Source: an uncultured Acidimicrobiia bacterium
Lineage (GTDB): Bacteria > Acidobacteriota > Terriglobia > Versatilivoradales > Versatilivoraceae
Assembly: GCA_963786955.1 (NCBI GenBank)
Contig: CAWBAT010000009.1
Location: forward strand, 128,001-192,000
Direction: 5' to 3'
DNA: 64,000 bases
Part shown: one piece after another, positions 1 through 64,000 of the stretch
Layout: each line of letters opens with the position of its first letter
Position numbering within the stretch: position 1 is the first letter of the stretch
Position numbers and translations under genes: made by a program
The notes under the pieces: generated by a model
What the model was told of the DNA's origin: nothing
Database searches by the model: none
What the model saw: the letters and a program-made list of their open reading frames with translations, nothing else

Positions 1-193
1 CGAGATGGTCTCCGAGGGATTTGTTTCGGATCACGTCTTCGGTCAGCGCGGCCAAACAGTTCAGGGTGTTCGAGGGCAACACGCCTCGAAAATAGGTAAC
101 GACATAACCGTCATCATCGTAGTTGGAGGGCTTGATCAAGTACAGCTGCACCAAGCGAGTGGGGATAGAGGTCATGCGTGAACGCTTGAACAT
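1..193 (-). CDS. Probable B12-binding radical SAM protein, N-terminal part (runs off window start)
   Basis: Manual translation from ATG at 193 (RBS GGAGAG): MFKRSRMTSIPTRLVQLYLIKPSNYDDDGYVVTYFRGVLPSNTL...; the LIKPSxYDDDGYV..PSNT motif is recalled from N-termini of cobalamin-binding radical SAM proteins; not in the ORF track because it is truncated. Confidence 0.65.
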   Translation of the reverse strand, partial: MFKRSRMTSIPTRLVQLYLIKPSNYDDDGYVVTYFRGVLPSNTLNCLAALTEDVIRNKSLGDHL

Positions 194-472
194 TTGGACT
201 CTCCTGGCAATCGATGGGAAACCATCAAAAGGAAGGTGAGAACTGGTTTACTATCGGTTATTGGCCCGAGCTAATGAGTTATAGAGGAAACGATAACTCA
301 AGAAGAAATAAATTCAGGGACAAAAATACCAGATTTGCCGTTTCTAGAGAATCGAAATCGCAGATCGAGTTTTCACCTAGGACAGCAATGCGTTAGTTTA
401 GGCTCAATTTGAGAGGTAATGAAATGCACGGCTAGCACATACACGCGTTGTCGGCATGTCCCTTAAGTAGTC

Positions 473-609
473 GTAGGGCAGAGTCGAAGTTTGACTCTGC
501 GGCAGTTCTACCAAAAAGCCGCAGACCCGGGAAATCGGGTCTGCGCTACGAGACTGTCTGTCCATGCAATGTGTTCCTACGCAGACATGTAAAAAACACA
601 TGTCTGCGC
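473..609. repeat. REP-like GTAG-headed hairpin cluster
   Basis: GTAGGGCAGAGTC..GACTCTGC (473-500) and GCAGACCCG..CGGGTCTGCGCTAC (521-549) face each other; third hairpin GCAGACATGT..ACATGTCTGC at 581-607. Confidence 0.6.
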
Positions 610-648
610 CAGCCAGCGTCATCTGGTTTATTCTCAGAGTCTCATGAT

Positions 649-996
649 TTACGATCGAATGAGCGTCAAGATCATCTTGAACCGTTTCACAGCGTTGAGG
701 GCATGAGGCACATTGGCTGGCATGATGATCATCTCCCCTTCTCCGAGTTGGAAAGGTTTTCCTGCAATGAGGATCTCGGCCTGGCCGTCCAACAGATAAA
801 CTAAGGCATCAAATGGCGCAGTATGCTCGCTGAGTCCTTGGCCTTCATCGAAAGCAAACAGCGTGACGGTTCCCGTTTTGCGGGTAATGATCTCCCGGCT
901 CACGACTGAGCCTTCCTGATATCCGACCCATTCGGAAGCTTTGACCACCTGCGAGACGAGAGTCTTGACTTGGGAGGTTTCTTGATTTCGTTCCAT
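649..996 (-). CDS. Cupin domain protein
   Basis: 115 aa; GSVVSR, TLFAFDEGQGLSEHTAPFDA, MPANVPHAL cupin motifs. Confidence 0.9.
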   Translation of the reverse strand: MERNQETSQVKTLVSQVVKASEWVGYQEGSVVSREIITRKTGTVTLFAFDEGQGLSEHTAPFDALVYLLDGQAEILIAGKPFQLGEGEMIIMPANVPHALNAVKRFKMILTLIRS

Positions 997-1432
997 TTCT
1001 CAATCCCCTTGATTATATTGAACCGCCTATACTCTATAATTTGCTGACGTTTCCTGCACTAGAGATTGTGCAATCAGCCTCAAACAGGACCTAACTGTTG
1101 TGTATGTTGCTAATTTCGAACCGTAGCCCATGAACTCAAATTTCTCATGATTTTTCTCTTTAACCGACTGAAAAGCTATAAAAACTCGCTACTTGTGAAG
1201 TTTTTGTTTGCATTTCAACAGGGGATCCGATACATTGGTGATGGCTTAATCAGTTTTTGTGATCTCAAGAGTAACCAGCAGGCCACAGAACATTCGATTT
1301 TGTGGCCTTTTTTTAGTTTACGGCGGTTATGGGACATTGCTTGATGCAGGTTGAATTAATTGCCGGGCCTGAGTTCTCAAAGACGATGACAGCACAATCT
1401 AAACATAATTCAGTAAAGGATAGAAAAACAGT

Positions 1433-1636
1433 ATGAGAGAACAAGGTATCGTCAAGTGGTTCAACAATGAGAAGGGCTACGGATTCATCCAACGTGCATC
1501 CGGCGCCGACGTATTCGTCCACCACACCGCCATCCAGGAACAGGGATATAAATCTCTGAATGAAGGGCAGGCCGTGGAGTTTACAGTAAATAACGGCCCC
1601 AAAGGATTGCAGGCTGCCGAAGTGGTGAAGATCTAA
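1433..1636 (+). CDS. cspA: Cold-shock protein
   Basis: 67 aa; [15 protein letters not shown] and DVFVH RNP motifs; RBS AAAGGA. Confidence 0.97.
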
Positions 1637-1654
1637 TCTGAATCACGAACCTTC

Positions 1655-1691
1655 ACGGGAAACCCATTCATTTGGGTTTCCCGTTTTTTTT
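1655..1691 (+). terminator. Rho-independent terminator after cspA
   Basis: 12-bp stem ACGGGAAACCCA / TGGGTTTCCCGT with 6-nt loop, followed by a T run. Confidence 0.9.
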
Positions 1692-1738
1692 CCCCCCTGA
1701 CTTCCCGCTTCCTTTGACGCTCGGAAAGGATTTCCTCA

Positions 1739-2053
1739 GTGACGATTCAATTTCTGGGCACGCATCAGATTCTCACTTCCCGCATTTACAGCTTTCGAGT
1801 GATTGGGACGCTTCGCGAGGAGCGGATGATTGAATTCTCGATCGCGAATCAATTGGTCACAGACAACAAATTCAAGATTCAGGATCTCCCGGATCTTTGC
1901 TTTGCCCGGTTAAAGAACGAACTCAGCCTCGAAAACGAACAGAATGTTCTCCCCTCGGGTCTCTGTGTCACAGATTTAGAGTTAAAAAAGTATCTGGAAT
2001 TGCATTACCCCGCAAAAGTTAGACGTAACTCCGCAGTCAACCCTGAATCCTAG
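1739..2053 (+). CDS. Hypothetical protein (resembles a conserved acidobacterial small protein)
   Basis: 104-aa ORF, GTG start with AAAGGA RBS; IQFLG..R.YSFRV...QDLPDLCF.RL..EL pattern recalled from Acidobacteria. Confidence 0.65.
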   Translation: MTIQFLGTHQILTSRIYSFRVIGTLREERMIEFSIANQLVTDNKFKIQDLPDLCFARLKNELSLENEQNVLPSGLCVTDLELKKYLELHYPAKVRRNSAVNPES

Positions 2054-2085
2054 CCCCAGCTGCCCCGCAGTCTCGCCGCATTGCT

Positions 2086-4167
2086 TCAGGGGAGTGCGAA
2101 TGCAACGTACTGGCTGCCCGAAGGCCTTCCCCTACCCCCTCCAGCGGCAATCACTACATACTGACGGCCATCCACCTCATAGGTTGCGGGCGTGGCATTT
2201 CCGGCAAAAGGCAGAAGCGTTTCCCAGAGCAACTTTCCGGTCAGTTTGTCGAAGGCACGAAATTTGCTGTCGAACTGCGTCGCTCCAATGAAGAATAGAC
2301 CGCCAGCCGTCACGATTCCCCCCCCATGATTTGTGCTCCCTGTGTCCTTGATGCCCTGGGCAACTAGTTCGGGGTACTCACCGAAAGGAATCTTCCAGAC
2401 GAACTCTCCCGTGTCGAGATGAATCGCACTCAGGCTGCCCCAGGGCGGGGTGATTGCCGGGTAACCGTCAGGATCGGTGAATTGGTTGTATCCATCGAAG
2501 GTGTACTTCAGTTCTATGGGGGGTTTAAAGCCGCTTTCTATTTCTACTTCCCGGTCTTCTCCCTTCAGAAGAAACACAGCCAAAGCTCGCAATGCGGGCT
2601 CACCGAGTGAAGCAAACCCGGGCATTCGCCCGCCCCCACTAGAAATAAATTGGGTCATTTGATCTTCCGTGAGACGGCCTGTCAAATGGTCAAGGGCGGG
2701 AAATTCGGGGGGAGATCCCTTTCGATCGGGCTTGTGACAACTGGCGCAACGGCTCAAGTAAATCTGCGCGGCCTGGTCTCGCTTCTTCATGCCGATGGCC
2801 GGAACCAGCCGGAGTATCCAGGCCACCTCATTCGCATTCACATAGTAAAGATGAGTTTCCGGGTCGTAAGCTTCGCCACCCCATTCTGCTCCTCCCGAGA
2901 AGCCGGGGAAAACTATCGTGCCTTTAGTACTTGCTGGAGTGAAACGACCACCGAAGTCGAGATTACGTAGGCTTTCCAACGCCGCCTTGTGAGCAGCCTC
3001 GGTGCGGTTGGTGACCGTCGCTTCCGTCATCTCCTGCCGGACGAACGGTGCAGGCTTTAAGGAAAATCGCTGAGTTTTTGAAAGCAGTTCGCCTTCCATG
3101 TTTGATGCTGGCACCGGCCGCTCTTCAGAGGGAAACAGGCTCTCCCCTGTTTCCCGATTCAGCACATAGATGAACCCATCTTTACCCGCCTGCACAACCA
3201 CATCCATCAATTTTCCGTTGTGCTTTACCGTGGCGAGCAGTGGCGCGGTCGGGAAATCTAAATCCCAGGTGTCATGCTTGACAGACTGGAAATGCCATTT
3301 TCGCTTCCCAGTAGCTGCATCCAAGCAAATGATACTGTTGGCAAACAGATTGTCTCCATGGCGGTCTGCCCCATAGAAGTCAAAAGCCGCCGATCCAGTG
3401 GGGACAAACACCAGTCCTCGATCGAGATCCACTGTCATACCGGCCCAGTTGTTTGCTCCTCCGCTGTATTTCCACGCATCCGGAGGCCAGGTATCATAAC
3501 CAAATTCGCCGGCCCGAGGAATGGTGTGAAAGGTCCAGCGTAGTTTGCCCGTACGCACGTCATAGGCACGGATATCTCCCGGTGTCGAAGGAAGTGCTTC
3601 GGGCACGGCGCTCCCCAGGATAAGTAGGTCACGATAGATCACTCCCGGCGTGCTGGAACTGATCTTGACGGGAGTCGGTATATCTTTGAAGGCCTCCCGC
3701 AAATCGACAACCCCATTCTGGCCAAACGCTTGGTCAAGTTTTCCCGTCCGAGCATCGAGAGAGATCAAATCGCTGTTTAAAGTTACCAAAATGCGAGCCT
3801 GCTTCCCATCCGTCCAATAGGTCAATCCTCGGTTTACGGGAAATTGGCCTTTGGCTCCATTGAGCCCGTCATACTCCCAGATCAATTTCCCCGTAGCAGC
3901 ATTTAGCGCGATCACGCGCAACGACGTCGTCGTAGCGTAGAGAACGCCATCGATGATTATGGGATTACACTCGATGGTGGAACCCTCGGAAGCATCGCCG
4001 CTATCATAGGTCCAGGCAACTTTAAGTTGACGAACATTCCCCCTATGGATTTGATCGAGTGAAGAATAGTGGGTGTTTCCCGGCCCACCTCCAAATCTTT
4101 CCCACCGGGAATATTGATCTGCTGCCAGCAAATTCATGGAGCATAGAAAAAACAGGAAAATCCTCAT
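2086..4167 (-). CDS. PQQ-dependent (glucose/quinate-type) dehydrogenase with cytochrome c domain
   Basis: PQQ beta-propeller W-motifs (ATGKLIW, RTGKLRW, HDTWDLD); CASCH heme motif; signal peptide; start moved to ATG 4167. Confidence 0.9.
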   Translation of the reverse strand: MRIFLFFLCSMNLLAADQYSRWERFGGGPGNTHYSSLDQIHRGNVRQLKVAWTYDSGDASEGSTIECNPIIIDGVLYATTTSLRVIALNAATGKLIWEYDGLNGAKGQFPVNRGLTYWTDGKQARILVTLNSDLISLDARTGKLDQAFGQNGVVDLREAFKDIPTPVKISSSTPGVIYRDLLILGSAVPEALPSTPGDIRAYDVRTGKLRWTFHTIPRAGEFGYDTWPPDAWKYSGGANNWAGMTVDLDRGLVFVPTGSAAFDFYGADRHGDNLFANSIICLDAATGKRKWHFQSVKHDTWDLDFPTAPLLATVKHNGKLMDVVVQAGKDGFIYVLNRETGESLFPSEERPVPASNMEGELLSKTQRFSLKPAPFVRQEMTEATVTNRTEAAHKAALESLRNLDFGGRFTPASTKGTIVFPGFSGGAEWGGEAYDPETHLYYVNANEVAWILRLVPAIGMKKRDQAAQIYLSRCASCHKPDRKGSPPEFPALDHLTGRLTEDQMTQFISSGGGRMPGFASLGEPALRALAVFLLKGEDREVEIESGFKPPIELKYTFDGYNQFTDPDGYPAITPPWGSLSAIHLDTGEFVWKIPFGEYPELVAQGIKDTGSTNHGGGIVTAGGLFFIGATQFDSKFRAFDKLTGKLLWETLLPFAGNATPATYEVDGRQYVVIAAGGGRGRPSGSQYVAFALP

Positions 4168-4438
4168 GAAAGACCTCGATTCCCTAACGGACCGAATAGA
4201 TAGACAGCGATTGCAGCTCGACACTTTTAAGCATGATTCAATCCACTGGACGCGCGTGATAATGGCAACCTATTTTTGGACCGAAAAACTAGCACTATTG
4301 CCAGGCAAAAACAAGCGCTAACACAAACGGTGGCCTTCAAGAATGTTCCCTGTCATTCCCAAGTCTGATAAGAAGCAGGCGGCGAGAGTCCTGGCGCGTT
4401 ACACGTTTTCATTGGATCTTGTGTACTACTTTAAAGAA

Positions 4439-4532
4439 TGGCGGAGAGGGCGGGATTCGAACCCGCGTGGGAGTGTTTAGCCCCCAAACCGCTTTCGAGG
4501 CGGCCCCGTTACGACCACTTCGGTACCTCTCC
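4439..4532 (-). tRNA. tRNA-Ser(CGA)
   Basis: Reverse complement GGAGAGGTACCGAAGTGGTCGTAACGGGGCCGCCT-CGA-AAGCGGT, long variable arm, GGTTCGAATCCC, CTCTCCGCCA end. Confidence 0.96.
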
Positions 4533-4633
4533 GTGGGATGAGCAAGCAGAAATAAGGAGTGTGAGATTACAAAGAGCTGACGGGCGAAAGAGCAGAGAAA
4601 ACGTTCTCTGGAATTCGTCCAAATTCCGTGAAG

Positions 4634-5116
4634 TTACTTTCGCGACCTTCGCTTGTTTTTAAAGAATTGCTTGAGCAATTCAGCCGAATCCTTCCCCAAA
4701 ACACCCGAAATTACGGTATAACGGTGATTCGAGAATCGGGCTTGGGCCAACCCGAGATGCGAATCGATTGCACCTGCCTTGAGATCTTTGGTTCCGTAAA
4801 CCAGGCATTGAACACGTGCCCAAATCAACGCGCCCGCGCACATGAGGCACGGTTCGAGAGTGCAATAAACAGTGGCTGATGTCAATCGGTAATTTCCTGT
4901 TTTCCGGGCGGCTTGGCGTAGAGCCAGGATCTCCGCGTGGGCCGTCGGATCATTCTTTCGGATGCTTTGATTATAGCCTTTCCCGACGACTTTTCCTGAA
5001 ATGACGACGACGGCTCCCACCGGAACTTCTCCAATCCTGCCGGCTTTTTGAGCCAGGGTTAAAGCCATTTTCATGAATCGATTGTGTTGCGCTTTCACTT
5101 GTTCTTGATTTGTCAT
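4634..5116 (-). CDS. tadA: tRNA-specific adenosine deaminase
   Basis: EVPVGAV, DPTAHAE and [11 protein letters not shown] deaminase motifs; start set at MTNQEQ. Confidence 0.95.
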
Positions 5117-5156
5117 ACCATTCACTGCTCGATTCGAAGATATAAGGAGAGCCAAA

Positions 5157-5831
5157 ATGCCTCGGAAATCAACCCTCGTTCACCTACTTCAGATTCAGTG
5201 CCTGATTTTGCTCCTGCCTGGCTTGATCATCGCCCAGCAAAAAAACGATTACAAGAATTACGTATCATTATTTGACGGAAAGAGCCTGGCCGGGTGGTTG
5301 TTAATGGGGAAAAAAGGTCAGGGCTACCTGGTTGAAAATGGCATCCTGGTCTGCCCCGCGGATGGCGGAGGAAATCTCTTTACCGTCAAGGAGTACGCAA
5401 ATTTTATTTTCGACTTTAAATTTCGGGTTGCTCCCGGGGGGAATAATGGGATCGGGATTCGCGCCCCCTTGGAAGGCGATGCTGCTTATGTTGGAATGGA
5501 GGTTCAGATCCTCGATGATGACGCCCCCGAGTACAAGGGCAAGTTACAGCCGGCCCAGCTTCATGGATCTATTTATGGTGTCTTCGCCGCACAATCCGGA
5601 TACCTCAAGAAAGCCGGAGAGTGGAACCAAGAGGAGATCAAGGCCGACGGCCGGCACATTCAGGTCACCTTGAATGGCCATAAAATAGTTGATGCAGACC
5701 TGGATTCGGTCAAAGATCCAGAGGTCTTGAAAAAACATCCCGGCCTGGCTCGGACCACGGGGCACATTGGGTTCCTGGGGCATGACTCCCGCGTGGAGTT
5801 TCGTGAAATCCGGATCAAGGAGCTGCCCTAA
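5157..5831 (+). CDS. DUF1080 (3-keto-disaccharide hydrolase family) secreted protein
   Basis: [49 protein letters not shown]; signal peptide. Confidence 0.92.
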
Positions 5832-5936
5832 AACTGGGCTCCGTACTCGCTTACCGCTCCCTTTCCTTGGCTGTTTATTAGTCTTCGCAATGAACCCGAG
5901 AACGCCGCCAGAACGGCGACTTTTCGGTTGTTTAAA

Positions 5937-6245
5937 TCATCCAAGCAGGTCGAGAACTGATTCGAGTTCCCCTTTTGCTTTATTATCCTTAAGCCGGGAT
6001 GCCACTTCGATTCCCTTCTGGTAGATTTGTCTGGCTTCATCGTACTGGCCCAAATTCTCCAACGTCTGTCCGGTATGGTAGTACGCGGCAACGTAATCCG
6101 AATTGATCGAGAGCAGATGTTTAAATTCGGATACGGCCTCCGCCAGATTCCCTTGCCTGGCAAATTCCATCGCCAGACCATAGCGAGCGAAATTGTCTTC
6201 TGGATTTGCCTGCAGAATTTCTCTCAATGCACTAAGACGATCCAT
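5937..6245 (-). CDS. Tetratricopeptide repeat protein
   Basis: 102 aa; NPEDNFARYGLAME and YVAAYYHTGQTLE TPR pattern; RBS AGGAG. Confidence 0.88.
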   Translation of the reverse strand: MDRLSALREILQANPEDNFARYGLAMEFARQGNLAEAVSEFKHLLSINSDYVAAYYHTGQTLENLGQYDEARQIYQKGIEVASRLKDNKAKGELESVLDLLG

Positions 6246-6504
6246 GGCGATCCGCTCCTATGAGTATTGTTCCGAATACGTCCTTCCCCGTTGTCTGGGT
6301 TCGGCGGGCTCTTTGACTTCTAGGACCCGGTGCCATCCCCATCTCCGCTGAGGCAACGGAATGGGCCCATGAGTTCCGCTCTAAAGTACTGAAATCACTT
6401 GTCGCCAAACTCTTAGAAGTATATGATTTTTGCGCTTCCCTGTCGTCCTCTAAAGCCTTAGCCGATGTGAACGTGGTGTGCTGAACCAGACAAAAGGAAT
6501 GTCC

Positions 6505-6744
6505 ATGAATAAGAATATCACACTGACAGAATCCCAATACCTGCGGCTTCTCGAACTGATCTCTGCATTGGAGGAACAGGCGGTGTTATTTTCCTGGACA
6601 AGCCTGCAGTATGGGACCACCCTGAAAATCATCGCAACGGGGTTGAAGGATATCTTGGAAGGAAATAAACTGATCGATGACCTGCTCGAAGAAGTAGATC
6701 AAACCCTGACAGACAGGCCTCGCGCAAGAGCGGCGGCTTCCTGA
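6505..6744 (+). CDS. Hypothetical helical protein
   Basis: ORF with AAAGGA RBS filling an intergenic gap; amphipathic helical composition; no family recognised. Confidence 0.55.
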   Translation: MNKNITLTESQYLRLLELISALEEQAVLFSWTSLQYGTTLKIIATGLKDILEGNKLIDDLLEEVDQTLTDRPRARAAAS

Positions 6745-6772
6745 CAAACCCCTTCAAAGATGAATCAATCCC

Positions 6773-8317
6773 TTAGTAGTTTGTGATCCTGCCGGCTGTT
6801 TCCGGGAAACTCATGCTCTCCACAAACGTTGCGTGAAAATTCTGATCGGAGGCCAGCGAGAGGTGACGACTCATCTTGCGGACCTGTTCCATAGTCGTGT
6901 TGAAGAGGGTCTTGGAGAGGAGCATCATCTTTGCGCCACGAAGTGCGGTGTTTCCGGCCGAGTGGATCTTCCCCGGACTCACCTCGAGCAGACCGATTCG
7001 GCGGGCACTCTCCCGGTTGACATAGTTCCCGAAAGCTCCTGCCAGGTGGAGTTTGTGCAGATCATTGAGCTTCTTCCCAAACTGATCCAGCAAGATCCGA
7101 AGGCCCGCCGCTATTGCGCCTTTTGCCAGCTGTAGCTCCCGGATGTCTCCCTGACTCAGGCTTACGGGAGAAAGGAGCTTCCACTCTTTCGACCCGTCGC
7201 TGAAGCGTCCGTTGCTTTGAAGGAACCCGAGATTCAACCCAGCTGCCGCGGCATCCACCAAGCCGCTCCCACAGATCCCTCGCGCGTGCCCTTCCCCGAG
7301 AACATGACAATGCAGCTTCCCGTTGCGCAGCGACACTCCGGTGATGGCCCCGGCCGAAGCCCGCATTCCCATTCGAATCCGGCCGGCCTCAAAGGCAGGT
7401 CCCGCCGCGGTCGATGCACAAATCAGACCGGAACGGTCGCCCACAACGATCTCCCCGTTAGTTCCAAGATCAGCCAGCGCGACCAATTCCGCGCTTTCGG
7501 CCATCCCCGTGGCAATGATCCCGGCCAGGACATCACTCCCCACAAAACCTCCCAGGCACGGAAGGAAACAGACTTTCGCGTCACCGCATCCAGTCCATTC
7601 GAGTTCCCGTGCCGTCAAGCGGATCAGGCCGTCGTTTTTGGGTTCAAACGGCACATGCGAGAGGGGCTCAACATCAATTCCACAAAAAAGGTGATGCATC
7701 ACCGTGTTTCCCACAATCATCACATGGCGCAGTCTTTCGGGTGAAAGGCGGGCCAGTCTGAAAGTCTCTTGGATCATTTCATGCAGACAATTGCGAATCT
7801 CGCGAGTCAACTTCCCATGGGTCACACTTCCCTCAGCGAGCGCAAACTCAATGCGGCTCATGACGTCCGCCCCGTGGGCAGCCTGAGGATTGAGTGCCGT
7901 CTGGACGGCTAAAACCTGCCCCGTAGTTAAATCGACCAACTGGGCAACCAGAGTAGTTGTCCCCAGATCGATGGCAATTCCAAGCCCTTCATCTGGTTCG
8001 AAATCAAACTGGGCATCGTCAGAGAGAATGGGAGTGTCCCACTGGGCAATCTCCAGTTCCAGCGGACCATCGACGCACCCCTGGCAAGCCAGACGCCAGC
8101 CGGCCGCGATTTCTTCTGGACTTAATATTTCTTCCATTTCCAGGGTCTTGGGGAGATTTCCTTCGAGGACACGAACGCGGCAGCCACGGCAAATACCCAC
8201 TCCGCCACAAGGAAACTCCACCCCATATTTGAATAGGATATCTTGCAGTGGAGTGCCCGGTGTGACTTCCAGACTCTCACCGAGGGGAGCTAGACGGATC
8301 TGAATCTTCTTTTGCAT
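6773..8317 (-). CDS. ASKHA-domain / 2Fe-2S reductive activator of corrinoid proteins (RACE/RamA-like, DUF4445)
   Basis: N-terminal CGGxGxCxxC...RLACQ ferredoxin; DLGTTT, GADVMSRI, DLGTNGE, AAGPAFE, GICGSG, LAGAFG. Confidence 0.93.
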   Translation of the reverse strand: MQKKIQIRLAPLGESLEVTPGTPLQDILFKYGVEFPCGGVGICRGCRVRVLEGNLPKTLEMEEILSPEEIAAGWRLACQGCVDGPLELEIAQWDTPILSDDAQFDFEPDEGLGIAIDLGTTTLVAQLVDLTTGQVLAVQTALNPQAAHGADVMSRIEFALAEGSVTHGKLTREIRNCLHEMIQETFRLARLSPERLRHVMIVGNTVMHHLFCGIDVEPLSHVPFEPKNDGLIRLTARELEWTGCGDAKVCFLPCLGGFVGSDVLAGIIATGMAESAELVALADLGTNGEIVVGDRSGLICASTAAGPAFEAGRIRMGMRASAGAITGVSLRNGKLHCHVLGEGHARGICGSGLVDAAAAGLNLGFLQSNGRFSDGSKEWKLLSPVSLSQGDIRELQLAKGAIAAGLRILLDQFGKKLNDLHKLHLAGAFGNYVNRESARRIGLLEVSPGKIHSAGNTALRGAKMMLLSKTLFNTTMEQVRKMSRHLSLASDQNFHATFVESMSFPETAGRITNY

Positions 8318-8422
8318 GGGTTAAGCGAGTTCAACTTTTCAGGGGCTAGCGGCAATTCAACGTCCGTCGCAGGAGAAATGGAGTAAACGTGGAAGACTGA
8401 ACAGGATATACAGACGCCGGGA

Positions 8423-9169
8423 TTACTCTTTACACTCTTCCAGCTCGATAATGTTTTCCTTATAGGAAGCCTTGATTCGGAAACCTTTGGGAACGACCAG
8501 GAAATCATTTTCCGGCCATTCCCCCGAAAGGAGCCGCTCAAACAGGCTCAAGTCTCCGCGAATTTTGTCAAATGTCCAACCCCGCTGTTTGGCTTCTTCT
8601 TGAGCCTGCTTTTCGAAATGGTCATCGGCTTCAATTCCAGTTTCGATAAACGTCAGCTGGCGGTAATGCTTCTGATATTCCGTAAATTGTTCATAGAGGA
8701 AACGCCCGTTATCTTCCCCATATTGTTCGATCAAGTCCTGCAAGTTGTAGTTGACCCCTTTCTTGGACATGACCCGATTGCTGACTTGCTCCAAATTTCC
8801 GCCTCGCTCAATCCATCCCGTCGAGCGAAAGTAGACTCCGGAATTGTTTTCGAAGTATTTCTGATAGTTTTGGCGGCTGCCCATGAGAAGAGTGATGCAA
8901 TCATGCGCTCGCGGAACAACGATCGGGAGCGTTCTGGCGGTAAGGCCTTGAATTCCATTGCCACAGAGCGCATACCCTAACAAGACGGCATCATATTGAC
9001 CCGGGTCGACCCGGTCGATCAATTCCTGCAACTTTTCCCGCATAGACTGCCCTCCCAGATCATGGAGTCCTTTGGAGCAAAACTCGACGTCAATCTGGTG
9101 TGGCGAGCGGGCCAAAGCTGCACACATCTCGCGAAAGACTACTTCACAGCTAATGAGTTTATATCGCAT
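8423..9169 (-). CDS. DUF1638 domain protein
   Basis: ISCEV, GLH, LGYALCGNG, PRAHDCITLL motifs; family commonly found in corrinoid clusters. Confidence 0.88.
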   Translation of the reverse strand: MRYKLISCEVVFREMCAALARSPHQIDVEFCSKGLHDLGGQSMREKLQELIDRVDPGQYDAVLLGYALCGNGIQGLTARTLPIVVPRAHDCITLLMGSRQNYQKYFENNSGVYFRSTGWIERGGNLEQVSNRVMSKKGVNYNLQDLIEQYGEDNGRFLYEQFTEYQKHYRQLTFIETGIEADDHFEKQAQEEAKQRGWTFDKIRGDLSLFERLLSGEWPENDFLVVPKGFRIKASYKENIIELEECKE

Positions 9170-9448
9170 GGATGGATTCTTCCGATTTGAAATCCTACCC
9201 CCGGTGTTGAACAAAAAATTGGCCTCGCAGAGTACAACGCTCTGGGGAGGAGACCAATCATGGAGCGCCAGCCTCTACGAGGCCTATTGAACTCGAAAGC
9301 GTGCTTTCCAGACTATCTAATCTTATATAAACGCAATGATAATATTATAAATCCGGCAGGGACCCCCAAGACATCGCCGTGAAGTCTTCTCAAGACTTCA
9401 CCCTGTGGCTACCGCCATGATCCAAGGGGGACCTTTCCCAATTCCCCT

Positions 9449-9560
9449 GAAGAGATCTGAAGAAATTGTAGCGGCGCTCTATGAGCGCCGACCAAACCAT
9501 TGAATTAAAAAGAACACGGCGGTCACAGGCCGCCGCTACAGCCGATTCTTTCACACCTTC
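9449..9560. mobile_element. MITE-like element (GAAG...CTTC ends) with REP-like core
   Basis: Ends GAAGAGATCTGAAGAAATT / ATTCTTTCACACCTTC; CCT on both flanks (9446-48, 9561-63); internal GTAGCGGCGCTC..GAGCGCCG and CGGCGG..CCGCCGCTAC hairpins. Confidence 0.55.
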
Positions 9561-9663
9561 CCTCCTGTTAAGGGGGAAGCAAATAGATCATCGTCTCTCC
9601 TTGCACAAGGGGGGACTTCAGGGGGTGGAGAATTATTAGTAAGCAACATTTAGTGCAACTGCT

Positions 9664-10293
9664 TTAGTTTGTCATGAAACTACGCGCAAGATTCACGGCC
9701 GATGCAGCATTTTCGCCATACCCATCCGCACCAATCTGGTCAGCAAAGTTTTGAGTGATGGGAGCACCGCCAATCAGGACTTTCACGCGATCTCGCACCC
9801 CAGCCTGCTTCAGGGCGTCGATCGTGGACTTCATGGAAGGCATTGTGACGGTCAAAAGTGCGGAAAGGCAAATCAAATTCGGATTCTGTTCTTTGACAAC
9901 TTCCACGAATTTCTCGGGAGCGACATCGGTGCCCAGATCGATCACCTCAAAACCTCCCCCTTCGAGCATGGAAGCTACCAGGTTTTTGCCGATGTCGTGC
10001 AAGTCGCCCTTCACGGTCCCGATCACCACCCGTCCCACCGGCTTGGAGCCTTGCGCTGCCAATCGGGGTCGAAGGATTTGCAAACATCCCTTCATAGCCC
10101 GCGCAGAAATCAACATTTCCGGAACAAAATACTCTTCACATTCGAATCGCTTTCCCACTTCAGCCATGGCCGGAATCATGAACTTCTGCACCAAGTCTAG
10201 GGGATCTGCATTCTCGGCAAGGGCCTTTTCAGTCGCGGCAATCGCTCTCTTTGCGTCTCCATCAATAATTGCATCGTAAACTTCTTTGGACAT
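9664..10293 (-). CDS. Corrinoid (cobalamin-binding) protein of a methyltransferase system
   Basis: GTVKGDLHDIGKNLV B12-binding motif, SALLT, IGGAP; N-terminal cap domain (FVPEMLISARAM). Confidence 0.96.
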   Translation of the reverse strand: MSKEVYDAIIDGDAKRAIAATEKALAENADPLDLVQKFMIPAMAEVGKRFECEEYFVPEMLISARAMKGCLQILRPRLAAQGSKPVGRVVIGTVKGDLHDIGKNLVASMLEGGGFEVIDLGTDVAPEKFVEVVKEQNPNLICLSALLTVTMPSMKSTIDALKQAGVRDRVKVLIGGAPITQNFADQIGADGYGENAASAVNLARSFMTN

Positions 10294-10432
10294 TATTGCC
10301 TCCTCTTCGATTCACTCAAGTGTTGACTGACGCCACTGCCCAAGAACAGATGGCCGACAATCGAATACGCAAACCCACAAAAAATCCCGGAGGGCTTCGA
10401 AGGATTCTACTTCAGCTTGGCCTCCGGGCTCT

Positions 10433-11692
10433 TCAATTTCTACCTCCAAATTCCTGAATGGCATTCAGCATCGCGACGATGTTTTCAACCGGTGTTCGGG
10501 CCTGGATATTGTGAATGGTATTAAAAATAAATCCGCCGTCTTTAGAAAACACACGGCATCGCTCTAGAACCTGATCACGAACTTCAGTTGGGGTCCCAAA
10601 AGGGAGCACCTTCTGCGTATCAACACCTCCACCCCAAAAGACAATCCGGTCGCCAAATTCTGCTTTGAGATTCTCCGCCGCCATGCCTGTTGCAGAACAC
10701 TGAACAGGATTGAGAATATCAAACCCGGCTTCAATCATGGACGGGATAAATCTTATCACGGACCCGCAGGAATGTTTGAAGGTTTTCCAGGTTGTGTTTT
10801 TGTGGATCCAGTCATTGACCCGTTTGTAGTATGGAAAATATAAATCACGAAAGGTGTCGACGGAACAAAAACTAGAGGTTTGCGTCCCAAAGTCAGTTCC
10901 GCAAATAAAAAGGACGTCGATCTTGTTTCCCACGATCGGAAAAATCTTTTCCAGATTTGCGATGGCGTAATCACATTGTTTGGAAAAGACCGTATGAATG
11001 TAATCCTGCCGGGTGCGGGTCGATACGTACCATTCGGCGATGTCCCGGATGCCCTTGGGATGCTTGAGAAAAGGGGCTGGGACTAAGGCAATATCGCCGA
11101 ACCCCGTCCCCCCAAAAGTCGCAACTACGGCTCGATTTGTGCCTTCCAGCTCTGCGATCGAACGTCGAAGGTATTCCAGGTCCTTCTCGGTGATCGGTCC
11201 GAATTCCTCTAAGTTGTCTTCAGGATCGAGTTTATCTTCATCAAATGGTTCTTGCCTGACAATGCTATCAAAGAAATAACCGTCCTTCGGCATCCGGCCG
11301 CTTGGCGGCGCAGAAGTATCCCCTTCGGGATAAATCAGGATGTCACCTTTTTCGTCCGTCGTGGTCCGAAAATCCTTGGAAACCAAAACCTCAAGACCTT
11401 GCGGCGTCTTCCACGGTCTCCAATCGTAATTCGCAAACCCGAAAATCGTCTTTACCGGATAGACCGCGTCCGTATCAATACCCATGACATTCTTCAAATC
11501 ATCTTCAACCAATCCCAGCATCTGATAGGGTTCGTGAACCTTCACGGCGTGTTCGTCCAGCCCGTAATATTTGCGAAGCTCAGAGACGCAGCTGACATGG
11601 ATTCCCGTCGTCAACGTGCTTCCAAAATCTATCGGTATGCGGTCAGGCGCTCGATGGGACAAGCTGGCAACGACACGCTCTTTACTGTTCAT
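10433..11692 (-). CDS. Uroporphyrinogen decarboxylase (UroD/MtaA-CmuA) family methyltransferase
   Basis: DFGTQ, FKHSCG, DILNPVQ, FWGGGVDTQ, GGFIFNTIHNIQ. Confidence 0.9.
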   Translation of the reverse strand: MNSKERVVASLSHRAPDRIPIDFGSTLTTGIHVSCVSELRKYYGLDEHAVKVHEPYQMLGLVEDDLKNVMGIDTDAVYPVKTIFGFANYDWRPWKTPQGLEVLVSKDFRTTTDEKGDILIYPEGDTSAPPSGRMPKDGYFFDSIVRQEPFDEDKLDPEDNLEEFGPITEKDLEYLRRSIAELEGTNRAVVATFGGTGFGDIALVPAPFLKHPKGIRDIAEWYVSTRTRQDYIHTVFSKQCDYAIANLEKIFPIVGNKIDVLFICGTDFGTQTSSFCSVDTFRDLYFPYYKRVNDWIHKNTTWKTFKHSCGSVIRFIPSMIEAGFDILNPVQCSATGMAAENLKAEFGDRIVFWGGGVDTQKVLPFGTPTEVRDQVLERCRVFSKDGGFIFNTIHNIQARTPVENIVAMLNAIQEFGGRN

Positions 11693-12127
11693 GACTTCAT
11701 CCTCGGAGAATGATTCAAAACGAAGTCATTTACGAACCAATCTGCCGGATAGAAATGATTTGTTGAATGTTCCCGAAATCAAGACCTATGCATACTCCAA
11801 CCTGTTGAAAAATTGCACATGAGCTTCCAAAGCTACGGCTGGGCTCCATAATTTTATCTTCTTATTATTCAACTGTTTAAGTCATTAGACGCCGAGAGAC
11901 AAAGAAAACAACTGCGTCATTTCACGCTCTAGTGAGTGGTATCGAGCACCTTGCATGAATGAAACTCGAACGATACCTCTCCTGGTATTGAGTGGGCCAC
12001 TCCTTTGGGATCGAGCTCTGCGAGACCGGAATCCCCGACAGGCCAAGAGGCCTGTCGCTACCAATCGGCGTCGCTAAGCTCCGCCCTCCAACCAAATTCT
12101 GAGGTTGAGGGATGAAAACTGGAATTT

Positions 12128-13432
12128 CTACGGCTTTACTAATGACCCATCGATTTGTCGGACATTCATCCAGCCGGGCTCTGTTGGTGGATACGGTATT
12201 GGATACTTTTTGGCCATTTCTTCGTCAAGATCGATCCCAAGCCCTGGCTTATCGTTACCGTAGAGATAACCTCCTTTGATCTCTGCCGTGCCCGGCATCA
12301 TTTCATAGACCAATGGGGGAAAATGGTTTTCCTCCTGGATGCCAAAACTGGGAATGTTCATATCGATATGATAGGCGGCTAACTGGTTTACGGGGTCATT
12401 GTCTCCCCCTTCCTGCCAGGCTGTGCGAACTCCAAATGCTTCGCAAAGAGTCGCCACTTTTTTGGTAGGTGTGATTCCACCGATGGCTGAGACCCGGCAC
12501 CGAATGAAATCAATCAATCGTTCAGAGATGAGGGTGGTCCATTCCATTGGATGCGTAAATAACTCACCCATCGCCATTGGGGTGGTAGTCACTTTGCGAA
12601 TCAGTCGGAACCATTCGATCTGTTCCGGAGGCAGAATGTCTTCCACAAAAAACAATCGATAGGGCTCCATTTGTTTCGCAAACTCTCTGGCCACGGTCGG
12701 AGTCAGATGTTCATGAACATCGTGGAGCAATTTGACATCCCACCCCAGTTGAGTCCGAAGATGCGCGAACAATTTGGGGATTGTCTCCAGGTAAATGTCC
12801 TCGTCAAAGCCGGGTCCGGCGTAACCACCGGCGACACGACTGCCCATCCCTTCGGGCACAAATCCACCGCCGCCATAGCCCCCCATCTGGGCGCGAACAT
12901 GGCGATAGCCTTCCGCCATATACTTTCGAACATTGTCCTCCACTTCTTTGGGATCGCGACCGTCTGCATGCGCGTAGCACGGAACGGCATCACGCACTTT
13001 TCCTCCAAGGAGTTCGTACACAGGCATCCCGGCTCTCTTGCCTTTGATATCCCACAAAGCCATATCGAGCCCGCTCAAGACATTGTTCGTCACGGCGCTG
13101 TTCCGCCAAATCGAATGGACGTTCGTTTCCTGCCACAGTTCTTCAATGCTATCCACCCTTTTTCCAATCCAAAAAGGCGCCATATGCTTTCGAATGGATT
13201 CGACCACGGCAAAGGCCTGGTAGGCATGGCTCGCGGAACCGATGCCATAAAGCCCCGGCTCGCTGGTAATGATTTTGACGAAGATCCAGGGATAAAGTTT
13301 TCCAGGGCTAGTTGTCACGACTCGCACTTCTTTGATGAGCAAGGGAGGTAAACCGCGTGTCCGCTCAGCATAAAGTTCAGCCGCCGCCAGCGGCATAGCC
13401 AGTAGTCCTTTCAAAAGCTCTCGTCGCTGCAT
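12128..13432 (-). CDS. Enolase-superfamily dehydratase (RspA/mannonate dehydratase-like) with Tat-like signal
   Basis: DMALWDIKGK, LLHDVHE, FFVED, AMGELF, GGITP; start MQRRELLKG with GGAGG RBS. Confidence 0.88.
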   Translation of the reverse strand: MQRRELLKGLLAMPLAAAELYAERTRGLPPLLIKEVRVVTTSPGKLYPWIFVKIITSEPGLYGIGSASHAYQAFAVVESIRKHMAPFWIGKRVDSIEELWQETNVHSIWRNSAVTNNVLSGLDMALWDIKGKRAGMPVYELLGGKVRDAVPCYAHADGRDPKEVEDNVRKYMAEGYRHVRAQMGGYGGGGFVPEGMGSRVAGGYAGPGFDEDIYLETIPKLFAHLRTQLGWDVKLLHDVHEHLTPTVAREFAKQMEPYRLFFVEDILPPEQIEWFRLIRKVTTTPMAMGELFTHPMEWTTLISERLIDFIRCRVSAIGGITPTKKVATLCEAFGVRTAWQEGGDNDPVNQLAAYHIDMNIPSFGIQEENHFPPLVYEMMPGTAEIKGGYLYGNDKPGLGIDLDEEMAKKYPIPYPPTEPGWMNVRQIDGSLVKP

Positions 13433-13595
13433 GGAACCTCCTTTGCTTGTTGGTGCGACTGAAAAATTCAATAGCCAGTAAACTATCGCCCAGCAGCTGT
13501 ATCGCGGACCCTGTTTCTTGGTGTCCACGGCTTATCTTAGGGTAGAATCGCCGTGGGTTCTCCAAGTGATTCTGATGGACAACTCTGGGTATTGA

Positions 13596-16500
13596 CTACA
13601 CTGCTAACTTAATCGTGACGATCTCCCAGGCCGCCACCTTCAACTCCAGCGAGCCATCTGACTTTACTGGCAAGGCTTCGGGCTCTTCCTCGATCAAATT
13701 GGTTTTCCAAGCCTTCTTGATTGCCTTGAACAGCACTACTTTCGCGAGCGACTGGCGTCCTTCGGCTTCATAGAAACGAATCACCACATCCTGCTCCTCC
13801 TCACTTTTCTTCATGGCGGTCAAAATGAGATTGGATGGTGACAGCTTGAGAAATTCAGCCGTATGAGGAAGAGATCCACCTGCTGAACCGCTTCCCGCAG
13901 CCCCTAAAAATGCTATGAGAGGATAATTGAATTCAATTCCTTCACGATAACGCAGACGCCAGTTACCTCTGTGCGGCAGCAAGGCCATCTGATAGCGATG
14001 ATTCCCCTCTACCTTAAACCAGTATTCGGGATTCCAGGCAATGCTCTTTCGAGTGGACAACAACACATGCTGCAACACGGGGTACTGCACGGGGTTCGCC
14101 GTTTCATCTCGAAACAGATGAACCGTGCAGTCGGAGGGCAGCAAACAGCCGAATCCCTGGTAACTGGACGAGGAAGCATCAATCCAGTTGATCGCCTCCC
14201 GAAAGGGGAGCGGTTTGTCTCCTCCGTAGACGTCCTTCCTCCATTGCGTATCGGGGCTGAGGGGGAGTAATGAGAAGTCTGCTTCATCTTTCCCCATTTC
14301 GACAACACCAAAAGGAGCTTCGTAAGAGAAACGGTTCATTTCGGAAGCCATTGGGAAGGCAATTCTCAGTTCCCGTTCCTTTTGTCCGTCCCAATTCAAT
14401 ACCTCAATCCCAATGTCCACCCGGTTAAGACGGGAGTAAAGATCGAAAGACTGGCGCAACTGAAAATGCTTGAACTGCGACACACCGACAGCCCTAGTCC
14501 GCACTGGGCCTCGTAAGAGGGTCCACTGGCTGACAGGATGATTACTGGTCTTGTCGAAATCTTCCATCGTCACGTTCTCGACGTCATCCCAAGCCAAACC
14601 CGGGGCTGTGAATTGCAGAATCTCCCCACCAAAAAATTTTTCTGTGCGCAAAATCTCCTGTTTGAGTGTCTTATCGTAAAGGCTCTTCAATCCTCCGGCC
14701 CCGAGGACCAATCGCAGGAATTCGTTTTCCAGAATGTTCCCCGAACGCTGTTCTTCGGGCGGCAAAGGTGCCAAGGAAGACTCGAGGTAAAAAGTCCGGT
14801 ATCCTACCGAAGGCACTGCATCGGCGACAAAGAGGACATCTGCCGACTTGGTGTCGGTGCTTTGGGTTAGTTGAAAAGGAACTTCACGCCCGCCCTCATC
14901 ACGGAGAAGGAAAGATGGCCACCCAGAGGGCTTTTCGAAGCGCATGCGGACAACATCTGTCCGCGTCCATGACACCGGATTAAACACGACCAGCGGCCAT
15001 TGTTTGCTGGTGTTTTCCTGTCTGGAAACACTCCGTACAACCTTTGAACCGGCCTCTGCCAGGACCTTGTCAGCCAGTTGCCTGGACTTCTGGTAGGACT
15101 CTGCATAGACGGCATCAGTCAGAATGCCCCGATTCCCGCCCCATCCATGGTCAGGCCAACAATTGGCCTGCCAGACTTCAGCGAGGGCTTCCTGGGGATA
15201 CGAATCCCATCCTTCTGCTAGACCGAGGCCTGACAACAACCGCTCCGCTGTTAATACGCGGTTGTGCCCCTGCCGGCCTGCCAGAAGTGCCTCTCGATTT
15301 GCCGGCTCGTCATAATAAACCCAATTCAGCGGCCATTCGCCCTTGACCGTTTCAATGTTGAGGTCCTGTGTGGAGACTTCGTCTAGAATCTCCGTGGGTT
15401 CGACAAATCTGAGCTTTGGGGGATTGATTTGCTGTTGAGGTTTTCCGGCATAGTATGAATTCCACAGGGCCGCAAAATTATTCATCGATTCGTTTTGCTT
15501 ATGAACGTAGGGAATCAAATCGGTCGGCGGAGGGAGATAGTCGCCATTGAAGTCATAGATAAAGATGGGAGGCAAGCGGCGTGGTGCGTAATAGTCTTCT
15601 CTCAAAGCCGCCAGGCCAAGCCAGCCTTTGTTTTTCTTGGGATTCAGCAATTTCTTGGGGTCGGCGTAACGAAATGCAAAAACAAAAACTTGGGTACCAT
15701 CCAGGCCCTCCCAGTTATAGAACCCCCAGGGGAAACGTCCCTGAATCACGTATTTGACGCCAGCTTTCCGAAGAATCTGGGGCATCTGGATCGTCATGGA
15801 TGGAGGATCGGTTTTGAAATAATAAATAGAGTCCGCCCCCGGAAAGTTTTTCTTCAGCCAGCGCCGGCCGAGATAGAATTGGCGAACGAGTTTCTCAGGG
15901 CCCACGTGGACTTCCTGGCACTGCACATAACTTGCCCCCCAGGTGAATCGCCTTTCTCTCATCAGTTGGGCCATTTCTTCCTTTTTTTCTGGATGACGTT
16001 CCAGAAATTCCCTCAAATAGACAACCGATTCCATTGAGTAGCGAAAATCCGGATATTCCTGTAGGAGCGCCATAGCAGGAAGAATGAGTTCCGCAGAGCG
16101 GTAATCCGCAGTGATTGCCTGCGTATCCAGCCACCCCAGGTCATTATGGTTGGTACAAAGGAAATTGAAGGTGCCCTTCTCAAAATAGGACCGGTATGCA
16201 GCCACTTTCAATCGTCGTGTCTTTTGGACAGCCTGGCTGATAAATCTGAATTCCAAGGTTTCATCTTCAAAGAGTGCCGGGATCCACATATCATGATTCG
16301 TTACGGATTGTGCAGGAATGTTGTTGAGAGCGATAGTAGCCAACACCTGACCCTGCCGGAACACTTGCAGCCGACCGTCAGGGATGTCTCCTCCTGGGTT
16401 GACAAATTCTAAGGTAGCGCTTTGAACGGGCTTCCCGTCGTGGACCTCATACATCTCGAAAACAGTGAGGTCAAAGTCAGAAACGTGGGCATACGGGAAA

Positions 16501-17078
16501 ATCCTGATCTTCCCCAGGCCCGTGCCGCGCTTGCCCGATTCCTGCCAGACGTTCTGAATCCGGATCCGAACCGATTTCGCTTTTTCTTCCTGCGGGAGCA
16601 GGATGATATGGAAGTAAGAAGCCTGGTGAAGTTCTGCGTCACCTTGAGCCCCGCCGGAAAGTGAATAGGTAATCCGATGAGGCGTTGCCATGAGGCCCCC
16701 TCGCATATAAGGATCGAGCACAATGTCATAAGGGAGTGGGCGGGGCAGCAGCCAGATTTCGCGCACCGGACGGGGTTCGTCAAAACTAACCTCGAGCCAC
16801 GCTCCATCTGACTCTGTGTCAGTCTCCCAACTTGTCTGAAGAATATCTCCGAAGACATTGCTGGGTTCAAATCCCCAGGGCGGGTTCCCCACAAAGGACG
16901 AGGTCTTTACCGAAGCGCCTAGTTTAGGATCGGCCCAATTTAAGTCTTCTACTAGGGTCGCCTTCTCGCCTTCAGCAGCCAGAAGTCTGCTTCCCGTTTG
17001 CCAGTTATTGAGGCTCTTCCCCACTGTCCATGAAATCGCGGCGGCTCCGCCGGTTTCCAAAAACTTTCTGCGATCCAT
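13596..17078 (-). CDS. GH38 alpha-mannosidase-family glycoside hydrolase, Tat signal, N-terminal discoidin-like domain
   Basis: NHNDLGW, LVRQFYLGRRW, FNPVSWTR, RFYEAEG, TNLIEE, WEIVTIK; MDRRKFL signal. Confidence 0.85.
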   Translation of the reverse strand: MDRRKFLETGGAAAISWTVGKSLNNWQTGSRLLAAEGEKATLVEDLNWADPKLGASVKTSSFVGNPPWGFEPSNVFGDILQTSWETDTESDGAWLEVSFDEPRPVREIWLLPRPLPYDIVLDPYMRGGLMATPHRITYSLSGGAQGDAELHQASYFHIILLPQEEKAKSVRIRIQNVWQESGKRGTGLGKIRIFPYAHVSDFDLTVFEMYEVHDGKPVQSATLEFVNPGGDIPDGRLQVFRQGQVLATIALNNIPAQSVTNHDMWIPALFEDETLEFRFISQAVQKTRRLKVAAYRSYFEKGTFNFLCTNHNDLGWLDTQAITADYRSAELILPAMALLQEYPDFRYSMESVVYLREFLERHPEKKEEMAQLMRERRFTWGASYVQCQEVHVGPEKLVRQFYLGRRWLKKNFPGADSIYYFKTDPPSMTIQMPQILRKAGVKYVIQGRFPWGFYNWEGLDGTQVFVFAFRYADPKKLLNPKKNKGWLGLAALREDYYAPRRLPPIFIYDFNGDYLPPPTDLIPYVHKQNESMNNFAALWNSYYAGKPQQQINPPKLRFVEPTEILDEVSTQDLNIETVKGEWPLNWVYYDEPANREALLAGRQGHNRVLTAERLLSGLGLAEGWDSYPQEALAEVWQANCWPDHGWGGNRGILTDAVYAESYQKSRQLADKVLAEAGSKVVRSVSRQENTSKQWPLVVFNPVSWTRTDVVRMRFEKPSGWPSFLLRDEGGREVPFQLTQSTDTKSADVLFVADAVPSVGYRTFYLESSLAPLPPEEQRSGNILENEFLRLVLGAGGLKSLYDKTLKQEILRTEKFFGGEILQFTAPGLAWDDVENVTMEDFDKTSNHPVSQWTLLRGPVRTRAVGVSQFKHFQLRQSFDLYSRLNRVDIGIEVLNWDGQKERELRIAFPMASEMNRFSYEAPFGVVEMGKDEADFSLLPLSPDTQWRKDVYGGDKPLPFREAINWIDASSSSYQGFGCLLPSDCTVHLFRDETANPVQYPVLQHVLLSTRKSIAWNPEYWFKVEGNHRYQMALLPHRGNWRLRYREGIEFNYPLIAFLGAAGSGSAGGSLPHTAEFLKLSPSNLILTAMKKSEEEQDVVIRFYEAEGRQSLAKVVLFKAIKKAWKTNLIEEEPEALPVKSDGSLELKVAAWEIVTIKLAV

Positions 17079-17419
17079 AAGTGCAGTCCCTCCTCGCATC
17101 AATCTCCACTCAAGAATACGAAGTACAGATGAAATCTCAAAGGAACTCCTCGTCACATCCTTTGAATTAATCGCCTGGTGAAGATAAACTTCCTGCCTGC
17201 CATGGTATCAACGAGGGCTTTAAGCCCATTACAGAAACAAATGATACGCCGTGGCCCGTTCTACCCAACGATGCATTGTGAGTCGCTTTGGCAGCATTTA
17301 GAGAACTGGCTCCATCCGAAAATGTGCGTGGAACTGCATTGTGAATCTGCGTCCTAAAGTGCAATCCGTGTTTTCCGAGTCAGATAAGCTGTAAGGTCTG
17401 ATTAAGACAAGGATAAAAA

Positions 17420-17521
17420 ATGGAGAGGCCCAAACCAACCGACGTTCACCGGAAGTTAAAAGAGTGGATGAGGCCCTGGATTGATAAAGAGCCCAGACCA
17501 CTTCCGGATGGAAGTTTCTGA
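17420..17521 (+). CDS. Possible small peptide (33 aa)
   Basis: AAGGA RBS then ATG; MERPKPTDVHRKLKEWMRPWIDKEPRPLPDGSF; below the ORF-track cutoff. Confidence 0.25.
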   Translation: MERPKPTDVHRKLKEWMRPWIDKEPRPLPDGSF

Positions 17522-17544
17522 AGACGGCCACCCTGGGTACACCT

Positions 17545-18060
17545 TCATCGAAGGCCGATACGCGCGTCAATAAGTGTTTTCTGTTTTTTGCGAGCCGGCA
17601 AAAGGGAAAGTCTTCTAAGCAAGTCATTTTCTTTCTTGATGGCGGGAGAGCGCAATAAGGAAAGTAATAATAGCTCGAGCAATTCTTGAACTTTCTTGTC
17701 ACTGAACTGGATGAGGAAGTTGGAGAGCTGCATGAGCCGGATTTGCCTTGCCGAGTACCCCTCCACGTGAAACTTTTGTCCTTTGCGCCCTGTCCCGTAG
17801 ATAAGATCCGCCACACACCGTCCACTCAAGCTCACTGGACATTGTCCCTGAAAACGCTTCTGTTCATCATAGCCAAAAAAGTCAACCAGATTGACTTGGA
17901 GAGCCTCAGCGATCTTGTGGAGAGTAGTGAATGAGGGTTCAATGCGGTTATTCTCAATCCTGGACAAATAAGTAACAGCCAGCCCGCTTTTGCGGGATAT
18001 CTCTAGCTGTGTCAGATTCCTGGATTGTCGGATTTCACAAATTCGATTGCCTAAGCTCAT
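17545..18060 (-). CDS. XRE-family HTH regulator with C-terminal CPxSxSGxC domain
   Basis: LGNRICEIRQSRNLTQLEISRKSGLAVTYLSRIENNRIEPSFTTLHKIAEALQV is a Cro/C1 HTH; RBS AGGAGA before ATG 18060. Confidence 0.9.
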   Translation of the reverse strand: MSLGNRICEIRQSRNLTQLEISRKSGLAVTYLSRIENNRIEPSFTTLHKIAEALQVNLVDFFGYDEQKRFQGQCPVSLSGRCVADLIYGTGRKGQKFHVEGYSARQIRLMQLSNFLIQFSDKKVQELLELLLLSLLRSPAIKKENDLLRRLSLLPARKKQKTLIDARIGLR

Positions 18061-18121
18061 GAAACTCTCCTGTAATACACGGGGGCATGGCACGGCATTC
18101 GATCGAATGCGTGTCCCCTAC

Positions 18122-19197
18122 TTAGATGAGGTGAATCGGAGAACGCTTGGCTGTAGAGCGCTTCAGGTGCAGTTGGTCAAAATAGGCTAGTGAGATGATC
18201 AGCAGGTGATGATGAAATAGGCTCTGTAGCGCGATCCAGCTGTTCTGCAATTGCTCTTTATCCGGAAGAACTTGGAGTAACGTGGCTATCAAACTCTTTT
18301 CATAAAGGTGCACGGCATGAAGTATCAGAGAAAAGGGAACCTCAGCGGTCGCTAAATTGCGGCCCGCATCCGTCACCATCTGGTCATATTTATCCAGGCG
18401 CCCATCCTCGAAGGCAAAGATCGGGGTGTTATCCCAAGAGCTTCAATCGGTTTGCGGATCGAGTCGGTATATCTTCCACCAAATTCCGACACTTGATCAA
18501 GCCAGCGCATTTGCATTTCTGCCAGATGGGGTCTAAGAGGCTGGAGAGCTAGAGCGATCGCCTCTTTCTCCCCAACTGAAAACCCGCTCATGATATTCTC
18601 GTGTGAAATTGGCAAATCAATGGCCCCAAAGTCCTGCTGGACCGGGCCGACCTCCAAGGTGTCGATTTTGGCTGACTCCCAGAGAATTTCAATATCCGGA
18701 ATTCTGCGCCGCGAAGAGCTCGCCTGCCCTTCTTTCAAGTAGGAGATCGGATCCTCCAGGTGGCGAATGATCGGCACGATGTCCACGGGTTGGCCGGCCA
18801 CTAAGTCTTTGACCAGTTGAACGCCCATGGAAGCCGCGAGGCGGCCTGTCAAAAAATCCTTCGCCTCATAGTGAATAATATAGATACTGCCGTCGGGATC
18901 AGCCTCTGACTTCCTCCTCGTCCATCCCCGATAAACACGTCGAGCGCGATCTGCCAAGTGCTCTAGTTCAAGCAGAACATGCTCAAGAACATGAGCAAAG
19001 TCTGTCCCTTTTCGCATTTCTTTGACGAACCCGCCGTCCTCACCAGCTATACACCGATGCGACATCAGACTCGGGATTAATTGAATCAGTCTCTCAATGA
19101 AGCTCGGGAGGTCCTTGGTGGTCAAAGAGGCAAGATTCCCGACGTCCACTTCCACTTCGTAAATGGAAATGCGGGAGTTGACGATTTGGAGCGTCAT
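18122..19197 (-). CDS. Cyanophycin-synthetase N-domain-like Zn-peptidase fused to a globin-like sensor domain (split by a frameshift near 18410-18440)
   Basis: HRC-x19-HVLEH-VLLELE and GWTR motifs; helical domain starting GFSVGEKEAIALALQPLRPHLAEM continues in the next frame as IFAFEDGRLDKYDQMVTDAGRNLATAEVPF...LAYFDQ (ORFs 18373..19197 and 18122..18379). Confidence 0.72.
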
Positions 19198-19210
19198 GAA
19201 TGTCTGAAGG

Positions 19211-19627
19211 TGACGTCTTCTTCCCTGTAAATGATTGATGCGCTTTCAAAAGACTCGAAAGCGGTTATGTTGAATCCCTACAATCTAGAAACCCGGGGAG
19301 TTGAAACCAATTGAGGGGGACTAGTTCAGCGCCTCGCAACAACTTCTTTCTCTAAAGGCTGCAGATTAAAGAGTATCCTTCCGAATCTTCTCAGCCAGAA
19401 CGGCGAGATAGTCCTTGACCAGCAAACGGGCATCCTCAATGTCAAATGGCTTGCCTTTCGCTCTCTCCAGAGTCTTGGTGATCATTGGATCAGACCACAG
19501 GTAGGGATTGTTCAAAAGGCCGATGAACGACTCCTTGGTGTGTTCAAACACCGGTTTGAAATACTCAGGGATTGTAACCATGATCTCTTCCTCCTGTTTC
19601 TAAACGCTGCCAGGGAAGAAGACGTCA
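19211..19627. repeat. Perfect 17-bp inverted repeat bracketing the 71-aa ORF
   Basis: TGACGTCTTCTTCCCTG (19211-19227) and CAGGGAAGAAGACGTCA (19611-19627) are exact reverse complements. Confidence 0.9.
19366..19581 (-). CDS. Small hypothetical protein (71 aa)
   Basis: Strong RBS CAGGAGGAAG; protein-like amphipathic sequence; no family recognised. Confidence 0.8.
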   Translation of the reverse strand: MVTIPEYFKPVFEHTKESFIGLLNNPYLWSDPMITKTLERAKGKPFDIEDARLLVKDYLAVLAEKIRKDTL

Positions 19628-19646
19628 TTCAAATTCTTTAATAACA

Positions 19647-19675
19647 ATTCCGATCCAACTTCATCTATCTGTCAA
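19647..19675 (-). promoter_or_regulatory. Possible sigma70 promoter for the small ORF / peptidase / XRE unit
   Basis: Perfect TTGACA (19670-19675 on minus strand); the -10 at 17-bp spacing (CGGAAT) is weak. Confidence 0.35.
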
Positions 19676-19849
19676 GGGGAATTGCACTCTTTTTAAATAT
19701 TAACATATGTGTAAAGACCTCATCTTAGGGCGCCCCCTCCCGCAATAGAGGGATTCAGGGGTTTACCCCCTTTTTTTTGCCTTGCTGGTGAAATACGTTT
19801 TAAGTATTGTGCTGTTATTCTGAAAAGATTCCTTGTGGAGAAATAGAAG

Positions 19850-20722
19850 ATGAAGACATCAGCAAAAACGTGGAACACAAATTGGCTCTTTTCTCACGAC
19901 TTCGCCTGGCGGCGCTGCATTGGCAACGCAAGCTTTATTGTGGGAGTCATTTCTCTGGCTATTCTCGTATCCCCGATAATGCCCCTGAACACTAACGCTG
20001 GGACAGGGAAGACAAAACTCAAGCTCGAGCCTGGATTTAAGTCGCTTTTCGACGGGAAAGATCTCAAGGGATGGCACAAGAATCCAACTAAAATCCATCA
20101 TGGGACCGGAGGGCTGTGGACCGTTGAAGATGGAGCGATTCTCGGCCAACAGGATCCTCCGGGCAGCGGAAACGGAGGGATACTGCTAACAAATAAAAAG
20201 TATGGAAACTTTGAAGTCATCTTTGAGGTCAACCCCACCTGGGGAATGGATTCTGGATTTTTCTTGCGCAGTACCGAGATGGGGCAGTGCTACCAAATTA
20301 TGGTGGATTACTACGCAAACGGAAACGTAGGAGAGATTTACCGTGAAAGACTGGACGGGATGACCAACCGCACCTTCATGCTCGAAGGAGTCTTTGCTGA
20401 TGAATTGAAAACCCTGATTGGAGTGAACGCGATCCCAGCTCCTAAGAACGACAAAGGTCAAGGGGGGCCACCCTTTATCAAGCTTGCAGACTGGCCTCAC
20501 ATTTGGAAAGTCAACGAATGGAACACGGTTCGCGCTCGGGTCGAAGGGAACCCGCCAAACATCGTCACCTATATCAACGGGACACTCATCACCAAATACA
20601 CCAGCGAAAAGATGTTCGAAGGGATCCTGGAAGACCGCGGCTACCTGGCATTACAAGTTCATGGAGGAGATCCAGGCAAAAAACAGGTTCGATATCGCAA
20701 TATTCGAATCAAGGAACTTTAG
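19850..20722 (+). CDS. DUF1080 family protein
   Basis: SLFDGKDLKGW, GGILLT, DSGFFLR, EWNTVR, GYLALQVHGG, RYRNIRIKEL. Confidence 0.9.
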   Translation: MKTSAKTWNTNWLFSHDFAWRRCIGNASFIVGVISLAILVSPIMPLNTNAGTGKTKLKLEPGFKSLFDGKDLKGWHKNPTKIHHGTGGLWTVEDGAILGQQDPPGSGNGGILLTNKKYGNFEVIFEVNPTWGMDSGFFLRSTEMGQCYQIMVDYYANGNVGEIYRERLDGMTNRTFMLEGVFADELKTLIGVNAIPAPKNDKGQGGPPFIKLADWPHIWKVNEWNTVRARVEGNPPNIVTYINGTLITKYTSEKMFEGILEDRGYLALQVHGGDPGKKQVRYRNIRIKEL

Positions 20723-20762
20723 CCGGGAGTGCGAGCATCTTCCCCGCCATGGCACACAGGAA

Positions 20763-22980
20763 TTATCGTGCATTCCAAGAGGATCCCCACGGAATCCTGG
20801 GACCAATCTTCGTCGCGTCGATTGGCACGAAGCCGAGCTTGAATGCCGGGGAATCTGTTTTCAAACGATAATCATCTTTGGCCATACCTAAAAAGAGCGG
20901 GTCGCCGATTACAGAATCCTTGTCATAACCTTGCTTCTGCCACTCAACGAGTGAGGAGCTCTTCACCAGATTTGAAACGTCGCGGGTGTATTGAATCATG
21001 TATTTCCCGTTTTCTTTCTGAAAGTAGAGATTCCCTTCCGATTTCAACAAAGTGCGATCGGTCCACCCGGAATCGAGACTATAGAGGACTGCCGAAGGGT
21101 CATCCTGATAGAAAATGTTGTGGGTAAGATAGTTTCCCGTCATGAAACCTTCCATCGCCTTGTAGAAACCTTTTCCTTGGACAAGCGTGACCAGGTCCTG
21201 AAAGCGCACGTTGGTCCGGCAATCCACAAGAACATTATTTTCAATCAAATTGTTTTTTCCCGCATGCACCAGGACACCCGTCTGAGCGCGCGCAACGAAT
21301 GTTTCCATGTATCAGGCAGTTACTCGAGTAGTTATCCAGATAAATTGCGCTGCTGAATCCCAACTCTTTCCCCACTTTCCCGTTGGCCGCTTGGAAGCTA
21401 AAGGTATCCAGAATCATGTTGTACCGGATGACATGTCCATCTCTCTCCGCATCCTTCTTAGCGATTTCCTCCATCCACATATTGATTGCGGCAGTATCGG
21501 CAATCTCCAGGCAGGCATAACGAATTAAGTTGTATTCCACGAAGTTCCGCCCTGACGGGTTATTCCCCAGGTTGACCGCATGATGGGGAACAAATTCAAT
21601 TCGGTTATGACTAATGATGTTGCCATCACTCATCCCGGCGAAAATTCCAGCCACATATTTGTTCAATACCCCAACATGGTGGATGAAATTGTCAGAAATT
21701 TCGTTGAACAGAGGATGCATCAATTTTGAGCCGAGCAGGCAGATACCATCGGCACCAGGATAACTGATCTCATTCTCGCGGACCACATTGCGATAGTTGT
21801 GGCCCTCCAGATAGATCGCATTGCATCCGACAGCGTCAAAATGGTTGCGCTGAATCGTACAATTCTGGGCTCCCTTCATGTGCAAGGCATCGCCACCATA
21901 CTGCAGGCCCGGCCGAGGAAACATCGGTCCGGTACCCTCCACCCCTTCGTGTTGATAGTTGTCACCGTCTTTCGTCTCGGTAAAGGTGAATCCAGAGAAT
22001 CGCAGCCACGAAGCTCCTTGAATATCTACCAGGCAATCCAGCGCCGGGACCACGATTTGGTCGGACGCTTTCAAATTCCCGGCTGGAGGCCAGAAATAGA
22101 GCAGTCCATCTTCCGAGTCCAGGCACCACTCCCCTGGCTGATCCAACTCTTCCAGCATGTTTTCCAGGAAGAAGGCGTTCCCGGGGGAAAACGGAACCGG
22201 GGGATAATACCAGGGTGCCAAGTCAAACTGCATTCCCGGTCGGACAAGTGTAATCGAATCGTCTTGTTCATTGACCGACAAGATTGGAACAGTACTCCTC
22301 CAGGAACCCCACCCACCTTGGTAAAAATTCACTTCCCCCTCACTCGGCTTGGTCCAATGATGCGGAAAACTGCCTGTCTTATATTTAAAAGTCGTACTGC
22401 TCAGTTTTTCAGGGGGTCCTTCTACGAAGCCCCAGCCTCCATACATAGGGTCACTGGGGTCAAGGTTGGGAGTCCTCGCCCGGATCTGCCGCAGGCCATT
22501 CAAGAAGAGTTGACGCGACTTCCATTTTCCCCCTCTGGCACCCGGCAATGTTGCCTGAAGAATTTTTCCCTGGTAGGACTTCCACCCCGTAACTTTTCGC
22601 CCACCGCTGAGAATTGGCTTCTCCCCTGGGTAGGCTTGATAAATGGTCGGGAACTCTCTGGTTCCTGAATCTTCGGCTGTAAATACGATTGTCCGGTCCA
22701 GATAATATTTGCCGCCCCGGACCATTACGGTAACTGATTCCTTGAAACCTTGTTCCGATTTGAGCTTGCGGATGACATCGCGGGCCCTTTCCAGGGTAGC
22801 AAAAGGACCATCACTATCGGCTGCGTTCGGCACTTCAAGTGTTCCGGACCAGCGGTCATTGCCATTGGGGGCTACGTACCACGTCACCGCCAAAGCTGGC
22901 GCGGCCTTCGCGGTGATAAGACTTATCAAACAAAAAAAGGGTGTTAAGAATGTGTGGATCAGTTTAGCGCGATTCAACAA
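20763..22980 (-). pseudogene. Secreted right-handed beta-helix protein (pectin-lyase fold), split by a +1 frameshift at about 21298
   Basis: YVAPNGNDRWSG, GPFATLERARD, ELDQPGEW, AIYLDNYSS; deleting one T in AACATTCGTT restores GNIVARAQ and joins ORFs 21241..22980 and 20763..21308 (real mutation or sequencing error). Confidence 0.8.
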
Positions 22981-23022
22981 ACAAACCTCCTGAGGCGGAA
23001 CTAGATGTCTCGTTCGCCTTAT

Positions 23023-23330
23023 GGTGGACGAAGCCGCCTCGTAGAACTCGGCCCTCCAAGATGAATATCACCCACTGGAGGGCAGAGCTCTGTGACCCCG
23101 CTGTTTCTGCGGCGCAAGTGACCCGCAGGTCGCTCCTAACGGAGCTAAGGGGTTTAACCTACAATTTCTGCTATAAACAGGTCGCCGCTACGCGGTTCTC
23201 TTCTAAATGCACTGGCACTGTTCTGAATAATAGTGCTTACGTTCCGGCTTCGCTAGGAGCCTCCTGTTGATAGTCCCCAATCGCAAAGGTTCGATTAAGC
23301 TCCAGAGGAGCGACCCGTGAATAGCGCGTG
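23023..23330. repeat. Cluster of palindromic intergenic repeats
   Basis: GGTCGCTCCTAACGGAGCT and AGCTCCAGAGGAGCGACC inverted copies; GGAGGGCAGAGCTC motif also seen near 12077, 47512 and 61474. Confidence 0.5.
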
Positions 23331-23468
23331 TCCCCAGCGGAAAGAGGCGTACTGTCCGGCACAGCCCTCAGCACGCTCCGAATCAAAATCGGTTCATCCC
23401 CCGGTACCATGCTCGTTCGCTACCGCAAAACAGAGCTCAAGTGAGTCGCGCTCGGTCTCATTGAAAGA

Positions 23469-26057
23469 CTATTTGATCTGCTTATAAATCAGAATTGCCG
23501 CCGCAGGTTTTTCTTTCAACCTAACCAACAGGCCACTTTCCATAAGTTCCTGCCCGGCCACTTCGCGGGGGATGGGCTCATCCAGGTCGGTTACAACGTA
23601 CCGGGCCACGGGCTCCAGTCCACGGAGTCTGAAACGGGCTGACTCGTATGGGCTTGCGGATCGTCGGAAAGCTTGCACCATTCCGTCTCCCCTGCGAAAG
23701 CTATCAAACTGCCACGCGATCCAATCTTCCGTTGAAGTGCTGTAGCTCGTGAGTGGATAAAAGTCGCCTTCATAAAAATCAGAAACCTGACGCCACTGGG
23801 AGACAAAGCGGCGAAGCTGTGACTGATCCACGTCTTTGCGACCTGGATCCCACGCCGTCACGATCGCAGGGGCCATCTGGCTGCGAAATGTGTACGCATC
23901 GAACGAGTTAATCCCGGTTCCAAAGTACGGGATCCACAACGCGATTCCATAAGTGAGTTGTTGCATGCCGGCCGGTTCATAGGCGTAGTCACTGCGCCAG
24001 AGTGGCACGGCTCTTCTTAAGGTCTCAAGATCATTTCGACGCCCGCCCGAAGCACAGGTATCAATGAGGAGATTCGGGTGGCGTCGTCGGAGCTCATCCC
24101 AAAAGGCCAGGTATCCTGTGACGTGTTTGATTTCTGTGATGCCTTGCCGGTCTTCAGCGTCGTTCTCCCTCCAATACGGAAGGGGATCAAAGTTGAAATC
24201 CTGCCGATATAGATCGATCCCCTGTTCGATGATCATTTTGTCAACTTGATTGACCAACCAGTTCCAGGCCTCAGGATTACCCAGATTCAAGAGTCTGTTT
24301 CCACCGCTTCGTCCGAGCAGCCACTCCGGATGTGTCTCAAAAATCCAGCTGCCTTGCGTTACCCGTTCCGGCTCAAACCAAACGATGATTTTTATTCCTT
24401 TTTCATGGGCATGCACGGTGACGGGTTGGAACCCACGCGGAAATCGCTTTGTGTCCAACTCCCAGGTGCCGACGTTCCACCACGCCTCTTTGAACGAATA
24501 CCATCCGGCATCCATCCACCAATAATCGATGTTCAATCCTGCCGCAAGGTAACGATCGATGAACGCGATCTGGTTCTCTTCCGTGGATCCTTGCATCTCA
24601 ATGTCCTGGCGGCCACTGCTTGCCGCCCACTGCGGCGGCGGTAATTTTCCGTCAGGGCGAGGAAGGTTGTGAGCGTTCATCCAACGACGCCAGATGTTTT
24701 GCCCGTGAATCCAGTCACCCTCCCAAAACAACAACACGACTAGCGGACCGCGAACCTCCTCGCCTGGCAGCAACTTGAAATGCGTCAACTCTTGACCGGC
24801 CCGCATTCGCAAGCCAGTCCCTTCGTCGCGTGTAAATTGTGCGGCCCACTGCCCCGGCCATCCCAGGCCGATGATTACTCCTTGCCCTGACCATTGCAGA
24901 TTAAAGTAACAGAGGTCGCTATTCGTCGGTCGCCCTCCAGCCGCGGCAATTCGCTTTTCGGCTTTATGTTCAAGTTTGGTTTCCAAGGGTTGGTAGTCTG
25001 TGGGGGAATTGGGTGTACCTCGACTGTGATGTAAAACAAATTCTTCATTTAAATTCCGCTCAAATCGGGTATCGAGCGCTTGGATGTTTTCGAGAATAGG
25101 TGTCGTTGCCGAACTGTTATTCTTGAAAAAGAGTGTCCATTCAACCACGGGGAAGTCATCATAGGCAATTCCTACACAACGAACGACTAACCCAGTCTTC
25201 GGGTCCGTGTATGTGAGTGTGTGTTCGATACGGAAGTTGTCCAGACGAAGCACACTTCTCTTGAGTTCCCAGGTTTTCAACAACTCCGCCGAAGGTTGGT
25301 TTCCGTATCGAAACGAGAAAGGAACTTCAGAAGTAAATGGCTCTGGAAGGGGCCCCACAGGAAGGTCTTTAAGATGAATCGTGTTCCCGTTTACAAGAAC
25401 CACCTCCGCTTCAGCCCAATCCGCTTGATTAAAATCATTTCCAAATACAATACCGTCGCCAGCGTCCGTCAGCCGGAGAGTAAATTCAGTAGCCCCAGCA
25501 AGATCAACGTTCACAGCAATTCCTGCTATCCCTTCCCGAAGCACGACCGACCGAAATCTCTCTTCTCCGCCCACTTCAACCGAAGCAGTGAGGCTTCCGC
25601 GACCTTCGTTTGCATAATAGCCGACATCATTGCTGTCGACCCCGACGACGGCATGAAATGCTTTGCCTGCGCTCGGTAAGTGCACCTCTAGTTTTCCTAT
25701 AGAAGGACAATGGAGTCCGTGCTGGTAGACTTTGTCTCTGATGCGCAGGGGATGACCCGCAACGTTGTCCCGTTGGATCGAACCGCTTTTCAAATATACG
25801 CTCAAATAGGCCTGGGCCGGCTCCGGCTCTGGCCGTCCCGAGAATTTCGCTGCTACCCATCGCTTAGCGATGGGGATTTCGTCGCTAGCAGGCGACTTTG
25901 CGTAAGTTATGAAGGCGTTAAGATTCGAAAATACAAGAACACCAAAAAGAATTGGGAGAGAAAGCCCCTTTGCCGGGCCTCTCGGCAGGCTATTCCCTGA
26001 CTGCAGACCCTTTGACCCTGTTTTGCGCCGGTGCCAGAACTGTTCATGCGAGATCAT
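23469..26057 (-). CDS. GH36 alpha-galactosidase with NPCBM/NEW2 domain
   Basis: WWMDAGWY, VWFEPERV, DLYRQDFN, IDTCASGGRRND, WRSD; NPCBM-like FHAVVGVD..ADWAEA; RBS AAGGAGG. Confidence 0.9.
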   Translation of the reverse strand: MISHEQFWHRRKTGSKGLQSGNSLPRGPAKGLSLPILFGVLVFSNLNAFITYAKSPASDEIPIAKRWVAAKFSGRPEPEPAQAYLSVYLKSGSIQRDNVAGHPLRIRDKVYQHGLHCPSIGKLEVHLPSAGKAFHAVVGVDSNDVGYYANEGRGSLTASVEVGGEERFRSVVLREGIAGIAVNVDLAGATEFTLRLTDAGDGIVFGNDFNQADWAEAEVVLVNGNTIHLKDLPVGPLPEPFTSEVPFSFRYGNQPSAELLKTWELKRSVLRLDNFRIEHTLTYTDPKTGLVVRCVGIAYDDFPVVEWTLFFKNNSSATTPILENIQALDTRFERNLNEEFVLHHSRGTPNSPTDYQPLETKLEHKAEKRIAAAGGRPTNSDLCYFNLQWSGQGVIIGLGWPGQWAAQFTRDEGTGLRMRAGQELTHFKLLPGEEVRGPLVVLLFWEGDWIHGQNIWRRWMNAHNLPRPDGKLPPPQWAASSGRQDIEMQGSTEENQIAFIDRYLAAGLNIDYWWMDAGWYSFKEAWWNVGTWELDTKRFPRGFQPVTVHAHEKGIKIIVWFEPERVTQGSWIFETHPEWLLGRSGGNRLLNLGNPEAWNWLVNQVDKMIIEQGIDLYRQDFNFDPLPYWRENDAEDRQGITEIKHVTGYLAFWDELRRRHPNLLIDTCASGGRRNDLETLRRAVPLWRSDYAYEPAGMQQLTYGIALWIPYFGTGINSFDAYTFRSQMAPAIVTAWDPGRKDVDQSQLRRFVSQWRQVSDFYEGDFYPLTSYSTSTEDWIAWQFDSFRRGDGMVQAFRRSASPYESARFRLRGLEPVARYVVTDLDEPIPREVAGQELMESGLLVRLKEKPAAAILIYKQIK

Positions 26058-26346
26058 TGTTTGCCTCCTTCTGAGCGGATTTCCAGGATCTCCACCTTGT
26101 TGCTCTCTGGGAAAGCTACCGTAATGCCGCGCGGGAATCAGTGCCGGAGTATGCGCCAGCTAGCCGGTCTGTGATCACGGATCTAAGAGGCGATCATTCA
26201 CCACGACCCTGAAGTAGTGACCAATTGACCGCGTTTTAGGAAACGGACGCTATTCCGTTCCTGGTTGATTGATAAATTCATTGGATTCCCGTCCCGCGTG
26301 GCAAGGGGGAACGCTACGGCGAGCGTTCCCTATAAAACACGAATCT

Positions 26347-26556
26347 TCATGTCTTTTCCGACACTGCTGATTTGTCAGGCCTTGTCTTTTCCTTCGTCGC
26401 CCATACTGTGGCAAAGAAGATGTAGGAAATAGATCCCAGCAAAAATAACTGTTTGTAGTTCGCCATGCTCGTCTTCCCCAGGAAGACCAGCACGGCCGAG
26501 GCAAGACAAAAGAACAGGCTGGCAATGGAAATGAGTAAGCAGACAAGTCTCAACAT
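26347..26556 (-). CDS. Small two-TM membrane protein (69 aa)
   Basis: AAAGGAG RBS, ATG 26556; two hydrophobic segments; directly downstream of the permease. Confidence 0.6.
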   Translation of the reverse strand: MLRLVCLLISIASLFFCLASAVLVFLGKTSMANYKQLFLLGSISYIFFATVWATKEKTRPDKSAVSEKT

Positions 26557-26572
26557 CGTGTTGCTCCTTTCT

Positions 26573-27967
26573 TCATGAGAGTGATCGAGTGAGTTTTGCA
26601 ATCCGATTTCGCTTGAGGCCCACTTCGATCGCAATGTAGGAGACCAGTGCGAATCCGTACCCAGGCAGCCAACGATAGAACAAATGAAGTGGCATGACGG
26701 CACAAGCCGCCAAAGTCCCAACCCACACCAGGAGCACCGACCAGCGGATCGAGATTCCGTACTTTTCTGCGACATATTGTTCCAGACCAAGTTTGGGGAA
26801 TATCCAGTGCTCCGCAAAAACAATAGCGCCTACAGGCATGAGCACCAATCCGTAGAGGGCAACAAAGTCCAATAGCTTCAAAAAAAAGACTGGGAAGCAG
26901 GCCAGGAAGGTGGTGATGAGGCCGGCAAGCAAAGTAACTTTCCAGCGCGACCAACTGGGGATGATGCACTGGAAGGCCATCCCTGCACGGTAAAGAGTCG
27001 GATTAGCCGTTGTCCACCCTGCGAGGAGGACTGCGACGGCCCCGGATATCCCTAGAGCTTCGACTGCCATCAGGCCGGGATTCATTTCACGGTTGACAGC
27101 CACGACCATGACACCCGAACAAATCCAAGCTAGATAGTGTCCCAGATACATTCCAAAGGCCGAATAGAGTCCGTAGGACCAATGCCTGGCAAACCGGAAT
27201 AAGGCCAAATCGGAAAGTCCCACATGCATTGCGAGATTACAGAACCAGGCGAAAAACAAGACATGCCATAGTCCAAATTTCTCCTGACCCGCTGTCGGAA
27301 CCCCGGTCCAGATTTTTGTTTGCGCGATCTGCCACAAGTTGTCCAGATTGGGATGAACGCCCAGTCTCGGCAGTGTTGCGATGGCTCCTGCTGCAAAGGC
27401 CACGAAGATCCAGGGAGAACAAACCCCTCCAAACCGGCTCAGCGTTTTGAAACCCAGGATGGCCAGAAGGGTGAAGGCCATTCCGATGACGAAAGTAGTG
27501 AGGATCCACCCCAAGCTGTGAGGCAGAACATCATTTAGAGCCGGCGCCGGAATCCCCAGAGTGATCCCGACCGCCGTCGCAGAAACAGAGATCATCGCTC
27601 CGGCAAGGATACAAAACAAGACTCCATTGGCAATGTTGTAGATCAGAGTCAGCCCTGGACCTGCAATCCTCCTAAGGTACCAATACAACGTGAGTCGTGT
27701 GTCCGTCGCAATTGGAGCGCAGATAAAAGTCCAAGAAAGGACGGCCAGGAGATTTCCAAGAAATAGTCCCAAGAACAAGTCTAGAGCTCTAACACCATGC
27801 AAAACGAAATACGCTCCAATGACAAACTCCGTGCCGGCCACATGTTCCCCCGCCAACAGCCCCGCGTAATATCGACCCGGTTGAAGCTTTTCGGGGGGGA
27901 TGGGCTCCCGTTCGTATTCATAGAGCTGGTCCATCGTATTCGTGAGTTTCGTAATTGCCCTGGCCAT
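26573..27967 (-). CDS. Purine-cytosine permease-like (NCS1) transporter
   Basis: About 12 TM segments; EYEREP, GEHVAGTEF, AGWTTANPTLYRAG. Confidence 0.82.
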   Translation of the reverse strand: MARAITKLTNTMDQLYEYEREPIPPEKLQPGRYYAGLLAGEHVAGTEFVIGAYFVLHGVRALDLFLGLFLGNLLAVLSWTFICAPIATDTRLTLYWYLRRIAGPGLTLIYNIANGVLFCILAGAMISVSATAVGITLGIPAPALNDVLPHSLGWILTTFVIGMAFTLLAILGFKTLSRFGGVCSPWIFVAFAAGAIATLPRLGVHPNLDNLWQIAQTKIWTGVPTAGQEKFGLWHVLFFAWFCNLAMHVGLSDLALFRFARHWSYGLYSAFGMYLGHYLAWICSGVMVVAVNREMNPGLMAVEALGISGAVAVLLAGWTTANPTLYRAGMAFQCIIPSWSRWKVTLLAGLITTFLACFPVFFLKLLDFVALYGLVLMPVGAIVFAEHWIFPKLGLEQYVAEKYGISIRWSVLLVWVGTLAACAVMPLHLFYRWLPGYGFALVSYIAIEVGLKRNRIAKLTRSLS

Positions 27968-28622
27968 TTTTCTCCTTTCTCTACGAGGAGCCTTGAAGGG
28001 GTGAGATCGATCGACAGAAACTTCAATTCCTTACCCTGTCCTGGCACACGTCAGCCATACTTGATGATTGAGGGATGATTGGAATTCTTCCAAAATTGAA
28101 TTTTTCAACCTGTTTCGGCAGTAAGGACTTATCAGAGGGAGTATTCTCCTCTACTGGACAGAGTAAGGATAATCTTGAAACAAACTATACTCGGTCTGCG
28201 AGTCCTGAGTCAAAAAAACGGGTATTCTGTTCTTGCTTTTCAAGCGATACCACTTTTTGATAGCGTGTCACTAAGGGATCAGTGGGATTTCCCATCTTCC
28301 CCCTTTTCCAGGAGAATTTGCATTCTCTTGAGAGTTGTCGATTGCAAACCGGGTCCCTTGATGCACTGTGATTCTCTTGTGCCGAGCGCCGTCTGAGGGC
28401 AGCCGGTCTGCAAGAAGAGCGGACTTCTCAACAGGCTTTGCAGTCGGGTCGCCTGACCCAATCTGATTTACTCTTCCTTCAACCACCAAGCGAGGCTGGG
28501 GTTTAAGAATGCCTCAAACTGATCCATCAGCAATATAGAAACCAATTTTCTTCTCTTCCCGAGATTGCAGCGAAGGCACTCTCCGGTCGAGAATAAGAAC
28601 CTCTTAAAAAGGAGACGTTCTC

Positions 28623-31600
28623 ATGACATTCATCTACAACCGAAGATGGTTTCTGAGGAACTCCGCTTTATGGGCTTTGGCGGCACCCACTCTTCCCGGC
28701 ATAAGTACTCCATACCCCTTGATTCAAGCTGGTCAAGTTGGAGTTGAGCCGGCAGGAATGCTCGCGCACGCGTTTCTGGATCCGCCGGAAGCCGCCTGGC
28801 CGTGGGTTTACTGGGTCATCACCGATGGGACCCTCACCCGTGAAGGCATCACGGCAGACCTCGAAGCGATGCGCAGGGTGGGCATTCGCGGAGTCTTGTA
28901 TTTGGAGGTGGATCTGTTTGTGCCGAAGGGACCCGTGCGCTTTTTGAGCCCTCAATGGCGAGAGTTGATCCAGCATACTGTGAAGGAAGCCACACGTCTC
29001 GGCATCACCATCAGTATGAACAACGATGGAGGTTACACCGGCAGCGGCGGTCCTTGGATAACCCCGGAATTATCGATGCAGGTCATGGTCTGGAGTGAGA
29101 CGGCTATAATCGGTCCGAAGCGCTTCTCCGAAGTACTGGCACAACCAAAAGCTGTCCAAAGCTACTATAAAGACATTGCCGTGCTGGCTTTCCCCACACC
29201 CCCGGCAGAAGGCGAGGGAATGGCCGCACGATCTCCCAAAATGACCTATGGACTCGACCGGAAGAGCTTTAATGCTGCCGGGCTAATCAGCGGCGATCCC
29301 GCCGCAGTGACGCTGCTGCCGCCGGTCCAAGAAGGACAGTCGCAGATCTTGAATATTGACTTCCCTGAACCCTTCACGGCTCAAGCGCTGACGATCGCGT
29401 TGGATCCTTGGAACTCCGAAATAACCGGTACGCTAGAAGCTTCCGACGATGGCCAACACTTCGAGACAATCCGCCCGTTCAGGTTGCGTTGGCCCCGTTC
29501 GTCGGTCAATTTTCTTAAGGTAACCGCTCGCTATTACCGGATTATCATGAAAGGCCCTTCAGAGGAGGTCGATTGGCTTTTCCGAACGTTTGCTAAGGGG
29601 TTTCCACTCAACGAAGTCGAGCTTCATCCCGACTTACGCCTTGAAGACATACCTGGGAAAGCTGCCTACATGCGCCAAGAGGTATTTTCCGGAGAGCCTG
29701 CGATAACGGCCGAGATGGCCGTTCAACGAAACCAAATTCTAGATCTGAGTAGCAAGTTAGACGGTGAGGGTCGTCTCAGCTGGGATGTTCCTGCCGGCAA
29801 TTGGACGGTGCTTCGAATCGGGCATACGTCCACGGGAAAAATGAATCATCCGGCACCAGAAGAAAGCCTCGGCCTGGAGTGCGATAAGCTCAGTAAGAAG
29901 GCCATCGAGGTGCACTTCGCCGAATTGATGGGCAAACTGCTGGATGACCAGGCGGCCATTCACGGGACAGCTTTGAAAATGACCCATATCGATAGCTGGG
30001 AGACGGGTGCGCAGAACTGGACGCCAGGGTTCCGGGAAGAATTCCGAAAGAAATGCGGGTATGATCTGCTCCCGTATTTGCCTGTCCTCACGGGTCGGGC
30101 AGTTGGAAGCCGGGAGGTATCAGAACGATTCCTGTGGGACTTACGGCACACGATTGCCGATCTTCTGCTGGAGAACTACGCCGGACATTTGAGGGAGATT
30201 AGCCACCAGCATGGGCTGACTTTGTCCATCGAAGCCTACGGTGGTGGCCCATTCGACGACGTTGCCTATGCCGGCTACGCCGACTTGCCGATGTGTGAAT
30301 TCTGGTCCGGAAAGCCCTTTTGGTGGGATCTGTTGATGGGCTGGTGCAAGGCCATGGCTTCGGCTGCGCATATTTCCGGCCGGCCTATTGTTGCAGCCGA
30401 GTCGTATACCGCCGAACCTGAAAGTGCAAAGTGGCAAGCTCATCCATTCCGGATGAAGCCGCTCGGAGACATGGCTTTCACGCTTGGGGTCAACCGCTTT
30501 GTCTTCCACCGCTATTGCATGCAGCCGTGGACTGACCGGCTGCCCGGCATGACGTTTGGACCGTTTGGTGTTCATTACGAACGAACTAACACCTGGTGGG
30601 AACTGTCGCGTCCGTGGCATACCTATCTTGCGCGGTGCCAAACCCTCTTGCAGAGCGGCCAATTTGTTGCCGATGTGGCCTATCTCGGCAGCGAAAATTC
30701 GCCAAACTCGTTTCCAAGTCGGGAAGCAATGGATCCCCCCATCCCATCCGGTTATGACTTTGACGATATACCTCCTGCGGTTTTATTGACACAAATGACA
30801 TGGAGTGGTGGACGATTCCTTCTGCCGAGCGGGATGAGCTACAGGATACTCGTTTTGCCTCCGGGACGGACGATGACGCCTGCTCTGCTTGGAAAGATCA
30901 AGGAACTCGTGCTTGTGGGGGCAACGGTCGTCGGGCCACGTCCCGCAAATTCCCCAAGCCTGACCGACTATCCAACCTGTGACGCCGAAGTCCAACAATT
31001 GGCTGCAGAGTTGTGGGGCGACTGCGATGGCGTGAGCATCACCGAGAACCGTTACGGCAAAGGCAAAATCGTGTGGGGAAAACCTCTCACGGAAGTCCTG
31101 TCGGGATTGAGTGTGAGACCCGACTTTTCAGCTCTCGATGTGAAAGTGGGAGAGGACATTCGCACCATTCATCGCCAGGTTGATGGCAACGACCTTTATT
31201 TTGTTGCCAGTGGACTTCCGGAAGCCCGGAGATTTCTGTGCTCCTTCCGCGTCACAGGAAAGCGGCCGGAGCTGTGGTGGCCGGATACGGGGCGGATGGA
31301 ACCGGTGGCAGTTTTCGACGAACGCAACGAGAGCACGGTCATTCCTCTATCACTCGATCCTTATGGATCTGTCTTTGTCGTTTTTCGAACGGACGAAAAG
31401 CCTACGCCAGACCGGGTGATTTCTCTGCGCCGAAACGGCGTGGAGCTGTCAGGACTTGCTCCCACGCCTGCTCCGGAAATTCAGCTCCGGCATGAACCCG
31501 TTTCCGTTAGCGTGAACCCTGGTGATGCGACAGGATTTCACATCGAAGTAGCAAACCCTGGGAATTACGAGCTGAAGACCTTTGGCGGCCGCAGACTTAG

Positions 31601-32231
31601 AGCCGAGGTTCAGGTGCTGCCAGATCCAATTGCGATCGACGGGCCATGGGAATTAGCTTTCCCTCCAGGATGGGGCGCACCGGATCATGTGACCTTGCAG
31701 CAACTCATTTCCTGGACAGATCACCCTAATCCAGGAGTGAAGTATTTTTCAGGGACAGCCATTTACCGAAGGCAATTCAATCTGCCTTCAGGTCTGCTGG
31801 ATCGACAGCGCCGTTACGATCTGGATTTGGGACATGTGTTCGTCATCGCGCAGGTGAACCTAAACGGTCGCGATCTCGGCATCTTGTGGAAACCGCCTTT
31901 CCAAGTGGATATCACAGATACCCTTCATCCGGGCGCGAATGAGCTGGTGGTAAACATCGTCAACCTGTGGCCAAACCGTTTGATTGGCGATGAACAACTG
32001 CCGGAGGATTCCGAATGGATACCCCCTTCGACTCCCAAGAATCTTACCCCCCGTAATTATGGCGCGGTGCTGGCGGCTTGGCCAAAATGGTTTCTGGAAC
32101 ACAAGCCCAGTCCCACAGGACGGGTGACTTTTACGACCTGGAAACACTGGACCAAGGACGATCCTCTACTAGAGTCAGGTCTGCTCGGCCCCGTCGTCAT
32201 CCGTCCTAGAGCCGTCGTGCCGATTTTGTAG
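28623..32231 (+). CDS. GH106 alpha-L-rhamnosidase-like glycoside hydrolase, Tat signal
   Basis: GITADLEAM, GSGGPWITPE, GLECDKLS, HIDSWE, VAAES, VNLWPNRLIGD, SGLLGPV; NRRWFL signal. Confidence 0.9.
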   Translation: MTFIYNRRWFLRNSALWALAAPTLPGISTPYPLIQAGQVGVEPAGMLAHAFLDPPEAAWPWVYWVITDGTLTREGITADLEAMRRVGIRGVLYLEVDLFVPKGPVRFLSPQWRELIQHTVKEATRLGITISMNNDGGYTGSGGPWITPELSMQVMVWSETAIIGPKRFSEVLAQPKAVQSYYKDIAVLAFPTPPAEGEGMAARSPKMTYGLDRKSFNAAGLISGDPAAVTLLPPVQEGQSQILNIDFPEPFTAQALTIALDPWNSEITGTLEASDDGQHFETIRPFRLRWPRSSVNFLKVTARYYRIIMKGPSEEVDWLFRTFAKGFPLNEVELHPDLRLEDIPGKAAYMRQEVFSGEPAITAEMAVQRNQILDLSSKLDGEGRLSWDVPAGNWTVLRIGHTSTGKMNHPAPEESLGLECDKLSKKAIEVHFAELMGKLLDDQAAIHGTALKMTHIDSWETGAQNWTPGFREEFRKKCGYDLLPYLPVLTGRAVGSREVSERFLWDLRHTIADLLLENYAGHLREISHQHGLTLSIEAYGGGPFDDVAYAGYADLPMCEFWSGKPFWWDLLMGWCKAMASAAHISGRPIVAAESYTAEPESAKWQAHPFRMKPLGDMAFTLGVNRFVFHRYCMQPWTDRLPGMTFGPFGVHYERTNTWWELSRPWHTYLARCQTLLQSGQFVADVAYLGSENSPNSFPSREAMDPPIPSGYDFDDIPPAVLLTQMTWSGGRFLLPSGMSYRILVLPPGRTMTPALLGKIKELVLVGATVVGPRPANSPSLTDYPTCDAEVQQLAAELWGDCDGVSITENRYGKGKIVWGKPLTEVLSGLSVRPDFSALDVKVGEDIRTIHRQVDGNDLYFVASGLPEARRFLCSFRVTGKRPELWWPDTGRMEPVAVFDERNESTVIPLSLDPYGSVFVVFRTDEKPTPDRVISLRRNGVELSGLAPTPAPEIQLRHEPVSVSVNPGDATGFHIEVANPGNYELKTFGGRRLRAEVQVLPDPIAIDGPWELAFPPGWGAPDHVTLQQLISWTDHPNPGVKYFSGTAIYRRQFNLPSGLLDRQRRYDLDLGHVFVIAQVNLNGRDLGILWKPPFQVDITDTLHPGANELVVNIVNLWPNRLIGDEQLPEDSEWIPPSTPKNLTPRNYGAVLAAWPKWFLEHKPSPTGRVTFTTWKHWTKDDPLLESGLLGPVVIRPRAVVPIL

Positions 32232-32245
32232 GGCAAGGCCCGGTA

Positions 32246-32808
32246 GCCACGGTGAGTGCGTTTTGCGAGCCGTGGGCTTTTACGATTGCAGATTTCGGAT
32301 TGGAAATTGCCAATTTCGTAGGGGCAAAGCATTCGATGTACTATACAGACGTTTGCACTTGCGTCACTTCCGAATGCTTTGCCCTAGAATACAAGATTTC
32401 CGGGGTGGCGAAGACATGCGCCGTCTGCATGTCTTCGAAAAGAATATCCCGGCAGCCACGGTGAGTGTTTTTTGCGAGCCGTGGGCTTCTACGATTGCGG
32501 ATTTCGGATTGGAAATTGCCAATTTCGTAGGGGCAAAGCATTCGATCTACTATGCAGAGATTTGCATTTGCATTACTTCCGAATGCTTTGCCCTAGAATA
32601 CAAGATCTCGCCGGGTGGCGAAGACATGCGCCGTCTGCATGTCTTCGAAAAGAATATCCCGACAGCCACGGTGAGTGTTTTTTGCGAGCCGTGGGCCTTT
32701 ACGATTGCCGATTTCCCGGGTGGCGAAGACATGCGCCATTTGCATGTCTTCGAAAAGAATATCCCGGCAGCCACGGTGAGTGTTTTTAGCGAGCCGTAAG
32801 CTTTTACG
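32246..32808. repeat. Tandem array of about 210-bp composite palindromic units
   Basis: GCCACGGTGAG recurs at 32246, 32455, 32665 and 32770 (units of 209, 210 and 105 bp); three hairpin modules per full unit. Confidence 0.9.
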
Positions 32809-32829
32809 GTTGTGGATTGATTACCGAAA

Positions 32830-33732
32830 TCAGTTATCCTGCATTCGTAACTTCGACCCTTTTTGTTCCGCCCACTTATTGAACTCCTCGATCATTTGTT
32901 TTGTCCACTTGCCGTCAATTTCCCCCGGCTTGTACTTCCCTTCCCGCAGCATCATGTGTCCCCACTCGTCAACCAGGTGGGTCATTTGGGCCTTGTCGGC
33001 CACTTCTTCCGCTAGTTGGGGCGGGATGAAGACGAGTCCCTCGACATCACTCAGAACAATATCTCCCGGCATTACGGTTACCTGACCAATTCGGATGGGC
33101 ACATTCATACCGACCAGGGTCACATCGCGCAAAGAGGAAGGGTCTGAACCACGTACAAAAACTCGCATGCCATTGATCTTAGAAATGCCGGTTTCGTCGC
33201 GCACGGCACCGTCCACAACCAGTCCCGTTTTGCTCTTGGCGAAAATCGAGGTTGCGAGGTTATCTCCCGCATAAGTACCGTCCTTGATTTTGCCGAAGAG
33301 ATCTACCACCAGCACGTCACCAGGCTGAAGGGTATTGATGGGCCACGAATTCTGCGCCCCATTGCGGCCCTCTTGTTTGCCACGATCATTGATCACTGCG
33401 TTCAGGTCCGGCCGCAATGGCATGAAGACAGCGGTCACAACGCGGCCGACCAGGCGCTCCCCCGGATTGATGACATGCCAGCCACTTTCAAACTGATACT
33501 TGTAGTCGTGTTCCTGGAGCACCCCCCAGGCCTCCTCAGCATCCACTGACTTCAGCATTTCAAGAATGGAGTCCGGAACTTTCGGACGCCCATCGGAAAA
33601 GCGTTCGCCTTGCCATTCACGGGTCAGATCAATCCGTTGCTCTTTCGAAAACAGGCCCAACTGGGCATACATAGGCACTACTAAAACCAATACGAGAGCT
33701 AGAGAATAAAAACAGCGCTGCAGATTCTTCAT
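32830..33732 (-). CDS. RraA/HMG-aldolase family protein with signal peptide
   Basis: GDVLVVD, GDNLA, VVDGAVRD, VMPGDIVLSD.EG; N-terminal signal peptide. Confidence 0.85.
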   Translation of the reverse strand: MKNLQRCFYSLALVLVLVVPMYAQLGLFSKEQRIDLTREWQGERFSDGRPKVPDSILEMLKSVDAEEAWGVLQEHDYKYQFESGWHVINPGERLVGRVVTAVFMPLRPDLNAVINDRGKQEGRNGAQNSWPINTLQPGDVLVVDLFGKIKDGTYAGDNLATSIFAKSKTGLVVDGAVRDETGISKINGMRVFVRGSDPSSLRDVTLVGMNVPIRIGQVTVMPGDIVLSDVEGLVFIPPQLAEEVADKAQMTHLVDEWGHMMLREGKYKPGEIDGKWTKQMIEEFNKWAEQKGSKLRMQDN

Positions 33733-33835
33733 ATGATTTCTCCAAGATTGGAATAAGACAACAGTGAAGGTGAGCTTTAAGATTGAATCATTGAGCTCTC
33801 CTGCCGCTCAATTGCACAAACTTCTGCTAATTGCT

Positions 33836-33890
33836 GTAGCAGGGACCGTTGATCCCGGCATTACGGGCCGGGGTCAACGACCCCGGCTAC
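33836..33890. repeat. REP-like doublet
   Basis: GTAGCAGGGACCGTTGATCCCGG ... CCGGGGTCAACGACCCCGGCTAC. Confidence 0.6.
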
Positions 33891-34194
33891 AACACGGACT
33901 TCTATAGTTTAGGCCTGGGCAACCTCAATTTAGCGTTCTCGATTTCGCCCCTCTCGCCACGTTCTAATTTAATCCGGAAAAAGATGGCCCCGCAGTGAGG
34001 CAGAGGAAAAGTTGGTCGCTCTACAACGCAATCGTCAATAATATACACCTGAACCGGATGATTCGGGTAATGGGCGTTTCAAGCCTTGCTTTGTTGCCCA
34101 CGTCATTTCTTCTCTAATATCATATGAGCATTCACCCATGGGGTGTTGTGATACTCTGGAACTCAGGGGATAGGGGTCAAGGGAGTGATTCGAT

Positions 34195-35247
34195 ATGAAG
34201 TGGTATTCCGGGCAGAATTTGCCGAAGACCCATGCACGCCCCACTTTTTCCGAAGCCTGGTTTCATCGCCACTATGGCATGACGTTTGGCGAAAAGTACT
34301 GCGGCGATCCGATTTTCCGCACCGAGCAAGACCGGGAAGCTCTGAGGTTGCTCTATGACCGATTTGGCCACTCTGGCATAGGCGAGAAAGACCCTCCACC
34401 ACGGCCCCACCTGGAAGTTTGCGGACACCGCTTCCTGTCGGCATTGTTTGGTTGCGAGATTTTTTTTCAAGATGACCAGGCCACGTCATGCCGGCATCTT
34501 TCCATTAACTCAGCCCCCGATATTGCCGCGATTCCGAAGCCTGACCTGGTCTCGAACCGCTGGGCTGAAGAGTTTCGCAAACAAGGGGCAATCCTTTTAG
34601 ACCGTTATGGAGTAGTCGATGCGACGATTAATCACGGAGGCCCGATTAATGTGGCACTGAGTGTCCTCGGCAGCGAGGCGCTCGCATATCTGGTGGAGGC
34701 CCCGGGAGTCATGGGCAGATTTCTCGAGAAAATTGCAGATCTCATTATCGAGTGCTACGACAAGCTGACCGTCCGATTTAATCCGGAACTGGGCAGAGCC
34801 CGAAACATGTTTGCCGGTAACTGCCCGGTGATGATGCTCAGCCCCCGCACCTACAGGGAGACGGTCTTGCCCGCAGATCTGCATTTTCGCAGGCAGGTTC
34901 AGACATTCGGTTTGCACCACTGCGGCCGCATGGACATGTACTTGGAAGAGTACCAGAAACTCGCACCGATTGAGTTTATCGAGGTTGGTTGGGGCAGCAA
35001 TATTGCGGCGGTTCGGAGGGCGTTTCCAGACGTTACCCTGGATCTCATGATCAATATTTATGACCTGCAAAACATGTCGCGCCCAACACTGCGTGAGACA
35101 GTCTCCTGCATGGTCCAGCAAGCGGCGCCAATTTCAACCATTCGGGATATCTGGGTCGCAGACATCGGCCCGGAGGTTCTGGATGAAAAGGTCTTGGATT
35201 TTGTCGAGGCAGTGGATTCGGCAATATTGTCTGCACAGAAACAATGA
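34195..35247 (+). CDS. UroD-fold (methyltransferase-like) protein
   Basis: GPINVA, NCPVMMLSP..Y..VLP.D, LHHCG, EVGWGS. Confidence 0.7.
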   Translation: MKWYSGQNLPKTHARPTFSEAWFHRHYGMTFGEKYCGDPIFRTEQDREALRLLYDRFGHSGIGEKDPPPRPHLEVCGHRFLSALFGCEIFFQDDQATSCRHLSINSAPDIAAIPKPDLVSNRWAEEFRKQGAILLDRYGVVDATINHGGPINVALSVLGSEALAYLVEAPGVMGRFLEKIADLIIECYDKLTVRFNPELGRARNMFAGNCPVMMLSPRTYRETVLPADLHFRRQVQTFGLHHCGRMDMYLEEYQKLAPIEFIEVGWGSNIAAVRRAFPDVTLDLMINIYDLQNMSRPTLRETVSCMVQQAAPISTIRDIWVADIGPEVLDEKVLDFVEAVDSAILSAQKQ

Positions 35248-35287
35248 CTCATTTGAACCGGGGTTTTAAGTGGCGTCGGACAAACCC

Positions 35288-35326
35288 CCGGGTGGCGAAG
35301 ACATGCGCCGTTTGCATGTCTTCGAA
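35288..35326. repeat. Isolated copy of the CGAAGACATGC hairpin module
   Basis: CCGGGTGGCGAAGACATGCGCCGTTTGCATGTCTTCGAA matches the module in the 32.2-32.8 kb array. Confidence 0.8.
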
Positions 35327-35601
35327 GAGCACTTAGCACAGATTTGATTCTTAACTCTGCGGCTTTTTGAAACCGGAGAGGAGAAAGGCTGCGTACCCTT
35401 TACATCCCCTGCCGCAAAGTGGCACCCCCTTCGAAGGGGGATTCGGGTCCGGGCTACACTCTTTCTTGGCAAAGTCTCATAGTGTCGACCTGTCACTAAA
35501 TACAACTCCAGGCTCAACCCAGTAAACAAATCCTGTAAAAAGCCGATAGGAAGGTCATTGGCTGTAACTGTTCTCGGTAGGCAATCAAGGGAGAGCAAAA
35601 G

Positions 35602-35964
35602 ATGAGAGTCCAAGCTTGGCAGGGCCTAGACATCGACAATGCGATAAAAGCGTTTGTGGAGCGGCGCCGAAAAAGGCGTGTCCAGGTAAGTGTTTCCATA
35701 ATCGTGAAAGGGTTGGACAGATTTGGAAATCGTTATGAGGAAACCACCCAGTCTATTAATTTCTCAGCGGGAGGCACCTGTTTTTTCCTAAAACAGCGGA
35801 TACAAGTCGGTACGACGGTGGCACTAGGGATAACACTTCCAATTGATTTAAAGACCTACACCACAACCGGACAAGTAACCCGGGTTGAGGCTGTGCCAGG
35901 AACACTCAGGTTCAAATACGGCATTCGATTCACTCACAAACAGAAACGCGGGAGTACCCATTGA
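35602..35964 (+). CDS. PilZ domain protein
   Basis: ERRRKRRV (RxxxR) and NFSAGG motifs; C-terminal YGIRF. Confidence 0.85.
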   Translation: MRVQAWQGLDIDNAIKAFVERRRKRRVQVSVSIIVKGLDRFGNRYEETTQSINFSAGGTCFFLKQRIQVGTTVALGITLPIDLKTYTTTGQVTRVEAVPGTLRFKYGIRFTHKQKRGSTH

Positions 35965-36218
35965 AAGTAGAATGACTGGTTTAGTTTCTGATTTTCCAGT
36001 CACATACTTCTATATGTCAGTCATTGACTAAGCTGACTGAATTCTCATGGGATTAGCTTGCTGCCCATGGTTTAATCAGTCAGACCCGAATTCGCAGACT
36101 CGGCACGTAAGGTTTCAGCAGGAAACGGGTTAATACGCCGAATTTACAAAATCGATTGTTGTTTCGGCTGGAACCATGAGCGACAAATGCTAGCTATTTG
36201 CGCGATGCGAAGAATCAG

Positions 36219-36407
36219 ATGACGGAATCGCTTTTATTGAGCTGCCCGTACTGCGGTGAAGCCGTGGAGCTTGACGTTGATGAGAGCGGCGGAAGCCGCC
36301 AATCATTCGTGCAGGATTGTCCGGTGTGTTGCCGCCCGTGGCAGGTCGAGGCCACCCGCAATCGCGAAGGCGGCTGGAGCGCAACACTACGAACAACCGA
36401 CGAATAG
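36219..36407 (+). CDS. CPXCG motif cysteine-rich protein
   Basis: CPYCGE...QDCPVCCRP. Confidence 0.88.
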   Translation: MTESLLLSCPYCGEAVELDVDESGGSRQSFVQDCPVCCRPWQVEATRNREGGWSATLRTTDE

Positions 36408-36456
36408 CCAACCCCAGAGTTGTCCGCCCTGCCCTTTTCCCATCCTCCTGACAAAA

Positions 36457-37428
36457 TTACCGACTAAAATGAGCCGCAAACTTCCCGATCTTGGCAGAGG
36501 CGTGGAAGATCTTACCCACGGAGATTCCTACTGGAAGCTGGTGATGAGCGACAGCAGCCAACGCCATGGACGCCATGCAGCCGCATTGCGAACAGTCGGG
36601 GTCTCCGCCAAACTGGCAAGGAGAAATTTTGGTTTTCAAATCAGCGGAGATATTGAGAGTGGTGCGGGAAAAGAGGCACTCATCCGGTGAATGGGGGGGG
36701 TGGGTGAACTCGCGGAGCGTCCCTTCCCCCATGTCCAACTTGGGAAACAGGCGGCGCAGTCGGATTAAGTCTTCGACGGCTTGAACGCGCTCCCCGGCTG
36801 AGAGGCATTCCGGATCAGAAGCCCCTTTCTGTGGTGTAAACATGCTCATCCAGACTTTTCTGATCTCGACGCGTGGACACCAGAACTCGAGGAACTCTTC
36901 GAGGTATCCCGATCGCTTCATCATTTGACTCGTGATCGTGCAGTGAACAACAACCCTCTGGCCCGCAATATTCTTGAGGATCCTGGCATACGTGGCCGGA
37001 GTTCTTCGGACGTCATGCTCAGGTTGGAGCCCATCAATCGAGACCACGACATCTAATCCCGACATCTTGGCCCAAGCCTCGGGAATTGGCCTGAAGGCGC
37101 TGGTAACCAACTGCACAAAGACACCCATCGATTGAAGTTTGGGCAACAAGATTTCCATTTCACGGTAACGCACAAGCGGATCGCCGCCAACTATCGACAG
37201 ATGCACCGGCCGATATCGTCGTATAAGCGCCAGGACACCGGCTACGAGCGCTTCGCCTTGGAAGTCACTTAACTGCCGTAGGTTAAGGTTATCCCCGAGA
37301 TGGCCGTCTTCGTAGGCATAACAGCCCGGACAACGCAAAGGGCATTCACGTGTTACCTCAATGGAGAGTGTGGGATACCGTCCTGTGAGGATTTTTCCCC
37401 AAGCATGTAACACATCGCCTGTATTCAT
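36457..37428 (-). CDS. Radical SAM protein
   Basis: CPLRCPGC (CxxxCxxC), GGDPL, SIDG; C-terminal CQFGGDPDCSQCGC; start at MNTGDV. Confidence 0.9.
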   Translation of the reverse strand: MNTGDVLHAWGKILTGRYPTLSIEVTRECPLRCPGCYAYEDGHLGDNLNLRQLSDFQGEALVAGVLALIRRYRPVHLSIVGGDPLVRYREMEILLPKLQSMGVFVQLVTSAFRPIPEAWAKMSGLDVVVSIDGLQPEHDVRRTPATYARILKNIAGQRVVVHCTITSQMMKRSGYLEEFLEFWCPRVEIRKVWMSMFTPQKGASDPECLSAGERVQAVEDLIRLRRLFPKLDMGEGTLREFTHPPHSPDECLFSRTTLNISADLKTKISPCQFGGDPDCSQCGCMASMALAAVAHHQLPVGISVGKIFHASAKIGKFAAHFSR

Positions 37429-37619
37429 GGAGCCATGCTGACTCGAATTGGCTTGAGTGTCAACCGCGTATCTGCTCGAAGAACGTTGCACTGCGGAGCC
37501 AGGGGCAGAAGACTCAAAGGCTAGATCTCTCCCGGCAGGTCCACGCCACCGAAGACTATTGTGACTGAGGGCCATGTTTGGAACGAATTTGCTAAATGAT
37601 TGAGGCAGTTAAACAGGAG

Positions 37620-37696
37620 TGGTACGCCCGGCAAGATTCGAACTTGCGACCCCCTGATTCGTAGTCAGGTACTCTATCCAACTGAGCTACGGGCGC
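37620..37696 (-). tRNA. tRNA-Arg(ACG)
   Basis: Reverse complement GCGCCCGTAGCTCAGTTGGATAGAGTACCTGACT-ACG-AATCAGG...GTTCGAATC...GGGCGTACCA. Confidence 0.97.
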
Positions 37697-37997
37697 ATGG
37701 GTTGAAGGAGATGCTTGGAGCGACGATTACTACACGAAAGTCAATCAATTCTTATCGCAAACTTGCGGACTCTATCGCCAAAACATCGCCTCTCTAAACG
37801 GCGCCTAATTTAGCATGCCGACCGGCGGCTGTAAAGACGGATTGATACGCGGAACGCTCTGTCCCAAAGTTGAAATTGGTTCCGATCGTGGTTCATATAC
37901 CAGCAGCATTGTTCGCTGTCACATCCCTCGATTTGTCCTACGAACTCAGCTCCTCCATTCCTTCCCATCTAGTCAAGATCATGATCTTTAGAAATTC

Positions 37998-38387
37998 TTA
38001 GTTTTTGGGGGCATAATCAATAACAAAGACATCTTCCAGAATCCCCAGCTTCGCCAAGAGGGCCCCAAACTTCTTGTGCTCGGGGTGAGGAAGATAGGTA
38101 TCCCTCGCTTTGGCGTCTACAAAGGTCAGCAGGTACACGTGCGTGAACCCGTGATTTTTCCCCTCTGGGCTGCTATTCACACCATATTCAAAAGACACTA
38201 TTCCGGGGATCGTGTTCTTCAGGTCCCGGAATGCGTTCGTTACCTGGCGAATCTGCTCTTCGGTTGTTCCTTGTTTATATTTGAAAACAACGACATGCCG
38301 AACCGGTTCTTTTTCCACCGCACAAACTGCGAGCGGTTTAACAACAAGAACTATTCCCATTAACAATAAGACGAGCAGCTCTCTCAT
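37998..38387 (-). CDS. Dabb family (stress-responsive A/B barrel) protein with signal peptide
   Basis: VRHVVVFKYK, GFTH, YLPHPEH, VIDY. Confidence 0.9.
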   Translation of the reverse strand: MRELLVLLLMGIVLVVKPLAVCAVEKEPVRHVVVFKYKQGTTEEQIRQVTNAFRDLKNTIPGIVSFEYGVNSSPEGKNHGFTHVYLLTFVDAKARDTYLPHPEHKKFGALLAKLGILEDVFVIDYAPKN

Positions 38388-38818
38388 TGAGCATTTCTCC
38401 TTTCGTAAGCACGTTTATATTGAAGCTTTCACAGTAGATTGAAAACTGAAAAGGTCATTCCGCATTCTCACGGTTTGCTCCAAAAACCCAAAAGCTCGGC
38501 GAGGGCGTCCCGGTTCCCCCTGGCGCTGCAAAAACGGCGGCCTCGGGAGAGGCCGCCCGCACCACAAGTTAGTAAAATAGGCCAGCAGCCCGTCCATTTC
38601 CGGGGTCACCGACCCCGGCTATGGCAATTCAAAGGAAATGGGAGAATCATCCCACGATGAATCAAAAAGCAATTCAACGAGGCACTAGCTCACCCCCCTG
38701 AAGTCCCCCCTTGTGAAAGGGGGGACACTGCGAACTAATCCCACGGCTCGTACAAAACGCTCACTGTGGCTACCCCGCCCTTTTCCGGGGCCGGCGGCCC
38801 CGGCTACAGCGCCTGTCG

Positions 38819-40262
38819 CTACTGAGGAAGATCGTTAGCCGTTTTTTGAATGAACTCCCAGGCGTCGGCGACGTGGCGGGCTTCCGTGTTCGTTTGCCCG
38901 ACGCAGAGGCGCAGTGTGTAATGCCCATTGAGAGTTGTATGGGTCAAGTAGAGCCGCCCGCTGCGATTCAGATTTTCCAATAACTGGCGATTAAAGTCAT
39001 CACTTCCTTTGTACCTGAAACACACCAGATTCAGCGGGGGAGGCACAATCAATTCAAACCGATCGGATTGTCGAACCCAACCGGCAAGCTCCTGGGCTAA
39101 TTCAATGTGTCGTCGAACATGGTGACGCAAACCTTCGACTCCATAATGGCGAATCACAAACCAGAGTTTTAGAGAACGGAAACGCCGGCCCAGCGGAATG
39201 TGCCAGTCCCGATAGTCAATCACCGCTCCTGATTCAGTAGCCTGGTTGCGGAGGTATTCCGGCAGGACACTCAGCGTCTTGATCAATACTTCCCGGTCTG
39301 CCACATAGAAACAATCACAATCAAAATTCGTGAACATCCATTTGTGCGGGTTGAAGCAATAGCTGTCAGCTAATTCGACTCCTTTGTGGATATGGCGATA
39401 CTCCGGGCAGAGAGCCGCGGTACCCGACATCGCTGCATCGATATGCAGCCAAAGGCCTGCTTCACGGCATATTCGGCCTATTTCAGGAATCGGGTCGATG
39501 GCATTGGAGGACGTTGTCCCCACTGTGGCACAAACAAAGCAAGGGATCTTTCCAGCCTGGCGATCGCTCGCGATGGCTCTGGCAAGTAACTCAGGACGAA
39601 GCGCAAATTGGTCGTCCACGTCAATGAGACGGAGATTGTCGCTACCTAAGCCGGCAATCTTCACAGCTTTTTCGACCGAGGAGTGAGCCTGCGTCGAGCT
39701 ATACAGCTACGAGGCGGCCTTGGCATCCCTGCTGGTTGGATTGGAAGTTCGTAATCCGCTCGCGGGCTGCTAGAAGCGCACAAAGCGTTGCACTCGAAGC
39801 CGTATCCTGAATCACTCCGCCCCCTGCTCCGTCGGATTTGAACTTTTCAGGTAGCCCAAGCATATCAACCAGCCAATCCAGGACGTGGATCTCCAGCTCG
39901 GTGCAGGCTGGGCTGGTTGTCCACAACATCCCCTGAACCCCGAGGGCGGCAGAAAGCATCTCCCCCAGGATTGAAGGGCCTGAAGCATTGGCCGGGAAGA
40001 AGGCAAAGAAGTTAGGTGATTGCCAATGGGTAGTACCCGGAATAATCAAATCGTTGATATCTTTAAGGATTGTCTCAAAAGCTTCGCCTTCTAACGGAGG
40101 GTGCTCGGAAAGTGAGGCGCGAACTTGCCCGGGGTGAGACTTTGACAGAACTGGAAATGATTCGATGAGTTCATAATAATTCGCAATCCAATCCACTACC
40201 GCATGCCCATGCAGGCGGAAAGTTTCCGGAGTCATATGGTAACTTCGTTCTTCGGGCATCAT
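38819..40262 (-). pseudogene. PLP-dependent aromatic amino acid decarboxylase, split by a +1 frameshift at about 39704
   Basis: THWQSPNFFAFFP, SPACTELE, HIDAA, FNPHKW, LGRRFRSLKLW; removing one G in GCTGTATAGC restores LVAYSSTQAHSSVEKA. Confidence 0.88.
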
Positions 40263-40353
40263 TCCTCCTGGGACATGAGTCGCTTCGCTGATTATTACGC
40301 CGAACTGTGCTTAGGCATTCTTGATGAGAGATTTAGCAAGATTGTGGAGGGCT

Positions 40354-40673
40354 CCCTCACCCCCAAACCCCTCTCCCGCACTGGGGAGAGGGGAGCCGAC
40401 AATTCATTATTGAGTTCTCTCCCGCGCTGAAGGTGTCAAAGAATTGGAAAACGCCGCGTGAGGTCACGCGGCCTACAATGATTTCAAAGGGTATACCATT
40501 ATGTTGTAGGCCGGGTCCCCCGACCCGGCGGAATCTTTTCACAGCTTCGCTGGGGAGAGGGGAGCCGATGATTCATTATTGAATTCTCGCCCGCGCTGTG
40601 GCGAGGGGAGCCGAAAATTTATTATTGAGTTCTCTCCCACGTTGGGGCAATGGGGGCCGATAATTCATTATTG
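40354..40673. repeat. Four 46-bp tandem palindromic repeats, one interrupted by a MITE
   Basis: CTCTCCCGCxCTGGGGAGAGGGGAGCCGAxAATTCATTATTGAGTT-like units at about 40371, 40417, 40586 and 40632; related copy near 61525. Confidence 0.8.
40429..40548. mobile_element. MITE-like element (GAAG...CTTC ends) with 3-bp TSD
   Basis: Ends GAAGGTGTCAAAGAATT / AATCTTTTCACAGCTTC; GCT on both sides; removing it restores the 46-bp repeat unit. Confidence 0.7.
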
Positions 40674-40863
40674 CCAGAGACTTACTTAAAATAGATGTAA
40701 CGACGATCTCATTCCTCCAGCCAAATTCTGCGGTTGCCTTTGGCTCGTTAGACAGGATATGATTTTTTCATCCTGGTGGGAAGAACTTGGGGCATCCCTT
40801 AGTTCAATCTGAAATCATCCTCCCCTCCGTGCCTACAGTAAACATACTGAGATATTTACGGTT

Positions 40864-41580
40864 ATGAATCGGCAATATTACAAATGGTACAGTCCTTCAT
40901 TGCGACGAGACATGGAATTCCTTGTCTTTGGACACTCGGGAACACCCCTGCTCGTCTTCCCAACCTCCATGGGACGGTTCTACGATTATGAGGATCGCGG
41001 AATGATCCAGGCCATTGCGTCACGTTTTGAAAACGGAGAAATTCAGGCTTTTTGTGTCGATAGCGTCGACCATGAAAGCTGGTACAACAACCGTGTGGAG
41101 CCGGGCGAGCGCGTGTTGCGCCATTTAGATTATGAAGACTACATCTTGCGCGAAATCATTCCGTTTGTCTTTTCCCGAAATCCGCCTTGCGCCCCGTTGG
41201 TGACTGGATGCAGTTTCGGGGCTTATCACTCCGTCAATTTTACGCTCCGTCATCCTGATTTGGTCAGCGGTTGCGTCAGCATGGGTGGCGCTTTCGATAT
41301 TCACCAGTTCCTAAATGGATACTATGATGACAATTGCTATTTTAATTGCCCCCCCGATTTTCTACCGAACCTCAACGACTCATGGTATCGGGACCGCCTT
41401 CGCGCCCTTGGGAAATTTGTTCTGGTCACTGGAGAGCGGGACATTTGCCTCAATGAGAACCTCCGGCTCTCCCACATCATGAACGAAAAGGGAATCCCTC
41501 ATTGTCTGGATGTGTGGGGGGATGGAACTGGGCATGATTGGCCTTGGTGGCATCAAATGGCCATTAAATTTCTGCAATAG
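40864..41580 (+). CDS. Putative esterase (alpha/beta hydrolase)
   Basis: FGHSG.P.LVFPTS, GCSFGA nucleophile motif, HDWPWW. Confidence 0.9.
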   Translation: MNRQYYKWYSPSLRRDMEFLVFGHSGTPLLVFPTSMGRFYDYEDRGMIQAIASRFENGEIQAFCVDSVDHESWYNNRVEPGERVLRHLDYEDYILREIIPFVFSRNPPCAPLVTGCSFGAYHSVNFTLRHPDLVSGCVSMGGAFDIHQFLNGYYDDNCYFNCPPDFLPNLNDSWYRDRLRALGKFVLVTGERDICLNENLRLSHIMNEKGIPHCLDVWGDGTGHDWPWWHQMAIKFLQ

Positions 41581-41592
41581 ATCGGAGCGCTG

Positions 41593-41880
41593 ATGCAAAA
41601 GATCGGCATCCTCTTTGGAATGGAAAACACTTTTCCTGGGGCCCTCGTCGACCGGATCAATTCGATGAAGGCGCCCGGAATTGCGGCTGAATTTATCAAG
41701 CTTGGCGCCGTAAAAATGGCAGCCCCGAGCGGCTACCGATTGATCATCGACCGCATCTCTCATGATATTCCCTTTTATCGAGCCTTTTTGAAAAATGCAG
41801 CACTTGGCGGCACCCACGTCATTAACAACCCTTTCTGGTGGAGCGCTGACGACAAGTTCTTCCACACACTTCACGCCTAA
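41593..41880 (+). pseudogene. Truncated RimK/ATP-grasp family protein (N-terminal 95 aa only)
   Basis: IGILFGMENTFP, IIDRISHDIPFYR and INNPFWWSADDKFF match the ATP-grasp gene usually found next to this esterase; similarity stops abruptly. Confidence 0.75.
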
Positions 41881-41990
41881 CAAATATCAAAGCTTTCTCA
41901 AAGAGCTCGATCGCCGCACGGAGAGCGGCTCCCACTTTGACGGAATGAACTTGGAACTTAAACCCCGAAGAAGGGAGGATAGATTCAGTC

Positions 41991-42824
41991 ATGACTCTCA
42001 AGATCGCTGGCATCCAAATGATTCCCCGGTTGATGGAAAATGAATACAACCTCGACCAGATTCTGAGCTATCTGGAAATCGTCGCTAAAGAAAGGGCTGA
42101 ACTCGCTATTTTCCCGGAATGCGCGCTCTGCGGGTATTGCTTCGAGAGTCTCGAAGAAGCCTTGCCTTATGCCGAACCCATCCCGGGCCCTTCGACACTC
42201 AAGGTCGCCGCACTTTGCAACAGGCTCACTATCCACGCCGTCCTCGGATTGTTGGAAAAAGAGGGTGACCATGTCTTTAATGCGGCCGTGCTCATTGGAC
42301 CGCAAGGTATTATCGGAAAATATCGCAAGATTCATTTGCCCGGCCTGGGTATAGACAAGTATGTGCAACCGGGTGATCTTGGCTTCCCTGTGTACGACAC
42401 AGCGATCGGAAGAATCGGTTTGAACATTTGTTATGACGGCGCCTTCCCTGAAGGCGCCCGGGTTATGGCACTGAAGGGGGCGGATCTCATCGCCCTCCCC
42501 ACCAATTGGCCAACCGGGGCAGAAGAATTTGCCGAGTACTTGATTAACGCGCGGGGACTGGAAAATAACCTATTCTATGCAGCGGTGAATAGGGTCGGTG
42601 TTGAACGCGGATTCCGTTTTATTGGACGAAGTCGAATCGTGGATGTCCACGGGAAGACCTTGGCCTTAGCCAGCTCGGACCAGGAAGAAGTTCTCTATGC
42701 TGAAATCGATCCGCTCAAAGCGAGAGAGAAGCGAATTGTCCGGGTGCCCGGGAAACATGAAATCCATCGATTTAATGACCGGAGGCCGGAATTCTACGGA
42801 GAGATCGTTCGACCTAAGAATTGA
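41991..42824 (+). CDS. Carbon-nitrogen hydrolase (nitrilase superfamily)
   Basis: FPE, YRKIHL, ICYD catalytic E-K-C triad. Confidence 0.93.
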   Translation: MTLKIAGIQMIPRLMENEYNLDQILSYLEIVAKERAELAIFPECALCGYCFESLEEALPYAEPIPGPSTLKVAALCNRLTIHAVLGLLEKEGDHVFNAAVLIGPQGIIGKYRKIHLPGLGIDKYVQPGDLGFPVYDTAIGRIGLNICYDGAFPEGARVMALKGADLIALPTNWPTGAEEFAEYLINARGLENNLFYAAVNRVGVERGFRFIGRSRIVDVHGKTLALASSDQEEVLYAEIDPLKAREKRIVRVPGKHEIHRFNDRRPEFYGEIVRPKN

Positions 42825-42942
42825 CAGGATTCCTTAATTAGAAAATGGTGAAGCTGGCGCGCGGGACCGCTGTCCCTCTGCGCACGCTTCTAGGCAGTTC
42901 AGGCTGTTTGGAAGCAGGCAGGGACGTTGATATAACAAGTTT

Positions 42943-42993
42943 GTAGTGCGGCTTTTCAGGCCGCTTAAGGGCAGGCGGGGACGCCTGCACTAC
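42943..42993. repeat. REP-like doublet
   Basis: GTAGTGCGGC..GCCGC and GCAGGCG..CGCCTGCACTAC. Confidence 0.6.
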
Positions 42994-43095
42994 AATTTTG
43001 TGCTGCGGCCAGACAGAGCACGTGTTTCACCGCAAAAAATCGCAAAACGATGGAGCTGTCGGCATTTAGCATTCGACATTTCTTTCAAATGGTCG

Positions 43096-44847
43096 TCACA
43101 GCACAGGTCCTTTGTCCCCAGGAATGAGGATCTGTCGTACAAACTTTAGTGGGATCCCACCCTGTTTAACGAAATTGGTGTGAAATTCCTCCAGCGTAAA
43201 GGCTGGCCCTTTTGCTTTCTGATAATCGTCACGCAGTTTATAGATCATCAGTTTCCCCAGAGTGTAATAGAGGTAGGTGGGGTTATAGGCTCCTCGTCTC
43301 GCTTCTTCATAAGCATTGGCCCTTTCTTCAAACGCTTTTTCAACGATAAAATCGGAGCCTTGCTCAACGGTCCAGCCCTTTACATGCAGCTGAATGCCCA
43401 CAACGTAGCGACAATCTCGCAGCAGTGCCTCTTGTAATTGAGCCAACTTAACTTTCAAATCCCCATTTCCGAATCCCTGGGCCAGCATCATTTGCTCGGT
43501 ATAATGAGCCCAGCCTTCCACGTTGGTCCCGCAGAAAACTAATTTGCGCGTCTTGGTCGGAAACTGTTTTGAATAGAGAAACTGGAGATAATGCCCCGGG
43601 TAAGCTTCGTGGATGGTGATGACATCCATGACCGGACGATTGAAAAGGCGGAGGTGCTCTTCTTTATGTTTACGATCCCAGTCCTTTTCGACTGGTGTGA
43701 TGTAATAAAAGGCCTCCGTCGCCTTAGTTTCATAAGGACCAGGACTATCCATAGAAGCAAAGCTGCCGGACCTCTGGTAGAGCGGAGTTTCCGTAATGGT
43801 GGGAAGAACCATAGACGGAACAATGACGATTCTCTTGTCCAACACAAACTGACGGATGCTTTCCACCGTCTGTTTGGCGGAATCAATCAGTTCGGACTCT
43901 TTGGGATATGCATCAGAAATCGATTTCATCACCTGCACCGGCGATTTTGCCGGGTCGATCTTTTTGGCAGTTTCAATAAAATCGTTATAGTCTTTTTCCA
44001 GGTTTGCTTCCCCAATTCTCAACAACTGTTCGATCGGGATGTCCACACGCTCTTCGTAAAGCAACTTCTTGGCAAAAGCATCGGCGCCGATGGCAAAATT
44101 CCCTTTGGAATTGGGAAGAAGGTCTTGTCTTAACCAGGTTTCTGCCTTTTTCAAGCTTTCAATCACCTGCTGATTCGCCTGGCTAAATTCCTTAAATAGC
44201 TCCGCGTTCGGACCGGCAGATTCCTTGGCCCAGCGGCTTACGGTAACTTGGAAGAATTCTTTGGACCCTCGACTCAGCCGAATAGCCAAATCTGTAAATT
44301 CCTTTGGAGAATTCGAAACATTCTGTCTCATCGCCTGATAGATCAACGGGATCTGCTTTAGCCTGGCAATGACAGATCGCAGCCTTTCCGATGGAGGAGC
44401 AAAATCTCTTTTCATCAACAAATCGACGCTTCCCCCTGCCACAGCAATATAGGGCATCGGATTCTTCTTCCATCCTTGGAGGGATTCCAAATCTTGTAAC
44501 TCCGCTTGAATCTGACCATCAAGAATCTCCGCATCGATGGAATCGGTCTCGTTGAGAGTTCGTGCGCGCAGCCCATCGAGGCGAGTCTTGAACCCTTTCA
44601 GTGACTGAATCCTCGCGCGGATGGCTTCGGACGAGAGGTCTTCAAGCTTCGTATCGTATTGATGAAATCCGGCGGCCGTTCCATTTGCCGGGCTAAAATC
44701 AAAAAGGGCCTTGAAATAGTCATCGACATAAGCCGAGAAGTCAGCGGCCGGAGTCTCGGCTGAGGCCGGCGATTCATGGCGGCTGCCACATCCCAGTCCG
44801 AAACCCAATGCTAGGCATAGCAACAAAAGATTGATTTTTTTGAGCAT
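43096..44847 (-). CDS. DUF885 family lipoprotein
   Basis: Lipobox-like GLGC; HEAYPGHYLQ, EGWAHYTE, YTLGKL; start at MLKKINL with GGAGG RBS. Confidence 0.9.
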   Translation of the reverse strand: MLKKINLLLLCLALGFGLGCGSRHESPASAETPAADFSAYVDDYFKALFDFSPANGTAAGFHQYDTKLEDLSSEAIRARIQSLKGFKTRLDGLRARTLNETDSIDAEILDGQIQAELQDLESLQGWKKNPMPYIAVAGGSVDLLMKRDFAPPSERLRSVIARLKQIPLIYQAMRQNVSNSPKEFTDLAIRLSRGSKEFFQVTVSRWAKESAGPNAELFKEFSQANQQVIESLKKAETWLRQDLLPNSKGNFAIGADAFAKKLLYEERVDIPIEQLLRIGEANLEKDYNDFIETAKKIDPAKSPVQVMKSISDAYPKESELIDSAKQTVESIRQFVLDKRIVIVPSMVLPTITETPLYQRSGSFASMDSPGPYETKATEAFYYITPVEKDWDRKHKEEHLRLFNRPVMDVITIHEAYPGHYLQFLYSKQFPTKTRKLVFCGTNVEGWAHYTEQMMLAQGFGNGDLKVKLAQLQEALLRDCRYVVGIQLHVKGWTVEQGSDFIVEKAFEERANAYEEARRGAYNPTYLYYTLGKLMIYKLRDDYQKAKGPAFTLEEFHTNFVKQGGIPLKFVRQILIPGDKGPVL

Positions 44848-44883
44848 CCCTCCCCCTATCGAAAGCATGTTAAACTGCCCCCT

Positions 44884-45630
44884 ATGAATTATCGCTATCG
44901 TAACACGACTGTCTCGTTTGGTGGTCCGCTGACTCCAGTTGTCCGAAATATCATTATTGCCTGCGTGCTCGTGTATGTCCTGGAACTTATTTCCGGGAAC
45001 GCGATCTTGTATTACTTCAGCCTCACCCCCGTTTTGTTCATACAGAAATTTTATTTTTGGCAGCTTTTTACTTACCTCTTTCTCCACGATCGACACGGTA
45101 TTTTACATCTCCTCTTCAACATGTTGAGCCTTTTTATGTTCGGGTGTGAATTGGAACGGTATTGGGGGAGTAAACGATTCCTGCAATTTTACGTTTTGAC
45201 AGGCGTTGGCGCTGGTCTTTGCGTGTTGCTGATCCCGTCAAATTATTACACTTCCACCATAGGCGCCTCGGGGGCAATTTACGGAGTGCTCTTGGCTTAC
45301 GGACTGACTTTTCCAGATCGGGTCCTCTACCTGTACATGCTTTTCCCGCTGCAAGCGCGATATTTTGTGATCATTATTGGAGCGATCACTTTTCTGACCA
45401 CTCTTTCAAGCTCAAATACAGGGATTTCCAATGCAGCCCATCTGGGCGGCATGATTTTTGCTTATCTTTACTTGAAGAGCCAGAAGGCGTATCGAAGCCG
45501 CCCTCGGATTCAGGGGTTCAACCTGAAAGAAGCTTATTACCAATGGAAATTACGGCGCGCGCGTCGAAAATTTGATGTGTATCTCAATAAAAAAGATCGC
45601 GGGAGAGATAAGGACGAAATGATCCATTAG
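44884..45630 (+). CDS. Rhomboid family intramembrane serine protease
   Basis: WQLFTYLFLH, HLLFNM, GASG, AHLGG. Confidence 0.93.
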   Translation: MNYRYRNTTVSFGGPLTPVVRNIIIACVLVYVLELISGNAILYYFSLTPVLFIQKFYFWQLFTYLFLHDRHGILHLLFNMLSLFMFGCELERYWGSKRFLQFYVLTGVGAGLCVLLIPSNYYTSTIGASGAIYGVLLAYGLTFPDRVLYLYMLFPLQARYFVIIIGAITFLTTLSSSNTGISNAAHLGGMIFAYLYLKSQKAYRSRPRIQGFNLKEAYYQWKLRRARRKFDVYLNKKDRGRDKDEMIH

Positions 45631-45678
45631 CCACCAGCGTGAAAAATCATTTCGAAATACCATATCGGCACCCAGAAT

Positions 45679-46716
45679 CTATTCATTCGCGGCGTAGATG
45701 GTTGTTCGACTTCGAACCCGGTAACTCGGATTTTTCACTTCAACCTGTATTTTTCGCAACGTGGCTTCATTCCAGGAATTCTTCGAATAATACGCGAGAC
45801 TGAAGGTATTGCGCAGTTCATGGGCAATTTCTGAGTACTTCCCCGAAAGATCTGCCAAGTCCCCTACTAGATAGATGCGACCGCCTGACTCTTCGGAGAT
45901 CACTTGCAGCCGTTCCGTTTGGATTTGATAGACCTCCTCAAGGACGGAGAGACTAGCCCTAGCATTCCGCACGTACGGGTCATCTTCCGCATGTTTCTTA
46001 ATATATTCTTCCAGATAGCTCTCTTGCTGTTTCTTATTAAGAATGGTGATTGGGTAGAGGACTGCATCGGCCTGGGCCATGAGTCGGCGTAATCCCTCAA
46101 ACTTGATCTTGCTCGAATTCTCCATCCCATCACTGAGAATGACAATCGCTTTCCGGCCCGTCTTGAGGTCACGAAGGGACTTTGAGGCTAAGGCAATCCC
46201 GTCATAAACTTTTGAGCCTCCATACGGGTAGGTCACAATGGATTGAATCGCATTTTTTAGGGCTCTGCGATCGTTCGTGAAGTTGTGCAACTGGCGGACA
46301 AAGGCATTAATTTCGCCTAAAGCAATCTGGTCTTCGGGCCTAAGCTCGTCCACAAAATTGGAGGCTGCCTTCTTAATCAGTGGCAGGTTGTTCCGTGTAC
46401 TGCTGCTGCTATCCAGGATCATCACGAGGTGAAAGGGAGCTTCAACAGGATAAAAACTGCTTATTTCCTGTTCAACCCCATCCTCATAGACGGTGAAGTC
46501 CTCTTTCTTAAGGTTAGTGACATTGGCACCACTTTCTTCAACGACGGTGAGATTGAGTACCACCAGATCCACATCAACCCGAAGAGAGAATGGCCCCTCA
46601 TCTTGCTTTGAATTCTCTTCTTGTTTTTCTTGCGCGGAAAGAAATAGGGCAAAAAGGAGCACCGCCCCGATGCCCGATATCCATCCAATCGTCTTCGCAA
46701 AAGAATTTCTCATCAT
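45679..46716 (-). CDS. VWA domain protein (acidobacterial VWFA type)
   Basis: LRVDVDLV, DFTVYEDGVEQ, DSSSS MIDAS, RKAIVILSDG, SGGR. Confidence 0.9.
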   Translation of the reverse strand: MMRNSFAKTIGWISGIGAVLLFALFLSAQEKQEENSKQDEGPFSLRVDVDLVVLNLTVVEESGANVTNLKKEDFTVYEDGVEQEISSFYPVEAPFHLVMILDSSSSTRNNLPLIKKAASNFVDELRPEDQIALGEINAFVRQLHNFTNDRRALKNAIQSIVTYPYGGSKVYDGIALASKSLRDLKTGRKAIVILSDGMENSSKIKFEGLRRLMAQADAVLYPITILNKKQQESYLEEYIKKHAEDDPYVRNARASLSVLEEVYQIQTERLQVISEESGGRIYLVGDLADLSGKYSEIAHELRNTFSLAYYSKNSWNEATLRKIQVEVKNPSYRVRSRTTIYAANE

Positions 46717-46743
46717 CGCAACCTTGGTACTGCATTTCATAAA

Positions 46744-46836
46744 TACGGTGACGTTAACGCCGGGTCGGTGACCCGGCCTACAACTTTGTAGGCCGCGTGA
46801 CCCCACGCGGCGCCTAACCTCAGGAACGTCACCGTA
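46744..46836. repeat. Composite REP-like element with 12-bp outer inverted repeat
   Basis: TACGGTGACGTT / AACGTCACCGTA enclosing back-to-back CTAC/GTAG hairpins related to the core of the 40429 MITE. Confidence 0.65.
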
Positions 46837-46959
46837 ATTACGAATAGCAGTACTTAGTGTAACACAGCTCGCGTTGCGCTGGACAATGGCGCACAATCGG
46901 GCTAACTTTCCTTGAAGAATCCCAATCCTGTCGCTGAATTTCTACTTGAAGGAGAATGT

Positions 46960-47156
46960 ATGAGTGTGAATGTCGCTCCGGTCACTCTCAGAAATTTGCT
47001 GAAATTGGGAGTTGTCGGGCTGGTTCTAAGAAGGAACGGTCCTTTGCAGGCATATGCCCAACCTTCGGCCGGACTCGCAATGCAAGCGACTGCCCAGTCA
47101 TCCGCACCCAGACCTGAAACAGACTTTGTCAAGATCGACGGCAATGAAAATCCGTT
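46960..47156 (+). pseudogene. 5' fragment of a Tat-type HisC-like PLP aminotransferase
   Basis: AAGGAG RBS; signal-like N-terminus then VKIDGNENP motif; similarity ends immediately afterwards. Confidence 0.6.
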
Positions 47157-47369
47157 GAGATTGACGGAGCAAGCCATTGGCAGATCGGCGTGGAGGATCG
47201 AAAACGGCAGTCACGCCTGGAGGAGTTTGGGATCCGTTTCTTGCGTTTTCCTGACATTATGCTCAAGCGCGACAAAAACAATGTGTTGAGTTCAATTCAG
47301 GCGTGGATTGAGGAGGAGGAAGAAAAACCCGCGTCCCGCAATTACAGGAAAACCTCGACCCACCCCTGA
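47157..47369 (+). pseudogene. 3' fragment of a DUF559 (Vsr-like endonuclease) gene
   Basis: Manual translation EIDGASHWQIGVEDRKRQSRLEEFGIRFLRFPD...VLSSIQAWIEE; no N-terminus. Confidence 0.65.
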
Positions 47370-47631
47370 GGCTAATGACGCGTGAAGGCTTCTCAATCCT
47401 TCACTCCCCTCCCGAGATGGGACTTGATCTTCCTCCTCCGGAAGGGTGTAGGGCTCGGTTTGTGCGTGACGAAAGGCGGGGCGGATCCCCACGCTACCAT
47501 GCCGGCGTCGCAGAGCTCCGCCCTCCAACTAGCCGCACTACTAAAGGGTTGAGAGAGCGGGCAACTTGATTGGCTAAAAAGCCTCAAGCTAGTCCGAATG
47601 GATCTTCATTAGGAATTCGAGGGGTTTTGAT

Positions 47632-48960
47632 CTAATGTACCCGGCGGGCTCTGCGACCCAGCGAGGCCTGCTGGATGACAGGTGGTGGATTGACTCCGGC
47701 CAACTCCTTCTCCCAGAAATCTCGCTTCGTTTCAAACGACTGCAAAGACTCTGATTTGAGTGGGGCTGAAGGTTGAAACTTTACGGATAAGGGGTTGATC
47801 AGGCGGCCGCGCCGCGCAATGCGGTAGTCTAGGTGAGGTCCTGTGGCCATTCCCGTCATGCCAACGTACCCAATAACCTGGCCTTGCTTCACCGTCACTC
47901 CAGGCCGAATCCCTGTAGCAAAACGGGAGAGATGACCGTACATCGTGTTGAGTTCTCCACTATGGCTAATCTCAATGAATTTCCCGAAACCACTTTTCCA
48001 ATTGGCAAATTGGACCCGTCCATTTCCAGCGGCATAGACGGGGGTCCCGATGGCAGCGGAGTAATCTACGGCCAGATGGGGGCGATAAGAATTCAACAGC
48101 GGATGGAAGCGGCTTTTACTGAATGTCGAACTGATGTGTGAGAATTTGATAGGAGATTTCAACAGCTCTCTTTTCAATGCACGACCTTGAGCATCATAAT
48201 ATTCGCCTCTCCCACTAGAATCTTTAAAGTAATAGGCAGAATAGAGTTTTCCGTTGTTATTGAACTCGGCGGCTAAGATTTTTCCATATTTAACAAAGCT
48301 GCCGTTGCGGTAGAGTTTTTCAACCGCCAGTTTAAAGGAGTCAGAAGGCCTCAACTCGCTATGAAAGTCGATGTCATAAGAGAAGATCTCCGCCAGTTCC
48401 AAGGCCAGCTGGTCTCCTTCATGCAAGTCTTCCAGAGAACGGAAAAGAGAGGTTTTAATTGAGCCGGCAATCAATTCCGTTTTCGCATCATACCCAACGG
48501 GGCGCATCTCGGCTTTATAGCCTTCCCGGGTCAGTGTCACGTGAACGCATTGATCGGAATCGATGTTGTAGCTGAAGGTCTTTAAAGTACCATCGGGTAA
48601 TTTCTCCAATTCAAATCGGTTGCCTACGATCAAGCTTTTGATGTTGCAAATCGGCTTGGTCACGATAACCAATTGCTGAATCAGGTCGGGAGAAAGATTG
48701 TACGAGGTCAGAACGTCACTCAGGTTAGTTTTTTTCTGAATCTTCCCTTCGAATTTCTCAACAGGGATTAATGCCGGGATAGTCTGCATGTCCAAGCTGA
48801 GTTGAGGAGAAAGGCTCAATTCTCCTTTTTTGATGAATTGAACAATCCCGCCATACAACGCCAGACTAACCATGATGACGTTTATAAAAAGAAGGGTCTT
48901 ATTCTCTTTATAATTCCAGCTGTTCTTCAGCGTGAATGTATGAACCAGCCTTTTCCACAT
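47632..48960 (-). CDS. M23 peptidoglycan DD-metalloendopeptidase (MepM-like)
   Basis: HLAVD, YGHLS, TGPHLDY; OapA-like middle domain; N-terminal TM segment. Confidence 0.92.
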   Translation of the reverse strand: MWKRLVHTFTLKNSWNYKENKTLLFINVIMVSLALYGGIVQFIKKGELSLSPQLSLDMQTIPALIPVEKFEGKIQKKTNLSDVLTSYNLSPDLIQQLVIVTKPICNIKSLIVGNRFELEKLPDGTLKTFSYNIDSDQCVHVTLTREGYKAEMRPVGYDAKTELIAGSIKTSLFRSLEDLHEGDQLALELAEIFSYDIDFHSELRPSDSFKLAVEKLYRNGSFVKYGKILAAEFNNNGKLYSAYYFKDSSGRGEYYDAQGRALKRELLKSPIKFSHISSTFSKSRFHPLLNSYRPHLAVDYSAAIGTPVYAAGNGRVQFANWKSGFGKFIEISHSGELNTMYGHLSRFATGIRPGVTVKQGQVIGYVGMTGMATGPHLDYRIARRGRLINPLSVKFQPSAPLKSESLQSFETKRDFWEKELAGVNPPPVIQQASLGRRARRVH

Positions 48961-49274
48961 CACGGCTCTCCTTGCCAATTCAAAAACGAGCTTCAATTTG
49001 CAACCCCATGAAATGAGAATAGATATGCTAGCAAAACCTCTTCATCAGTTCAATCAATTAATGCAGCGTCTGTGCACTTAAGTCAGAGATGCCCAATTCT
49101 GACTGAATTAGAAATGTCCGGCCCGTAGCCATTAGGATAACATTATGTTTCTAAATGAGGACCGATGGGTTCGGACATCCCCGGAGAGGCCGACAAACCC
49201 CTTGGAGAAGAGCTGAACCGTGCCGCCTGAAGGCACAGCCAGCGGTTCGTTCCCGACACAGAAACTAGGGGAAT

Positions 49275-49481
49275 TACTTGAAACAGAGAAGGATAGTGAA
49301 GATCGGATATATTCCCACCTTAATTCCCAGCCGTGGCTACTCCCCCCACCTGCTCCCTGATGACCTTGGCCAGCACGCTCCCGTGTTCGGCCTCCAACAG
49401 GGTTTTAGGATCGACACGCCCAAACATGTCCAGCAGTGGGGCGATCAGACCGGTCCACCCTGTCTGGTGGCTGGCCCCGAG
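49275..49481 (-). repeat. Diverged duplicate of the glucosidase 3' end plus amylase 5' end
   Basis: Aligns with 52204-52410; encodes GASHQTGWTGLIAPLLDMFGRVD...VATAGN then SDLHYPSLFQ. Confidence 0.88.
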
Positions 49482-50533
49482 TGCGTGCCGTACTCCAGGA
49501 GAGTCGGCGTACCACTGACCTTGCCGCCAAAGTGACGGGCGATAAAGAGGATGTAGCCGATGGCCATGACGAACGCCACCGGCCACCAGACAAGGCCGAT
49601 CCGCAGGCTACCCTCCGCAGTTCCCCCTTCAAACGCCGTTATGGAATGTTCGGTCGCAATCGTTGACTTGAGCATGACGGGAAAGACTCCCACGGCGGCA
49701 CTGCCCAGGAGTCCGAGGATGATTGCGCATCCCCCCAAGAAGGTCCGGCGCTCCTCGCGCGTCCATACTCCCGTCGCGACCGCCCAGATCCCACCAACTA
49801 GCACGGCAACGAACGCCCAGGCCAACGGCCTGGATGCGATCCCCGCGAACAGTTCCCGACGCACATACCAGGTCATGGCCGTCAGGACCGGCAGGAACAC
49901 GACTGTGGTCAACCAAAGTCGCCCCGCCTGGCGGTTAGCCTCCTGGTTGACTTTGCCATCCGTGCGCAACGCCAGGTAGGAGGCACCATGCGCGGCGAGG
50001 CAGACGAGCGTGAACGCCGCCACCGAAACCGTGTACCAATCGAGGATTCCGACCGCACCGCGGACCCCGAAGTGGGTGAAGAGCGGGAGGCTGAACCTGC
50101 CCTTCGGGCTAAGCGGAACACCTCTAAGGATGTTCCCAAAGGCCGCGCCCAGCAGGATCGCGAGGAGCGCACTGGACAGAGCGAAGGCGATGTCCCAGAA
50201 CGCGCGCCAGAGGCGATCTTTGATGAGGCCAGCTAGCTCGATCGCCATGCCCCGTCCGATCAGTGCCCACAGCACCATCATCAGAGCCAGGTAAAATCCC
50301 GAGAAGGCGGTCCCCATGACCGCGGGAAACGCGAGCACCAGGACTCCGCCCGCGGCAATCAGCCAGGACTCATGCCAGAGCCAGAACGGTCCGATGGCGC
50401 TGATGACGGTGCGCCGGTCTGCATCGCTCTTTCCGATGGCGAGGTGGAGCACACCCGCGCCAATGTCCCAGCCGTCGAGGATGACGAACAGTCCAACCAT
50501 CAGGACCAGAACCGCGTACCAGAGTTCAACCAT
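49445..50533 (-). CDS. cydB: Cytochrome bd ubiquinol oxidase subunit II
   Basis: LDGWDIGAG, IGPFWLWHESWL, GNILRGVP; overlaps the cydA stop. Confidence 0.9.
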   Translation of the reverse strand: MVELWYAVLVLMVGLFVILDGWDIGAGVLHLAIGKSDADRRTVISAIGPFWLWHESWLIAAGGVLVLAFPAVMGTAFSGFYLALMMVLWALIGRGMAIELAGLIKDRLWRAFWDIAFALSSALLAILLGAAFGNILRGVPLSPKGRFSLPLFTHFGVRGAVGILDWYTVSVAAFTLVCLAAHGASYLALRTDGKVNQEANRQAGRLWLTTVVFLPVLTAMTWYVRRELFAGIASRPLAWAFVAVLVGGIWAVATGVWTREERRTFLGGCAIILGLLGSAAVGVFPVMLKSTIATEHSITAFEGGTAEGSLRIGLVWWPVAFVMAIGYILFIARHFGGKVSGTPTLLEYGTHSGPATRQGGPV

Positions 50534-51893
50534 GGATCACCTCCGGGACGTGGCCTTTCTTTTCAACGTGGCCCGACTCCTCGGGGCCGTGAACGATCTC
50601 CAGCCGAACCAGAAACAGGAAGAGCAGGCCCAGGACCAAATACAGGCCGCAGAAGCCTACCAACGAGAACAGGGCGTCTCCGGAGTGTACGGCGGGGCTG
50701 GCACCCTGGGAAGTGCGGAACAGCCCGTAGACCAGCCAGGGCTGCCGTCCCAGTTCCGCCGCCATCCAGCCGGCTGTCGTGGCGATGTAAGGGAACGGGA
50801 AGGCCAACATGAGGAGCCCAAGCAGGGGACGGTTGCTGTACAACTTCCCCCGAAATCGCTGTAGGTTGGCTAGTCCCATGAGCCCGATGAAGAGCGTGCC
50901 CAGCCCCGCCATGATGTGGAAGGCGTAGTAAAGGAGCTCAATGTTGTCCGGCCATTGATCCTTCGGGAACGCGTCGAGTCCAGCGACCTCGCTGTGGAAC
51001 GTTCCGTAGGCGAGAAAGCTTAACATCCCCGGCAGTTTGACCGGGTTGTCAAGCCGCCGCTCATGCACGTTGGGCTGGCCGATGAGCGTGATCTCCGCCT
51101 TGGGACCGCTCTCGAAGCGGCCTTCCATCGCCGCGAGCGCGGCCGGCTGATGGCGGGCGACCATCTTCGCCTGTATGTCTCCGGTCGGGAAGGCGACAAG
51201 CAGGGACGAGGCCAGCCCGAGCGCCGTTCCCCAGCTCAGGAACAGGCGCGCCTGTTCCCGGTGGACCCCTTGGAGCGAGTAGAAGGCGCCTACGGCGGTG
51301 ACCACAAACGAGCCGGTCACGAGGGCGGCCGTCATGTTGTGCGCGTACAAGACTCCGGCCCAGGGATTGAGGAGGTAGGCTCCGATGTCCGTGAGCTGGA
51401 TCGTGGCTCCAGGCCCGGCAGTGTAACCCACCGGATACTGCATAAAGGCGTTCGTCACCAGGATGAAGTAGCCGGAGAGCCAGCTCCCGAGGAAAACCGC
51501 GAGGACGGCGACGAAGTGGCCCCTCGGGCCGAGGCGCTTTTCTCCCCAGATCATGGCCCCAATGAAGGCGCTCTCCAGCAAGAAGGCAAACATACCTTCC
51601 ATCGCGAGCGTCTGACCGATGACTCCTCCGGAGAACCGGGTGAATTCCGACCAGTTTGTCCCGAACTGGAACTCCATCGGGATGCCGGTCACGACGCCTA
51701 GCGCGAAGTTGATGCCGAAGATGCGGGACCAGAATCGGACGGCACGCGCGTAGCATTCGTCTCCCGTGCGGAGCGCCCGCCATCTCCAGAACACCAGGAT
51801 CGGCGCCAGCCCCATGGTCAACTGGGGGAAGAGATAGTGATACGTGATCGTGAAGGCGAATTGAAGCCGGTGCCAGAATAGTGCGTCATCCAT
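50526..51893 (-). CDS. cydA: Cytochrome bd ubiquinol oxidase subunit I
   Basis: RLQFAFTITYHYLF, EFQFGTNW, NAFMQYP, ELGRQPW. Confidence 0.96.
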   Translation of the reverse strand: MDDALFWHRLQFAFTITYHYLFPQLTMGLAPILVFWRWRALRTGDECYARAVRFWSRIFGINFALGVVTGIPMEFQFGTNWSEFTRFSGGVIGQTLAMEGMFAFLLESAFIGAMIWGEKRLGPRGHFVAVLAVFLGSWLSGYFILVTNAFMQYPVGYTAGPGATIQLTDIGAYLLNPWAGVLYAHNMTAALVTGSFVVTAVGAFYSLQGVHREQARLFLSWGTALGLASSLLVAFPTGDIQAKMVARHQPAALAAMEGRFESGPKAEITLIGQPNVHERRLDNPVKLPGMLSFLAYGTFHSEVAGLDAFPKDQWPDNIELLYYAFHIMAGLGTLFIGLMGLANLQRFRGKLYSNRPLLGLLMLAFPFPYIATTAGWMAAELGRQPWLVYGLFRTSQGASPAVHSGDALFSLVGFCGLYLVLGLLFLFLVRLEIVHGPEESGHVEKKGHVPEVIHG

Positions 51894-52050
51894 GATTGTT
51901 CCTCGGTGCTTCTTTTACCAATTGTTGTTAAGCTGACAAAGGCATTCGCCTGGCAGTGACACTCACCGACCTGCTCGATCGGGTGAACAGGAAGGCAAGA
52001 TTCTCCGACGCAAAAAAACCATTGCGGATGAGAAGATCTCCCTCAACGTC

Positions 52051-52239
52051 AGCCGCCGCCAGACCGGTCTGCCAATCGCTTAAGAACCAGACCCAGTCAA
52101 AACCCAGCTCTGCCAGGCGATCTAACTCGGCCTCCGGAACGTCGTCCAGCGCAGCCGGTCGACCGAGTACCTGAGACAACTCGGTCAGCCAGACACGGGT
52201 GTTAATTTGGTACAGCGAAGGATATCGAAGATCAGACCT
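52051..52239 (-). pseudogene. 5' fragment of an alpha-amylase (GH13) family gene, start codon lost
   Basis: After the GAGGAGG RBS the expected ATG reads AGG; YPSLYQINTRVWL...GFDWVWFLSDWQTG, then truncated. Confidence 0.72.
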
Positions 52240-52248
52240 ATTCCCTCC

Positions 52249-54990
52249 TCAATTCCCGGCCGTCGCTACTCCTCCCACCTGCTCTCTCACGACCTTGGCG
52301 TACAGGACCCCGCGTTCGCTTTCCAGCAGTCTCTTGGCGTCGACACGACCAAAGATGTCTAGCAGTGGGGCGATCAAACCGGTCCACCCCGTCTGGTGGC
52401 TGGCCCCGAGGCCCGCTCCATTGTCACCGTGGAAGTACTCATGAAACAGGATCAGGTCGCGCCAGTGCGGATCGTCCTGGAACTTAGCCATCCCGCCGTA
52501 AACCGGTCGCCGTCCATTGGCGTCACTCAGGAAAGTGCCCGCCAGCCGGCGGACAAGCTCCTGCGCCACTTCGAACAGCGTCATGTACCGGCCGGATCCG
52601 GTCGGACACTGAACCTTGAATTCGTCACCGTAAAAGCTGTATAGGTTAGTCAATGCCCGGACGATCAGCGCATTGACCGGCATCCACACCGGCCCCCGCC
52701 AGTTCGAGTTCCCGCCGAACATCCCGGTATTCGATTCAGCCGGCAGGTACTGCACCTTGTACTCCTGATGACCCACCCAAAATAAGAACGGATGATCCAG
52801 GTGATAGCGCGAGAGAGAACGAATGCCGTGCGGCCCCAGAAACTCATTCTCGTCAAGCAGGTAACCGAGCACCCGCTCCAGTTTCTGCTTGTTGAGGATA
52901 GACAACAACCGCCGACCCTTGCATCCAATGAAACCCGCGTCTGTCGGAGCTACTTGGGAAACCAGCTCCGGATGACGTTTCCGAAACAGAGCGATTAGCT
53001 CCATGAGTCTCGGATGTCGCGTCACGTCCTCCGACTCAAACACCGTGGAGGCGCACAGCGGCAGCAGCCCCACTAGCGACCGCACCTTCAGACGCATGGC
53101 CTGGCCGCCGGGCAGGCGCAGCAGATCGTAGAAGAACCCGTCCTCCTCATCCCACATCTCGTCGTGATGCTCGCCGACACGGTCCATCGCATAGGCAATC
53201 CACATGAAATGCTGGACGAACTTGAAGGCAACCTCCTCGTACATCGGGTCGTATTCGGTCAGAATCAGAGCAATCTCCAGCATGTTCTGGCAGTAAAACG
53301 CCATCCAGGCTGTCCCGTCCGCTTGCTCCAGCGACCCGCCAGTCGGCAGCTGCGCGCTCCGGTCGAAAACCCCAATGTTGTCGAGGCCCAGAAAGCCGCC
53401 GGCGAAGACGTTCTTCCCGGAAGGATCTTTGCGGTTCACCCACCAGTTGAAGTTCTGCATCAACCCTTGGAATGATCGTTCCAGAAACCGCAGGTCCGCC
53501 CGGCCCAGTTGCTTTTCATATTTGTAAAGCCAGAGCGTGGCAAAGGCGTGCACCGGCGGGTTCACGTCGCTGAAGTTCCACTCGTAGGCCGGAATCTGGC
53601 CGCTCGGGTGGAAGTACAGGCTCCGTAGCATCAGCAGCAGCTGCTCCTTGGCGAAATCGAAATCCACCAGTGCCAGGGAGACCGTATGAAACGCCAGATC
53701 CCAGGCTGCATACCAGGGGTACTCCCACTTGTCCGGCATCGAAATCACGTCGGCATTCAGCATGTGGAACCATTCTGTGTTCCGCACGTCTTGCCGGGCG
53801 GATTCGAGCAGCGGATGACTCTTGTGCTCGCGCAGCCATCTCTCCAGGTCGAAGTAGTAAAACTGCTTGCTCCAGAGCATTCCCGCCAGCGCCTGGCGGT
53901 GTACCCGGCGCTGATCTTCGTTCAGCGATTGCGCCGTAATCCGGTTGTAAAATTCGTCTGCGTCGGCGATGCGGCTCTTGAATATCTTCTCGAAATCTCC
54001 GAATGCATCTTTTAACTTGGCGGACGATAGACGAAGGCGGACGGTCTTGCTGCCGCCGCCGGGGACATCGAGGACACAATGGGCCGCGGCCTTGGTCCCC
54101 ACCTTGTCGGGATTCACCGCCTCGCCGGACCCCGAGATGAGGTACTCGTGGAAGGAGTCTTTGACATAGGGGGTGGTATTGGGCTGGCCCCAAAGACGGT
54201 AACCATTGCTCTCATTTTCCGTGAACAGCAATTCCGGAGCTCCATCACAATACAGCCAGTACTCACCCAACTCATGGTGGGAGGCTTGAATCGTGCCCGG
54301 GCTCGTCTCCCGCAGCAAAGGCTTTCGATCGTCCTCACCCCACGACCAGGTATTCCGGAACCATAACGTCGGCAAGACACGCAGTCGGGCCGTTTCCGGA
54401 CCGCGATTGTGGACGGTGACGCGGATGAGGACGTCTTCCGGGCCTTCCTTGGCGTATTCCACGAACACGTCAAAGTACCGGTCGTCATTAAACACGCCTG
54501 TGTCGAGTAACTCGTACTCGAACTCTTCCCGCGACCGTCTCCGGTTCGTCTCGATCAGGTCCCGGTAGGGGTACTCCCGCTGCGGGTACTTGTACAGATA
54601 CTTCATGTAGGAGTGCGTGGGAGTGCTGTCGAGGTAGAAGTAGTACTCCTTCACGTCCTCGCCATGGTTCGCCTCGCTGTTGGTGAGGCCAAAGAGGCGC
54701 TCTTTCAGGATGGGGTCCCGCTCGTTCCACAGAGCGAGGGCAAAGCACAGCCGTTGCTTGTCATCCGAGATTCCCCCCAGCCCGTCTTCGCCCCACTTGT
54801 AGGCCCGGGAGCGCGACTGGTCATGAGTGAAATAGTCCCAGGCGTTACCATCCTCGCTATAGTCTTCGCGCACCGTGCCCCACTGCCTCTCGCTCAAGTA
54901 GGGCCCCCATTTCTTCCACGGGATGCCTGCTTCGCGGGCGTCATTCAACCGCTTCTGTTCGGTGACATCGATGATCTTTTGCTCTGCCAT
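52249..54990 (-). CDS. MGH1/GH63-like glucosidase
   Basis: WGPYLSERQWGTVREDYS, MPDKWEYPWYAAWDL, GGNSNWRGP, GASHQTGWT. Confidence 0.92.
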   Translation of the reverse strand: MAEQKIIDVTEQKRLNDAREAGIPWKKWGPYLSERQWGTVREDYSEDGNAWDYFTHDQSRSRAYKWGEDGLGGISDDKQRLCFALALWNERDPILKERLFGLTNSEANHGEDVKEYYFYLDSTPTHSYMKYLYKYPQREYPYRDLIETNRRRSREEFEYELLDTGVFNDDRYFDVFVEYAKEGPEDVLIRVTVHNRGPETARLRVLPTLWFRNTWSWGEDDRKPLLRETSPGTIQASHHELGEYWLYCDGAPELLFTENESNGYRLWGQPNTTPYVKDSFHEYLISGSGEAVNPDKVGTKAAAHCVLDVPGGGSKTVRLRLSSAKLKDAFGDFEKIFKSRIADADEFYNRITAQSLNEDQRRVHRQALAGMLWSKQFYYFDLERWLREHKSHPLLESARQDVRNTEWFHMLNADVISMPDKWEYPWYAAWDLAFHTVSLALVDFDFAKEQLLLMLRSLYFHPSGQIPAYEWNFSDVNPPVHAFATLWLYKYEKQLGRADLRFLERSFQGLMQNFNWWVNRKDPSGKNVFAGGFLGLDNIGVFDRSAQLPTGGSLEQADGTAWMAFYCQNMLEIALILTEYDPMYEEVAFKFVQHFMWIAYAMDRVGEHHDEMWDEEDGFFYDLLRLPGGQAMRLKVRSLVGLLPLCASTVFESEDVTRHPRLMELIALFRKRHPELVSQVAPTDAGFIGCKGRRLLSILNKQKLERVLGYLLDENEFLGPHGIRSLSRYHLDHPFLFWVGHQEYKVQYLPAESNTGMFGGNSNWRGPVWMPVNALIVRALTNLYSFYGDEFKVQCPTGSGRYMTLFEVAQELVRRLAGTFLSDANGRRPVYGGMAKFQDDPHWRDLILFHEYFHGDNGAGLGASHQTGWTGLIAPLLDIFGRVDAKRLLESERGVLYAKVVREQVGGVATAGN

Positions 54991-55100
54991 GGTTTGTCCT
55001 CCTCTACGGTGTCTTTCCTCAATAAACCAATGCGACCGATAACCTGTCCAATCTTAGGCTAATATTACTCCCCTGCAAAGCGGACTGCATCAGAAACTGT

Positions 55101-56195
55101 TCACTGCACGCGGGGCGGCAACAGGTAAAGGGTCATGGCGAAGATTAGATATACCATCAGCACCAAAACTCCAACGAACCAGGCCGACCGACCGCTATTC
55201 GTGACCAGAGAGGCGGTCAATGTCGCGATCAGCATCATCACGACCGCACCGGGCCAAAACTGCAGGCTCATCGGCGTCGGACCCATGACGTAACTGAGCA
55301 GCACCAGCACCGGCGCGACAAAAAGCGCAATTTGGGCGGCGCTCCCCAACGCGATGCCCACGCTCAGGTCCAGCCGATTTTTGCGGGCCCCCGAAAACGC
55401 CGAGCCCATCTCCGCCGCACCGCCCACCAGCGCCACGACGATAAAACCTACAAACGCGGGCGTCATCCCGAACGCCACCGCTGCCTGCTGCACCGACTCA
55501 ACAAAAACTTCGCTCACCAGCGCTACGAACACCGTGACGCCGGCAAGCGTGGCGAGGGCCAGGCCCAAAGGCCACGGCGCCTCACCAGCTTCTCCGGGTT
55601 CGGCACTGGCAAACAGCTCGCGGTGAGTCTTGAGCGAGAACAACATCCCCAGCCCGTAAGCGACGATGAGCAGCACCGCCAGACCAAGACTTAAGTTCTG
55701 GGTGAACGCCGCTCCCGCCGCCGAGTCAGCTTCGCCGACCGCCGATGGAACCAACAGTGCGACTGTGGCTAGGAAGAGCAGGCCGGCTTGAACTCGGGCA
55801 CTGACCCGGTTGTATTCCTGCACGTGGTGCTTGAGTCCGCCAAGCAGAAACGACGCGCCCAACACGAACAGCGTGTTGGTGACAATCGCCCCGGCGACGG
55901 ATGCCTTCACCAGCATGTATTGCCCGGCACGCAAGGCAGCGAGCGCGATGACCAATTCGGTCAGGTTTCCCAGCGTGGCGTTGAGTAAGCCACCGACCGA
56001 ATCGCCTGTTTTGGCCGCTACGGATTCGGTGGCATGACTCAGAAGCGCCGCCAGGGGCACGATGGCCAGGACGGACAGCACGAATAGCAGCGTGTGAGCT
56101 TCGGGCTGAAGTTTCTCGGCAGCGAAAACCACGGGCACAAAGGCCAGAAGCCAGAGCAGTGGATTGTGACGGATTTCTTTTAAGAGAGGGCTCAT
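55101..56195 (-). CDS. cax: Calcium/proton exchanger (CAX/ChaA)
   Basis: GGLLNATLGNLTE and GGAAE alpha repeats, LGSAAQIALFVAP. Confidence 0.92.
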   Translation of the reverse strand: MSPLLKEIRHNPLLWLLAFVPVVFAAEKLQPEAHTLLFVLSVLAIVPLAALLSHATESVAAKTGDSVGGLLNATLGNLTELVIALAALRAGQYMLVKASVAGAIVTNTLFVLGASFLLGGLKHHVQEYNRVSARVQAGLLFLATVALLVPSAVGEADSAAGAAFTQNLSLGLAVLLIVAYGLGMLFSLKTHRELFASAEPGEAGEAPWPLGLALATLAGVTVFVALVSEVFVESVQQAAVAFGMTPAFVGFIVVALVGGAAEMGSAFSGARKNRLDLSVGIALGSAAQIALFVAPVLVLLSYVMGPTPMSLQFWPGAVVMMLIATLTASLVTNSGRSAWFVGVLVLMVYLIFAMTLYLLPPRVQ

Positions 56196-56245
56196 GAGAG
56201 TTCACTCCATAGCATCGGTCGAACGATCTTTAGGCTGGGTTACGG

Positions 56246-57328
56246 CTAGTCTCCTAGGGAAATTCCAAGCGCCCGCGCGGTGCGCGCAAGATTGCCGTCG
56301 GGTGGAACGGTTTTCAAACGACCAACGGCTTCCCTGATCTTTACTCCCTTCACTCCCAGGCCGGTGAACGCAACCATTTGGCCGAAAACACCCGCGGCGA
56401 TAAGTTCCACCGCCGTCGCGCCAAACATGGAGCAAAGTGCGCGGTCAAATGGGGTCGGACTGCCGCCGCGCTGGAGGTGGCCAAGCACGCAATTGCGCAC
56501 CTCCTTGCCCGTGCGTCGTCCCAACTCGGCCGACACCACCGCGCCAATGCCGCCGAGCCGCGCCTCGCGATTAGCCTCTTGGACGGCAGAAGTTACGAAG
56601 TCGGCATTCTTTTCCCGCGCACCTTCCGCCACGACGACGAGTGTAAACTCCTTTCCTTGACCCTCGCGCTCCCGGACCTTCGCGCAAACGCTTTCGTAGG
56701 AGAACGGGATTTCAGGAATCAGAATCACGTCGGCTCCGCCTGCCACTCCCGCGTAAAGTGCAATCCAACCCGCGTAGCGCCCCATCACCTCGAGCACCAT
56801 TACGCGCTTGTGGCTCTCCGCCGTGGTGTGCAACCGGTCGAGCGCGTCGGTTGCGCAGGCCACGGCCGAGTCAAACCCGAAGGTCATGATCGTGCCCTCA
56901 AGATCGTTGTCGATCGTCTTGGGCACGCCCACGAGCGGAATGCCGTATTCATGCAACTGCTGCGCGATGGTCAGTGAGCCATCGCCTCCGATGGAAACAA
57001 GCGCGAAAATGCCGAGTGCTTCCATCCCAACTCGGACCCCTTCCAACAGTTCCGTCGGCAACTGCCGACTCTCACCATGCCCTGATTTCGAAGCGAACCT
57101 GCCGCGATTAGCGGTGCCCAGAATGGTACCTCCTCGCACCAGCAGCCCGCTGAGGGCATGGTAATCGAGGGGACGACATTGCCGTGGCTCCAGCAGCCCT
57201 TCGTAGCCCCCGAGGATACCGATGGTTTCCCAGCCGCGCATGGCCGCAGCCTTGGCGACGGCTCGAATGACGGCATTGAGGCCAGGACAGTCGCCCCCGC
57301 CGATTACTATGCCAAGTGTTTTTCTCAT
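56246..57328 (-). CDS. pfkA: 6-phosphofructokinase (PfkA family)
   Basis: GGDCPGLNA, GGTILGT, IGGDGS, PKTIDND, EVMGR, LGHLQRGG. Confidence 0.95.
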   Translation of the reverse strand: MRKTLGIVIGGGDCPGLNAVIRAVAKAAAMRGWETIGILGGYEGLLEPRQCRPLDYHALSGLLVRGGTILGTANRGRFASKSGHGESRQLPTELLEGVRVGMEALGIFALVSIGGDGSLTIAQQLHEYGIPLVGVPKTIDNDLEGTIMTFGFDSAVACATDALDRLHTTAESHKRVMVLEVMGRYAGWIALYAGVAGGADVILIPEIPFSYESVCAKVREREGQGKEFTLVVVAEGAREKNADFVTSAVQEANREARLGGIGAVVSAELGRRTGKEVRNCVLGHLQRGGSPTPFDRALCSMFGATAVELIAAGVFGQMVAFTGLGVKGVKIREAVGRLKTVPPDGNLARTARALGISLGD

Positions 57329-57797
57329 ATCTATTGATCGAGAACAGGTTGCAGAAATGTGTCTACTCAGTCGGCTACGGAGGAGAACCGTTTAAGTTCG
57401 TTGAGTCTATCATCGGCGCGCTCGCCACGCAACGGTGTGTCCACCCATGAATGCAACTTGATGGTCCTGCACACAGATGACTGCGGTGGTCAATTCGTCC
57501 GCGAGGCATGCAAGCGGGTGTGTCCTCTGCAGATCCTTTTGTAGTGCATCGTATCAGACGTTTGGAGACCTCCACGCCAGGCGGCACGCAAACTGGTCAC
57601 AGGGAAAATAGCCCGAGGGTTGCCCGGTCCATCCTTTCGCTGCCAGCACACACACCTCCAGCAAAGAAACCTAAACGCGTGCAATAGAGCCGAGCGTGGC
57701 GATGGCCATCGCGCAGGCCTCATTACTTCCCCGCGAGGGCTCGCAGAGCAAACTGTCATGAAGAGAAACTTGAAGAAGGGGAAATCGCATCCGGCTG

Positions 57798-57965
57798 GTA
57801 ATGCGTTAGTTATCGGGGGAATTTCTGGTAGGGCGCGCTCGCCGAGCGCGCCGCGGACGGCCCGGCGGTCCGTCCCTACCCACTCAGCCGCTACAGAAGC
57901 GACAATCTCAAATCGTCACCGAATGCCTTGCCCTTACAGATTTCCCCCCGTAACAAACGCATTAC
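57798..57965. mobile_element. 168-bp MITE, copy 1
   Basis: TIRs GTAATGCGTTAGTTA / TAACAAACGCATTAC; flanks TCCGGCTG / TCCGGTTG (8 bp, one mismatch). Confidence 0.8.
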
Positions 57966-58024
57966 TCCGGTTGGGCAAGATTACTATTTGACTCTATTCC
58001 CTGGTTTCCATTATAAGTTCGATC

Positions 58025-60433
58025 ATGGCTCGTATCTGCTCCTGGTTGCTCGATCACTCCCGCTTGAGTTTGTTCCTCATTTTCCTTCTGAGCGCAGGAT
58101 GGCTGATTCCCTTGCGCCACCTGGAGTTTGACAGTTCCTCAGCCTCTTTTATTCAAGCCAAGTCTAAACAGAATTCCTATCACGAAAAAATCCAACGAAT
58201 TTTTGGTAACGACGAAATTCTTCTCATCGGGATTACCAGCCCTGATTTACTGAAACGCTCCCTGTTGGAACAGATCCGGGAAGCAACGGCTAAAATGGAG
58301 AGGGTCGAAGGTGTCAAACGCGTATTAAGCCTCACGAACCTGATGGATGTTGAAGGGCAAGGGGACGAAGTCAAAATTAAACCCCTGGTTCCGGCAAATC
58401 TGGAAGCGTTAGACCTTGACGACTTGCGACTCCGCATCAGGTCAAATCCTCTTCTCGAGAAGCACGTCATATCCAAAGACCTCAAGAGCACATCGATCCT
58501 GGTCTTTTTGGAAAGCTTCGAACGCAAAAAGGCGCTTTCCCAAGGACGCTTCGTTACGCAAAAGGTGCATGAAATCGTTGACCCTCTGCGGCAGCACGCG
58601 GAGGTGTTCATTGGTGGCCTGCCGGAGATGGAGTTCGAGGGCACGACCAATATGATCAGTGACCTCAAGCTCTTCACCCCGCTAACCCTCATTTTGGTCG
58701 TGGGACTCCTCATCATGAGCTTCCGCTCCTGGCGCGGGATTTCATTACCTTTGCTGGCTGTGCTGATCGCTCTGCTCTGGACCCTGGGGCCCATGGCCCT
58801 CATTGGACGTCCCCTGACGATCACAACCCTCACGCTTCCGTCACTGCTGATTGCCAACGGCAGTTCCTATGTCATCCACTTCCTGACCCAATATTATCGC
58901 GCCTTGCTACGAGCCTACCGGCGGGAAGGGAGCACGTACAACTCAAGGGATACAACCTCCTTCCTCAACGCCCACGAATCAATCACTCCTCCTGCGCTAT
59001 TGGACAAGCAGCGTTATCGGGCGGTATTGCTTGAAACGCTCAGCTATACCCATGTCGCCATTCTCATCTCTGCCGCCACTACCATGGCTGGATTTGGGTC
59101 GCTGGTTATTAGTCCGATCCCGACCATTCGGGACTTCGGGATTTTTGCGACCTGGGGGGTATTTCTGGGTTATTTCCTTTGCATGACGCTGGTGCCCTTA
59201 CTCCTGTGGCATCATCGGATCCCCCCCCTAAAGGAAGTGCCGGGGCGAGAGGATAGTCATCGGCATTATCTGATGGGTAGACTCGGTCATTTTGATTTTC
59301 TCCGGGCGCCCTGGATTTATGGGGCGGCCCTGCTCTGCACAGTCTGGGCACTCTGGGGACTCTATCACTTGCAGGTTCATACCGACTACCTGGGCTACTT
59401 TCGCAAGTCTTCCCAAATTGCCAAGGCCTCAGAGGCTTTTGCTAGCCGTCTGGCAGGACTGGCCTCATTTTCTGTAGTGATCGAGGCTCAAGGAGACCGC
59501 TCAGTCCTGGATCCTGAAATCCTGAAGGCAGCCGATTCACTCCAGAATTCCCTGGGCCAAACAACGGAGATCGATAAAACCCTCTCAATCACCGACAGCT
59601 TGAAGTTGTTGAATCGCGCCTTTCATTCCGACGACCCCCAGTTTTACGTTCTACCTTCCGACCCGGCAGTCATCCAGGAATTGGTAGAATTTGCCGAATC
59701 GGACCCCAATAGCGTGACCGAAGAGTTCCTCAGTTCCGATCACCGATCCATGCGAATTCTGGTTCGCACCAGGATCTTCCGATCGACAGAACTCAGAAAC
59801 GAATTCAAAATGATTGAGCTTAAGAGCAAGGAGCTGTTTCCGGCTGACGTCCAGGTCCATTCGACGGGAACCCTGGTCTTGATGAATCAGACCTCAGACG
59901 GCGTGGCCGAAGGGCAAGTCGAGAGCCTCTTGCTCTCCACCTTGTTGATCTCAGCCATCGTCATCATTCTCTTCCGATCTTTCAAAGTGGGCGCACTCTC
60001 GCTGATCTCAGCCGGCCTGCCCGTTCTTTTCTTCTTTGGCCTCCTAGGCTGGACGGGAACTCCATTGAATATTAATACCAGTGTGATTGCCAATGTATCG
60101 ATCGGCATTGCCGTGGACAACTGCATTCATTACTTGATTCACTTTCGCCGACACAGGATTCGCAGGAAATTGGCGGTCCCTGAGGCCATGCGAGAAGCCC
60201 TCATGAGTGCCGGTGGCGCCATGATTTCCTCCGCGATTGCCCTGACCTTTGGGTTCCTCATCTTCGGCGCATCGCGTTTTGTACCGGTCTCTCAGTTTGG
60301 CTATTTGTCCGCTTCGGTCATGGGGGCCAATCTGATTGCCACGATCTTTCTGCTCCCTGCCCTTGTCCTGCTGCTGGGCCGGGAAACCGTGAAGAAAATG
60401 GATCTGGCTGAAGAAGCCTGCGAGGAATTGTAA
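58025..60433 (+). CDS. MMPL/RND-superfamily transporter
   Basis: Two repeats of TM + periplasmic domain + 5 TM; SAATTMAGFGSL, GIAVDNCIHYL. Confidence 0.92.
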   Translation: MARICSWLLDHSRLSLFLIFLLSAGWLIPLRHLEFDSSSASFIQAKSKQNSYHEKIQRIFGNDEILLIGITSPDLLKRSLLEQIREATAKMERVEGVKRVLSLTNLMDVEGQGDEVKIKPLVPANLEALDLDDLRLRIRSNPLLEKHVISKDLKSTSILVFLESFERKKALSQGRFVTQKVHEIVDPLRQHAEVFIGGLPEMEFEGTTNMISDLKLFTPLTLILVVGLLIMSFRSWRGISLPLLAVLIALLWTLGPMALIGRPLTITTLTLPSLLIANGSSYVIHFLTQYYRALLRAYRREGSTYNSRDTTSFLNAHESITPPALLDKQRYRAVLLETLSYTHVAILISAATTMAGFGSLVISPIPTIRDFGIFATWGVFLGYFLCMTLVPLLLWHHRIPPLKEVPGREDSHRHYLMGRLGHFDFLRAPWIYGAALLCTVWALWGLYHLQVHTDYLGYFRKSSQIAKASEAFASRLAGLASFSVVIEAQGDRSVLDPEILKAADSLQNSLGQTTEIDKTLSITDSLKLLNRAFHSDDPQFYVLPSDPAVIQELVEFAESDPNSVTEEFLSSDHRSMRILVRTRIFRSTELRNEFKMIELKSKELFPADVQVHSTGTLVLMNQTSDGVAEGQVESLLLSTLLISAIVIILFRSFKVGALSLISAGLPVLFFFGLLGWTGTPLNINTSVIANVSIGIAVDNCIHYLIHFRRHRIRRKLAVPEAMREALMSAGGAMISSAIALTFGFLIFGASRFVPVSQFGYLSASVMGANLIATIFLLPALVLLLGRETVKKMDLAEEACEEL

Positions 60434-60480
60434 GTCTTCCCAATGTCTTGAAATATGTGGAGTCACTCAGGAGTCCTTTC

Positions 60481-61272
60481 ATGAATCAGAGATCCGTCAT
60501 CGCGTCGTTATCCCTTTTGTCGCTCCTTACCCTGCAGATTGAGATGCAAGCCGACCCAAAGGGAGAACAACTCGTCAATCAATACCTCAACCAGTCTGCA
60601 CGCCGCAGCGCTATTTTTAAAATGGGGGTGGATTACCAGGAAGCGGGGAAGGAACCCATCCAGCTTGAGTTTACTTGGATGAGGAAGGCTAAGCAGGGAT
60701 TGATGTCGCATCTGATCAAGATGGAAGCCCCACCTTCGGAAAAAGGCAAGTTGCTGTTGGTGCATGAAAAACCGGATGGAGACTCAGACTATATCGCCTA
60801 TCGACCTAACAGCGCCCTCAAGAAAAAAGTCCGGGTGTCTGGAGCGCGAAATTACAAATTCAAAGGAATCACGATTTCAGTCCAAGAACTCATTGGGGGG
60901 GAATTGCAGAAATACGATCACCAAGCAAAGGGGATAAAACCGATCGACGGCATCCAATGCGCTGAGGTTGAGAATCGGATCAAGCCCCAGTTCAAAAACG
61001 ACTCGAACTATCCTCGATCCATCGCCTATTTCCGCGAGGACAACGGGATGCTCCAAAAGTGGGAATTGTTTGGGGACTCGGATAAGCTTGAAAAAGTCAT
61101 CTATGCCGATGAACTAAAGAAGATCCAGGGAAATTGGACGGTGGCTATAGCGCGTGTTGAAGACTTAAAGAAGAAGGGGAAACTGGTTTTGAAAGTAATT
61201 GAAGGAAACTACAATTCATCTCCTTCTGATGAATTGTTTAACGAGGATTATCTAAAACAAAACTCTAAGTAA
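60481..61272 (+). CDS. Outer-membrane lipoprotein-sorting (LolA-like) protein
   Basis: Signal peptide; P..EKG..LL...D..AY.P...KVR pattern; C-terminal DELFN..YL; usual partner of MMPL genes. Confidence 0.72.
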   Translation: MNQRSVIASLSLLSLLTLQIEMQADPKGEQLVNQYLNQSARRSAIFKMGVDYQEAGKEPIQLEFTWMRKAKQGLMSHLIKMEAPPSEKGKLLLVHEKPDGDSDYIAYRPNSALKKKVRVSGARNYKFKGITISVQELIGGELQKYDHQAKGIKPIDGIQCAEVENRIKPQFKNDSNYPRSIAYFREDNGMLQKWELFGDSDKLEKVIYADELKKIQGNWTVAIARVEDLKKKGKLVLKVIEGNYNSSPSDELFNEDYLKQNSK

Positions 61273-61276
61273 CTAA

Positions 61277-61444
61277 GTTATGCGTTAGTTATCGGGGGAA
61301 TTTCTGGTAGGGCGCGCTCGCCGAGCGCGCCGCGGACGGCCCGGCGGTCCGTCCCTACCCACTCTGCCGCTACAGAAGCGACAATCTCAAATCGTCACCG
61401 AATGCCTTGCCCTTACAGATTTCCCCCCGTAACTAACGCATTAC
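61277..61444. mobile_element. 168-bp MITE, copy 2
   Basis: Near-identical to 57798-57965 (3 differences seen); GTAACTAA on both flanks. Confidence 0.82.
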
Positions 61445-61643
61445 GTAACTAACGCCAAGAGATGACGGCGGCGCAGAGCTCCGCCAACCACACGCGTATA
61501 ATTCACCCTCACCTCCAACTCCTCTCCCTCGCTGGGGAGAGGAGAGCCGAATATTCGTTATCTGGTCTAGGTCGAGCCCCCGCGAGACCTATCCCGCATC
61601 CCGATGCCCGTGAATGAGTTTCACCAGACAGGCATCACCCTTC

Positions 61644-62918
61644 TCATCCCCACCAGGTTTCCCCGGGTGCCAAGTGGGCTCGCACCTGGTCTTCGTTGAG
61701 TTCCACCCCGAAGCCAGGCTTGTCCTGGATTTGAATCTTTCCATTCTTGATAATAGGGCCTTCATGAATTACGAACTTTTCCCACTCTTCAGTGGAAGAC
61801 ATTCGACCTATCACGAACTCGTGGGCGCGGAAATCGGCGATGGCCGCGGCGCAATGCGCGGAAGCCAGCGTGCCCAGCGGACTGCACACGTTGTGGGCGC
61901 AAACGGGGATGGAATAGAGTTCGGCCAGGTCCGCGATCTTCTTCGACTCGAGAAGACCCCCCGCTTTGGGAATGTCGATCTGGATGAGGTGGCACCCCTG
62001 CTTCATGATAAACGGTTGAAACCCTTGCCGCCGGTAAAGATTTTCTCCCATGAGTATCGGCACAGGCGAGGCTTCCGTCAGTTTGACCCATGATTCGGAA
62101 AATTCCACCGACATGGGATCTTCCAGCCACATCGGCTTGATGAACGCCACGGTACGGGCAAGCTCAAGCGCGTCGATCCAGTCAAAGTTCCAGTGGCAGT
62201 GTACGGCGATATCGATGTCGTCGCCCAAGGCTTCACGCAGGTTGGCAAATCCTCGGGCGATCCGGGAGAGGTCCTTGCGCGTCAAATGGCGGCTGCCGGG
62301 TTCATGGCCGGGCTCGCGGTACTGTGGATCATACTGCTGGGAGTAGGCATCCACCTGAGACTTGACGGCCGTAATGCCGTAAGGGTGATTTTTGATCATT
62401 TCTGCATATTTTCGGCACGATGTCGGGTCAAGGGCATCCTCCGGCTGGCTCGTCCAGTAGGCCCGCACGCCATCTCGATATTGCCCTCCAAGTAGCTTGC
62501 AGACTGGAACATTGAGAATCTTCCCGACCAGGTCCCATAGAGCAATCTCGACTCCGCTGATGGCCGTTACGGTCACGCCGGCTATGGAGCCCATTCCACC
62601 CGTATATCGGATCATCTTTGAATAGAGGCGTTCGACATCGAGGGGATCTTCTCCAATGACCTGATTGCGGAGGGTGCCCAGCACCATGTCCTTGACGCCA
62701 TGTCCCCAATAGGCTTCACCAATGCCTGCGATTCCGCTGTCCGTTTCCACTTTGACCATGTTCCAGTTGGCTGTGCCCAGAACCACCATGAATTTCACGT
62801 CGGTGATCTTGACCTTCTTGCGCATGGGGTTGGCCATGGCATAAAAACTGGGAATAGCTGCGACGGCTGGTATAGCTCCTGCGAGCCGCTTGAAGAAGTT
62901 ACGTCTAGGTATCTTCAT
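61644..62918 (-). CDS. Mandelate racemase / sugar-acid dehydratase family enzyme with Tat signal
   Basis: RRNFFK signal; GIGEA, EIALWDLVGK, WLEDP, MGENL, KAGGL, PGFGVEL. Confidence 0.9.
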   Translation of the reverse strand: MKIPRRNFFKRLAGAIPAVAAIPSFYAMANPMRKKVKITDVKFMVVLGTANWNMVKVETDSGIAGIGEAYWGHGVKDMVLGTLRNQVIGEDPLDVERLYSKMIRYTGGMGSIAGVTVTAISGVEIALWDLVGKILNVPVCKLLGGQYRDGVRAYWTSQPEDALDPTSCRKYAEMIKNHPYGITAVKSQVDAYSQQYDPQYREPGHEPGSRHLTRKDLSRIARGFANLREALGDDIDIAVHCHWNFDWIDALELARTVAFIKPMWLEDPMSVEFSESWVKLTEASPVPILMGENLYRRQGFQPFIMKQGCHLIQIDIPKAGGLLESKKIADLAELYSIPVCAHNVCSPLGTLASAHCAAAIADFRAHEFVIGRMSSTEEWEKFVIHEGPIIKNGKIQIQDKPGFGVELNEDQVRAHLAPGETWWG

Positions 62919-63084
62919 CGAAACCTACAGTTGACCTACCCGCTACGGTTCGTGGATTTTTGCGGGGGATTGCAGAATATATTGACGAACCCCTCACGCC
63001 CCGCCCCCCCAAAGAGTGTGAAATAATTGTTTTCGGTGGCGCTCTGCAAGTGTCCGTCGGTTAAGGGGGGCTCCAACGGGTAAG

Positions 63085-63154
63085 GTAGGGCGGTCTCGCT
63101 GAGACCGCCGACTCCAAGTCTGACATGGCGGCGCGCACAGCGTGCGCGCCCTAC
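63085..63154. repeat. REP-like doublet
   Basis: GTAGGGCGGTCTC..GAGACCGCC and GGCGCGCAC..GTGCGCGCCCTAC. Confidence 0.6.
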
Positions 63155-63230
63155 CAGAGCGCCCACCCCCTCGCCCCTTCCCCGGCCCGCAATGGCAGCT
63201 GTGCGACCGGCTTCCTTGATTCAGCACCAA

Positions 63231-64000
63231 TCACCACCAGAACTTTAAACCGAACTGTATTTGGCGGGGAGTGTTTAGAAGATCGCTGTTTGAAGTAAGC
63301 CGGCCAAAAGTTGAACTCTGTAAAGTAGTCGATCCGGTACCAAAACGCACTCGATTGAAGGCATTAAACATTTCAAAACGGAAATCAAGATTCATTTTTT
63401 CGCCGAGATTGAAGGTCCGACTCACGAGAAGGTTCTCGGTGTAATTGGGGAACTGACGGCATTTGGGGTTATAGCGGGTGGCATTGCCGAACACTGTGGT
63501 TGGCTGCGGTCCGAAGGAGGCCGCTGGCTTAAAGAAGGTGTTGACTGACGGATCGAAATTCTGGATGTCTGAACACCCCCAATCGTCATAGGTACTGATC
63601 GTGGGCCGGTTGGGGCCCGCGAAGAGAGGCAAAGCAACAGTAGTGGCCAAGCCAACAGGCAGACCACTTGAATAGTAAAGAATCCCTCCGAGTTGCCAAC
63701 CGCCCGCCAGAGCCGCGCCGACCCCTTGTGTGAGCCACTTTTGGTTTTTCCCAAAGGGCAAATTATATAACCCCGAAAACTTGAAGTTGTGCGTGACGTC
63801 GAACCCACTGATGGACTTATCCAGTTGGTGGTTGGCTTGATCCATCGAGAGGACGTACCCTGCTGGTGAATCGGAATCACCAATAGTCTTGGAATAGACA
63901 TAGGATGTCTGGAAAGTCAGTCCACTTCCAAAGCGCTTGTCGAGCCGGAAGATGGCGGCATGATAGGACGAGTTACCGCTGTGGTCTCCCCCCCCAGTAC
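63231..64000 (-). CDS. TonB-dependent (Oar-like) outer-membrane receptor, C-terminal part (runs off window end)
   Basis: Frame open to the window edge; SSYHA..KRF..GL..SY.YSK, YNLPFGK, GGWQLGGI, FEMFNAFNR, PRQIQFGLKF. Confidence 0.9.
   Translation of the reverse strand, partial: TGGGDHSGNSSYHAAIFRLDKRFGSGLTFQTSYVYSKTIGDSDSPAGYVLSMDQANHQLDKSISGFDVTHNFKFSGLYNLPFGKNQKWLTQGVGAALAGGWQLGGILYYSSGLPVGLATTVALPLFAGPNRPTISTYDDWGCSDIQNFDPSVNTFFKPAASFGPQPTTVFGNATRYNPKCRQFPNYTENLLVSRTFNLGEKMNLDFRFEMFNAFNRVRFGTGSTTLQSSTFGRLTSNSDLLNTPRQIQFGLKFWW

Follow-up and report, generated by a model that had tools for sequence, protein, structure and literature searches.

Within the 64,000-nt stretch of DNA analysed here (the window; contig CAWBAT010000009.1, positions 128,001 to 192,000), a small gene on the minus strand is bracketed by a perfect inverted repeat. 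The locus raises the question of whether the two arms act as RNA, by pairing across the message, or as DNA, as sites for a recombinase or a repressor. The arms at 19211-19227 (TGACGTCTTCTTCCCTG) and 19611-19627 are exact reverse complements (100% over 17 nt) with 383 nt between them, and this enclosed segment contains both a 71-aa ORF and its ribosome-binding site (RBS). The first-pass annotation that drew attention to the repeat had described it in these terms and had placed the second arm 13 nt before the start codon of the next gene, all of which agrees with our reading. The elements of the locus, in the order in which the minus strand is read, are as follows.

19611-19627, minus strand: 5' arm of the proposed helix, UGACGUCUUCUUCCCUG, pyrimidine-rich and anti-Shine-Dalgarno-like (anti-SD-like), ending 29 nt before the ATG of the small ORF
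19581-19596, minus strand: ribosome-binding region of the small ORF, with AGGAGG at 19590-19595; similar to the 3' arm and able to form a local leader hairpin with the 5' arm
19366-19581, minus strand: small ORF of 71 aa, without a Pfam or NCBIfam family, predicted to form three helices
19211-19227, minus strand: 3' arm of the proposed helix, CAGGGAAGAAGACGUCA, purine-rich and SD-like, ending 13 nt before the ATG of the next gene (19197)
18373-19197, minus strand: next gene, with a cyanophycin-synthase-like N-terminal domain followed by a sensor-globin-like domain; frameshifted, continuing in ORF 18122-18379
17545-18093, minus strand: XRE-type helix-turn-helix regulator, the third gene of the cluster, also found downstream in the related locus L014

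A search of the window for the 17-mer with up to three mismatches revealed three matches against 0.19 expected, a count that none of 100 shuffles reached. Throughout the 5.65-Mb genome the 17-mer is present at the two arms only, accompanied by two further matches with two mismatches each, which is about the chance level by our own estimate. Unconstrained duplex folding of the upstream stretch against the spacer yielded long, meaningless duplexes from which the shuffles were not separated; a contiguous-run test was used instead, in which the longest unbroken pairing between upstream stretch and spacer is compared with that in dinucleotide shuffles. At the locus of the studied genome (G000), 17 contiguous pairs join the 80-nt upstream stretch to the 168-nt spacer, and 0 of 1000 shuffles did as well. 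An interspersed repeat or mobile element of the MITE type was considered as the origin of the arms and rejected, as the 17-mer is confined to the two arms, the small ORF is single-copy and the locus is syntenic in relatives. Comparison with Rfam 15 gave a sole match, to suhB/mmgR on the plus strand (19728-19785), which scores 15.6 bits (E = 2.5) where the gathering score is 41 and lies outside the element.

The pairing had also been proposed to extend outwards, with bulges, up to the AUG of the next gene. The complementary bases for such an extension (GAAUUUGAA with UUCAGACAUUC) are indeed present in the sequence, but the pairing is weak (-5.4 kcal/mol, a value that 8 of 100 shuffles attain) and is not kept among relatives, since L008 shows a different register and the value for L009 was matched by 62 of 100 shuffles. 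This outer part was dropped from the model for its lack of conservation.

Relatives of the locus (L008, L009, L011, L012, L014 and L015) were collected by searching genomes of the same order, where 3 of 31 gave a match, and a sample of the phylum, where 3 of 401 did, one of them marginal (G195, E 0.0099) and not counted as a relative. Searches in the family and in the class of genome G065 were positive in one of three genomes each, and overall only the genus and G065 were found. L010 proved to be a chance match (20 aa, E 1e-3) and L013 is without the 3' side, and the informative lineages are four only. At all seven loci with both flanks readable the arms are conserved, compensated or swapped for another complementary pair; complementarity in homologous loci, which the first-pass annotation had put forward as a check of RNA pairing, is thus borne out.

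The 5' arm is kept in L008, L011 and L012 and carries one C>U in L009, while the 3' arm is invariant in these four loci. In L009 (79% DNA identity) the spacer from the stop codon to the 3' arm has diverged strongly; over the 34 positions of the arms just the single C>U is seen, and a G.U pair is kept on the sense RNA. L014 (72% identical) displays one compensatory change, U-A to C-G, and retains GACGUC[C]UCUUC/GAAGA[G]GACGUC (12 bp), whereas in its inner helix CCCUG/CAGGG is replaced by GCGGAA/UUCCGC across a 2x3 internal loop. L015, which belongs to another class and whose small protein is 38% identical, has a different pair, CCCCCACAGC/GCUGUGGGGG, in the corresponding place. The contiguous-run test gave 0 of 1000 shuffles for L009; for L014 it gave 0 of 1000 with Watson-Crick pairs only and 45 of 1000 with G.U allowed, and for L015 it gave 4 of 1000 (10 Watson-Crick pairs) and 0 of 1000 (19 pairs with G.U). 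The distance from the end of the 5' arm to the ATG of the small ORF (ATG1) is almost constant, with 29, 30, 26 and 29-30 nt in G000, L009, L014 and L015, respectively. From the end of the 3' arm to the ATG of the next gene (ATG2) there are 13, 13 and 12 nt in G000, L009 and L014 and 82-90 nt in L015.

In alignment A3 of the arms, 95 of 95 cells pair, and the alignment contains the two-sided change of L014 as well as one C-G to U-G change. The outcome of the covariation check suggested earlier is no more than suggestive: there is one compensatory pair and pairing is complete, but the counts are without statistical power, as 75 of 500 shuffles reach them and 15 of the 17 pairs never vary. The asymmetry of G.U pairs is likewise mixed, with longer runs on the antisense than on the sense strand in G000 (19 vs 17) and L014 (14 vs 12) and the opposite only in L009 (17 vs 13) and L015 (19 contiguous pairs on the sense strand vs 10).

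Conservation of both arm sequences within the genus would be expected also of protein-binding sites. The arms could be two DNA operators bound by a single regulator, such as the XRE protein from two genes downstream; the regulator would occupy one site over the transcription start and another 400 bp downstream and repress by looping. The arms are nearly invariant across the genus while the adjoining non-coding DNA drifts, each contains the palindrome GACGTC, whose core persists into L014, the upstream arm overlaps the likely RNA start, and the XRE gene is conserved in the cluster in both G000 and L014. A 17-bp non-palindromic site that is present twice in inverted orientation would, however, be unusual for a dimeric HTH protein, and the motif is found nowhere else in the genome. 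In L014 the inner arms differ in sequence and yet keep their complementarity across an asymmetric internal loop, a predicted arrangement that fits RNA better than two protein sites. The complementary pair of L015 is unrelated, only 10 of its 19 pairs are Watson-Crick in DNA, and the one neighbour looked at there, a 215-aa ORF, is TetR-like by eye. We regard a pair of operators as quite unlikely. What is observed across the loci is complementarity, its conservation, one compensatory change and, in a distant relative, replacement by another complementary pair; judged by their sequences, the relatives favour RNA pairing.

The size range of known invertible DNA switches includes perfect 17-bp inverted repeats 383 bp apart, and the first-pass annotation had named as its alternative an inversion driven by a recombinase in trans, in which the arms would be recombination sites and the small gene would be flipped by phase variation. 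No joints or strand changes were seen in the contigs of two DNA and two RNA runs, a type of data from which rare variants are dropped, and the X1 DNA contig is colinear over 18300-19723. The seven assembled loci, which come from different samples, all show one orientation relative to both flanks. A scan of 18 proteins encoded in 6.7-34 kb of the window detected no recombinase family. The presumed promoter lies outside the segment, and the arms are non-identical in L009 and bulged in L014. An invertible segment is therefore extremely improbable, and we have abandoned this interpretation.

An RNA helix formed in cis would require both arms to be transcribed together, and the following features bear on the extent of the transcript.

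19647-19675, minus strand: presumed promoter region, with two conserved elements, TTGACA at 19670-19675 and the block AAGTTGGATCGGAAT at 19647-19661, and an atypical -10
19623-19624, minus strand: possible RNA 5' end, where contigs of two RNA libraries stop (X15 at 19624, X16 at 19623) and continue as adapter-like letters, 3-4 nt inside the 5' arm
19241-19263, minus strand: local 7-bp spacer hairpin CGCUUUC...GAAAGCG, without a U-run and not called terminator-like; not kept in L009

A sigma-70 scan gave no passing site at the presumed promoter region. Its counterpart in L014 reads TTGACA-17-TAGATT at 42-70, and the arm there begins at 79, which corresponds to about +1 to +3. The contig ends at 19623-19624 give only a hint of the RNA 5' end, as they are contigs and not raw reads. 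The RNA-run contigs at the locus span 19254-19624 and 19263-19623 only, and the uncovered stretches of the contig data (18300-19217, including the 3' arm, and beyond 19650) are not readable as absence. A terminator scan between the two genes found no terminator-like site in the window, in L014 or in L015, from which we infer that both arms are probably located on one transcript. The 3' arm of L015 is followed by a U-run that is absent from the other lineages. A long-range terminator in L015 was considered because of this U-run and rejected, as the scan finds none.

The complementarity would be equally compatible with pairing in trans. The RNA of the small ORF would then stop before the 3' arm, its free 5' arm would pair with separate transcripts that carry the 3' arm, and the message would double as a regulator of the neighbouring gene. 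The spacer hairpin lies between the ORF and the 3' arm, and in the genus the leader alone is predicted to fold the 5' arm onto its own RBS, which would provide a resting state. This hairpin is, however, not conserved in L009, no terminator-like site separates the ORF from the 3' arm, and minus strand 19197-19366 contains no promoter-like site for a separate downstream transcript. Pairing in cis would moreover be kinetically favoured if both arms are on one RNA. We consider regulation in trans very unlikely.

We think it probable that the inverted repeat reflects, at the DNA level, a functional long-range RNA helix that forms in cis in the minus-strand message. The transcript of the small ORF would begin with the pyrimidine-rich, anti-SD-like arm; its partner, the purine-rich and SD-like arm, follows some 400 nt later in the spacer that precedes the sensor gene, and their pairing would close the whole small cistron into a loop. 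Fold-back pairing of this kind had been suggested from the start and remains the best reading of the locus. Folding of the minus strand, also proposed at that time, recovered the helix in each of three folds, in the MFE as well as the centroid structure, with a mean pair probability of 0.87-0.999. The fold energies of the whole region are ordinary, with z = -1.62 (7 of 100 shuffles as good), -1.81 (5 of 100) and +1.08 (86 of 100).

The purpose of such a helix may be stability, processing or ribosome-site access. With the 5' end locked in a duplex, the message may be protected or may acquire a double-stranded processing site. The perfect duplex measures 17 bp, its outer extension is weak and unconserved, the possible 5' end lies, according to the contigs, 3-4 bp inside it, and no 3' end was seen; RNase III stems comprise about two helical turns and are cut on both strands in a staggered manner. 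Within the genus the helix would also pull the 5' arm off a competing hairpin with the small ORF's own RBS and would bury positions -30 to -14 of the next gene. Roughly half of the weight that we give to the cis helix falls on control of stability or processing, as in hbs, as its main purpose, and the remainder on ribosome access.

Concerning the next gene, the helix had been thought to hide its initiation region, and masking of its RBS region by the 5' end, with repression of the downstream sensor gene, would be a different use of a real pairing. In G000 the presence of the 5' arm lowers the predicted unpaired fraction of -30 to -14 from 0.39 to 0.02, the purine-rich 3' arm ends within 13 nt of ATG2 in G000, L009 and L014, and the 3' arm of L014 contains an AGAGGA placed 7 nt ahead of the in-frame ATG with which the longest ORF begins. 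Positions -13 to -1 and the AUG, however, are predicted to be open with the helix in G000 (0.97 unpaired); in G000, L008 and L009 the -13 to -1 stretch stays or becomes more open (0.91-1.0 unpaired), with about 0.57 for the first 16 nt counted from the AUG. Some 18 nt separate the end of the purine run from the AUG, too many for a usual SD, and the outer extension towards the AUG is unconserved. Accessibility at ATG2 of L015 is unchanged by the helix, and because the 3' arm is 82-90 nt away there, the shared function cannot consist in masking the next gene. The earlier claim is supported only in part, by the more distant stretch and the L014 motif but not by the start codon and its immediate surroundings, and we judge repression by masking to be unlikely.

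At the small ORF, the leader hairpin of 5' arm and RBS has a predicted energy of -16.9 kcal/mol, matched by 3 of 200 shuffles. Only in the genus does the 5' arm pair with its own RBS beyond chance (3 and 9 of 200 shuffles, vs 55 of 200 in L014 and 86 of 200 in L015). The 5' arm might accordingly serve in the genus as a toggling anti-RBS that couples the small ORF and the sensor gene, a hok-like delayed activation within a signalling operon, to which we would give a small chance. During synthesis the 5' arm would close the small-ORF RBS, using 14 of its 17 nt and pairing up to the A of the AUG. The 3' arm, a near-copy of this RBS 400 nt downstream and beside the sensor start, would offer a perfect match and capture the 5' arm once transcribed. 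Translation of the small protein would then be licensed only on the full-length bicistronic RNA, and access of ribosomes or nucleases at the sensor start would be coupled reciprocally; a double-strand nuclease might possibly excise a panhandle-closed small mRNA.

To our knowledge, long-range pairing of 5' and 3' regions has been proven for only a few bacterial mRNAs (hbs, icaR, hok), every one of which belongs to well-studied Firmicutes or to enterobacterial plasmids. Of the known classes, a helix from 5' end to spacer like that of hbs, icaR or hok, a rare but known bacterial control of message stability or translation, most likely describes the putative element. The complementarity between 5' UTR and post-stop stretch is extended and beyond chance, as expected of the hbs and icaR type, with 0 of 1000 shuffles in G000 and corresponding results in L009, L014 and L015. 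In the hbs mRNA of Bacillus subtilis, a 14-bp interaction of 5' and 3' UTR was proven by compensatory mutation and is described as modulating ribonuclease cleavage of the leader and 3' decay (Braun, Durand and Condon 2017, PMC5737220). In both systems the message is about 400 nt long and carries a short ORF with a strong SD as well as a fully complementary stretch in 5' UTR and post-stop region, of 14 nt in hbs and of 17 nt here (12+6 in L014), here known from sequence alone. The 3' element of hbs, in contrast, is located just before the terminator of a monocistronic message, whereas here there is no terminator-like site and the 3' arm abuts the start of the next gene. The 5' arm is apparently at the extreme 5' end here and downstream of leader hairpins in hbs, and the host here is an uncultured acidobacterial lineage with unstudied RNases.

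The icaR mRNA of Staphylococcus aureus, in which pairing of 3' UTR and SD is reported to make an RNase III substrate (Ruiz de los Mozos et al. 2013, PMC3868564), shares an anti-SD-like pyrimidine motif that pairs intramolecularly with a purine-rich SD-type sequence hundreds of nt apart, and the same proposed outcomes, blocked initiation and a double-stranded RNase III substrate. The polarity is reversed, however: the anti-SD of icaR (UCCCCUG) lies in the 3' UTR and masks its own SD, whereas here the 5' end carries the pyrimidine-rich arm and the purine-rich one lies downstream beside the start of another gene, so that self-masking of the icaR type is not seen. The hok mRNA, with its tac/fbi fold-back stem (PMC9841398), likewise pairs the 5' and 3' regions of a small-ORF message of about 400 nt and closes the molecule, and alternative pairings of its 5' element decide the opening of the RBS, as the 5' arm in this genus can pair with its own RBS or with the 3' arm. 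The partner arm here is in an intercistronic spacer and not at a processed 3' end. Messages of the hok type encode a small hydrophobic toxin and have an antisense RNA partner. The 71-aa product, in contrast, has no family match and shows no sign of a toxin, being rich in charged residues on direct reading of its sequence, and neither an antisense RNA gene nor an overlapping reading frame was seen; the opposite strand has about as many promoter-like sites as chance gives (3 found vs 2.4 expected). A toxin mRNA of the hok type is thus not indicated.

A 2025 preprint on B. subtilis describes pyrimidine-rich, aSD-like sequences that pair with purine-rich ribosome-binding sites over several hundred nt in vivo and alter decay and initiation, and characterises such long-range pairings as generally harmful and depleted from genes (Gill et al. 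2025, PMC12697547). The pairing here is, in contrast, conserved and by implication put to use. Its occurrence in uncultured Acidobacteriota would make the device phylogenetically broad, and the example would be one that is rebuilt with a different sequence in a second class while its 5' arm is held at a fixed distance from the start codon. Such elements would be recognisable from sequence by a perfect inverted repeat bracketing a small gene.

The locus would also flag an uncharacterised three-gene signalling cluster, composed of the 71-aa helical protein, a protein with a cyanophycin-synthetase N-domain and a sensor-globin-like part, and an XRE regulator, as a unit that may be wired at the RNA level. 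The second gene had been called a peptidase; the only domain assigned to it by Pfam and NCBIfam is the cyanophycin-synthase-like N-terminal one, and we do not retain the name. Its frameshift is a feature of the present assembly, in which reading continues in the ORF given above. A literature search found no paper joining 'globin-coupled sensor' with 'cyanophycin synthetase'. The structural model of the 71-aa product has a low pLDDT of 69 for its three predicted helices. Its gene is real but rare, with nine relatives in the database.

The first-pass annotation had described a perfect 17-bp inverted repeat around a 71-aa gene, and this description held. Read on the minus-strand RNA, the 5' arm lies at 19611-19627 and the 3' arm at 19211-19227 (TGACGTCTTCTTCCCTG); the two are exactly complementary and 383 nt separate them. 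The 17-mer has only two exact sites in the whole 5.65-Mb assembly, namely the arms themselves, and two more genomic sites with 2 mismatches are at about chance level by our own estimate. At up to 3 mismatches, the window contains 3 matches compared to 0.19 expected, a count reached in 0/100 shuffles. Between the 80-nt stretch that precedes the small ORF and the 168-nt spacer after it, 17 contiguous pairs can form, which none of 1000 dinucleotide shuffles matched (shuffle maximum 12). Uniqueness in the genome, the excess in the window and the shuffle result therefore show that the repeat is real and not due to chance, and the uniqueness speaks against a repeat family. The genes relevant here are all on the minus strand:

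19366-19581, minus strand: small ORF of 71 aa, its ATG preceded by a strong AGGAGG at 8 nt
18373-19197, minus strand: next gene, with a cyanophycin-synthase-like N-terminal domain (PF18921, 2.5e-25)
17545-18093, minus strand: third gene, an XRE-type regulator, also found downstream in L014, a 72%-identical relative

The product of the small ORF matched no Pfam or NCBIfam family, and structure prediction gave three helices, with low confidence (pLDDT 69). A search of 5.8 billion proteins revealed nine relatives, among them one labelled as a protein of a Terriglobia MAG and another labelled Tectomicrobia. The gene is rare across the genomes sampled: it was found in 3 of the 41 nearest genomes (window's genus only), 3/31 genomes of the order, 3/401 of the phylum sample and one of three genomes in the class of G065, the genome of another class that carries locus L015. 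Of the three matches in the phylum sample, the one in G195 (E 0.0099) is marginal and was not taken for a relative. Collection scans added the same-genus loci L008, L009, L011 and L012 (100% protein identity for L011 and L012) as well as L013 and L014 (72%), while L010 was discarded as a chance match. L008 and L009 look like the two congeners found among the nearest genomes; their public labels disagree (one Terriglobia, the other Acidimicrobiia), and one label is probably wrong. L013 lacks the downstream side and was left out of the two-flank comparison. Both flanks were readable in seven loci: the window's own genome (G000), L011, L012, L008, L009, L014 and L015. The arms of L011, L012 and L008 are identical to those of G000 and add little, leaving L009, L014 and L015 as informative lineages.

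In all seven loci, part of the 5' flank is complementary at long range to part of the spacer. L009 has 79% DNA identity over the locus, with a mostly unalignable spacer between stop codon and 3' arm; its arms differ at 1 of 34 positions, a C>U change in the 5' arm after which the sense RNA can still pair there, as G.U. The L014 arms (GACGTCCTCTTC/GAAGAGGACGTC) form 12 perfect pairs, with one U-A pair of G000 changed to C-G and, across a 2x3 internal loop, an inner helix of GCGGAA/UUCCGC in place of CCCUG/CAGGG. In L015, where the small protein is 38% identical, arms of unrelated sequence (CCCCCACAGC/GCTGTGGGGG) form 19 contiguous pairs on the sense strand when G.U is allowed, versus 10 on the antisense strand. 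Shuffles equalled the contiguous pairing in 0/1000 cases for L009, in 0/1000 (Watson-Crick only) or 45/1000 (G.U allowed) for L014, and in 4/1000 (Watson-Crick) or 0/1000 (G.U) for L015. In an alignment of the arms, 95/95 cells pair, with one pair altered on both sides, one altered on one side and 15/17 invariant; 75/500 shuffles did equally well, so this alignment has no statistical power. The 5' arm ends 29 (G000), 30 (L009), 26 (L014) and 29-30 nt (L015) before the small ORF's ATG, and the 3' arm 13, 13, 12 and 82-90 nt, respectively, before that of the next gene. Amid the otherwise diverged spacer, a motif at 19272-19280 (minus strand: UAGGGAUUC) persists in L009 and, in part, in L014; its complement, AAUCCCU, lies in codons 4-6 of the small ORF.

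On this evidence, we lean towards the arms forming a functional cis RNA helix, and hold any single purpose of it with lower confidence. The arms might instead be protein sites on the DNA, as their near-invariance within the genus and the GACGTC core retained into L014 would suggest. Counting for RNA are the asymmetric internal loop of L014, the L015 arms that are unrelated yet complementary, with half of their pairs possible only as sense-strand G.U, the G.U pair of L009 and the constant spacing between the 5' arm and the start codon. The antisense strand permits more pairs in G000 (19 vs 17) and L014 (14 vs 12), which makes the G.U asymmetry mixed. The invertible segment that had been proposed as an alternative found no backing: aligned contigs contained no inversion joints, one DNA contig was colinear over 18300-19723, all 7/7 loci had a single orientation, no recombinase family was detected among 18 proteins scanned from 6.7-34 kb, and the presumed promoter is outside the segment.

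Folding of G000, L014 and L015 placed the RNA helix in both the MFE and the centroid structure, and for RNAs that carry both arms the predicted mean pair probability was 0.87-0.999. The duplex energies were -30.7 (G000), -27.8 (L009), -20.7 (12-bp core of L014) and -30.9 kcal/mol (L015); whole-region fold energies were not unusual (z = -1.62 for G000, -1.81 for L014 and +1.08 for L015). No Rfam family matches the element. The suggested masking of the next gene's start found partial support: with the helix, positions -30 to -14 in G000 are predicted to be buried (0.02 unpaired) whereas -13 to -1 are open (0.97), and the bulged outer extension proposed to reach its AUG proved weak and not conserved. 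In L014 the 3' arm includes an AGAGGA that precedes an in-frame ATG by 7 nt, and in L015 the 3' arm is far from the next gene's start; what the helix would do to the next gene differs between lineages.

A single feature is shared by every lineage: pairing of the 5' arm with sequence beyond the stop codon, which would close the small cistron in a loop. The ribosome-binding site of the cistron itself, located 26-30 nt past the arm, would stay outside the helix. The helix could thus control the fate of the message, either because a duplexed 5' end is protected or because the duplex is a processing site. We favour this purpose from the arrangement, which resembles that of hbs. Among known systems, the closest are hbs, icaR and the hok tac/fbi stem. 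[quoted passage not shown] The hok stem likewise closes a small-ORF message of ~400 nt, but hok has a toxin and an antisense RNA, neither of which was seen at the present locus (PMC9841398). Anti-Shine-Dalgarno-like sequences are described to pair with ribosome-binding sites across hundreds of nucleotides in vivo (preprint, PMC12697547).

Within the genus, the ribosome-binding region of the small ORF itself (CAGGAGGAAGAGAUCA) closely copies the 3' arm. When the leader was folded alone, this region paired with the 5' arm over 14 of its 17 nt, up to the A of the AUG (-16.9 kcal/mol in G000; 3/200 shuffles as good, 9/200 in L009). Such pairing was not seen in L014 (55/200) or L015 (86/200). This local pairing in the genus would allow a hok-like switch, a bolder reading that we rank below the main one.

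In L014, positions 42-70 hold a good sigma-70-type site (TTGACA-17-TAGATT); the arm there starts at 79, at about +1 to +3. The homologous TTGACA is conserved in G000 at 19670-19675, the -10 position reads CGGAAT, and no site there passed a sigma-70 scan. The surrounding block AAGTTGGATCGGAAT (19647-19661, minus strand), at the expected -10 place after TTGACA, is invariant in five genus loci amid varying surroundings; this points to an unusual promoter or to a site for a regulator. Contigs from two groundwater RNA libraries (X15 and X16; two coded studies, possibly one campaign) cover 19254-19624 and 19263-19623, and the letters directly after 19624 and 19623 are what we take to be Illumina adapter. 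This hints at RNA ends within the 5' arm, 3-4 nt from its edge, which contigs are unable to prove; such an end could mark the start of transcription or, should transcription begin near 19640, arise by processing. No terminator-like site was detected between the small ORF and the next gene in the window, L014 or L015, so co-transcription of both genes is plausible. Another X16 contig, which differs at 24 of 210 nt and comes from a relative further removed, matches the small ORF and is unlike the window directly after the stop codon (19364), with a purine-rich stretch and then ATGATG on the sense strand, which hints at a variant locus with a much shorter spacer.

The next gene had been labelled a peptidase but is not one; Pfam and NCBIfam give only the cyanophycin-synthase-like domain. 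Its product has 358-359 aa in relatives. Residues ~200-350 of the L012 358-aa protein model resemble sensor globins, namely AfGcHK and the globin-coupled sensors of Geobacter and Bordetella (TM 0.6-0.7 on the target); this helical domain of the downstream protein (18122-19197, minus strand) has an invariant histidine. A literature search combining 'globin-coupled sensor' with 'cyanophycin synthetase' found no paper. The L015 downstream protein (L015 664-2103) has a response-regulator receiver domain fused at its end. In the window, a C-run near 18422 is one C shorter than in L012, L008 and L009, and the resulting frameshift splits the 358-aa protein into ORFs of 274 and 85 aa, the frame resuming in ORF 18122-18379 (region 18373-18430, minus strand). 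The break may stem from an error in the assembly, or the gene may truly be a pseudogene; a DNA contig of run X1 carries the extra base absent from the assembly's C-run.

A corrinoid-methyltransferase-like set (RACo-type activase, DUF1638, B12-binding protein and URO-D-like protein) was found upstream at 6773-13528 (minus strand), and many glycoside hydrolases (GH38, GH141-like, GH106, melibiase) flank the cluster. A plus-strand terminator-like hairpin with a T-run is located at 19757-19771, upstream of a plus-strand gene at 19850, and a weak suhB/mmgR match (E 2.5) overlaps the hairpin. The DNA contigs of runs X1 and X2 depart from the window before 19792, hence the 19694-19800 stretch differs between strains.
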